DNA of 64,000 nucleotides, taken from Adineta vaga. Taxonomy: Eukaryota > Animalia > Rotifera. Within the stretch, counting starts at the first letter, position 1, and every line of letters starts with the position of its first letter. Under the pieces are notes generated by a model. The model was not told the origin of the DNA, did not search any database, and was given only the letters and a program-made list of their open reading frames with translations. Positions 1 to 64,000 of this stretch are shown here, piece by piece. Where the stretch lies: assembly GCA_021613535.1 (NCBI GenBank), contig CP075496.1, positions 2,852,001 to 2,916,000 on the forward strand, written 5' to 3'. The position numbers and the translations under genes were made by a program.

Positions 1-2
1 TA

Positions 3-479
3 AAAAACTCATTAAAACATCTAGATATTGCATGTAATAATCTTCGTATATTTCCTAGTAAATTTCATACATTAAAACTTCAAGAATTCCATAGTGAACA
101 TAATCCTTTATTAGAACGTGTTCCAATTCATTCGGTTCAAGAAAATGAAATTTTAACATTAAAAGAAATCTGTGCACGTCGTTCAATGTCGGAATTATGC
201 AATGCAAATGAAGATTCTCAAGCCATTCTACGTGCACAATTACAAACGAATTCAAAAGCCAAAGAAATTCTATTACAATGTACTGAATGTCAATTTTGTC
301 ATAATTATTTTTTAAATACTTGGTTAGAATGTGTCGAATTCATTGATGTACAACAAACATTTAAAGGTATTCATTCTCATCAAACAACAATCGCAACAAT
401 TCCACAACGTATACTTCTTTGTTCATATAAATGTTTTAATAATCCTGATCATAATTATTATGGTGTCGCTTTTGTTTAG
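3..479 (+). CDS. LRRC69: 3' end of an LRRC69-like leucine-rich-repeat protein (5' part outside the window)
   Basis: Frame is open from base 3: LRR motif LKHLDIACNNLRIFP, then EILTLKEICARR and a Cys-rich tail CQFC..FLNTWLECVEF..LLCSYKCF resembling the LRRC69 C-terminus. Confidence 0.7.
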   Translation, partial: KNSLKHLDIACNNLRIFPSKFHTLKLQEFHSEHNPLLERVPIHSVQENEILTLKEICARRSMSELCNANEDSQAILRAQLQTNSKAKEILLQCTECQFCHNYFLNTWLECVEFIDVQQTFKGIHSHQTTIATIPQRILLCSYKCFNNPDHNYYGVAFV

Positions 480-670
480 AATGAAAGAAAAGTTTTTCTT
501 TTAAAATGTTAATCGGCATTTGTTGACTTTGATTTTATTTTTATTCTTTTTTTAATGAGAGATCCATTTCATCACACAATGTTCTTTCTTTTTCACACAC
601 ACACACGCACACACACGATACGATGACAATATAAAAAAAACGAAAAAGTATTCTAGAAAAATTTCGATTT

Positions 671-2891
671 TTAATCGACTTCCTAAAATGAAGAAAAAAA
701 AGAGAGAATTAATAAACAAATCATTTTTATTTTCATTATTCATACTTCAATGGTTGGACCAGCACTGCCACCAGCACCTGGTTGTGGGCCACCGGCACCA
801 CCTGGAAAGCCGCCTGGCATACCTCCTGGCATACCTCCTGGCATACCACCTGCGCCACCTGCACCACCATAAAGTTTTGTCATAACGGGTGAACAGAGTT
901 TTTCAACTTCTTTTAATTTATGTTCGAATTCTTCCTTTTCAGCAAGCTAAAAGAAAAGATTCCAATCATGAAAAGCCAACAAACAAAAGAATATCTTACT
1001 TGATTTGCTTCCATCCATTTTAATGCTTCTTCGATAGCCTCAGTAATCTTTTTCTTATCATCAGCATCGATTTTATCGGCTAATTTTTCATCATTAATAG
1101 TTGTTTTCATATTGAAACAATAAGATTCCAATGAATTCTTCGCACTAATGCGATCTCGTTGGGATTCATCTTCTTTCTTATATTTTTCAGCATCTGAAAC
1201 CATACGTTCGATTTCATCTTTTGATAAACGTCCTTTATCATTTGTAATTGTAATTTTATTTTCTTTGCCTGAACTTTTATCCATAGCTGAAACATTTAAG
1301 ATACCATTGGCATCAATATCGAATGTAACTTCAATTTGTGGGACACCACGTGGTGCTGGTGGAATACCAGATAATTCAAATTTGCCTAATAAATGATTGT
1401 CTTTTGTCATTGCACGTTCACCTTCGTAAACTTGAATCAATACACCTGGTTGATTATCCGAATATGTTGTAAATGTTTGAGTTTGTTTTGTTGGAATTGT
1501 TGTATTACGTTTGATCAATGCTGTCATGACACCACCAGCAGTTTCAATACCCTAGAAAAAGAAAAATGAAATTAGTTTAGGAACTTTTTCTTTATTATAT
1601 GCATGAAGAAACTTACCAATGAAAGTGGTGCAACATCGAGTAAAAGTAAATCTTTTACATCTTCAGATTTATCACCTGTTAAAATGGCAGCTTGTACAGC
1701 AGCACCATAGGCAACAGCTTCATCTGGATTGATAGATTTGTTTAATTCTTTACCATTAAATAAATCTTGTAAAAGTTTTTGTACTTTTGGAATACGTGTT
1801 GAACCTCCAACAAGAACAATTTCATGAATTTGTGCTTTATCCATTTTAGCATCACGTAAAGCTTTTTCGACAGGCTCAAGTGTTGAACGAAAGAGATCAG
1901 CACAGAGTTCTTCGAAACGAGCACGAGTGATTGTTGAATAGAAATCAACACCTTCATGTAATGAATCGATTTCAATCGATGCTTGTGATGATGATGATAA
2001 AGTACGTTTAGCACGTTCACAAGCTGTACGTAATCGTCGAAGACCACGTTTGTTATCTTGTAAATCTTTACCATGTTTACGTTTAAATTCTTGGACAAAA
2101 TGTGTAACCATTCGATTATCGAAATCTTCTCCACCTAAATGTGTATCACCGGCTGTTGATTTTACTTCAAAGATACCTTCTTCAATGGTTAAAATTGAAA
2201 CATCAAAAGTACCACCACCCAAATCAAAAATCAAAACATTTCGTTCAGCGGATACTTTCTTATCTAAACCGTAAGCAATAGCAGCAGCTGTTGGTTCATT
2301 AATAATACGTAGAACATTAAGACCAGCAATAACACCTGCATCTTTTGTTGCTTGACGTTGAGAATCATTGAAATAAGCTGGAACAGTAACAACAGCTTCC
2401 GATATTTTTTTACCAAGATAAGCTTCAGCAATTTCTTTCATTTTTGTTAAGACCATTGAAGATATTTCTTCAGGTGTAAATGATTTTGTTTCATTTTTAT
2501 ATTCAACTTGAATCTTAGGTTTTCCACCGTCATTAATAACTTTAAAGGGCCAATGTTTCATATCGGCTTGTACTGTTGCATCTTCAAATTTACGACCAAT
2601 AAGACGTTTAGCATCAAAGACAGTATTATTTGGGTTCATTGCTACTTGATTTTTAGCTGCATCACCAATTAAACGTTCACTATCAGTGAAAGCAACATAT
2701 GATGGTGTTGTACGATTTCCTTGATCATTAGCAATAATTTCAACTTTACCATGTTGGAAAATACCAACACACTATTTAGATAAAGATAAATGAATGAATT
2801 AAAACTATTTTAGGGAATCGTTTTTTTTTAAACATACCGAATAAGTTGTACCTAAATCAATACCAATTGCTTTACGTTGTTGATCGGCCAT
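671..2891 (-). CDS. hsp70: Cytosolic Hsp70 (Hsc70-like), 5 exons
   Basis: [46 protein letters not shown] repeats and GPTIE|EVD*. Introns at about 2772-2837, 1552-1616, 948-1000 and 683-745. Confidence 0.97.
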
Positions 2892-3108
2892 TGTTTATTA
2901 AAGAGTATTGAAATAATTAAGAGCAAAAAGAAAAGAAGTAAATGTGCTAGTTGGAAATCTGAAATTTAAATTCGAAAAAAATATATTCTTAACACTGAAT
3001 ATGTTTTGTCGGGTATGCTTGCAATACGCGCACTGGTAGACTACTATATGTGAGCAGACGCAAGGAAGAAGAGAAGAAAAAAGAAGAAATAAAATGGTAT
3101 ACGATGAG

Positions 3109-3133
3109 ATTCCAGAGTGTTCGAGAAACATCT
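3109..3133. promoter_or_regulatory. Heat-shock element upstream of hsp70
   Basis: Alternating pentamers TTCcaGAGtgTTCgaGAAacATC about 220 bp upstream of the hsp70 ATG. Confidence 0.7.
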
Positions 3134-3958
3134 CGTAGCGTTAAACGAAGGGAGAAAAAGAGAGAATGGAGAAAAGGAAGAGAAAGAAAACGAACGATAA
3201 CAACATCGAGAATAAAAGAAACAAAAAGCAATGAAGAGAAAGAATAGAAATGATTGGGCAGTGTGGGGATGATGACTATGATGTACTTTGCCCTCTAGAA
3301 TGATGAGAGTAAAAGAATGGATTACGTCATTTTATATAGTTAATCGATTGCATTGTATGCACTTATTTTAATAGAAGTAGAAATATGTTTCGTTGCTTAG
3401 AAACGATTCATCAGCAGAATTAATGGTGAAAAAAGGTATATCTCTCTCTCTAGAATTGTTCGTTTCAGTTCAAAAAGAATTCTCATAGTGAACAAATGTT
3501 ATAGGATACGATCAAATTCTACAAACTAATCTTTTACATATGATCTAAATGTTAAAATTTTATTTTGAAATAACGAATAAAACGATTGATCATCATTGCT
3601 TTCACACAATCACGTAAAACATATGTAGATGAGCACAATACAGAGAGAAAAGAAAAATGACATAGTTGAGTGAGAGAAGAAAGAAAAGAAAACATAACCG
3701 ATGAATGTACCCCTCTAATGACAGTAATACTTTAATGAATCTCTTTAATTTCAAATGAACATGGAATGTGAATTTGTTCTTGTGTTATTTTTTTTTCTTC
3801 ATTGCTATAAAAAAAAGAGACAAGAACAAATGAACGAAGTTATTTCTACGAACAAATGGTGAGAATAAATGACAATGAGAAACATGCATATATGAATAAT
3901 AATAAATATGTGTAGAGATTGAAATGAACAGATGCGAAAGAGAGAGAGAGACAAAGAT

Positions 3959-7757
<3,799 letters not shown>

Positions 7758-9063
7758 CGTTTGGTTCTTTTATTTATTTAGTAAAGATAGATTTAATTGA
7801 GATTATTTTACATATCTTAATAGAAATGAAAGATGAGAAAGAAAACAAATATTATCTCATTTATTTTTATCATTGTAAAATTCATTCGATTTGAACGAGA
7901 TATATATAATCCAATAGAATTCATAGCCATTTTTGTTGTTGATATTTATTCAAATAACCTCAAAATGAAAAAGATGGCGCTGTTTCCATTGAATGAATTG
8001 AATTGAGAAATTCAAATGAATATATTCATTCAATGAAGAACATATATTGAATGAATAGAGTTGCGATTCTTTTAGTTTAAAGGTAAGTTATCGTTGAATA
8101 CGCATTTAATTATACGATTGAAAAAACAAGGACTTTGATCAATAAGTTAAGAAAATTTACTTTATTTAGTCATTAGAAATCTTTTTAATGAACAAATATT
8201 GATTTTATTACTTTTCTCTTTTGTCTGAAGAGAGTTTCATTAAATTCATTAACTATGCAACTCTAAAGACTTTTGTTTGTTTTTGTGCAATCAAAGAAAT
8301 ATTCCAAGATTTTTTAAAAGTAATAATGAACGAAACAGTCGTCATCTATTAATAATCATATTCTCTTGACGATACTTACTGTTAACATCTGCTTATCAAT
8401 GTAATTTGTCACATATGATTAATAGCATTGAAAAGATGCACAAGACTTGGCTAGTAAAGAACATATACATAAATGTCTTCGAGGCATTTACTTAATTTTT
8501 TACTCGGTCAACCTAATCTTTCTATAGATTCATTCAAATAAAAGAATAATTTCTTTTTTCTTTTCAAGAATTTCGGAATTCACATTTTCATTTTTTTTCT
8601 AATCATACATATGCGTCCTTCGTCAAGAATTTTCTCTGCTTGTCAAACATCTGATAATTACAAATTCCATTATAATTATCCATTTGATAGAACCAACAAA
8701 AAATCTCTCTCTATATACATATATATATATAAAATTTGTCTCAAATCTTTTCTACCAATCATTTAGTTTGAAAGCACGTGTTCAAGTATAATTATCATGT
8801 ATATACTCGACACTAAAATTAGAGAAGGAAATCATCAACAATTTACTTCATCTTTAACATTACTTGAATATAGAATACATCTTAATTAGAATACTTGATC
8901 TTCAAGTGCGTACAATAGAACTTCATCATCATAAGTACATTGTTGAATACCACAAGTCGAAAAGGATGACTTGTTGACTTCTAATTTTAGATTTGAATTG
9001 AAATGAAAGAAGTAATCAACATCTAGTAAATTTGTTAAAATAATTCTCTGTTTTTCTCTCTAG

Positions 9064-9942
9064 TTATCAATCGATGAGCAGGAAGAAGAGAAAGCAATGG
9101 AACAAACTTCCTTATTATCAACAGTAAATCAAGATGAATTAAGAAAATTATGCTTTTTACTCAATGAAGAACATCAAAAATTGTCGGCATTAGTTGAACA
9201 ATGGAAAGTATTTAGTATGAATGTAGTAGATAAACTTACTTCTCAAATAATAACTTATCAAGAAAAATTAACTGAAGTAGAACAACGACAAATATCTTTT
9301 TTGAAAGAAAATGATTCTCTTCGATTAATTATTAAACAAATTCGAGAAAATCAGAAACAAAATGTAATTATTTTGCAAATCAATTTCGTCAATAAATAAG
9401 AATTATTGTTTGATTCTTCTAGGAACAATCACAACGAGATTTCGAAAAATGTCAATCATCATTTCATTCTTTTTTACAACGATCTAAACCAATTTATGAT
9501 CATTTATTACGAACAAAAGTAATCATTGAACCAGAAATTTCATTAAAACAATCGTTTGATGATCTACTTCAACAACAAATATCCATTGAAAATATATTTG
9601 ATGCTATCAAAGTAGAAACTAAACTAATCTTTTCTTTCTTTTTCTTTCAAACTGTTTTTCTGCTTCCAGACAATAGAAATTTATGAATCAATTCAATCTA
9701 TGACTCATCAATCGGAAAAAACATTGCTCAAACACTTTTGTAATGTAAGTCATAACATTTTATTCTCGATCAAGGACACTTTCTCTCTCTCTAATGTTTG
9801 ATTTCCTCTAGAAAAAAAAGAAACTGTTTCTTTTCTTTGACATAAGAGAAATAAAAGTTCATAAAAATTGTCTTTTTTTCTTTACCTGTTTTAGTTTGTT
9901 TGGAAATATTTGGAAAATGGATCGAAATCGAAAAGTAGTTAA
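9064..9942 (+). CDS. CCDC85: CCDC85/DIPA-family coiled-coil protein (5' exon uncertain)
   Basis: QDELRKLCFLLNEEHQK..EQWKVF..YQEKLTEVEQRQ..ENDSLR matches the CCDC85 core; C-terminal EKTLLKHFCN|FVWKYL resembles the EKA..REMCNVVWRKL motif. Confidence 0.7.
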
Positions 9943-9989
9943 ACAAGAATGTACTTTTTTTAAATAAAAGAAAAAGAGAAAATGTTTCA

Positions 9990-10523
9990 CTAGTTGAATC
10001 TATACAATGAACTGAGTGGAAATAAGAAAGATAAAAATATTGGATGAAGAGAAGAGGCGGAGGAAGGTGTCGTCAGTTTTTGATTATTATTGGATGATTT
10101 ACTTTCGATTACTTCAATTCGACGATTAGTAATCTCAGCTAAAGTGGTTACTTTTGTTGTTGTCTTCGTTTTTGTGATTAACGAATGGAATAAAGTCGTA
10201 CGAATTGTTGTTGATAATGATAATGGTGGAATCGATGGAAGAGATTGATGATTATCTTCTTCAATTTCAAAATCTTCATCTTCACTATAATCTCCATCAT
10301 CGAAATCATTAATTTCACTGGCTTTTCTCATGTTATTTCGTAAATCATATATAACTTGTTCAGTTAAAGGTAAATTATCATGAGGACGAAGAATTATTGA
10401 TGGAAATATCTAATTTAATCAAAATCAATCAACCATACTTTTTTTTTCTTTTTGCTTGAAAGAAATCTTTCTTCGACTTACATTTATTGACGACAATGAT
10501 GATATATTAACAGTTGTATTCAT
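9990..10523 (-). CDS. Orphan protein with acidic patch, Thr/Ser-rich stalk and hydrophobic C-terminal tail (possibly GPI-anchored); start uncertain
   Basis: ORF 9990-10331 extends upstream (IFPSIILRPHDNLPLTEQVIYDLRNN) and across an in-frame GT-AG intron at about 10410-10481. Confidence 0.5.
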
Positions 10524-12100
10524 TTGACATTGTATCAAACTAAAATCGCATTTCTCATTTTATAGAATAAACAAGAAAAAAGAAATTTTTACCGTGTTGT
10601 TCGAAGAATAAGAAAGATAAGTTTCCATAGATGACAACAATTCGGAAGAGAAGAATGAAGCGATGGCAAGACTTGCATGACGAGTTGTTTATCAAGAAAA
10701 CCAAATTTGATCAGTAGAATTCAAGATGTTTCTCATTATGTATCGAAAGGAACTAGAAAGAAAAGATTCTAATTTGGAAACAAAGAATGCGAGATTAAAG
10801 AAGAAGATTATCTATTCTTACAAATTTGATGATCAATTATCGAAAGAAAAGAATGTCAATTCGTTCGGGTAACAACTTGTTGAATAAAACAAGAGGAACA
10901 CATCGCACTATGTCGTCTCAATTAATGAAAGCAAGGGAGCGACAAGACTTGTAGACAAACTATGTCTCCGTTAGATTTTTTCCTGTCTTCTACTGACTTT
11001 TTTCTCATATGTCTTTTCTTTCTTTTTTCTTCTTCATCATCTTCGTCTTCTTTCTCCTTCTTTTTCTTCTTCTACAACTCAATAATCTATTTCTGATTAT
11101 ATATGGATATGTGTCGAACTCATTATTTAATGATTTCTTGATAGGAAAACAAATTAGCACCTATAGAGTTTCGCTTTTATATTCTTTCCTGATCACATAT
11201 CAATCTTATATCAAAGAGCTATTCTTGAACAAAAAATCGACCGTCACAAGGGATCGCTTAGACATTTATGTTAGCCTCTCGAAGCCGTCAATTGCTACTC
11301 TACTTTGTCACAAAGTACCATCTTCCTTTTCTCTCTGTCACCCATCTTGGGCATTTTTCATTTCCGCTATAATAATGCGAAACGACGCATAAGGGGCTCA
11401 ACGAATGTATGTGGTTGCACGGTGTGAAAGCTTTATTGTAATAAACTCTTTGTATTGAGCTGCGGAAAAATCGTTCTGAACAATTCTTTCTTTTTCTTTT
11501 TTGCTTCCATATTTTTCTTTCTTATTCACATTTATATATATATATATATCTAAAAAGCTCGAGGACGTTTTTCGATGTTTTCTTCTCTCGCTCTTGTTTT
11601 ACTCTGCAGATCTTCTATTATGACGATTACTTATCAGAATTTCTTCGATAGGAAAAGAATTGGAAGATGAACGCATAAGAAATAAATGAAGAAATAGGAT
11701 GCGATTGGAAAACAATTAGATCTCAACGGATATATTCAATGAATGAACGTGACATTAACCTGAAAAAATTCATCTGACAATGACGTTTATATGTAGACAT
11801 TAAGAAGAGAAGAAAGACAGAAACCGGAATTTGAATCCTTATGATAGATGATTTGATAGGAATGCGAGAGCGAGAGAGAGAGAGAAAAATACAAGATCAA
11901 CTTGATTGGATGTGTATATACTCAAGAAGTACTACTTGAATGAATTTAATAAGATTATGAATAAGACAGTTAATGCATTTCTTTTTATGAATCTTGTCTC
12001 ACTGATTTTATATATAAGTTAGATTTATTTCAATGACAAGAGTACAATCGATGTTGGAAGTTTAAAAATAACAACGACGAAGAAAAAACGAAACATCTTT

Positions 12101-13958
12101 TTAACCACTTGATGTTCCTAAAACATCTTTCTTAACTTCAACTAAGAAAGCTTTCATTCCAGCATATGTTTCTTGACAAACACCAAGAGCAAGAGAAACA
12201 GGTAAAACAAAACCAGTTGAGGATTCACCTAAGATCAATATTCAAATTTGTTATATTTAAAATGAAAATAAAATAATCTATACGTTGTGTTGGTGGAAGT
12301 TCAATTGTATATGAATGACGAATTTTCATAGCATCATAAGCCCAATCGGTAGTACTACCACTGGCAATATCTGTAAAGAGGAGAACAAATTTTAATTTAG
12401 TTAATTTCTATCACATTTAATGCCTTACATAATAATCGTGCAACACTACCGACAGCATATTTTCTATTATTCACTGATTGAATAGTATTAGCACCGATAT
12501 TAGCAGCTTTAGATTGTTGATTATAATCTATTGGTAGGTCTGCAGTATAACCGTACTTAATTATAATTTTTGTTGAAAAATATTTCGAAAACAAAAATGA
12601 AAATTTGAACTTACTGGTGTACTAAAAAGAAACGAAAAGAATTCATGAAATATCAATTCAATTGAAAAGAATCAATTTCTACTTACAACCACCATTGACC
12701 ATATGAATGAAAAGACATATACATATCCCAAGTACCCATTTTCGATTGAAAAAAATTCACAACGTTGATTGTTTCAATTTCACTACCAGCTGATTTACCT
12801 ATATGAAAAAAGAAACCATACAAGAAACATGATGTTTATAATAAATATGATTTCTCTTGATAATTCTTACCTGCATACGTGTCACTACATGGACTACTAC
12901 TTGAACCACCTATTTAAGAAATTGATTAGAAAAATATTTTTCATTTTTTTCTTTACCAGTCATCCATTTCAAGGGGTAATTACGATTGAGATCAACGCCG
13001 TAACATGTAGATGTCGAATTTTTACTACGATTTTTACGCCATAAACGATTCTGAAAAAAAGAAAAGAAATCTAGTTAGAAATAGAAATCAATATATTAAG
13101 ACTTGCGCCAGCTGTCTGACTGTATTCATAACCTTAAATAAGAAATGAAAAGAAAAAGACGAATTAGATATAATCTTTAGTTTTCAATTACCATCAGGAT
13201 TAAGTGATGGAGCAATAAAAACATTCCAATAATTGAATAAATCACGGATGGTTGGATCATTGTTCTGATATTCAGTAATATATTGATCAATTAACCAAAT
13301 ACATGTTGCTGGTGTAATCCATTCTAGAAAATAATTCATATGAAAATGAATAAGAATTCTATTTTATTGAATTTGATTTACCTCGAGCATGAATACCACA
13401 ATCAATCCAAATATTTCGATTCGCTGATGGATTGAATTTAATTGCAATTGCTTTCATAATACGATTTTCATAAGTTCTTCCAAGATCAACAACTTGAATA
13501 TGTGTAGGATCAGCATTTGCTTTTTCTTCAAGAAATGTAACCATATCACTATATTTTGCATATGTACCAACAATATTTGCTTTTGTTTGTCCTAACCAAC
13601 GACTTTGAACTTGTCTCATTAAACGATCTTCTAAAAGTTCTTTTTGTTCATTATCAATAACTTCTTGTAAATTATCGACAAGAACGTTGAATGGTATTGA
13701 ATATTGTTTAAATTGTGAAACATATTGATCATATTCATTTGCAGAAATATGAACATCAATTGGTTTATTTGGTGAAATAATTTCTGTCCAGAAATCTAAA
13801 GAACCATTTTCTTCAAGTGATTGAAGATAATTGATATGTTCTTCAGTCAATGGTTCTAAACGAACTAATTTATCCTGAACATATGCACTTTCTACACTTG
13901 TACTCCATATCACTAAAGATATGAGGATAAAAATCAACGATATTACTCGATTCATCAT
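12101..13958 (-). CDS. Secreted M14A zinc carboxypeptidase with propeptide
   Basis: Signal peptide, LDFW propeptide, DCGIHARE W, NPDGYEYS, RLWRKNR, GVDLNRN, FHSYGQ and YTIEL. The S1' region GSTTDW lacks the carboxypeptidase B Asp. Confidence 0.93.
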
Positions 13959-14303
13959 GATGATGATGTGTAATGAAAAATAGAAAAGAACAAAAAATAG
14001 TAACGAAAATATTTTAGTTGATATATATATGTCAATCGCTTGTGTTTTTTCTTCGTCTCTGATTCTCATTAATCCTTATTCTAAATCAAATATTGTTCGC
14101 ATGTGAAAAAGTGCAGAGTGGGTTAAGCGAATTTTCACCAGATGTTCGTTCATGACCGTAGGTCTCTTGAATTTATTTTTTTCTCGATAGAAGCTGAATT
14201 TGTTTGAGAATAACAAAAAAATAAAAATAGATCAAATCTTCTGTTAGGTTTCTTTAAATATTACAATAGAGAGATATACATAAGAGAAAGAAAAGTTTAT
14301 TTA

Positions 14304-15919
14304 TCATGTTGCTTCAGCTAATATATTCGATGGGATTGTTGTTGATGTGGATTGATAAATCGATACATCATCATGATTTGGTAATAATTGAGATCGTTCA
14401 TTTGATATCGGTGGACGAGTAAGAAATCGTCGAATTAAATGTTCCCAAACACCATTATAAATACCCATACCAATGACCAAAAAGGCAAAACCTAGAGGAA
14501 TAAAACAATTAAAAAGTTTGTTTTTCAAATGAAATCTTTTACCTAAGATCTGTAATGGATAGAAGGCTTGCCATTGTAATGCTAATGATACTACCCAAAT
14601 AATTAATGTTCGACCACTATCAAGTACCATACGTGTTGTTGATGATAATTCTTTTGTTACAGAAATACCAGCAAAATTAAAAAATGCAATTGAGAAAACA
14701 TTTCCTGAAAAATTGAAATGAGTTGAATTGAAAAAATTTTAATATTAACTAAATTCTTACCCATTGTTGCAAGAATAATAATCCAATTTCCTCGCATTTG
14801 ACAGAGTGCGGATGGAACATCTTCAAGGCGATGATCTGGACCCGAGTTTGATGTTGGTACAATAATAAAATAAAACTAATCAATAGAAAAGGTAAATATT
14901 CAAGATTCTATCATTAAAATTAATTTACTGGTATAAGTAATAAACCAAGTGTCGAAAAGCCAAATATTCCTTCCCAACCAACTGCTTGTAAAGGTGGAAT
15001 ATTATATTTTCCAATAAAACGTTCTTCATAGACAACCTAAAGAAATAGAATTTATGACAATGAACTAATTCAAAGTCTATTCATACTTGACAACTTGTAA
15101 ATAACATTGCAATTAATATCAATACATCACCTATAATTTTTTCTGTATTTGTATGACTACCTTCTGGATGATTAGAAAAAAGTATATCCGATACACCAAT
15201 AACGGCAAGACCAGCAACAACAGCGAAAATGCCAAGCCAATGTTTCCATGTTAATTTCTTTCGAAGAAATACAACACTAAAATTGATACAAAAGAATATC
15301 ATACTTCTGTATTTTCTTCCTTGTCTTTTCTTTCTACCTACCTAAGTAAAGCAGTAAATACCATGACGATCCTCGTAACATTTGAAATGAACTTGCACTT
15401 GTATAATTCAAAGCAATATATGATAAACATGTCGATGTCATATCACAAATTGATGCAACCCAAAAAATTAATGGATTAAATGTTTGTTCACCATCGACTA
15501 ATCGAATGTCTTTTTGAATCTTTATTGGCCAATAACGAACAATTCGAGATGATGCATCACCTTTATAAGTCATTCGTTCAATACGATATTGAGCAGTAGA
15601 ATACCAGATGAATTTAAATGCTAATAAACATAGAAATTCACCCAAGAACATTCCAACACCCTAAAATAACAAACAAAATCTTATCGATAAAACAAAACTA
15701 GAAAGATTTGATTTTACTTGAAGAAATGGATGTTCAAATGTAACATTTTCACCTGATCCATCACAAAAATGAGATGTTTGTCTAGAAAAATCCATTCTAT
15801 ATCATTCAAATGAACAATTCTTTTCCTTACCGATCAGCCCATTTTGTTGATAAAGTATTTATACTTCCAGTAATTAACATAAGAGCAGCTAAAAATAATT
15901 GATACGGCGTAAAAGCCAT
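14304..15919 (-). CDS. SLC35F6: SLC35F6 solute carrier
   Basis: MAFTPYQLFLAALMLITGSINTLSTKWAD, FEHPFLQ, MFLGEFLCL, ASSFQMLRG, PPLQAVGWEGIFG and TTRMVLDSGRT. Confidence 0.92.
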
Positions 15920-16077
15920 GTTTAATCTATAAATAAACAGAAAATATTTCACAAGAATGACTATAGACTACTTAGTATAGATTCTCTTTCGTTTTTTTTT
16001 ATTACATAAACATAGAAGATAAAGAACAAGAAAAGAAATCATGGCCTGAAATAAATCACAAGTATCATCTTTTGATA

Positions 16078-17909
16078 TTACGATTGAAATGAAAGAATAG
16101 ATCGATTTGATTTAGATTTATAACGAACGTTTCGAAATGAATGATAAATATGATGTTTTTTCATTAATTTTCTTCGATTCAAATATCTTTCATTCAATCG
16201 AATATAACTAGAAATGAATATTTAAATATTTTCGAATAAGGATTTCTTTTCTGTGTGAAGACTTACATAAATATTACTAATGTTAAAAAATGAAAAAAAC
16301 AAGCAAGAAAAAAGATCAAATTTGGATAAATATCGATTGTATATGAATAGAGAAAATTAAATAGAAATGATCCAATTAATGCATCAATCGATTCAAATGA
16401 TGCAATTATAGAAAAGATTTTACCTGAAAACAAATATTCAAAAAAAACATTAACAATGCGATCAAACAAACAAATACCTTCTTCATTATGATTACAAATC
16501 TTTGATAGATAAGATCGTATGCCTACTATAACATATGATGATAACATACCAAAGAATGGAACTATGTATATATTTTAGATAGATAGATAGATAGGAAAGT
16601 AGCTTTCTTTTACTAATGAAAAGATGTGATTTGAAATGAATTTGTGTATAAAGAAAATCACTAATAAATTTTGATAATATACCTAATATAATACATGTGA
16701 TATCATTTATGTTGAATAGATATCGTAAGATGGGTAATAAAACTAATAAACCAAATGTAAGTGTAAATGATTTCAATCCACGAAATAATCCATAGAGAGT
16801 AGGAGAAAAAGACAGTGGATTTCTTTTCAAATAAAGATAAACTATAGATGATTCACCTAAATATTAAATATCAATTATTTGAGGAACAAAAAGATACTAA
16901 TGTAAAAAATTAACAAAGCAAAAAAGAAACATAGGTAAGAATTAGTCATATTTACCAATACTTGTTAAACTAAATAAACATAACAAAACACTTATCTTCA
17001 ATGGAAATCGAGAAGAAAACGAAATTTTCGTTATATTTTCATTTACAGAATACTTAACATCCTCACATCTATGAAATTAACTTACATACTGAATAACAAA
17101 CCACCTAAAGCTAAAAGAAGATATCTTCGTTGATGAAATTTTCTTCGTTTAAATAAAATTCGAAAAGAATCTTTAATTTCCTTTTCAATTGATAAATTTT
17201 CATAGAAATTCTTCCATGTAAATACATTTCGTTGAATTATACAAACTTCATCGACATAGAATTGAATATAAACAATATTAATTAAATGAAGACAAATAAT
17301 CAGAATAAAATTCCATTGAAAACCAATCCAATCAAGTAATATTCCACTTAAAATTAATCCTATTGTTGAACCAAACATAAAACATGATTCAATAATAGCC
17401 ATCGATTCTCTTCGATCTTCTTTCCTTGTTAAATGTGTTAAATAATTATATAAAATTGAAAACATTATAGAAGATGAACCAAATAAATTGAAGATAATAT
17501 TTGAGAAAAAAAAGATTTTAAAAGTCAAATGAGATTCAATTATTGATAAAATTAAATTCATCAATGTAGCTAATATACAACTAAGATTAACAAAAATCAT
17601 TGGAATTTTATGAGAATATTTTTCTGACCATGTAACATAAATAATCGAAATAAATATCGATGGAATTGCATAAATAATATTAAAAAACATCACATATATC
17701 GATGTATATTTCTGTATTATACTTTCAAAATGTTTGGAAATCGTTTTTGAATTACATGTTGAAATATTAAAGAATTGATAACAAACTTGTCGATAGAGAA
17801 GTGCTTCATCAGTTGGAATTGCTAAATGAATTGCAAACATATAGAGAAAAACAATGGGTTCAATACTAATTGATTTCCACCATGAAAGATTTTCTTTTCT
17901 TATCAACAT
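16078..17909 (-). CDS. SLC46 (PCFT-like) MFS transporter
   Basis: SIEPIVFLY N-terminus, YRQVC..C loop, many TM segments, VYLYLKRNPLSFSPTLYGLF and IRSYLSK. Confidence 0.75.
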
Positions 17910-18187
17910 TGTGTAGTATCATATGACTGATAGACATAAGGTGTGATCGAAAGATTCATACATACATACAGAAATCAAGGGGATTCGTTATTGTATTTGA
18001 ACAGAGAATATATTTTTACAATTAGAGGGCGCTATTTATCGGAGAAATTTCATAGAGAGAACTGCTCGACGATTTTTCATTGTTATCAGTTAAAAACACA
18101 TGGAAATGGAAAAAAAAGATATTTTTTTGTTTTATTCAGATAAACATGAGTAAAAATTGAATTCTTTTTGAAAGAATAAATGAACTG

Positions 18188-21015
18188 TTATTTTTTAGCA
18201 CTAGTTGCTCTAGGTTTAGCTAATTGTTCAATAGCATCTTGACGTTTTTGTTGTTTACTAATTACTTCAATACTCGGAAAATGTTGACTGACAGTTTGAA
18301 GAATTTTTTGATTGCGTTTTTTCATATCTTTTTCTTGTTTTTCTTGACGAGCTTTCAATGATCGATCACGCATTCGTTGTTGTGTTATCATCGAATTTAA
18401 ATTTCTAAAATAACAAAAAAAAAAATTCCAATCAATAATTCATTGATGATCGTTATTCGTTATACTTATATGTTAATGGCTCTTCAGATCTTTGTGTAAG
18501 ACGTTGATGAAGATTTTCAATTTCATCATTTTCAAGTTTAACACCTGATTTCTATAACTCATATAAGTAGATAATGGCATGATTATTTTCATTCGTATTT
18601 CTTACAATTATATTGAGAGTCACATCTTCTTTATTCAATTCTGATTTGTTTGATTTATTTAACATTCGAAAATATTCTAATATTCTCCAATTTCTTTCAT
18701 CAATATGTTGAATTACCGTACGCATTGAATCGTTCTTTGTTGCTAAAATACAGTAAAGAAAATTAATCGTTTCTATATGGGTTACGATGGATTTCTAATG
18801 TTTCAAACAATTACCTGTTTGTCGACCAAGTATATCATGAACAGGAATTTCACAATCATATTTCAATACGAATTCTTTTCGTTTAGCAATTGTTTCTGCA
18901 AGACGAACTGTTGATGAATAAACAGTTATACCCTACAGAAAAAGAAAGATAAACAATTTCTATCAAATCAAATCTTTATTCTACCGAAAGATCAAGCATA
19001 TTCACTGCACTTGTATGATTATCCACTGCTTGAATGATGTATTGAGCACCATGTGTTGTGATTGGATTATAAGCAAGCTAGAAAACAAAATAGAATTGTT
19101 GTTGAACTATTCTTCTTGAGAATCGAAAATTCTTCTTTATATTACATTTAAATTTTGAAGTGTTGCATTTTTTGCCAATCCTTCGCTAAGTAATTTTGCA
19201 CTTGTCCATTCAATATTACAATTACTTACATTTAAACGTTGTAAAACTTTATTTACAGTTAAAACTCGTCGAAGTGCAACACTTCCATCATAATTTAACC
19301 CACTCCATGATATATCTAATTCTGTTAAGCATTGATTAACCTGTTTTTTTGTTCGAAGAAAAGAACTAATGATATAAGTCAAATTCCAAACAAAATTAAC
19401 TATTTACTTCAATTCCACGAAAAAGTGCAATCGATGCAAAACTTCGTATTGAATTATAACTTAAATTTAAATATGATAAACTTGTATTATCCGCTAGAAT
19501 AACAAAAATTTTATATCATCAGAAAATGAGAAAATCTCTATACTTAATGCGCTGCCAATAAAAATACAAGCATTTTCTTCTAATTTATTTCCTGTTAAAT
19601 TAACTTCAATCAATCTTTGATGTCGACATAAATCACCTATTTTTAATCCATAGGAATCTTGAATATCACAATTTGCCAATGATAAATAGAGTAATGATGG
19701 AAGTTTATCAATGATTGTTACTAATGCTTCAAAACCTCGTCTTCCAATTTTATTATTAGATAAATCTAATAAAGTCAATCGAACACATTTAATTAATGCT
19801 TGACAAAGAACACAAAGTGATGGTGATGTTAAATTCACTGAATGTAATGTTAAACTTTCTAAATTTGATTCAATTGCTGTTGCAAATGCACGAAAATCAT
19901 TGAAAGAAAATGATCGATCAGTAATATTAATTGTATCATAAGGAAGAAAACCACGAATTTGCCAATCAACTGTTATATCAAGTGTTTTACAACTATTTTC
20001 ATAGATATGAACTCGTGCTAGAGTAGAAATAAAAAAACAATTTCGTAAAGAAATGAATGAATTTGTCTATTACCATTTTCAGTTGGAATTTTACATCGTA
20101 ATGGAACGAGAGTTTCAGTTATTAATTCAGATTGATATTCAAGAGGTAAATTAATTTGACCAAAACTTTGATTTGATCGATTAGTTCGATGAGCAGATAA
20201 TTTTTCATTGAATGTTAATCGAGGTGGAATAAACTTTTCACGTTCTTCTATCAAATAAGTTCAAAAATAGACAAAGGAAATGATATTTTTCAGATTATTA
20301 AGATAATTATCTACACAATTCTTCTTTATGATTGTCTGAAAAGAGAAGTTGTAATTGTAATATTTTCTAATTCACTCTCAACTAAACATCGCACTTGAAA
20401 TGATGTGGAAGAGTTTCTAATGTAAAACAACAAAAATAAAATTCTTCCACTTTACAAACTGTTGATAATTGTCGTCAAACTAACAGAAGAATGTTTTGGA
20501 AAACAATTTACTTCGTATCCTTCTTTTTTTTTAAATAAAACTGATTGAATTTAATCAACGAATCGTTAGTAATGAAAGATTATTTTTGTGTCAGAAATAA
20601 GTACATAGTAAATTTCTATTGGAACTTTTCGATAATCAAAGAAATCATTGCTGAATTAAATGATTTTTCTATGAACTCTCAACTATTATTAATCAGTAAA
20701 ACTTGGATGTATAATTTAAAACTTCAATTAATAAATCATGTATAGCCTCTCATACTGTTACTAATTCCACACAACATCTGTTCAATGTACTCTTTTTTTT
20801 CTTAACCTTTTGTATTTTATCTAATACTATTCGACTTCTGATTTCTGGGAAAAGGAAGGCCAAAGTTACTTTCTATTTAATAAAGAATAAAAAAAAGTGT
20901 ATCAATTTAAATCAATTAACAATTATCTAAATTTTGCAAATTCTTTCATACAAATACCTGCTTGTTCATCATCTAAATCAGTATCGAAACTGTCATTATC
21001 ATCATATTGTTCCAT
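18188..21015 (-). CDS. LRRC74-like RI-type LRR protein with degenerate EF-hand-like C-terminus (5' exons uncertain)
   Basis: RI-like repeats LTLLDLSNNKIG, LTELDISWSGLNYDG and LQRLNVSNCNI; later RNWRILEYFRMLNK. Probable acidic first exon MEQYDDNDSFDTDLDDEQ. Confidence 0.7.
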
Positions 21016-21751
21016 GAGTTCTGATTGTTAATATCACAAATGTAAAATAGACACAATCGAGCAAACAATGACATTTCTTTCTTTCTTTTTTTCTCTTCTC
21101 TCGTCTATTTTCTCAAATATTTTATGTTGATTACATGCTATTGACAGCCGAATGCTATTTAGCTTAACGGAAGAAAAATCTTTCTATACGTCAAAGAAGA
21201 AGAAGTAACATCAATTAATACCTGGTTTTTCTTCTTTTTCCTTTTCAATTAGTTGAAAAAATAGGGAACGATCAAATTTCATTTTTTTTTTTGTTTTTTT
21301 TTAATATAATAAATAAATTGACAAGAACAACAATCAATACAACAAAAGAAATGTTCTTCAAATGAAAAGATCTAAGAGATGCGTCGAACGCTTGAACATA
21401 TTTCAAATGAATAGGAAGAACACAATAGACAACACAAAAAGAAAAAGAATACACATGAAATTTTTTTTCCATTTTTTTTTGTTTTCTTCAAAAGGTAAAT
21501 AATCAACGGGAGGAAAAAGATTTTCTTGTTTTCTAATAAAGAATAACAACAGCAATGAAATGAAAGAATCAGAATATATATATATATAATGTATATACAA
21601 GAAAATACGTGAATGGCTCTCTTGGTTAATTTCGATGTTTTCTTTCGAACTGTTCAAACACACACACATATAGAAATATAAGCTCTTAAAGATCATCTTC
21701 CTGAGAGAGCAAACATACACATATGTATTCGAATTGTTTCAATTATTGGAA

Positions 21752-24700
21752 TTAATCTTGCATATCCTCAGGTATTTCATGAGGATTAAGAATACCTAAA
21801 GATAAAAAAAAGAAAATCGATATTGATTTTACATTATTTCTTTTTGAACTTACCGGGAACACTCATTTGAACAAGACGTTTTTCTTCAGCAGCACGTTTT
21901 AATGTTTGTTCACGATCTTCCAAATATAAATCAGAAGTATCATTACCAGTTGCTTCACGTATTTGAACGAGAAAATCACGTAAATGTTCTTTAAAACCTG
22001 CAATATCTTGATCAAATGTAACAAAACCTTCGATGATAACTTTAATTTGATTATCTTGTAAATGTGAAAAAGCTGTTTTTAATAAATTTGCCATGAATTG
22101 TTGAACATAAAGTAAATTTTGTGATGGATCTTGAACTTCAGAAGCTAATGGAACTTTAATTAAACCTTGTTCAGCAATTAAAAATAGATTCGCTAAGATT
22201 TGCGAATGAGCCGTTAAACCTTTGAAGAGAAAAAAATTCAATAGTGACACATTATCAACTTATGTAGATCTTCACATTCGTGAACATCTGACACTTTTCA
22301 ATTATTCAATCGATCTATTTACCTGATGTATGTGAACATTCAGCAACTACAGCAAAGATATGTTGCATGGTTTCTAAGTAATAAACTTGATAAAATGTTT
22401 GTGCTGCTTGTGGATCACATGCTTGAAATTTTCTTAACATTGTTTGAAGAATTTCTAATCCTAATTCTGATATTGTTCTCATTGTATGTTTCAATGCCCA
22501 CATAATTGAATCATAGACAAGTTTAAATTGTGTCGCATTCAATTCTAATAATGCTAGAAAAACAAGACAAATATTTTCTTAAAAAACAAAAAAAAACAAA
22601 ATACTAATTTTACCTGAAAAACAAACATTTGTTACTGATTGAAGAAGTATATAGAAATCTTTTCGATGATCAGGATAATCTTCAAAATTTTTATCAATCA
22701 TATGAAGTGTATGTTCAAATGTTAAATCAAATATTTCAGGTATACGATTTGTTAAACGAGTTTCAAGTTTTGTTATTAAAATAGCTAACATATTTAATAC
22801 TTCAGATTCTCGTGCATCAGGATGACAATCACGATAATCATTTAAAACAAATGTAAATAATGGATTTAAAAATTGATCAAGTATTTGTTGATAATTATTA
22901 GCTTTGGCAAAATAATTTCCAATTAAAATTAATGTATCTTCTTTAATAGCCATCATTGATTTAATTAAACGTTGTTTAACAACCATTGGACCATTGATAT
23001 GTATAGCTTGATTGATATTTTCAGATGTTACTCTATAGATATGTAACATATCTTGATAAATTTTTATTAATTGATGAACATATGGAGCACCTAATGCTTT
23101 CGATGCACGAATATTTGTTTTGAGAATATTTAATATGTTACTAACAACTTCAGGATCTTTTAAACAATCAACAGATTTTTTCGCTTCATTAATCACTGTA
23201 TTCCAAACATCATTGGGTAATTGCATATATTTTTCAATTAATTTCGTTTGTTGAACAACATCAACACTTGCAGCAATCATATTTCCAATAGCTTCATAAA
23301 ATGTATGAACTTGATGTGGTTCCAAATGACAAATAATTCCATTGATATTTGTTAAAATTTCATCAACAAATGGTTGTGATTCACCCAATTGAATTGTAAT
23401 AAAATGTCGACGACATTTTTGAGCTATTTTTATAAATGTATCACAAGCCATATCTTGTACACCTTCATGTGTTTCTATTATAGGAGAGAGAGAAAGAAAA
23501 AGAAATCAGAGAAAATCAATCGTTGATATTATCTTTACCATGCATAAATTCAAAAAGTTTATTGACAACAGTCTTGAGAAATTTCCAATGCGCACGAAGA
23601 AAACGTGGATATTGACCAACAACATACATAATATTTGAAGCAATGATAGCTTTATTATCTTTACCACGTTTTTGTTCACATAAACCAAGTAATTCCTAAT
23701 GAAGTTCACATCATTTAAAAAACCGAAGATATTTTTCAAAGAAAAAAAGTGTTTACTTTAATAACAGTTACAAGAAAACGTTTTTCATCATCTTCAACCA
23801 TGGCGCCTGAAATTGAACCAATTGCCCAACATAGCTAAAAGAAAGTACAAATTTGGATCGCATGACTTTCATCAACAGTCAATAGGTCAATTTCGTAGAT
23901 GGACGAAAATGGAATGTCAACACACCCTCATTTTTCAGATCACTACTTACTGTATTTAAATTTTTCCATGACCATTCTGTGCCATTGACTTGATTAGCTA
24001 ATTTTTCTGTCATAATTGATTCTGTATCAACATAATCCAAATGTGTTAAATAAACTAAATTAAAACAAAATAAAGAATTTGATTTTTATGATTCTATTTA
24101 CACTTTTCTTACCCAATGTTTCACGCATATTTTTATAGAGATTGATAGCATCAGTATCTTTCATAAATTCTCGTACAACTTCTCCACGTTCATTTTCCAC
24201 AACTAAAACTTCTTCTGGTCGAGCCATACGTGATATCATTATTCGTCGAACCTATTCATAAACAAAAATCAAAGATTTATCTTTCGGAAAATTTCTTTTC
24301 CTACTTTTGAGAGAATAACAGCATAAAATTGTCGACGTGTTGGAGTATTATTATTATTTCGAAGATATACTACTGCTTGTTGATGTGGAATTTCTCGATA
24401 CAGTTCAGCACTTAAAATATTCCAATATTCTAAGCATATTTTAAAGATTTCAATTTCTTCAACTTCTGATGTTAAAACAAGATATTGTAAGGCTTCAAGT
24501 AATGTTTCTTTTAAATCTTGTGTACGTTCAATTAATATTCCATGTTCTTTTAAGAAATTCGATAAAAATAAAGCTAAATTTTGAATAAATTTTTGATCAT
24601 CATCTTTTGCCGAACGATAAGCACCTTTTAAATCAATTGTTAAGGGCATAATCTAGACAAGAAATAAAAATATGAGATTGTATAAATCTTTATTGGTTTT

Positions 24701-25936
24701 TTAGCTTTACTGTTTTCAATTGAATCATAGTACGACGAAAGAAATCAATAAATTTATCTTCATATTGAGAAACTTGAATATTTGCTAAAAATTCAAATGA
24801 TTATTATCATTTTGATCTCTTTTTTTTTAAATACAATTACCTATTTCAGTTAAACAACGAAGTGTTACATTACGAAACATTGGTACAGTAAAGAATGTAT
24901 CAATAAGTGTATTGACCATATTTGTTTCAAAGATATAGCCAAGTGGTATCCAACTAAGAAATCGTAAGAGTGTTTCTAATGTTACCAAAAGTAATGGTGG
25001 ATGACGAGATTTATCCTATAAACATTGAATTTTATTATTTTATACTAAAAATCTAAATTATTCGAATGAGATTTTATTTACCACAACATATTCGCAAAGT
25101 TGAAAGATTTTCGTAAATTCATTACACATTGTATCTTTGAGATGTTTTACCTTTGCTTGCGTCATTTGACCTGATGAAAAATCGAATACTTCTTCACTAA
25201 AAGATCACATTTCAAGTATATACATATAAACAAAACTTTAGTTTCAAATTGTACCTAAGAAGTTTCAAAATTTCCAAATTATTTTGACACATTGATTCAC
25301 TTGTTTTACTTGCTTCAACAATATCACTTATAAAATTTGGCCATTTCTTAGGCCATTCATGTTTCAATATCTATAAAAGACAAGATTTTCTTCAATGAAT
25401 AATAATTATCAAATCATCTGATTTACTTGAACAAGAATAATATTAAGTTTATTTAAATAAACTTTTTCACGTTCCATTAATTCCGGATTTTGTGAATGAG
25501 ATATGACCATACTAACGATAAATTGTTTAATTGCTTAAAAAGAAATTCATTTGAAATTTTCTTTTATTTCATTCAATAAAAATTTGTGTCCTACCTTCAC
25601 ATTGTTCTTTTGGTAAAGCTTTCCAACGTGCTTTAATCGTCTTTTCCAGAATTTGTAATGCATAATATTTAGTTTCTTGACATTTTGAATATTCCAAAAT
25701 ACTATCAACTTTTGTCCATGCATCGGGATGATCACGTAAAACATTTAATACTTCACTTGCTTGTCTTTGCTGAAAAGAGAAACAAATTTTAAAATCAATT
25801 CAAAGAATAATCATATACATACGGCATCACCCTGTCCTCGATACATGGTATTGATAACAGCATCAAGAATATTAACGTCAAAAGTTGTTTGACCGTCAAA
25901 GTTTAATAATGATTGAGCTTGTTCAAGTAATTGCAT
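21752..25936 (-). CDS. XPO1: Exportin-1/CRM1, multi-exon
   Basis: [34 protein letters not shown] (Cys528 equivalent present), [31 protein letters not shown] and [12 protein letters not shown]. Confidence 0.98.
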
Positions 25937-27817
25937 GTTTTGCTTTTTGTTTTAGAGTCACGTGTCAAATGTCGTTTAAGAAAAGAAAATTAGAATGAAA
26001 GAGAAAGAATTGATCTCGTCTATGTCGAAAACCGTCCACAGTCAAGAAGAAAAAGTCCAAAGTCAGAAAGAAGTTAGTAGAAAGTGTCTTTGTCGGACAA
26101 TGCTCAACTACATATCTTAAAAAGAAAAGATAATGAAGAATCAGAAAATTTTCATTTTGAGTATTAAATCCCTTCATTTTCATAGCATTTAAGTAATAAG
26201 AATCATTTACATAAGAAGAAAAAATAGAACGACGGAATAGACAGTCAATGTTATCATACGATATGTTTACTGTTTGCTGAATTAGAAATTCTCCAATCAG
26301 AATAGTTCTTCAAGTAATGTGTCATATCCATGTTTTACCTACAACGATTCTTTCTTTGTTCTTTAACATATATATCATATTATATTAATATCATTAAGCT
26401 GAGCTGATTCGAACTGACCTTTCATTTCAAACGTAAATAGATTAGTAAGGTTAATTCGAAAGCAAAGGAATGATCAATCTATACATCTCATTGTGAATGC
26501 ACGATAGATGACTAATCTAATCTTCTCTCGAAATTGTACTAGAAAATGAATAATAATGCTGAGTAGGAAAAATTTATCTTACTTTTATATTCGAAATATG
26601 AATGAATGAATGATTCACTTAACCTTTGATATAATGAGTTCTAGAAATCTTTCGAACATGTGTTCTTTTTGAGTTTTAATCAATTGAATTATTCATACGA
26701 TCGCCTAGAAGAATTGGTACGATTTTATCATATCAATTTGTTGTCAAGCCTTGAAGATATAACACAATTTATCAATCATACATTATACAAATCATTCGCT
26801 AAAATATCTACATACTTGTTTGTGTAATCTTCATAGATTAGCTTACTCAATTTCGTTTTGAGTTTCAAAAAATACAAAATGTTGTGTAAGATTTACAACG
26901 TACACAAGCATAGCTTTTTTCTAACCGTAGTTATTGTGAATTCCTGTAGAAGTTCATTCGGGATCTTTTCTGATAATTCAAGGACATTTATAATTAATAA
27001 CAAGATAAATAGATATTATCCAGTTCGTATCAGCATTTTGTTCTAGGATTTTTCTTCTGAGAATACTAAAAACCGAACCTTCGGATGAATAAAAGTCATT
27101 CTCTGGGAAGATCTAAAGAATTCAGCATTCATTTTCTTACTGCTATATATATATCATTGTTTCATATCTTTCGTATGATCGATTGGTCGGTACAAACATG
27201 AAAAAATGTCAGTATTTTGAATATTAGACTAGGTTATGTATTTAAACGATTGAAATCTTTACAAAAATTAGGGAAATGTTCTACGAAAGTCAAACTTGAC
27301 TTGTTAATAGTGTTCAAAAAATATATTTTGACATATTCAAATGAACCATCGAAATGAAGAGATTTAATTATGTTCTGAAAACATTCTTCTCATACATCAA
27401 CATACAAATTATCAAAATTTCTTATTCGATATTAACAGATTTATTTTTGTAAACAATACACTCGTGTCTATTGCGATCTTGCCGGAAAAACATCGGAAGA
27501 TAAAACTGCAGAAGATGATCTTGTCGGATTAATTTTTTCTCGTTCCTTGTTGATGAGAGTCTATGAATGCGGACATCTTAATTATTCAGAATTATCACCC
27601 GTTTCATACCCTCACACTGTCGAGATCTGATTTGAGAAGAAAGTTTTTCTTTTTTCTCTCTTTCCGTTCAAAAGAAATAATAATATTTCAGTTTTGCAAA
27701 TAATTCGATAATTTGAAATATATTCGGACGGATTGGATTAATTTAATTTAAAAAATTGGATGAATTTAAAAGCATGAATCAATTTATGAATGGAAGATCA
27801 CTTCTTCTTGTTGTTTT

Positions 27818-28115
27818 TTAGGTATTAATTGATGATTTTGTTCGTTCAACTTGTGCCATCCAGTTGTTCATTGAAGTTCCATAAATCATATCCATATCGA
27901 ATACGATTTCTTTTCTATATTTTGTTTTTAATTGATCGATATGACGAGTTTTGAAAATCTTTTTTAAAAGTTCTGTTATATAACGCAATATACTTAATTT
28001 TCCTGTTAATAACCACAAAATAACATAGTATAGTAATCGAAATTATATACTTACTTGTTTCAAACATATGTAATAAAAGAACGAGGATGAAAATCGATTC
28101 AACAAATGCATACAT
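27818..28115 (-). CDS. Putative 81-aa two-exon orphan protein
   Basis: A 52-nt GTAAGT..AACAG intron (28003-28054) joins two short ORFs in frame, giving a hydrophobic N-terminus followed by a basic helix. Confidence 0.45.
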
Positions 28116-29044
28116 CGTACTATTTCATGTGATGGAATCAAAGAGATTATTCAATTTATCATACATTTTATAGCGATAAGTTTTCGAAAGGTATAATAAA
28201 TGGATAATTTTTCAATGATGAAATGTAATCCTGTCATTCTCTGATAGGTGTATGTTGACTAGCTACAACAAGTCAATTGTTAACGACATCTAGGTAATTT
28301 TGAAAGTTTTATTTTTCGAATATGAATAGAATAAAAAACAGAAAACATCAAGAAAAATTAAATAAAATCGAAATAAACGAAAGATTTTTTCAGATATACT
28401 TTTTTCTATCTAAATCAATAAGTAAACAGAGGATATACTTTCGACAATAATGGTTAACAAGGGTCAGTTAATAATCGAATCGAAGCATAGCAAGCATCTA
28501 TCTTACTCAAAAGACGTCTATACAAGCAATTTTATCTACATATTAATCATGCATTCAATTCAAACTTATTTGAAAGAGATTTTCTAACTATAAATGAATA
28601 TTTTCTAACACGTTCTCTATTGATTTATTTCTTGTTAAGACTAGACCTTCGATCTATTAAAAGTGTCTTCCTATCTAAGAGTAAGTTTATTCGAATTTGT
28701 TTTTAGACGCTATGAAATAAAATTAAACCAAGCACGTCACATTTTTTTTTCTCATTGCTGTTCTCCTAGTAGATAATGCCTTACTTTTTATTTCTTTTAA
28801 GCATGGATTGATTGTACCTGACATCACGTTTCTTTCGTGATCGTCTTATTTACATTGCTTGATAACGGTAACATCTAATCATTCGATCGTTTTTGTTTCG
28901 TTGATGAAAAATATCTAATTCGCTCTTTGATCATTTCTTTTTCTTTGAAAAATTCGTTTTTGTCTTTTGAATTGATGATTATAGATCCATTGTTCCTTTT
29001 TTCTTCCGTTGCTCTGGTTGGCCATTGTCACCAGTCGACTTCTC

Positions 29045-31057
<2,013 letters not shown>

Positions 31058-31810
31058 ACAAAACCTAAAACAAAACTATTCACCACCGTTATTATGTTTT
31101 ATTGGAGATGATTATCATTTCTTTTATTTCAATGCTACTATCAGACGATCTTCTATTCTTTCTTCTTCTTCTTCTTCTTCTTTTTTTCTCCTTCTTTCTG
31201 GTTATTTGATGGTCACTTTACTGTCGTCATTGTCTTTCTTCTGTTGTTCTTTTTCTGTTCTATCGTTTCGTTTATTTTTCTTTTTCTACTCCAAATGTTC
31301 TTTGTAGCAGTGTGAGCGTTTCCAAAGACAAAAACCAAATTCATGGTGATTAGAAACATATATTTGCTTGTCTATGCCTAATGATGACAATCGAAAATGT
31401 ATTTCTTTTTCAATGTTCATCATTGTCTTTTCTTACCGTGTGAAAATACCCTGTTTAATCAGGAGAACTTTTTACATGTTATTATAAATCTCTCTTTCTC
31501 TATTTTTTTCTTTCTCTCTCTCTCTCGCGTCTTTTCATTTCTAATAGACAACAAATATGACTTTAGGAAATTTCATCTAGCACTGAGATATAACAAAATC
31601 CTTTGTTGTGTCTGCTCGTTCTTTCCCTTTTTGGTTTGACATTTGTCTTCTTCACTAGTTCAAATGATTGTTACAGAGAACACTTCTTTTCTTTGCATAT
31701 GCATACCATATATAACAAACAGAAAAAAAAACGAAAACAAAATCTTTCCAGGAAGAAAAAAAAAGCAACTAAATCTCGTGATTGTCTAAAATTCTTTGTA
31801 GATTATTATC

Positions 31811-33458
31811 ATGTCGAACGATCGTGAACATCGTGATTCACCACCAGATTTTGGTGATGATGATGACAACAAAGATGATGATCAAATGTTTAAATCAGCA
31901 TCATTACCAGTTACCGATGATATTCCATTAAGTGAAGATGAAGAAAGTGATGAAAATCCATTTAGTGAAAAGAAATCAACAACAAATATTCTCGAATCAT
32001 CAAACAATAATAATGAAACATCATTAAAAATTTCATCGGTTACACCAATTGCGGTATCAGAATCTCAATCATTAAGTTCAAATAAACAAGATACAGAAAT
32101 ATTTCCAAGTGATCCAGCTATTAATTCAACAGATTCATTGGAAAATCAAATCTCAACAGCATCTGCAATTAGTAAAAAATCTGAAACCAATGAAACAAAA
32201 GGTGTTACTACAAATAGTAAATTAGGTCATAAGCCAGTTGAAGATCATAATATTGAAATAATTATTAGTGATCCTACAAAAGTTGGAGAAGTATGTTGAC
32301 TATTGCTCTAACAAAATTGATTTTGTTGAAAAGAAAATTTTGATTTCATAGGGAATGTCATCGTATATGACATATCGTATAACAACAAAAACGTCATTGG
32401 CAATGTTTAAAAAAAATGAATTTACAGTAAATCGTCGTTTTAGTGATTTTCTTGGTTTACATAATAAACTTGTTCATAAACATCTTCAAATGGGTGTCAT
32501 TATTCCATCACCACCGGAAAAAGATTCATTATCGATGGCTAAAATAAAAATTTCGAAAGAAGAAGCAATACCATCGGATTTTATTGATCGTCGTCGTTCT
32601 CAACTTGAACGATATTTAAATCGTTTAGCACGTCATAAAACTTTGATTCAAGATCCAGATTTTCGTGAATTTATTGAAATGCCTGGTGATTTACCTAAAT
32701 CAAGTAATACACAAGCGTTAAGTGGTGCAGGTGTTCTTCGTGCTCTATCAAATATTACTAATCAAGTGACAAAATTAACAAGTAAAACAAGTGAACAAGA
32801 TCAATGGTTCGAAGAAAAACATTCGTTTATTCTTGATTTACATACACATTTAAAAAATCTATTTAATCATTTAAATCTTCTATTCAATCAACGAAAAGAA
32901 GCTGGACAAGCACTGAAATCTCTTTCAACATCTTTAAATCATCTCGCAACAATTGAAGAACATACATTATTATCAAGTGCTTTGATTGAATTAGCAAATG
33001 TTGAAGAAAAACTTGAACAAGCAACAAATGATCATTCATTAAAAGAATATAGTGTTATTAGTGAATTGATTAAAGAATATATCTCATTATTAGAAATGGT
33101 TCAATTAGCATTTCAAGAACGTATTAAAATTCATCAACAATGGTTACAAGCTGAAGATGCATTACGAAAAAAACGTGAAGCAAAAACTAAATTAGAACAA
33201 ACACCCAAAGGTGCGGATAAATTACCTCAAATAGAAATGGAAATCAATGAATGGGATGGAAAAGTTCTTCGCGGAAAAGAGGATTTTGAACAAATAACAA
33301 ATTCAATTAAACAAGAAATTGATGTTTTCGAAGAAACACGTATTGAAGATTTTAAGAAAGCAATTGATCTATATTTAAAACAATTTTTAGAACAACAAGA
33401 AAAAATTTTAGAAATTTGGGAAAATTATTTACCTGAAGCAAATAAAATCAATCTTTAA
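31811..33458 (+). CDS. SNX1: Sorting nexin 1/2 (PX-BAR)
   Basis: ISDPTKVGE|GMSSYMTY, VNRRFSDFLGLH, IIPSPPEK, BAR domain and terminal WENYLPEA; one intron at about 32291-32351. Confidence 0.93.
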
Positions 33459-33739
33459 TACATTTTCATTCGTTTTTTAATGTCCAAAAACGACAATTGT
33501 GATTATTAGTAGTATTCTTATTATCTCTCTCTCTCTATTTTTCTCAAGTCATATTTTTATCTCCGATTGTTAAACAATGCTTAATCTCTTCTTCTTCTTC
33601 TTCTTCTCTAACCATCTTAATGCATTCCATGCTTTGATATTTCTATACGTGTGCGTCTATTTGTGTGTGTATGCGTGTGTTAACATTGAGAAAAGAAAAA
33701 AAAACATGAACAGAATTTTAATGTGGGTTTCATTTATAG

Positions 33740-34887
33740 ATGTATTTTATCTATCAATTACTTATCGTAAGTATTTTAATCAAATTATATGTTGGTCAAC
33801 AAAGCTCAGTGCAAATACAAAAAATTGAAGCTGATCCGCCGAATCCAAATGTTGGAGAAGGTTTAAAAATTCGTTGTTTTTTAATTAATGTCGATCCATT
33901 TGCACAATATCCAACACAAGTCTTATGGAGTATTCGACGATTTAGTAAGAAAAACATCTTTTACTCTATCGATTAAAGAAATAAACATTTTTCTTCTTAG
34001 GCCAAGATCGTGATTTTCGTATATTAGCATATGGTGGTTCTGTTCGTGATACATTGAGTGGTCGTGTTAGTGCACGAAAAGAATCGGAAGAAGTTTACGA
34101 AATTGTTTTTCGTCCTGTACAAGAATCAGATTCAGGTATTGTTCGTTGTGAATTAGCTAATACGGAAGCTCAAGTACGTCTTGAACAAATTATCAATGTA
34201 CTTGTTCCACCATCTATTGTGTATATAACTGCTGATGTACAAGTACGTGCTGGTGATCCTGTAACACTTGAATGTCGTGCACAAGGAAATCCACCACCAT
34301 TGATTATGTGGATTCGACAAGGACAAGAATATCCAACATCTTATAGTGGAATTTATACGATTGAAAGTGTTAGTCGAGACGATCGTGGTTTATATAAATG
34401 TGTTGCTGAACAACAAACAGGACAAAAATTAACGGCAGAAAATTATGTAAATATATTTGTTGATTTTGATCCAACGGTTATATGCGATCAAGTTATTGTC
34501 GAACAAGTACCGAATATCAATGCTGATGCTGAAATTACATGTTTAGCCGAAGCATATCCAATGAATGTTTTAAAATGGGAATTCTCTCAAGGAAATACAA
34601 ATGTTCGTCGTGCAATATCGAGTGGTGCGAAATATCGTATTGATACAAATGTTGCCTCAGATTCTATTGATAGTCGATATGGAAGTCGCTTAATTATAAA
34701 AAATGTTGAACCCAATGATTTTGGTAAATATACTTTAATTGTTATGGATGAAAGTAAACGACAAGCAAGTGCTTGGACGGAATTACGACCTGGCTCATAC
34801 ATTCGACCATTTAATCAATCAATTATTCATTATTCTTCACCATTTCTGATATTTTTATGTCTGATTCTTTATACTCTTTTTCAATGA
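33740..34887 (+). CDS. Three-Ig-domain cell-surface protein, lachesin/DIP-like, probably GPI-anchored
   Basis: Signal peptide, Ig motifs VTLECRAQGNPPPLIMW, DRGLYKC and DFGKYT, hydrophobic C-terminus; one intron at about 33945-34000. Confidence 0.85.
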
Positions 34888-35010
34888 TCTCAATCGACTC
34901 TTTTTTTTAATCATTCCATTGTTTATATTAATGTGTCTTTTTTATATAATATTAGTTTCGAATTAGTTACTTAATAATAAAATCTTAATCAAATAGCGAA
35001 ATTATTCTAA

Positions 35011-35931
35011 TTAAAGTGGTCCAAGTGTATAAATATCGTTATACCATCCATGATCATGCCACCCACCAAATAACCACATAGATCCATTATAGAAAACAGC
35101 ACTATGTCCTTCACGTGCTGTTGGAACATTTTCATTTAGTTTCAATTGTTGCCATCTATGTGTTTGAAGATTTAGTACAAATAATTCATTACTTCTTTGA
35201 ATACCAACATAACCTCCAAACATATAAAGATTTTCATTTACTAAAATACAAGTATGACGACCACGTTTTGCTGGTATAACACGTGAATCATTATTATATT
35301 TTAATTCTGTCCATTCTAATGTTTGAAAATCAAATACATGACAATCATTAAATTTTCCACAACCTAAACCGCAAACGATATAAAGATGATCATTGTATAT
35401 ATGTACACCACCATAGGAACTTCGACGTGGTGGTGGGTTGCGTTGATTCACAACAGACCATTGATTTGTTTTGAATGAAAAACGATACATATCATTGAAT
35501 TTATTATCTCCAATTCCACCAAAAAGATACATATAATTTTTATAAACAACAACTGAATGAGCACTACGAGCACGTGGAGGATTTGTACAATGAACTATTT
35601 CCCATTCATTTCGATCGAATAGATAACGATACATATCATTTAATTTACCTGAAGAATCCCATCCACCAAAAATATACATCACATCTTCATAAACACAAGC
35701 ACTATGTTTACATCGTTTCGATGGAAGTTTCGATTCATCTTTAGGTATAATTTCTGTCCATTGATATGTATCAAAATCAAATTTAAACAAATCATTCGAT
35801 CGATGTTCACCTAATCCACCAAATACACACATAGAATTATTATAAATAACTGCACTATGACCACTACGTGGCGAAGGTGTTTTATTCACTGTTAAAATTC
35901 GTGCCCATTGAAGATCGCTATTCGCCGACAT
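35011..35931 (-). CDS. Intronless six-blade kelch-repeat protein
   Basis: Six repeats of P..R..H.....Y.FGG....ND......W; 306 aa with no accessory domain. Confidence 0.92.
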   Translation of the reverse strand: MSANSDLQWARILTVNKTPSPRSGHSAVIYNNSMCVFGGLGEHRSNDLFKFDFDTYQWTEIIPKDESKLPSKRCKHSACVYEDVMYIFGGWDSSGKLNDMYRYLFDRNEWEIVHCTNPPRARSAHSVVVYKNYMYLFGGIGDNKFNDMYRFSFKTNQWSVVNQRNPPPRRSSYGGVHIYNDHLYIVCGLGCGKFNDCHVFDFQTLEWTELKYNNDSRVIPAKRGRHTCILVNENLYMFGGYVGIQRSNELFVLNLQTHRWQQLKLNENVPTAREGHSAVFYNGSMWLFGGWHDHGWYNDIYTLGPL

Positions 35932-36129
35932 TTTTTATGAGTAGAATAAAACTGTTTTTCTCATTCTTTTAAAAGCTTTCGATTTATCAAAGTCCTAGTT
36001 ATCTTTCTTCATTTTATTATTTTCGGCGACAATAAAAGAAGGTAAGAAAAGATTTTTAGTTAGTTGCTTTTTTTCTTCTAAAGTGATAGTATTTATTCTT
36101 ATTATTGTCTTTGTTTTTTACTATAAAGG

Positions 36130-38338
36130 TTAATAACCACTATCATTGTCCAGTGATTTGCTACGTGCATAGGAAAATGAACTATGATTTTCATTCATAA
36201 TTAATGACTAAATAGGAGAGAAAAAAATCAGTTAAATTCACGTAATACAACAAGATTTCTTATTACCATTTTTTCATCTTTTGCTGGTGGATTTCGCAGA
36301 AAAAGCATCAAGGGTGCATAGCAAAGACCAATAAATGCAATAATATGGAGCATACCACGAAAACCAAATGCATGCACAATAAAACCACTCATCGCAGGAC
36401 CTAAATATACAAATATACATATAATTGAACAAACTTGGTTAGTAAAATTAAGTGTTACCTATTGCAAAACCGAGACAAAATGCAACGTCAGCAATAGCAT
36501 AAACACTTCCGTAAACCGATGCATGACGAATATCAACTAAATAACCCATTGTTGGCATCATTGATGAATCAACCATTCCAATAGCAAAACCAAGTATACC
36601 ATTGGGAATAATTAAACCGTAGATACTTGTGGCCATTGGAACACCAACTAACGCAACTGATATAAGAATCATACCAATCATACAGCATAACCATCTACAA
36701 TGAGAAATATATAATAATCGAGAAATCTTCTATTAACTCTCTTACCTTCCCATTTTATGTGCCATTGGACCAAATAAATTTGTACCAATTAAATATGAAA
36801 TCGAAGCTGGTAAAAATGCTGCTCCTAAAATTCATAATTGATCTAGAGAAAACGTATGGAATTTGGTTTAAAAGAATTTACCTTGTTGAAATTCACTAGC
36901 TCTCATTGTTGTCATCATCCAAATAGGTAATGAAGGTTCCATCATTGCTATACCAACATTACCAAATGAAATTGCACCTAGTTGAATTATAAAAACAAAA
37001 TATTTGAATTTATTCGAAAAAAATTTCTTTACCGGCAGCGACAAGAATATATGGATCTTTGATAAGTGTTTTCAAAGAGGCACCTTCGACTGGTTCACCA
37101 GATACACCAGGTTGTAATACTGTTAATTGTAGTACTATTCAATCAAACAAAAAAAGACAATTCTATTTACTTAAATTAATACTATCTAACAAATTAAACT
37201 AACTTCCATCAAATAAACCTAATGCTGCTAAGACTAAGAATGGCGATGCTTTGCTTACATATTCATACATAAAACCTCCAAATGGTGGACCAACTAAAAA
37301 CACAAAAATAAAGTATAAGGAAATAAAATCTTCCAAAATTTTTACCTAATACACCAAGTGCCAATCCACCTAAGGCTGTGCCCATTGCTTTACCTCGTTC
37401 TTCATCATCGGGATATCGATCAGCTAACATTCCAAGACCTAATTATACAAAAATAAACAATTCTATTGATATTTTCGTCTCTCCTTTGTATTTATTAACC
37501 TGATACACTCGAACAAGCAGATCCAACGCCCTGTATTGCTCGAGCTAAAAACAATAGACCAAAACTTTTACTAAAAACAAAAGCTAGAAAAGACGAATTA
37601 TTTTCCGTTTAAATAATTATAATTGATGAATAACAATTTGATTCATACTCATTGTTGAGACAAACATAATAACAAATCCAGTAAACATTGGAATACTATA
37701 ACCAATTCTATTTAAAAAGTCCATGATTGACATATCTTTTTAATTAGTAATTAGTATATATCTTACCGATTTGTTAATGGTCCAATAAATGGATTTGTTA
37801 GTAATTGAACAAAAGCTTTTGATGCAAACATTATTCCAACCCATCGATTTTCCTTCAAAAAAAAACATAAAAATTCATATCCGTTCATTTATTTTCCTTC
37901 TTCGTTATACATTCTCTAAAATAGTTGTTCGTTCATTATTTTCATTTTCTGTTCGATTCAACGCCCAAGTGACTGTCCAGTTGCAAGAGGTACGAAGAAT
38001 TTGTTGAAGATGATCAGTATGTTGAATAAAATAATTTCGATGACGAAATAATTCTGATCTTGAACAATTTTTCGCTAAAAACTTGAATGTATCATCCATT
38101 GTAGCTTTGGGATTGTCCAAATGATAAAGATAATCCGGAATAATGGGGACTTTTCGAGAGAAGAAAACCGTAAATCAATAATTATTGATGGACAATGAAG
38201 AAAACAAAACTTACCGACGGTAGTTAAAAGCATATTATCGAGAAAGAGAGCAACGAAGACAATAAATAAAATAAGAACACGTGATGACCGCCATGTATAC
38301 CAAAATTCTCTTAGAGAATGCATAGTTAATTCTGGCAT
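36130..38338 (-). CDS. VMAT: Vesicular monoamine transporter (SLC18A1/2 type)
   Basis: [11 protein letters not shown] (VMAT-type rather than VAChT LDNMLYMV), [16 protein letters not shown] and [31 protein letters not shown]. Confidence 0.93.
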
Positions 38339-38598
38339 GTTAAGTCAAGGAATGATGAATTTTTTTCTCTGTTAACTAAAAAAAGAGAATAAGATTGAGA
38401 TGTAATGATTAGAAAACGAATGGATCACTTCATTTTATAATTATATTAGCGACAGAGAGAGAGAGAGAAAGAGAAAACTATATAATTGATATGTCATAAA
38501 ATGATCTCTAGAACGACTGAATAGATTTGTAACCTGAATGCATTTATAGAGGATAGAAATAGAAGAAGAGCAGAGAACTAAACGAATAAAGAAAAAAC

Positions 38599-38630
38599 GA
38601 TGATGAAGATGATGATGATGATGATGATGA
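38599..38630. repeat. (GAT)n microsatellite
   Basis: Direct run of gat triplets with one interruption. Confidence 0.85.
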
Positions 38631-40010
38631 TAATAAGTGTTTGCTTGTTTGCTAAGTTTTTGCTTATGCTCTCATTTTCTGTGATCGATAGATAGGCTTC
38701 CGGTGAGACCACAAATCTTGTCAAACGTTGGACCCGATCTGTCATTGCTTTTCCTCCTATTGTTTTTTGACCGTCAGAGTGTCGTTTAACGTATTTATCG
38801 ATATAATTGTTCTGTCGTGTCGTTTGTCTTTGTTCTATCCCATATATAGCCATCACCAAAATCACATTGCTCTAAGATTGCAATTATTCTCCTCGTTGTT
38901 CAAGACTATGATTTAGTATTTATGGATTCATTGACAAAGAGAAAAAAGAATATCGAGAGACGACATAAAAAAAAGAGAAAAGAAATGTCAACTACAGACC
39001 TATATACACACACGTCAAAATTAAAGTATGGAAAAAAATGGGCGAATTGACAATGTACTTTCAAGTAGATTTTATTTGTTCCGTTGAAATATGTGACAGA
39101 CGAAGTCATTGACGTCTTTAGATGAATCCGTTATTTAAATGCATAGCTCTCTAAGAATAGAAAATGAGCAAGAAGTGGAAAAAGAACAAGCGAATAAAAA
39201 CCAAATTTCAGAAGACATTTTTCTTTCTCTAACAATTGATTAGGGAACAAACACACCTCTATACAAAGGAAATCATCATAGTGCATCTGTTGTTCATCAT
39301 CAAAATGATCGAAAGACAAATAAAATCTTCTCTGTTCGATTTCAAACAATTTTCTTTCCTGAAATCAAAACATACTCGATTATATTTTTCGTTTCTTTTC
39401 TACTAATCTTATCCTATTAAAAAAATCTTTTCCAACAAAACTCGTCATTCGTATTAAAGAAGAGATTAAAAGAGAAGAAGAAGGGAAATTATCCTTGTGA
39501 ATATAAGAACAAATGATCAGAAATCAGCAAATCACGGAATGTCGTTTTCTCTTGCTTATCTGTTTGTCTGTCTTTCTTCTTTCTTCTTCTTTTTTGATCA
39601 AAATTATATGAATGCTTTGGGTTTCCTTTGGAAATTTGATCATATAGACATCTATAATTATATCCATATGAAATATTCGGGTGTCATTCAAAGAATCACA
39701 CGAGTTACTATGATAATTCACTAGTCGAGTGAACAACAGACGAATAATAATGACAATAACAGCAACAACGAAAGAAAAAACACAGAGTGATAAGAAAGAA
39801 AACGATGGCATCAAGATGACGATGATCATCTTCTGCATGATGACGACTTCTTCCGATTAGCATAGATAGAATCACGCTTACAAAAGAAAGAGACTTCGAT
39901 GATGCGTTTGTCATGCATATAAACAAACAAAATGAGATTGATAGACAAAAATCAAAGATTTTTTTAATTAACTTTTCATCTCAAAAAAAACAACAACAGA
40001 AAGAAAATAT

Positions 40011-41280
40011 TTAGATTTTATCCATTAAAACAAAACTAATTATCATTGTTAATATATGAATAATAAAATTTGTACCACTACATATAAATATTAACAAAAA
40101 CAATGGAAATAATGTATTTGAATTCACTTTCGGTTGAATATTATATTCCGATATTGTCTAAAATATAAACAAGAAGATACTTGAGAATAAAACATCAAAT
40201 TTCTTTACTTTGTAAGTCATATAACCTATATATATAATATGTAAAAATGATAATATATGAAAAACAATCGATATAAACCAATGATGAAGTTTATTATTTG
40301 CCTAAAAGAAATTCAATAGAAAAATATTCATTTACTTTTATTGTTTTTTTGTTTTTATAGAATTTAACAAACAATAAGTATTCCTAAACATAACCATATT
40401 AAAGCTAAACTAATTCCAATTCCGATAAAAATCATTTGTGAACTATTCAATTCTATTTGATTACGAATGTTTAAAATAAATAAAGAAATCTAAATAAAAT
40501 ATGAGGATAGTCATTATATAAAGTGATTAAGAACGATATCTTACGATTAAAAGAAAATCAAGATATAAAAACCAAGAAAATGTTGTTGATCTTGGATATA
40601 TAATTTCTTCATTAAATCTAAAAGATTAATATATAATTTAGAGATAAATTATAGAAATGATTATACGGATTATCTATTCGATATTTATGAACAATTGCAT
40701 TTGTCCATGGAAGGAATAAAATTAATAAGACTACAACTAAACCCAATCGAATCTATTAATGAAAAAGATGAAGAACATATTATAATCTATTTTATATGAA
40801 CTATACTGTTATCAGATAGAAATCTGTTTTTGAATGATTAGAAAATAATAAAAATCGAATATAAAAATGGATACCAGTATAAGCAGAAAGTAGAATAATA
40901 GTTATTGTAGTTAACAAAGCATTTGTAAGGCCTAAATAGAAATTGATTTTACATTATCTATTAAAAGAGAAAATTTACGACAAAAAATTGCTGTTGCAAG
41001 AATTGAAAATAAAGCACAAACTAATTAAATAAAGAAAAGTAAGTTATCATTATGAGAAGAAAAAGCACGTTAATCGATAAAACAAACTTGAATGAATAAT
41101 TAAAAGAAGACAAAATGCAAATTCATGATTTTCTTTTTTCATCGTATGAATTTGTTCATAAGTAAGAATAAGAATGACAGAAATTATTCCTATACCTATG
41201 AAGGAATAGAACCATCGTTGAAAACGAAAATTTCTATTTAAAATTTGAAGTTTTTCTTTTGAAAAAAGTTCATCCTTCAT
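40011..41280 (-). CDS. Unrecognised polytopic membrane protein, paralog B
   Basis: Multiple hydrophobic exons with GT-AG introns; aligns by eye with the gene at 47080-48419. Confidence 0.7.
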
Positions 41281-41821
41281 TTTAATAAAACTATCTAGAA
41301 CTACGAAGATGAAGACAATATGTTCTTTCGTTCATTAAGTAAATATACTGAACATATACATTTGACAAATTCTTTTATTAAGATGAAGTACGTGTCATTA
41401 GATTATTGGATCTATTTTATTTTCTCTTTCAATGATAAATATTTACTAATTGAAAGAAAATTTGATTTCTATTGATTATTGTACGTGTTTAGATATGTGA
41501 ACATTCTCTCTCTCTCTCTCCTTTATATTATCTATCAAGGTCTAGAAGAAAAAGTACCAAGGTATTTATACAAAAAGATTTTGAGAGATAAACATTCATT
41601 CGTGACACAAAATAACTTCTTCGAGCTATTTTTTTGCTAAACAGATTGTGAACAGTAATACTGGATAACGGATATTTCACAATCGTTTGAAACACTTGCG
41701 TTAGTTTATTTTTAAAAATAAATGAAAATTTCAAGCATAATAAATATGAAAAGCTCGCAGCACCATTCACACTACCATATATATATATATGAAAAAAAGA
41801 AAATCGAAATTTTGAAGGCAG

Positions 41822-44800
41822 TTACATCATATTATCTGATGATGTTTGAATTGACTTATGTTGTGCTTCAACTTCTTCTTCATTTATACTTGAATTTTCA
41901 TCATCTTCAGCAATATTTGATAATGTTATATGTGTTATACTTAATTGTTTCATTAGTTGAACGGAATTAGGATTCAAATCATTCGAAAGATTTGCTGTTA
42001 AAATAGGTGCAGAATTTGATGTTGATAAACCTTTTTCTATTGGCATTGTATTTGTTATATTTGGCATGGATGATGTTGTCGTTGTATCATTAAATTCTAT
42101 TGCACTGTCAATTGAACGAACTTTTTTTAGAGTTGAATGAAAATTCTTTTTAAATAAATGGAAATTTTCACGAACTAATGGATTTGTATCACGTGTTATA
42201 GATGATAATAATTCTCCAACAACAAGAACACCTTCATTGAGAAGAAGACTATTTTTAGCTAAATCATCACGTGTTTCATCTAATCGATTCATCATTTCAA
42301 AACGTAACATTTGAATATCTTGTTTAAGTTCTTCAAAATCACCTTCACGAATTTCATCTTGTTCTTCACGTTGTTTATGTAAGAGAAAACGTTTTATAAC
42401 TCGTTCCATCACTTTTCGATAAGTTAATGTTTGACTAAGATCAACTGATTTTCGACGTCCACCATAATGATTATTATTTGTCATATTCGATGTTTGACCG
42501 TTTGGTATAGTTGCAATCGGAGTATTTTTATTTAAATTTCCTTTCGGAACATTTCCTGGTGGACGTTGAATCACTACCGGTACATTATGATGATTATCCG
42601 GTGAACCATTTTGTTCAAGTGGATTGGAAGGAGATTTCTTTTTATAATGACAAATTCGTTGATAAAGTTGAATAAAATTTTCTGGTGTTGGTATGATATT
42701 GAATGGTATAGGTAAGATTCCACCTAGGAAAAATGAGCTTCATTCATTCATGTCCTTTCTTTTTATTTCATATGTAGAAAGAGTAAAAATAAATCTTTCC
42801 TACCTTCTTTAATATATTCCATATAAAGTTTACTTCGAGCAAATTTCCATTCAACATCTGCGTGTTCCTCAATAGTTTCATATGATTTTGACATCATAGC
42901 AATAAGCATATTAAGTAAGACAATAACACTTGCAATATTAAATGCTCCATAGATTAAATAACCAATTAATTCTGTGAAACGATTTTGATATTCTCCTAAT
43001 TTAACTCCATTTTTTTCTGAGAGACCAAATAATGACCAAAAGACAGTTTTAAACGTGGCACCCATTCTAAAATTTGACAATTTTTTATTATTATTATAGT
43101 ATAGAAAACTATGAAGAAACATACGTTCCAAAATATGTTTCGGCAGGTAATTCTGGATCATCTGTACCAAAAATATGTGGCTGAATTTCAACATTTCCAC
43201 GTACATCTTTACTATAATACCAAAATAAATTATTCAAACCAAACATAAATCCACAGAAGATAATAAGAAATATAATGATAAATTTTCCAATATCCTAAAA
43301 AGATAAAATAGAAATAAAATTTCTTTTTCCTTTCCGAATACAGACCGACATCATTCGACCAAGTGAAATTTGTAATGGTCCAAGATGTTGAAATGCTGGT
43401 AAAAGAAAACAAATACGTGAAAAACTAAAAATATTTGCAATAGCAAAGAGTCCTTCAGCAACATTAACAGGATCAAATGGAATCCAAAAGAAACGATCTA
43501 CAATTATTTCAAAACAAATCTTTAAAATTATCCAACAATCATATTTTCACTTACCTGCATTTAACCAATACAATGTTCGATAAATATTTTCTTGATTTTC
43601 TGCTGTTGAATTATATATAGATTCAATACGTAAATCAAATCGATTACTATTCAATATATTAGTAGAATTTTGTACCTAAACAAAAGCAAATATTCGCTTG
43701 AATTAATAATTCATTCAGAGAGAATCGATTCTCCTAAAAGAGAGACCGACTAATCCATTTGCTATTATCCCTCCCGTGCTTGGAAAATAGAAAATCTTAC
43801 TTCATAAAAAACATAATATTTCAATGCAAATGATGATAAATAAAGAATATTCATACATGAATCCACAATATTATTCCATGATAGAAGATAATCTTTTAAA
43901 CCATCTATATAACATTGTTTGATTTCATGCCAAAGAAAACCTAAATAAATGATGAAAACATTATTAATCTTTTCATTTTAATTTCTATAGAATATTTTTT
44001 ACCAAGAATAAAGATCGATATTGTAATATCAATCCATGTTGGACTATGATGTCGAAAATAGAAATCATTATTTCGTGGAAAATAATAACATGCACTTGAA
44101 TTATAAATTTCACAAAAATTTCTTGCTTGAATAAATGATTCGACAATTTTCGGATAATTTGCACTTAATCTTATCATTGGTTTCTGAAATTCATTTGCAA
44201 ATAATAAACTCGATAAGATTATCAAAATAATAAAGATGCCATAAGATATTGTATGACCAAGAAATTTAATACAAGGTTGTTTAAGAAATTTCTGTAACTA
44301 AGATTAGAAACAAAAAGAATCAAAATCAAATTTGTTTTTTTTTGTTCAAAGAAAAGATTTCATTCGTACTTTAATCGTTCGTTGAGTTGATGATGATATT
44401 ATATAACATATACAAACAAATGGTAATGTAAATATATAACCAAAAATTAATAAGAAGATAATTAAAGGATTCAATTTGAATATATTACGAATATCACCAT
44501 GCCAAATTTCAACTAATTTCTGTTGACAATTCGAATGAGCAACAAACTAAACGAGAAATGAATATGTGTGTTTATTATTTTTATCAAAATAATTCTATCT
44601 ACCGGTTTTTCTTCATATTTTATTGCAAGATAAAGTCGTGCTAATAGAACATATTTTTCTTCTGTTTCTTTTCCTGTTTTTCCTAAAACACAATCGAGTT
44701 CTTTATGACCACGAACTTTATCTAATAATTTCACAGCATATGCACTTAATTGATCTGCTAAATTGATATATTCATTCTAAATATAATTCATAAGAAGAAG

Positions 44801-45823
44801 AAAAAAACAAAAGAGAAAAACTAAGAATTTTACTTTGAAATATTTTTCTTTTCCAGATAAATCTCTCAATTCATGACCAAGTTCAAATGCTGTTAGAATT
44901 GGATCAATCGATGCTAAACTAATATAACTTTCACTTGCTAAACCACGATAAGCATTTAAACGTGATTGAGCATGACGTAAAGAATCAAATTTAAATTTAT
45001 TATGACATTCTTGACATTTACAATGATAATCATGTGGTTTTGTTATTCGATCACCATCACGTAATAATAATTGAACTAGAAAAGACTAACTTTCATTGGA
45101 AGTACAATATCAGATAGTTCAATTACCGATTTCAGTTCGATTGTATTGTGATGCTAGAATTAATGGTGTTATATCAGGTGCAAATTGTGCATCATCCGAT
45201 GATGGTGTTTGCCAAAAAGCATCATCTTTGAAGATTTTTTTTTCATTTAAATTCTTAAATTTTGGATGTCGTAAACAAGCTTCAGCAATTTGAATATGTC
45301 CAAGATAGATTGCTAATAATAATGCTTCACGCATTTTTTGACCATCACACTGTGCTAAGAGAAGTGTAACAACCTGGGTAATAAAGTAAACAAATAAATA
45401 TATATATATATGGAAAGAAGTCAAGTATTTTTATACTTCGAGGTGTTCATTTTCAATAGCTAATCGCATTGATGTTCGACCTAATTGATCAGTAACATCA
45501 ATATTAAATTTGGGATTTTCTTCAAGTATTCGATTCACTGTATTATAATCTCCATTTTCACATGCATGTACAAATTGTTCGTTGATATTGATTTCCTAAC
45601 AAAAAAAAGCAAAAGACAATTTAATCACTTAGAAAAATCTCATTTAATTTACGCCATTTTTAGCACCATTATTATAAATTTGTTTATATAAACTAGTTCT
45701 TCCACCAGTAAAATTCACTCCACGATTCCCACCACCACCACGTCTACGCATATTAGCTTGTGAACGAGCACTAAAGCGTCTTGCTTGCACAGTAGCTAAA
45801 GCACCACTACTCATTGTAGACAT
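41822..45823 (-). CDS. TRPC-family cation channel
   Basis: Ankyrin repeats, [39 protein letters not shown], pore [20 protein letters not shown] box EWKFARSKL and a C-terminal coiled coil. Confidence 0.96.
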
Positions 45824-47079
45824 TTTAGCTTCACTGTTTCATCAAATGACGTAGGCTTTAAGTTAATATTGATCTAAAACTAGCGGAAATGTGTTAGATG
45901 AACATTTTTTTAACATTTTTCTTTCAGATTCTTTTTTCTACCGTTTCTCTTTCTTGATGAAAAAAAAACGTTACACAATTACCAGTTAGATCTTGTCTTC
46001 AATATCCAAATAAAAGTCATACTTCCAAGTATCTTACCTATAATAAACCTAGAATAATCAAGATTGAGGAAAGAAAAGCGATTGATCATTCCAAGATTCA
46101 AACCGTCAAAGACAATAAACAGACGTTCATTGAATGTTCTGGTGTATATGCAGAGAGGAGGTATGCACTCGAACTCTCTCAGAGTGAATATGTGAATGAT
46201 GAAGAGTTTTCTTTTTATATAGACGAAGAAAAGATCAAAGATCGTTCAAGCAAGCATAAGAATAGATATGGAATAATGTTTTTCTGTTTCTTCTCGTGGA
46301 TTAAAAAAAGAAAATTGGTGCATGTTAGAAAAGATGAAGGAGGAAAAGAGTAAAATTTATTCTAGATGAAAGAAGATAAGAACAATACATGACGTGATCA
46401 TGTGCTATATTGGAAAAATTGAACACACTAAGAGAACGGATGGAGAAAAATGATAAATGATCTTTTTACAAGAACGTGTCATTCAGTAACGATGTAAAAT
46501 GACAAAATGAAGGTGTTTCGACAATAACAACAAAATAGAAATGACAGTTCGATGATAAATGTTTTTTTTAGTTGAAGTCTTTTTCTGGATATATATATAT
46601 ATATATATGAAAAGAATCGAATATGAGCATTGATTGATATGTATTTTAAATCGAAATATAAGAAAGTTGAATTCTTCAACAGTAAATCGAACACAATTGA
46701 TGTTAGTATAAGTTTCATTTACTTTGTATTCAGCATTTTCCTGGTTCTAGTGAGAAGAGGAAACGAGAAATTTCTTGTTTCTTTTAGCTTTTATTTTATT
46801 AATAAAATATGTCATCTATCAAATATGTTAGAATATTAATGAACATGATTTTCTACACAAAATATATATTAATATTTTCGCAGAAAGAATCTTTCATATT
46901 TTATCAAGATTTAGAATATCATGTCTGCATAGATAAACTTTCGATTATATTGAAATTAAATAATCGCTAGTGTCCAATTGTCTACGAAGGAGGACAAATA
47001 GACAGATACATATGTCGATGAAAAGAACAGAAAGAAAAGGTCTATCTATAGCTATCATTCATTTAAACAATTAATCGAA

Positions 47080-48419
47080 ATGGTAAACACGATCGTTACA
47101 TTTGGAAATAACCGTTTATCTTCCGTTACATCGAATTCTGTCGTTATGAAATCGAATAATTCATTATCTTTTCAACGACAAATTTATTTAATTCTTGGTA
47201 TTATAATATTATCTACGATATTACTTCCAAATATCTTTGCAATTAAAACTGATCATGATGATTTTACATTTCATCTTCTATTCATCGTACATTCATGTTC
47301 GTTATGAATAATTTTCTCTATCAATATTTCTAGTTTATTTGGTTTAGGTTTTCTAATTCTATTCTTCATTTCAACTATGATCTATACAAGTAAATAGAAA
47401 TATTATTTCATTGAATAATCATTTTATTTTATTAGATATTGGTGATGGACTAACAACTATATCTGCTCTTATTCTTTTGGCAATTTATAAAACAATACAT
47501 TATTTAATTCGTTATCGATATTGTCGAATAAATTCTCGCAAAGATTTTCTTCTAACAACTGTAAGAAGATATTTTTAAATGTTAAATTTACTTGCAAATC
47601 ATTCGTATTTAGATTCAATTGACAAGTCTTTTAATATTTGTTATAATATATAGTCTTTGGACATATTTATTAATTCGAACGAATTCTCAAGAGAAACAGA
47701 TGAAACAGTATGTAAACAAATCTTGTTTTATCCATCGGAAATATATTCTTTTTTCTTTAAAAATAAAAACAGAACGAATGGAAAAGGAATATTTTATTCA
47801 TTATTAAGTCTAAATTTGATGTTAACTGTAAGTTAAATAACTTTCGTATTCATTAGAATTCTTTTTTGTTTTTCTAAAGATTTCATCGTTGATTTTAAAC
47901 ATACATAATCAAGAGAGTTTTGATTTACATCATATTATTATTCTTTCAATTGGCATACCATTTGTTCTACTTTGGTGTACAATAGGAATATTAATGGTAA
48001 ATTTTCAAAACAAAAATATATATATATATGTTGAGGTTTTAATAGATAAGATTGAAAATTCGTAATTCCTTATGAGTATTTTCAAAGATTTCCATTGTAC
48101 AAAATCATTCTTGGAAACTTTTCTTTTTCTTTTTTTTTAGTCTATCTATAAAAATTGTTTATTTATAACAATATTTTATTTCTTGTCAATAATTCAACCA
48201 TTTCATTTAACTTATTTGATCTTTCAATCGATAAATACTTATCATGGTTTATTAACTGAAAATGAAATCAATCAGTATTTTCCATTATTAATCATTATTT
48301 TTGTATGTGTTAGTACAAATATTCTTGTTCATTTATTTACAACAATAACTGGCTGTTGGCTGATGTCAAAAACTGATCAAACAATTCTTAGTACTCGTTG
48401 GATGATAGCGAGTAGTTAG
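47080..48419 (+). CDS. Unrecognised polytopic membrane protein, paralog A
   Basis: Hydrophobic exons joined in frame (introns about 47297-47347, 47390-47435, 47560-47612 and further); homologous to 40011-41280. Confidence 0.7.
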
Positions 48420-48512
48420 AAATTCTGTTCTTTTCTTTTGTTTTTCGTTTTTGTTTTCTTCTTCCTTTTTTTGTTAGAATGAATTTATTGTTATGTTTGT
48501 AGATATAGAGAA

Positions 48513-50169
48513 ATGTCCACTTCAATAGATAATCTTCAGAATGAAAATGATGAAGATCAAAGTATAAATTGCGATGAAATTGAAGAATTATTTTCTAATG
48601 AAAATCCAACTGAACATATCGATACTCAAAGTCGAATAATAATTCAATCAAATGAAAGATTTGTATCACAACAACAATCTCGATCATCATGTGTTTCACA
48701 AGTACAAAATATAAGTCTTTCATTAGAAAAATCATCAACTCATATAGAAGAAAATTCCGATAATAATAAGAAATTAAAAGTATCAATTTTAAGTGTTAAA
48801 ACATCGAATATACCTGGTCCAGTTGGTCTTTTACCAGTCTTAGTAAGAAATGATTTTTTTCTTTTATATCTACAATAATAAAGATTCGTGTTCTTTTTTA
48901 AATATAGAAAACCAGTGAAGATTTACGACGTTTAAAAGAAGATAAAACTGCTCGAGATACGGTTCTTACAAATGAACAAGAAACAAATATCAAACGACCT
49001 AAAACATCATCGGATGTAAGTAAATAATTCACAACTAGAACTATATTTACGAATGGGAACATTAGGAAAGATTTTCGAATAGTGTTTGAAATAAATAATA
49101 GAATTATTTTATATTTCATTTCAGCTTTTTAGTTTAAATATTATTAATTATCCATCGTATGCAATTGCTCTACAACAATTACAAGAATCATTTAGTTGTG
49201 AACCAATCAATATTCATACAGCACTTATCAAAGTCATTGGATTATTGAATATTTTGATGGAAAATTTGTTTTTATCTTTGATATGTTTAGGCTCGTCTTG
49301 GTATAAAAAAACGCATTCCATTAATGTGTGCAGCTGTGACACATTATGATCGTCAAGAAAATACTATTCTATTAGATAAATCTGGTATGTATATACAATC
49401 ATTCTCATATTAATATTTAAAATCCTATCTTAGGTCATATTCGAGCTACATTCATTGGTGATGATGAATTATTGGATAGTTTCAATATTCGTGTTGGTCA
49501 TACACTTGTCTTGAGAAATGTAAATAACTTTTTATCTTTTCTTTATGATTTTATCACGAAATTTTCGTTTTAAAGGTAGCTGTATTTACATCAACACGTC
49601 ATAGACATCATTATGTTCATATTCATTTACAAAATATCATTGCAATACAAGATCCATTATCCGATATATTTAGTATGCCATCAACAAATCAAGATAAACC
49701 CACGAAATTCATATTAAATTCAATTGAAAATGAAATCTCAGCATATGAAGATTCCTCAAAAAGTAATAATGAAACATTTCATCTATTTTCTCAATCAGAT
49801 CATGATGATTCTGATCAACCACCATCGAAGAAAATGAATACAAATATTAAATCATCAACAAATTCAGCTTTTAATCACATTAAAACAAAAGCATCATCAC
49901 CATCGAAAACGAAATTTAAAGAAACAATTATTCAACAACCATCATCATCTTTCAAACCACCAACTATTTCGTCTACTAAACTTCTTCCAACTGCAGTAAC
50001 AGTAACACCACCATTATCAATAACAGAAACAGAGCTTCTTCAAATCGTTGATAAACCAATTGATGCAGATTTAAATGCAGCAGGTTAGTTATTCGAAGAA
50101 TATTTTCTTGGAAAAATTTCATTTCTTTTTATAGATTTTGTTGATGATGAATTCTTCTCAACTTGGTAA
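48513..50169 (+). CDS. HROB: HROB/C17orf53/MCM8IP-like OB-fold recombination factor
   Basis: IPGPVGLLP motif (FPGPAGILP-like) and OB-fold segment KRIPLMCAAV..LLDKSGHIRATF..IRVGHTLVLRNVAVF..HHYVHIHLQNIIAI. Confidence 0.75.
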
Positions 50170-50487
50170 TAATCTTTGATATTCTTTTAATTGTATGCAA
50201 ATAGATTTTCTTTCTTTTTCTTTCGGATGTTGTAATTTCTTTTGTAGACTTTCTCCCTGTGATTTATTTGTGTAATAATAAAAACAAAACCAGAAATTAT
50301 ACAGCATAACTTGATGGTTATTCGAAATTAATCGATGAGAAGAGATCAGTTATTTACATTTTATTTCCTATCAAAAAAATAGTTTAACAAGTTTTCAAAA
50401 ATATTTTTTTATTTGATAATAGTAAATGTAGTATCAGTTTTAACTAATGAACAATAAAATGACTTAATTCCATTTCTTCAATTGAAT

Positions 50488-52588
50488 TCAAAAAATATTC
50501 AAAATAATTTCGTCATCGTTTGATGAATTCAGATCTTGTTGTACATAAATAGAATGAGATGTTTCCATTTTATCATCAGAAATACTATTTAATGGAATAG
50601 TCTTATCAATCATTTGAGTATCTACTACAATGGGTTCGTTAATTTCTTCTGTTGAATCATTTTTTATTCCTTGTTGATCATTATTATCAACATAACCAAT
50701 AATGAAATGAATTCGAGCATCACCATCTTGCTGTAGTTCATCTGCTTCTTGTAATGACGAATGCGATGTATCAGGACTTGCGGATAAGTGACTTGTATTC
50801 ATTGCATTCTCTTTTGCTCGTGCATCTGGATCTTCAATTTTAGAAGTACGACGACGTCCAGACATATAACGACAATCTCTCGATTCGAAATCAGTATTTT
50901 CATCATCGGAAAAATCACTAAAATCAATTTGTTCTTCTTGAAAATATAATTTTCGTACAAAAACACGTTGATAACGATCGACAAGAACAGAAACTAGCAT
51001 ACCAATTGTTGCTGCACCAAATAATGCACAAAGACAAGCAATAATTCGGCCAACTGGTGTCATCGGTGTTATCTCACCATATCTATTAGAAATATTTTTT
51101 CAAATAAATTAATAGATTTCGAAATCTTACCCAACACTAGTGATTGTAATAATTCCCCAATAAGTTGCCTTAAGAATCGAATCAAATGCAGCACTATTCG
51201 AATCATTTTCAGCATAATATGCAGCTGAACCAAAAAGAAATCCAAGTAATGTTAAAATAATAATCATAATAAGAAAATCTAACAATGATTGTCGAACAGT
51301 TGTTGCTAATACACGTAAAGATTTGACACTTTTAAATACTCGACAAAATTTAAAAACACGTGCTAAACGAAGTATACGTAGAAGTCGAAGACCAATATAC
51401 GTATTAGAATTCACTTCATCTTCTCGGCCAGATAAACGAATTATTAATGATACGTAGAATGGTACAACTGCTAAGAAATCAATCCAATTCATGATACTCT
51501 TAGTGAAATCAAGTAATGATGGTGTGGAAAATAAGCGAATAACAAGTTCTAATGTAAAATATCCCACACAAATAACTTGAATAATGAAAAATGGTGAAGC
51601 ATAATACCAGTGACAAATATATAAATCCGATGGTGAACTTGGAGTTGTGGTTTGATTTGAATTAGATGATGTTGTTGTTGAATCTGATTGTGTACAATCA
51701 AAATCATCTAAATCAGCATATTGCGGTAAAGATTCAACTGCTAAAGTCATTGTTGATATAAGTACCATTAATAATGAGAATATATTGACCACTTTAGCTA
51801 AACATGAATAATCAGGATATTCCATTGTTGCCCATATCCATCGTCGTACACGATTTTTTGGTAAACGTACTTTTCTAACTTCTTTAACATTTTCATCTTT
51901 TCGTATTTGATTAAGTGCTTCTTGTCCTAATTGAAAAAATGTCACTTCTTCAAGAAATATATCCAATGGAATATAATCCGGTCGTCTTAAACGACCATTC
52001 GATTGATAATAATAAAGTATGGCTTGAAAACAACCACGATGACGATCAAAAAAGTATTCTTTCTGACTATCATCATAATAATATTTTCGTCGTTTAGCAT
52101 TACCCAATAATGTCTCAGGATATAATTCTAGTGTTGTTCGATGTGTTTCATATCGATCACCTGAAACATTAATTATAATACGATCATTTACTGGAGATGT
52201 TGGTCTATCTCGTTGTTTTTGAGATTGAACGGAAGTTAGTCGAAGTAAATTTTTGATATTAATTACATCACTAATAAAAACAAGATTTATTAGAAAAAGG
52301 TTAGTTTATTCTTAAATATAGATTATTTAGATATATGAATATGTTAGAATAGAAAAAACTTACGCATCATTTTGAGTAGGATTCCATTGAGTAGTTTTCT
52401 TCGAAGGCGCATCTCTTCAGAAATAAATCGAAGAAATAAGTTTCAAAACACAAAAACGAATTGCATATTTTTATTTACTGAAATACTGTTTCTAAATGAC
52501 GTGCTTCTGTTCGAGATAATTGTTTCGTAACAGTTCGTGATCGTGATGTTCGATGAGGTGTTTTTGGTACTCCTTCCAAATTTAACAT
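50488..52588 (-). CDS. Shaker (Kv1)-family channel subunit, divergent, copy 1
   Basis: T1 domain (RIIINVSGDRYET, EYFFDRHR, ILYYYQSNGRLRRP), S1-S6, S4 RLLRILRLARVFK, filter TSVG|YGE. Confidence 0.93.
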
Positions 52589-53150
52589 TGCGCGTACCTA
52601 TATTTATAAACATATGAACTTTTATATTGTCTCTCTTATGAATTTATTAAAAGTATCATAAAATATTCACTTTATTCATTAGATAAGAATTTAAATAGCC
52701 GTTGTAGAAGTTTATAGCTCTACTGAGATTTTATCGAAAGACGGCGATATAAAATATCCGATTTTTATTGTATGAGATTTCCTGCTGTGAAGGTAAGAGA
52801 TATTTTCGTTTGATATGTAAAGATTTATAAATAAATTATTTCTATTAAATCAATATTATTCTCTTTCGTAATCGATAGTTTTCGACATCATGCCTCGCAC
52901 GCTAGGAATCTCAGATTGAAAAAGATGTACTCTTCAATCAAATTTTCGTTAAACGAAACGAAAAGAAAAAGTGACTGATAAAATTTTGAATGACGCAAAA
53001 AAAACGATGTTTTTCTTTGTTTTAACTTATTACAATCTTTCGTTATCATTCTAAACATTTCTCGGCGTTCTTTATCATTTCATTTTCTTTTTGTCTTAGT
53101 TTTATATAATAATATTTTTCATATTTTATACATAACGACCTCAATAAACA

Positions 53151-54032
53151 ATGTTTAGTAATCTTTCTCAAAAGATATACGTCTTATTATTTCTATTTCT
53201 TTGTTCAATTCAATTAAATCAATCACTTCGCTGTTATGAATGTTTGGATTGTGAGGATATAACATGTAACTGTACGAATATCATCGAAACTGATAGCAAA
53301 ACTTCATTTTGTACTCTCGTTCGAGAAAATACTCCAAGTGGATTTAATGTCGAAATACGACATTTACCACGAAATTTATCAACTCATTATGAATCCAATC
53401 CATATTATATATCTGTGAAAGAAGAAATTAGATATAATGCATCGATTGATCAATGGTTATCATCTGCAAATACAATTGCATTTGCATGTCAAACAGATGA
53501 ATGTAATCGACCTGATTTATTGAAAGAATTACCAGTGAATGGTCTATCCTTAATGTTACCATCGAATTGGTTGAATGAAAACCTTCGACGAAAATCACAT
53601 GGACAAACAAGTTCATGTTATAATTGTCCTGAAGACGAAATATGTACTCAAACAATATATAAACCTGATTTAAACAAATGTGAATTAGAACAATGTAAAG
53701 GTATTTGTATTCTCAGTCAAACAATGGGAAAAAGTCAATCAAATCAATATTGTTATGAATCATATTGTGTATATCCAGAAAATCCTAAACCTGAAATACT
53801 AATTTATGGTATTTATTATATCGACAATCAAATATTTGATTTGATTGAAAGTGATGTTAGCTGTGCTGGACCTAATTGTAGTCGTTTAGAAATCTTTCAA
53901 GATATTAAAGATAAATTACAAAAAAATTATAATAATATTAAACCATTTCTTCCATCGAACAATGTTAAATCCTTATCTATATCATCGATTGTTATATTTA
54001 TGATGATAATCTTCCAGATTATTTTCTACTAG
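53151..54032 (+). CDS. Intronless Cys-rich secreted protein with two Ly6/uPAR-like domains and a probable GPI signal
   Basis: Signal peptide, LRCYEC start, CQTDECN end, second domain SCYNC...CAGPNCS and a terminal hydrophobic tail. Confidence 0.75.
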   Translation: MFSNLSQKIYVLLFLFLCSIQLNQSLRCYECLDCEDITCNCTNIIETDSKTSFCTLVRENTPSGFNVEIRHLPRNLSTHYESNPYYISVKEEIRYNASIDQWLSSANTIAFACQTDECNRPDLLKELPVNGLSLMLPSNWLNENLRRKSHGQTSSCYNCPEDEICTQTIYKPDLNKCELEQCKGICILSQTMGKSQSNQYCYESYCVYPENPKPEILIYGIYYIDNQIFDLIESDVSCAGPNCSRLEIFQDIKDKLQKNYNNIKPFLPSNNVKSLSISSIVIFMMIIFQIIFY

Positions 54033-55103
54033 AAATTAATTACTGATAGTAATAAAAAAACGAAAGAACTCACTCGAAAGTTTGCACTTTTTTATTTGTA
54101 TGTAAATTCGTTAGAATGAAAAAGTACGAAATGAAAACTTACTTATATAGACGGTTGCTTTTCGTCTTTTTTTTCGTTTATTGACCTCAAAGTATTCAGC
54201 AAACAAAATAATCTCAAACTTTTCATTAACATCAGAATGTCACTTGGACATGGACAGAAAAAACGGACATTCAACAATAAATACTTTTAACGAAGTTCTT
54301 AGTAACTTCATTGTACTAAATAGATCAATTTATATTCGAAAAAAATCAAGCGATTTATACATAGAAATGATAATCAATGTATATTTTTTGTAAAATTGGA
54401 GTTTGCTCTGTATAACAGACATATCATATCATATGTCCTCAATATCGCCATGATTTTCTTGTTGAATAAACAAGACTTCTACATCGTTCTGTATTTTAAT
54501 TTCAATCTTAATTTTTATTTCCTTATCAAATTAAAATTACTAAAAATATTATTGTTTATAATAAACATTAGTATTTGCAAACTAGACATATCATTATTTG
54601 TTGTGCTTCCAAAAATGTATTGTGTATTTTATTTTGCAGACGAAGATATTCTTTCGAATATGAGAAATCTATGGTTTTATATTGGATTGTTTACTTTAAC
54701 TGGCTGCAAATAGTAACCAGGTACACTCTCTTTATATGCATGCAATACGAATAGTTGTACCTAAAAATGATTATTCGAGTTCAACAACGAAGTGTCGGGG
54801 AAATGGATTATGTTTTTTTTTATTAATATTGAGATGTTCTTTTCAATCTATTTGTTGATACTTTCTGTTTTGAAATGAAGAGAGAATGAAAACTTAATTA
54901 AGTTTTTTTTTGTCTTCAAAGAGAAGCTTTACAATAGTTATTTAATTTGATGTATGTTTACAATACTTGATAAAAATGAAATTCTCATGAGTTAAAACAT
55001 TTAATTCATCATGATTTCTATTTCTATTGAAGTTTTGAAGAAGAAAAAAAGAACCTCAAAATAGATTTGCTTGTTTTTGTATTTAAAAAATGAAATCACA
55101 GAA

Positions 55104-57598
55104 CTATTCCAAGTCAGTTTGTAGAATTTCCAACGTTCGATCGATTAATCCTTTGCCAGCACAATTTTGTTTCAAACGAAGATTTTCTAATAATGGTTTA
55201 TATTCACATAATTGTTCATTTGTCAAGAAATTTTCTAAAAATTTCACAATTATTTCATTTGAAATAAAAACCTTTAAATCTTTACTTTGTCTTTTAATTA
55301 AATGAATTAATTGAAGAATATTATTGATTATTTCGGAATGTTCAATATCTTGTTTCAAGAATTCTTTTAGATTTTCATGACAATTTGCATCTTGAAGTTT
55401 TCCACAAATAAATGCTAAAATGAAGAAATAAATCTTTATGATTTGCTTTTTTTTCTTTATCTATTAAACATACGATTAGCTAACATCATGATGATATTCA
55501 ATGCAATCAATGCTTCATTTTGAATAATTCCACGATTTGTTTGAACTTCACATGAAGCTAATGTTGAAGTTATCAATGGAAATGCATCATTTCGTGCTAA
55601 TGCTTCAATAACTTCAATGGTTTTCAATGCAACTGGTAAAAGAAATATTACACGACGAGATTCAACTAAAAGTTCATTTACAAAAAAAACACAAACGAAT
55701 ATAAGATCGATCTATTTTGATTGAGAAGAAAACTTACATTGTAAACCTGGATGCATTGAATTACTATTAAGTACAATTTGTTGTAAAATCGAATCATTTA
55801 TAATTGCAATTTTTGACGCTTCTTTGGCATCACGAAGAAGAAAACGAATGACACCAGTTGCTAAAATAGAATTCAAATTTTCAAAAATCATCTGATCAAT
55901 GATTTACCTTTATAAGCAATTTCACCATTAAAATTCTTTGTAAACAAATATGGAGTAACATTATCCAGGACATTACTATCGACTAATAATGGTCGATTCG
56001 TACCTGAAAAAAATGTCAATCAAAATCAAATCTAATTCAATTGAAACTAGTTTACTTGGTACGGCAAGATTTCTTAATGCACCTAAAATTCCATGTGCAA
56101 CTTTTGATTGTTCATCAGTCATTAATTCTAATTTGTTTTCTAATTGATTTGAAAAATCCTTTAATTGTTCAACTAATTTTACATCAGGTTTTCGTTTGTC
56201 TGCTAAAAGACTAATAGCTGATTGATCATTTCGTGTTAAATTTGTAATAATTAATGCACCGGTCATTTTTAATTGTAAATTTGATTTTTCTAACCATGAT
56301 ATTCCATAGTCAAGTAGATCATATTTCTTTGAAGTTAATAATTGATCAATAGATTTATCTAAATAAAGAAATATGAACATTTTCTTTTTTTTTAGCAAAA
56401 GAATACAAAAAACAATGAGAACAAACCTGTTGTAATCAGAACTACAAGTATATAACATGTTTCACGAACAAATTCTTCATCTTTCCCAACATATTCTTCA
56501 CATAAATTGATCAGTTTGTAATAGAATAATGATGAACATAATTCTTCTTTAACACCATCTAGAAAATAGAAGACAATAAAGATTAGTTTTCAGATCAATA
56601 AGATTATTTTAACAACCTTCTTCACATGCTTCAAGTAAGTAAGGTAAAATCACCGCACGATTTTCATAAATAGCCGATTCTGTTATATGATTACCAATTT
56701 CTACCAATAAATGACTGGCAATAAGTCGTTCACAATCTAACAAGAAAGATGAATTCGTCTGAAATCAAAATCATATCTATCAAATTTGTTATACTTGTAT
56801 CATAATCAATTAAATTCGAACTGATTGAAAATAAAAAGAGAAGAATTTTCGATTCCGATAAATATGGAATGTAAAGAAGAAATATTTTCAATAAATCTTC
56901 TTTCAATATTAATTCAGCAACTTTTTCTAAAGATAAAAATTGAAAATAAATTCATTCGAATTCAATATATTTACCATTTGAATTTATAATATTATGTAAT
57001 GCACCTAAGATTATCATTCGTAATTGAATATTATCATGCTTTTCACATGCATATCGACATATATCAAATAGAATGTTAATACCAATTTGATTCGATACTA
57101 ATTCACAACCGTCAGCTGAAAGAAAAAGAGAAAAATAATAGATTATATTGAAAATACAAATTCTTGATTAAACCATTTTCATAACACATATTTCCGATTG
57201 CACGACATGATTCGATTTTTTCTTGAATATTATCAGATTGTAGACAATCTTTCAATGGAGAGATGAAATCTAATGTGACACATTCTTGTCGAACGGATTC
57301 TTAAAAGAAAAGAAAACAAATTCAAATTCAATTCAATTGATTTCTTTCATTTTAATATACCTTCTTTACAAATTTCAGCTAAAAGTCGAATAACTTTATG
57401 ACGATAGATTAGATTTTGTTGAAGTAAACTTTTTAAAACAGTTCTATCGATTTCAGATATCAACGATTGTTTTTCATCATCTACATGGAAAAGTAAAAAC
57501 ATGTTTATAAATTCAAAATTTCTCATACTTGATGATGCTTGACTTTGATGTTCAGTGACCTTTTTAAGAAATATTTCTATATCATTTTCTGTATACAT
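55104..57598 (-). CDS. RAP1GDS1: RAP1GDS1/SmgGDS armadillo-repeat GEF
   Basis: RLLAEICKE, ESCRAIGNMCYEN, GALIITNLTRND, HGILGALRNLAVP and IIQNEALIAL. Confidence 0.85.
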
Positions 57599-58542
57599 AG
57601 TTACGTTGAACGAAATATAATAGAAGGAAGAAATATCATGTTAAAAGAGAATTCTGTTATTGGTGGAATGCTTTCCATCAATCAATATCCAACGCCACAT
57701 ATTTCTCTTCGTATTCTTTTTTCGATTTTGACATGAAATAAAAGTTAATATGACGCTTTCTAGGATCATCAAATGATTTTACATCAAGTAATTTGATATT
57801 ATTTACAGCAGTGTCGAACTTGAAAGTTCAATATAGAATCTGATATTTTAAGTAAAACTAAAAATGATTTAGTAAGTCCATCAGTAAATAAAGTACTGTG
57901 ATTAGTAACTATCGTTTCACATTCAAGTCAAAGAAAATCAACGTAGACGATGTTACTATTAACTTATTTATATGATAAGCGCTCTAAACCAATTTGATAT
58001 CTATAGATGTTAATATCTGTTCTACTTATATTAAGATATAAACTTGATATAGATATATCGATGTCTTTTCATAAAATTTTTCGTTAAAATAAATCAGAGA
58101 AGAATCATTACTTTTGCTATTGTTTACTGAATGAAAGGAAATCGAATTCCACGAACATTGCTTGAAGTCATCAGTATAGTAATCGAATATCCTAGATGCA
58201 CCAATGATGAGCACTGTCTTAACAAAACTGTCATCATCTATATATTATAAATCTTATACTTCATGACACATGTTCATAGACTGATAACACACAAATTTTT
58301 CTATTAGTACATCGAAACAATATATGTTCTGCTTATGTGCTTATGCGTGATTGGCTTAAATATTTTTATATTATAGATCGTGTTATTTCGATAAACTTTC
58401 AATAAACAATTATCACACGTTCATTTATGATAACATTTAAAATCAATGATTATAGTATACGGTCGAATGACGATGTATCTCTTTCTCTTTTCTTTCTTTT
58501 TCATATGAAGATTAATGACTGTTCGTATACATAAAGGTTAAC

Positions 58543-60504
58543 ATGACAAAGTTCAGGTACAAGTAATTGTCAGGTTATTTATTTGATAAAAATAGAAAGA
58601 TTTCATTTCTTATTTAGTATTCGAACATTCTATAAAAATCCAAAATGGACTGGTCAAACAGCGACGGAGTAATAAAGAAAAATTCATGGGCCATATCAGA
58701 TTATTTTCCCTAATTTTAGACTTGAACATTTGCAAAGTTTAATTGATTTACGTCGACGTCGAAGTGAAGATCATACAAATTTGAAAAGTCGAAGAAAACG
58801 TAATGGCCAAGTTACTTCTCGAATTGTTATTAATGTTGGTGGTTTACGTTTTGAAACATTAAAATCAACACTTGAACGTTATCCTCAAACATTACTTGGT
58901 AATAAACGTCGTCGATCCTTCTTCTATGATGAAAATCATGATGAATATTTTTTCGATCGTCATCGTTCATGTTTCGAAGCAATTCTCTATTTTTATCAAT
59001 CACATGGACGTCTTCGTCGACCAGAAAATATACCATTAGATATATTCTTAGAAGAAATCAATTATTTCGATCTCGGTTCGGATGCACTTCAACAAGTTCG
59101 AAAAGATGAAGATTTAGAAGAAGTAAAAAAAGTTCAATTACCACACAATCGATTCTGTCGTCATCTATGGGCAAATTTAGAATATCCACAATATTCAATG
59201 ACAGCAAAAATTATCAATATATTTTCAATGATTTTTATATCAATATCTGCAATTGAACTTGCTCTTGAAACATTACCAAAGTATCGACTTACTTATAATA
59301 GTCAATGTGAACAAGAAGGAGATGGTATTGAAAGAATTTAAAACTCATCGATTTATCTTATTCGAGTGAGATAAGAATAGACCATTTCGCCTAAATAGAA
59401 AATACTCTCATTATCATTTAGTACTAAAGCATTTTTTTCTAGGTTTATTAATTGATAATAACAATACATCAACTCCACATCTTTGCCCACCAAATTTCTA
59501 TTCACCATTCTTCATTATTCAATCTATTTGTATTGCTTTTTTTACAATCGAATTTCTTCTACGTTTAATATCTTGTCCATCATATTTGAACTTTATTCGA
59601 TCACTTCTTAATTGGATCGATTTACTTGCTATTAGTAAATATTATTCATTATGAATAAATCAATTGTATTCTTTTTCGAATTTTAGTTCCTTACTATGTA
59701 ATATTAACAATCAATCTACTCGGTTTTCATCGAGAAATTTCACCTAAAACGTATTTTTTGCTGAGTCTTTTACGCATATTTCGTTTCATGCGTGTATTTA
59801 AACTTTATCGAATATTTCAACATGTGAAATCATTACGTGTACTTGCCTGTACGTTGAAAGAATCCATACCGGATTTTATCATATTATTATCATTTTTAAC
59901 CATAAGTGGTTTTTTATTTGGTGCAGCAATTTATTTTGCTGAAAATGAGGTGAATGAAAATGTTTATGATTCCATACCAAAAGCAACTTATTATGCAATA
60001 ATAACATTGACAGCAGTCGGGTAAATATATTTACTAAATTATAATGTACTTCTCCGATAGAAGTTATCTTTTTTGCTTTTTAGATATGGTGATCTAACTC
60101 CTATAACTCCACTTGGACGAGGTCTAGCATGTTTAGGTTCTATTTATGGTATATCAATTGTCTCAATGCTTGTTTCAGTTCTTGTTGATGGTTATCAACG
60201 AGTTTATTCACGAAAACGTTTTCTCAGAGAAGATTATGCAGACAATATCATCTTTATTGATTCATCTCTACATTCAAATAATACTGGAGAATGTCTAGAA
60301 AGTCAAATGGATATTAATAAACAATTTCATGGTGTTAAAGAAGAAGATGATCAATTGCAAGAGAAAGACATCAGTGATCATGTATCAGGAAAAGTTCGTT
60401 TTATTCTTGGTTATGTATCTGACGATGACATTGATAATGATTCGGATACAAATAATAACAAAGAATATGCATGTAATCAAGAAACTACAAAATCAATACT
60501 TTGA
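58543..60504 (+). CDS. Shaker-family channel subunit, divergent, copy 2
   Basis: RIVINVGGLRFET T1 domain, S4 SLLRIFRFMRVFK, filter TAVG|YGD; two short 5' exons inferred. Confidence 0.93.
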
Positions 60505-60907
60505 ATAAAAGACAGATTATCTGTTATCATAAATTTTTCTGCAATTTTTTTTCTATTCTGTGTTTAAAATCGATTAACTTAATGTAAAATATGACCTACA
60601 GTTAGTACTTAAAGTAGATATGATAAACAACACGTATTCTATTCTATTTTTGTATTTAAAACATTTAAAAGTCAAATGTCATTGCAAACAAAAATATTTG
60701 CTAATAGTTTATTACTGAATTCCATTTGATTAAAATAAAGTCTCAAATGTTAAAAGACCGACAGTGATATTTTTTATATCATTGTTTTTTCTTTTTCTTT
60801 ACTCATTCATATGAAATAGAGATAATTGAATAGAACATTCTTTCTCTCTCTCTCTCCCTCTTTCCTTCCGTCTGAATAAACAATGGAATGAAATGAATTA
60901 AATTTCA

Positions 60908-62830
60908 ATGTCTAATACTCAAAATATTTGCAAGAAACGCAAATGGACAGGTCGAACTACTTCTGGGTATCAATAGAGATATCTTTTATCTATAATTAAA
61001 TAATAATTTGTTTTCATAATTAAAGATTAGAACATATTCAAAGTATAATCGATCTTCGTCGTCATCAAGGTCTTGCATTTGCTAATCGATTATCATCGAC
61101 TCAAAGTCGAGATGATAGTAAACATGTCGATTCTCGTATTTTACTCAATATAAGTGGTTTACGTTTTGAAACATTAGAATCAACACTTGAACGTTATCCT
61201 CAAACATTACTCGGTGATAATCGTCGGCGATCTTTATTCTATGATAAAAAACATGATGAATATTTTTTCGATCGTCATCGTTTATGTTTCGAAGCAATTC
61301 TCTATTTTTATCAATCACATGGACGTCTTCGTCGACCAGAAAATGTTCCATTGGATACATTTCTAGAAGAGATAACCTTCTTTGATTTAGGTTCAGATGC
61401 ACTTCAACAAGTTCAACATGCAGAAAATTTAGAAGAAGCACAAGTTATTCATTTGCCAAAAAATCCTATTCGCCGCTTTATTTGGACAACATTAGAATAT
61501 CCTCAGTATTCTTTCTCAGCAAAGATTGTGAATATTGTTTCTTTATTTTTCATTCTTTTATCAGCTGTAGGTTTAGCTGTTGAAACTTTACCTACTTATC
61601 ATCGGGCAACAAATGATCAATGTCAATATGAAGCTGATGGTAATGTAATTCTCGATGATTTTTCGTTTCGATAATGTTTCTGTTTATTTACAGGTATATT
61701 AGTGAATATGAATATGACAGTACGAGATGGTCGATGTCCTCATATATTTAATTCGCCATTTTATATCATTCAAGCAAAATGTATTGCTTTTTTTACATTA
61801 GAATTTCTTCTTCGTCTTGCAACTTGTCCATCATATCTGAAATTTTTTAAATCCATATTAAATTGGATTGATTTAGTTGCCATCGGTAAATATATTTATT
61901 CGTTACAATTTTTTGAAGTTTATATATTTTTCTCTTTCTCTTATTAGTTCCATTTTATATTCGATCAACCATTATTCTTGTTCGAGTTCATTATCATACC
62001 AATTCAAATGTTTATCTCGTTTTACGTCTTCTTAGTATTATACGTTTTATTCGAATATTTAAACTCTATCGTGTTTTTAAAAGTATTAAATCATTACGTG
62101 TACTTGCGAGTACATTGAAGGAATCTTTACCGGATTTCGTTATTATTCTTACATTTCTTTCATTAAGTGGATTTTTATTTGGTGCAGCGTTTTATTTTAC
62201 TGAAAATTCCATGAATGAAGATATGTTTGATTCAATACCTAAAGCAACTTATTATGGAATAATGACAATTACAGCTGTCGGGTAAGATATTAAATGAAAA
62301 ACTCATCGAATATATTGAATTCTTCGCATAGGTATGGTGATCTATCTCCAGTAACACCATTAGGACGTGCATTAGCATCTCTATGTGCCATTTTTGGCAT
62401 ATCTGTTGTATCAATGCTGGTATCAGTACTTGCTGAACGGTATCAACGAGTTTATACACGAAAATTATTTTTGAATGAGAAATATTCGGATAATTTCGTT
62501 TTTCAAGATGATGAAAATCAGACTACTCCATTACCATCATCGACAAAAGGTAATCTATATCAACATCAAATATCTGATAATGTTAAACAAAGGGAAACGA
62601 ATTCAACTGTGGATGATAATTTTACATTTAAAGGAATTACAGATGATGATGATATAGATGGAAGCAATGAATCGGAAAATTCAAATGAAAAAATTCAATT
62701 GATTATTGATTTTATTTCGAATGATTCAATGGAAAATAATGAATTAATAATAACTGATGCTATTAAAGAACTTTTTCGAACGAAATTTGGAAAAGAATGT
62801 GTAGTTACTCGAACAGATTTTATTATGTAA
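60908..62830 (+). CDS. Shaker-family channel subunit, divergent, copy 3 (tandem paralog of copy 2)
   Basis: RILLNISGLRFET, S4 RLLSIIRFIRIFK, filter TAVG|YGD; core intron positions match copy 2. Confidence 0.93.
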
Positions 62831-63635
62831 AATATAATTTAAAAGGAAAAAAAGTGAACATGAAACTAATGGATTTAGTATGTTTATCGATTTTTATATT
62901 GTATATCGAAATAGCATATTTTATTTTTATATGTAAATGAAGAAATTTCCATATAGCATTAGGTGATGGTGACATCTATGTGTTGTTTGTATATTTTTAT
63001 TAGAAAGTGTAGAAAAATTTTTCAAATTCCAAAACGTTTTTAATTGATAGTTGAAATAAAATTCGAAATAAGATTGTTGTAACATTTATGTTCGATTCGA
63101 ATAATCGAACGAATAATGAAGGTTTCTTAAATTTTGACTGGTCATTTATACTTTACCCAGATCTACTATTCTGTTTATTGCACTTAACTTAACTTCGTGA
63201 TAGTTCTGCACTATTCGCTCGTATTTATTCAATCGATGGAAGCAAGTCGTACTCTGTATTTTTGTTTTTTCGTATGAAATTTTCATCCTCATCTTCAAAT
63301 TTCGTTTCAATAATCTCAATAGTGTCGTAGAATTTTCCATATCGCAAGTTTTAGTATAATCGAATGAGAGCCTTTTTCAATTGTCTGACCAACGTCGTCT
63401 GAGTACTGATTACGATCAGTCAACTCAAGCGACATTTTACAGTATAATTACTCAAAGATCATCCCTAGCTACATAATAAGATAATGATATAATACAAAGA
63501 AAAACAATAGTGATATTAAATTGTTCTATTGATATACGTGTATATTCATTTTTTTTACTGTTCGAAAAGTGAAACAGTATTCGTTTTTTTTTTCTTATAG
63601 ATTAATCATCGTCTTCTTTCGTTTAATATTTGATT

Positions 63636-64000
63636 ATGGGTTTCGGAAATAATTCACGAGGTGGCGGCGGCAGTCGAGGCCGTGGAGGTTTCAGAGGTGG
63701 TCGAGGTGGTGGTGGTGGTGACCGTGGAAGAGGTAAGACGAGAATTTTTGAAATTGATAATGTAACTTCTTTTGGTTTTCTTTAGGCCGTGGCGGTAGCG
63801 TAGGATTCGGAAGTCGCGGTGGCAGCCGTGGACGCGGTTTCAGAGGAGGTTTTGGAGACCGTGACGGCAGCCGTGGACGCGGTTCTAGAGGAGGTTTTGG
63901 TGACCGTGATGGCAGCCGTGGACGTGGTTCTAGAGGAGGTTTTGGTGACCGTGACGGCAGCCGCGGTGGTAAATTCCGTGGTGGACAAGATCGCGGTCGT
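63636..64000 (+). CDS. 5' end of an RGG/GAR-domain protein (fibrillarin- or GAR1-like), truncated by the window
   Basis: [25 protein letters not shown], intron at about 63733-63785, then further RG/FGG repeats. No diagnostic domain lies in the window. Confidence 0.75.
63821..63966 (+). repeat. Coding 45-bp tandem repeat, about 3.2 copies (GSRGRG[F/S]RGGFGDRD)
   Basis: Units start with ggcagccg at 63821, 63866, 63911 and 63956 (partial). Confidence 0.92.

Follow-up and report, generated by a model that had tools for sequence, protein, structure and literature searches.

Silent Shaker-family subunits have been reported in vertebrates, cnidarians, ctenophores, and choanoflagellates, and lophotrochozoan Kv1 expansions have been noted in the literature, functionally unexamined there. 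The cnidarian Kv1 regulatory subunits (Nematostella NvShakR1-14) are expanded, fast-evolving paralogues with altered S6 gates that exist alongside canonical α-subunits, and several of them shift activation to negative voltages and slow deactivation in heteromers (PMC3519636, PMC6279357, PMC9989356). The vertebrate KvS (Kv6, Kv8, and Kv9) and Nematostella ShawR subunits belong to Kv2 and Kv3, whose T1 domain carries a zinc site, and have a hydroxyl residue in place of the second gate proline (Ser or Thr in eight of nine Kv6-9 and Ser in all NvShawR; PMC6279357). Unusual gate substitutions occur in 42 of 43 verified regulatory subunits, with Ser or Thr as the commonest replacement at position 3 (44%), whereas a control set showed 100% Pro at positions 1 and 3; these substitutions are a marker rather than a cause, and regulatory subunits have no consistent T1 sequence signature (PMC6279357). 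Gate degeneration was reported to be absent from Kv α-subunits (PMC9989356), and hERG is able to gate in the absence of the proline motif (PMC3440756).

We analysed a 64,000-nucleotide window of the Adineta vaga genome (the whole stretch examined, from contig CP075496.1), which encodes three divergent Kv1-type subunits. Gene A (631 aa; 50488..52588, minus strand) was fitted to the annotated protein P0001 with four exons (52588-52479, 52414-52364, 52270-51131, and 51082-50488). Gene B (538 aa; 58543..60504, plus strand) was fitted to P0090 with six exons (58543-58556, 58618-58668, 58720-59324, 59443-59634, 59687-60020, and 60084-60504), and its tandem paralogue, gene C (565 aa; 60908..62830, plus strand), to P0110 with five (60908-60966, 61026-61639, 61694-61885, 61948-62281, and 62332-62830). 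All 12 introns were of the GT..AG type and 48–118 nt long, and the spliced frames were stop-free and identical to P0001, P0090, and P0110, respectively, bearing out the original prediction that the three reading frames are intact. The six filter and S6 motifs it had pointed out were all present, and an alignment to P0484 placed them at the corresponding positions of Drosophila Shaker. In each gene, a phase-2 intron interrupts the filter motif at the first filter glycine.

Genes A, B, and C showed a Shaker-like architecture with an N-terminal T1 domain (BTB_2), a six-segment ion-transport domain, and a GYG filter, and both Pfam families (BTB_2 and Ion_trans) scored above cut-off in each. Canonical Shaker, Kv1.2, Kv1.3, and A. 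vaga P0431 and P0439 share this T1-S1-S6 architecture and fold. The proposed Kv1 identity was upheld by agreement among the T1 domain, structural similarity, and phylogeny. The His/Cys/Cys-Cys zinc motif of the Kv3 and Kv4 rows was not found in T1 of genes A–C, unlike in KvS and ShawR, and a zinc-site-free T1 separates Kv1 from Kv2–4 (10.1101/2024.12.09.627618). The best solved relatives of gene A were Kv1.3, Kv1.2, and Shaker, the PDB search gave E-values of 7e-85 for Kv1.3 versus 4e-40 for Kv4.3 and 2e-32 for Kv2.1, and the structure model of gene B was closest to Kv1.2-2.1 and Kv1.3. The suggested Kv phylogeny, computed as two quick trees without Kv2 rows, placed the genes on the same side as Kv1 of a split supported by an SH-aLRT of 97. 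An Atlas search with gene A returned generic Kv clusters only.

The three genes were members of one long-branch clade found across bdelloids (Adineta, Rotaria, and Didymodactylos). The lineage-specific expansion proposed originally was therefore correct in that the clade is lineage-restricted and expanded, but it is not local. Gate and filter residues were counted in 64 clade proteins with a complete S6, near-identical alleles included, and most other residues in the 40 clade proteins of the alignment. Like canonical Kv1, the clade has the S4 charges (R362 in 36/40, R365 in 38/40, R368 in 38/40, K371 in 39/40, and R374 in 33/40; Ser at 362 in gene C), the S2/S3 counter-charge residues F290, E293, and D316, and E418, GYG, and G466. 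Position 283 was Gln instead of Glu in all 37 proteins aligned there. The clade and canonical Kv1 were fixed differently at 26 positions, including P473L, P475S, S479D, N480R, Y483R, F484V, Q383R, A391E, E283Q, R371K, and W434Y. Clade tests were run on quick trees from which 22 of the 52 rows had been dropped as redundant or long-branched; constraining the clade to group with the canonical Kv1 of rotifers cost 15–18 log-likelihood units (AU p 0.049 and 0.073), and its derivation from rotifer canonical Kv1 was neither demonstrated nor firmly rejected. A published description of a proline-free bdelloid Shaker clade was not found in the literature. Judging from sequence comparisons, genes A–C are likely (probability roughly 0.6) to be obligately heteromeric modifier (regulatory or 'silent') subunits, joining canonical rotifer Shaker through T1, which agrees with the silent or modifier role suggested originally.

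All 64 proteins lacked both gate prolines and carried Ser at the second (position 3), which we counted for a modifier role because it is the marker of regulatory subunits. In place of PVPVIV (Shaker 473-478), genes A and B had LVSVLV (50980..50997, minus strand, and 60169..60186, plus strand) and gene C had LVSVLA (62417..62434, plus strand), with a clade consensus of LVS(V/I)LV. Residues 473-478 had a mean entropy of 0.46 bit and residues 479-485 one of 0.37, compared with 1.51 in upper S6; a new gate about as fixed as that of α-subunits was counted against a modifier role. So was the retention of the pore-sealing residues V474 (33/40) and V478 (38/40), since known regulatory subunits keep V at gate position 6 in only 12% of cases (PMC6279357); the hinge glycine G466 was present in 40/40. 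Fourteen of the 26 fixed differences were located in the S4-S5 linker or the S6 end, and among doubly fixed sites 14/18 were changed there versus 12/99 elsewhere (Fisher p 4e-8). On this alignment evidence, the gate, S6 end, and S4-S5 linker are jointly re-fixed rather than decayed, and the linker and S6-end changes look like a rebuilt coupling interface, not relaxed selection, a pattern likewise counted against a modifier role. The lost PVP gate was thus confirmed as to both prolines, but the gate is not degenerate, having a new fixed consensus together with the linker.

These features set the clade apart from described regulatory subunits, 88% of which keep the first proline (PMC6279357). 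Kv6-9 share with it a hydroxyl residue at the second proline but keep the first and mostly have an aromatic residue at position 6, where the clade keeps Val. Compared with cnidarian regulatory subunits, the clade has an independent origin in a protostome, with function predicted only; it has a re-fixed gate with V2 and V6 kept, an S6 end of DRYQRV for SNFNYF, and changes in the linker, at W434, and at position 442. In Shaker, P475S moved V50 to +195 mV (PMC2229584), and P473A, P473W, and P475A abolished conduction (PMC2233862). S479D was present in 37/40 clade proteins; on a crude zFV50 scale this change comes to about -6.7 kcal/mol and P475S to +8.1, although such single-Boltzmann energies need not add. 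Published Shaker data place activation of S479D at -58 mV, an observation counted against a modifier role. The S6 model of gene B formed one DSSP helix, which is uninformative because the canonical control was of low confidence there and was helical through its prolines too.

Genes A–C retained the VGYG core, T439, T441, and Y445 in the selectivity filter. W434 was replaced by Tyr in all three, W435 by Tyr in genes B and C, and T442 by Ser in gene A (51136..51138, minus strand) and by Ala in gene B (60013..60015, plus strand) and gene C (62274..62276, plus strand). Across the clade, position 442 was Ser in 27, Thr in 17, Gly in 11, and Ala in 9 of 64 proteins, and a 38-protein tree required at least five changes. 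W434Y occurred in 39/40 and GYG in 40/40, T439, Y445, and E418 were conserved, and the P-loop was the most constrained of five regions measured (entropy 0.62). D447E was rejected as a clade trait (2/40 proteins; the A. ricciae orthologue of gene A has Asp). The filter had been described as rewired; the changes at 434, 435, 442, and 447 are present, but the description was overstated, as GYG is intact and published T-to-A mutants remain K+-selective. D447E is confined to gene A among the three.

By analogy with mutants, the filter changes are predicted to affect gating and inactivation, not K+ selectivity. Altered ion selectivity as the main effect was unsupported, as T-to-A mutants retained Na/K ratios of 0.010–0.015; they shifted activation by -58 mV in Kv2.1 and -86 mV in Kv3.1 (PMC7231921). 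In Shaker, T442S and T442G were functional and closed 100–1000-fold slower, C, D, H, V, and Y at this position were not functional, and T442S altered the Rb/NH4/K conductance order (PMC2233792); T442S added about 0.5 kcal/mol per subunit (PMC2229424). Slow inactivation of Shaker and of Kv1.2 is faster with W434Y (PMC7266152), which opposes the predicted loss of inactivation and was counted against a modifier role. The substitutions engineered in Shaker T442S/T442G, Kv2.1 T377A, Kv3.1 T400A, and KcsA T75A thus occur naturally across the clade and have persisted through bdelloid evolution; unlike in those mutants, they are combined here with a gate lacking prolines and with W434Y in the pore helix.

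A. vaga also encodes canonical PVPVIV Kv1 proteins (P0431 and P0439), so that the canonical rotifer Shaker named originally as a candidate partner is present. The notion that bdelloids lack canonical Shaker was rejected when an A/T-biased gate pattern (54 loci, 12 of one short-intron type) led to named bdelloid canonical Kv1; a canonical bryozoan-type Kv1 query gave no named rotifer in the best 120 of 6728 matches, reflecting saturation, not absence. The clade T1 was 55–59% identical to that of canonical A. vaga Kv1 (Kv3/Kv4 T1, 40–42%), whereas the clade pore was about 35% identical (Kv3/Kv4 pore, 48–58%). This T1 similarity alongside a diverged pore was counted for a modifier role, as was loss of the C-terminal ETDV, found in 0/40 clade proteins and in 6/6 canonical bdelloid Kv1 listed. 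A predicted 3:1 T1 ring of canonical subunits with gene B scored 0.91 versus 0.01 for the best control, a measure of likeness to solved Kv1 rings, not of binding; runs agreed in at least 94% of contacts, partner pLDDT was at least 89, and the mark was reached by 51/78 solved pairs and 2/108 mismatched pairs. In the modelled interface, 19–21 of 30 residues were the same as in the canonical subunit. Six T1 positions near-invariant in canonical Kv1 (L106, Q111, N145, P147, D150, and V172) differed in most clade members; this may point to an assembly group of its own and was counted against a modifier role.

If genes A–C are modifiers, four S6 helices without proline would be unable to open at physiological voltages, while one proline-free subunit may be tolerated among three canonical ones; homomers are predicted to be silent because of the effects of P475S and P473A/W in Shaker. 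Ser, Ala, or Gly in the filter together with S479D would make heteromers open at more negative voltages, close more slowly, and undergo weaker slow inactivation with K+ selectivity kept, and a single canonical Shaker could produce a graded series of currents, depending on which of T, S, G, or A its partner paralogue carries. Silent subunits would then have arisen independently once more, this time within Kv1 of a protostome, and the published view that a regulatory phenotype can be predicted from gate changes would be put to the test. A different, rather unlikely explanation, prompted by the re-fixed gate and linker, is that the clade forms homomers, or mixes only within itself, and carries a K+ current that closes slowly and inactivates weakly. 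The proline hinge would give way to bending at the retained G466, the rebuilt interface would consist of R383, E391, and D395 with D479, R480, and R483, and the open-favouring S479D and filter S/G/A would compensate P475S. The joint re-fixation, the retained V474 and V478, the opposed energies of like size, the functional T442S and T442G with their per-subunit energy, the T-to-A shifts, and hERG gating are consistent with this, and the log-likelihood cost allows an old independent lineage. However, α-subunits are reported to lack gate degeneration, no offset is known for P473L, whose site abolishes conduction when changed to Ala or Trp, and the energies may not be additive; moreover, T442 accompanies the same gate in 7/40 clade proteins, so that compensation need not involve the filter, and T1 is far nearer to canonical Kv1 than the pore is. 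Such a channel, doubtful as it is, would be the first in the Shaker family to conduct without these prolines and would provide natural suppressors of Shaker-silencing mutations. Either way, the clade holds a conserved natural set of substitutions known mainly as laboratory mutants (P475S, S479D, W434Y, and T442S/G/A) and makes it testable whether a rebuilt linker-S6 contact can replace the PVP hinge and in what way closing and inactivation depend on the inner filter residue.

It is improbable that the subunits assemble with canonical Kv1 mainly to suppress, retain, or relocate it, or as non-conducting voltage sensors, with little conducting heteromer. The two gate changes, either of which silences homomeric Shaker, together with W434Y and the lost ETDV tail would fit such a role, and a co-expressed silent subunit lowers total current (10.1101/2025.09.21.677649); the conserved GYG, T439, Y445, E418, and G466, the highly constrained P-loop, and the restriction of position 442 to T, S, G, and A, the residues that conduct in mutants (PMC7231921 and PMC2233792), argue otherwise. 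That genes A–C are unexpressed duplicates degenerating through neutral substitutions is very improbable and already largely refuted. The clade cores evolve faster (71–100% identical between orthologues, versus 95–100% in canonical Kv1), which is compatible with decay but was counted for a modifier role, as this rate is expected of regulatory subunits. Orthologues are retained in three genera with tails only 34–54% identical, the clade and canonical Kv1 share 91 core positions with at least 90% fixation, the frames are intact, and paralogue dN/dS was 0.28–0.45 (NG86; rough given saturation and AT bias). Allelic differences among those listed were synonymous in 3/3 cases in T1-S6 and 9/19 outside, too few to test selection. 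None of the runs listed was recorded as RNA, and X1–X6 were taken as RNA from their splice joints. Gene B showed 5/5 introns as GT..AG joints in these RNA-like runs, with its pore intron joined in runs from three studies, in contrast to none in run X8, which spans introns and intergenic DNA. With genes B and C spliced, the unexpressed, neutrally evolving state named originally as refuting the prediction was not what we found, although the joints of gene C (2/4 introns) came from low-depth contigs of one study. Gene A had no splice joint among the joints listed in RNA-like runs, but was partly covered by RNA-like contigs, one of which ends at the exon edge 51082.

The three divergent Kv1-type genes of the window, gene A (52588-50488, minus strand, four exons), gene B (58543-60504, plus strand, six exons), and gene C (60908-62830, plus strand, five exons), were identified at the protein level with the main exon of gene A as a query, which returned a 100% match and both neighbours (P0001, P0090, and P0110), all attributed to Adineta vaga. 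Fitting these proteins to the DNA placed 12 GT..AG introns with no stop or shift, and the frames are intact, as originally predicted. Each gene encodes T1 (BTB_2) and Ion_trans domains above the Pfam cut-off. The closest solved structures were Kv1.3, Kv1.2, and Shaker (E-values 7e-85 to 2e-73), with Kv4, Kv3, and Kv2 far behind, and the structure predicted for gene B, with a mean pLDDT of 68 and mostly 70-90 in the core, again matched the same structures best. These results confirmed the proposed Shaker-family identity, and all filter and S6 motifs quoted in the original prediction were found in a gapless alignment to Drosophila Shaker (P0484), whose numbering we use. A short conserved motif, V-R/H-F-I-I/L-G-Y, recurred in several members of the clade described below, whose C-terminal tails otherwise diverge (aa 556-566 of gene A, aa 503-513 of gene B, and the tail of gene C), and another, I-x-S/N-L/I-I-D/N-L-R, preceded T1.

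Genes A-C belong to a bdelloid Kv1-type clade without the S6 gate prolines. Among the best 120 matches, all 48 with a species name came from bdelloids (Adineta, Rotaria, and Didymodactylos), as did all six named among 10 further clusters; no non-bdelloid member was seen among species-named matches, and in an unindexed search the remaining full-length matches fell to at most 41% identity. In our trees, the clade formed a single, fully supported group on a very long stem, in agreement with the predicted lineage-specific expansion. The Kv phylogeny proposed as a check placed it on the Kv1 side relative to Kv3/Kv4 (SH-aLRT 97; tree with no Kv2 row), and the T1 zinc motif was absent, but its position within Kv1 was not settled by AU tests (p = 0.049 when forced with bdelloid and 0.073 with all rotifer canonical Kv1; 30/52 rows). 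The clade is real and apparently undescribed so far: no paper on these genes was among the matches listed for bdelloid/rotifer Shaker or potassium channels, or for regulatory subunits, in a search outside which most subscription papers lie. Lophotrochozoan Shaker expansions have been stated as unexamined (PMC3519636), and a 2025 Kv phylogeny describing silent subunits in vertebrates, cnidarians, ctenophores, and choanoflagellates leaves rotifers unmentioned in its main text, while its supplements may hold rotifer sequences (10.1101/2025.09.21.677649).

The protein set contained 447 pore-plus-S6 segments, 64 of them from the clade; none of the 64 had a gate proline, and all carried Ser at position 475. 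Five other proline-free segments came from out-of-register or mis-spliced models. Across 40 clade proteins, the gate (L473, 38; V474, 33; S475, 40; V478, 38), S6 end (D479, 37; R480, 36; Y481, Q482, and R483, 40 each; V484, 37), linker (R383, 39; E391, 38; D395, 40), and pore helix (Y434, 39) mostly shared these residues, and G466, GYG, and E418 were each kept in all 40. The S4-S5 linker and S6 end couple the sensor to the gate, and fixed differences were concentrated there (14/18 sites versus 12/99 elsewhere; p = 4e-8). The voltage sensor kept its charges, with E283Q and R371K fixed. Filter position 442 was limited to Ser (27), Thr (17), Gly (11), and Ala (9) in the 64 segments, with at least five changes on a 38-row tree. 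A further departure, Thr at filter position 443 (TGYGD), occurred in P0070, P0076, P0079, and P0082 (Didymodactylos) and P0117 (Rotaria).

All five introns of gene B and two of the four of gene C appeared as GT..AG joints in runs guessed to be RNA, the pore intron of gene B in four runs from three studies; run X8, in which introns and intergenic DNA are covered, gave no splice joints of either gene. For gene A, contigs spanned exon sequence and one ended at an exon edge, with no splice joints among those listed. Clade orthologue pairs shared 71-100% identity in individual core regions and 34-54% in their tails, compared with 95-100% and 64-67% for canonical Kv1, indicating that the clade is constrained yet evolves faster. 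The proposed dN/dS check gave roughly 0.28-0.45 (NG86) among the window paralogues. The alternative of unexpressed, neutrally evolving genes, raised in the original prediction, is largely contradicted by the joined introns of genes B and C and by the constrained cores. Contigs at 59270, 62421, and 62461 matched over a short stretch before diverging from the window sequence, at 59270 and 62461 in RNA-like runs and X8 alike. This pattern suggests additional related copies elsewhere in the genome.

A pattern for normal gates, biased to A/T, yielded 54 loci in metagenomes, among which 12 shared one short-intron type. An exon of one locus retrieved named bdelloid proteins, two from A. vaga (P0431 and P0439), and a Brachionus Shaker; in these, pore helix and filter are of the standard form, the gate reads PVPVIV, and the protein ends in ETDV. 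Judged by sequence, a candidate canonical Kv1 partner gene thus exists in A. vaga. Genes A-C shared 55-59% identity with it in T1 but about 35% in the pore, whereas Kv3/Kv4 showed the reverse (40-42% and 48-58%, respectively). The pore intron of genes A-C splits the first filter glycine, and gene A is intron-free from T1 to the filter; at canonical short-intron loci the break apparently lies two codons earlier, ahead of the filter valine. Intron positions gave no sign of recent duplication from a canonical gene.

Because a canonical partner is present and a Kv1 T1 is preserved, the clade subunits most likely act as obligate heteromeric modifiers (probability about 0.6), which would co-assemble through T1 with canonical rotifer Kv1 and modify its current. 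A T1 ring modelled from three canonical subunits plus a single gene B subunit reached a score of 0.91 (best of three controls, 0.01), with contact agreement of at least 94% and pLDDT of at least 89; the mark was reached by 51/78 solved and 2/108 mismatched pairs. As a textbook pair, the modelled ring shows shape compatibility, not which relative binds. Shaker P475S homomers require +195 mV for half-activation (PMC2229584), and P473A, P473W, and P475A homomers are non-conducting (PMC2233862). Unusual gates occur in 42/43 verified regulatory subunits (PMC6279357) and are reported as absent from alpha-subunits (PMC9989356). The changes at position 442 would affect gating: T442S and T442G slow closing 100-1000-fold (PMC2233792), slowing scales with the number of mutant subunits (PMC2229424), and T-to-A mutants of Kv2.1 and Kv3.1 remain selective for K+ over Na+ and no longer inactivate, with a lower conductance and an activation shift of -58 to -86 mV (PMC7231921). 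Since W434Y acts on inactivation in the opposite direction to T-to-A (PMC7266152), the net effect on inactivation is uncertain.

A rebuilt, self-sufficient channel is a possible but distinctly less probable reading of these sequences. The gate is almost as fixed as that of alpha-subunits, V474 and V478 are kept (the V478 equivalent by only 12% of known regulatory subunits), and the linker and S6 end have changed jointly; published fits give -6.7 kcal/mol favouring opening for S479D against +8.1 for P475S, although additivity is not assured, and hERG gates without these prolines (PMC3440756). Against this, no offset is known for the loss of P473, and 7/40 members keep T442. The conserved filter and expression data fit poorly with a mainly suppressive role, which we consider improbable, and with neutral decay, which is very improbable.

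Head-to-head with gene A lies a single-exon gene (53151-54029, plus strand) for a cysteine-rich protein of 293 aa with hydrophobic ends and no Pfam match. In the Atlas, it grouped with unnamed rotifer clusters (0.92-0.94) and lay weakly near three-finger/Ly6 families including quiver (0.83-0.84). Quiver/Sleepless regulates Shaker in flies, and a link to quiver-type regulation is a lead only. Between genes A and B, a multi-exon, well-spliced gene (54939-57480, minus strand) had 11 distinct introns joined and no Pfam match for two of its exons. A multi-exon ion-channel gene (41822-46353, minus strand; Ion_trans, E = 5e-5) carries motifs that we take to be TRPC-like.
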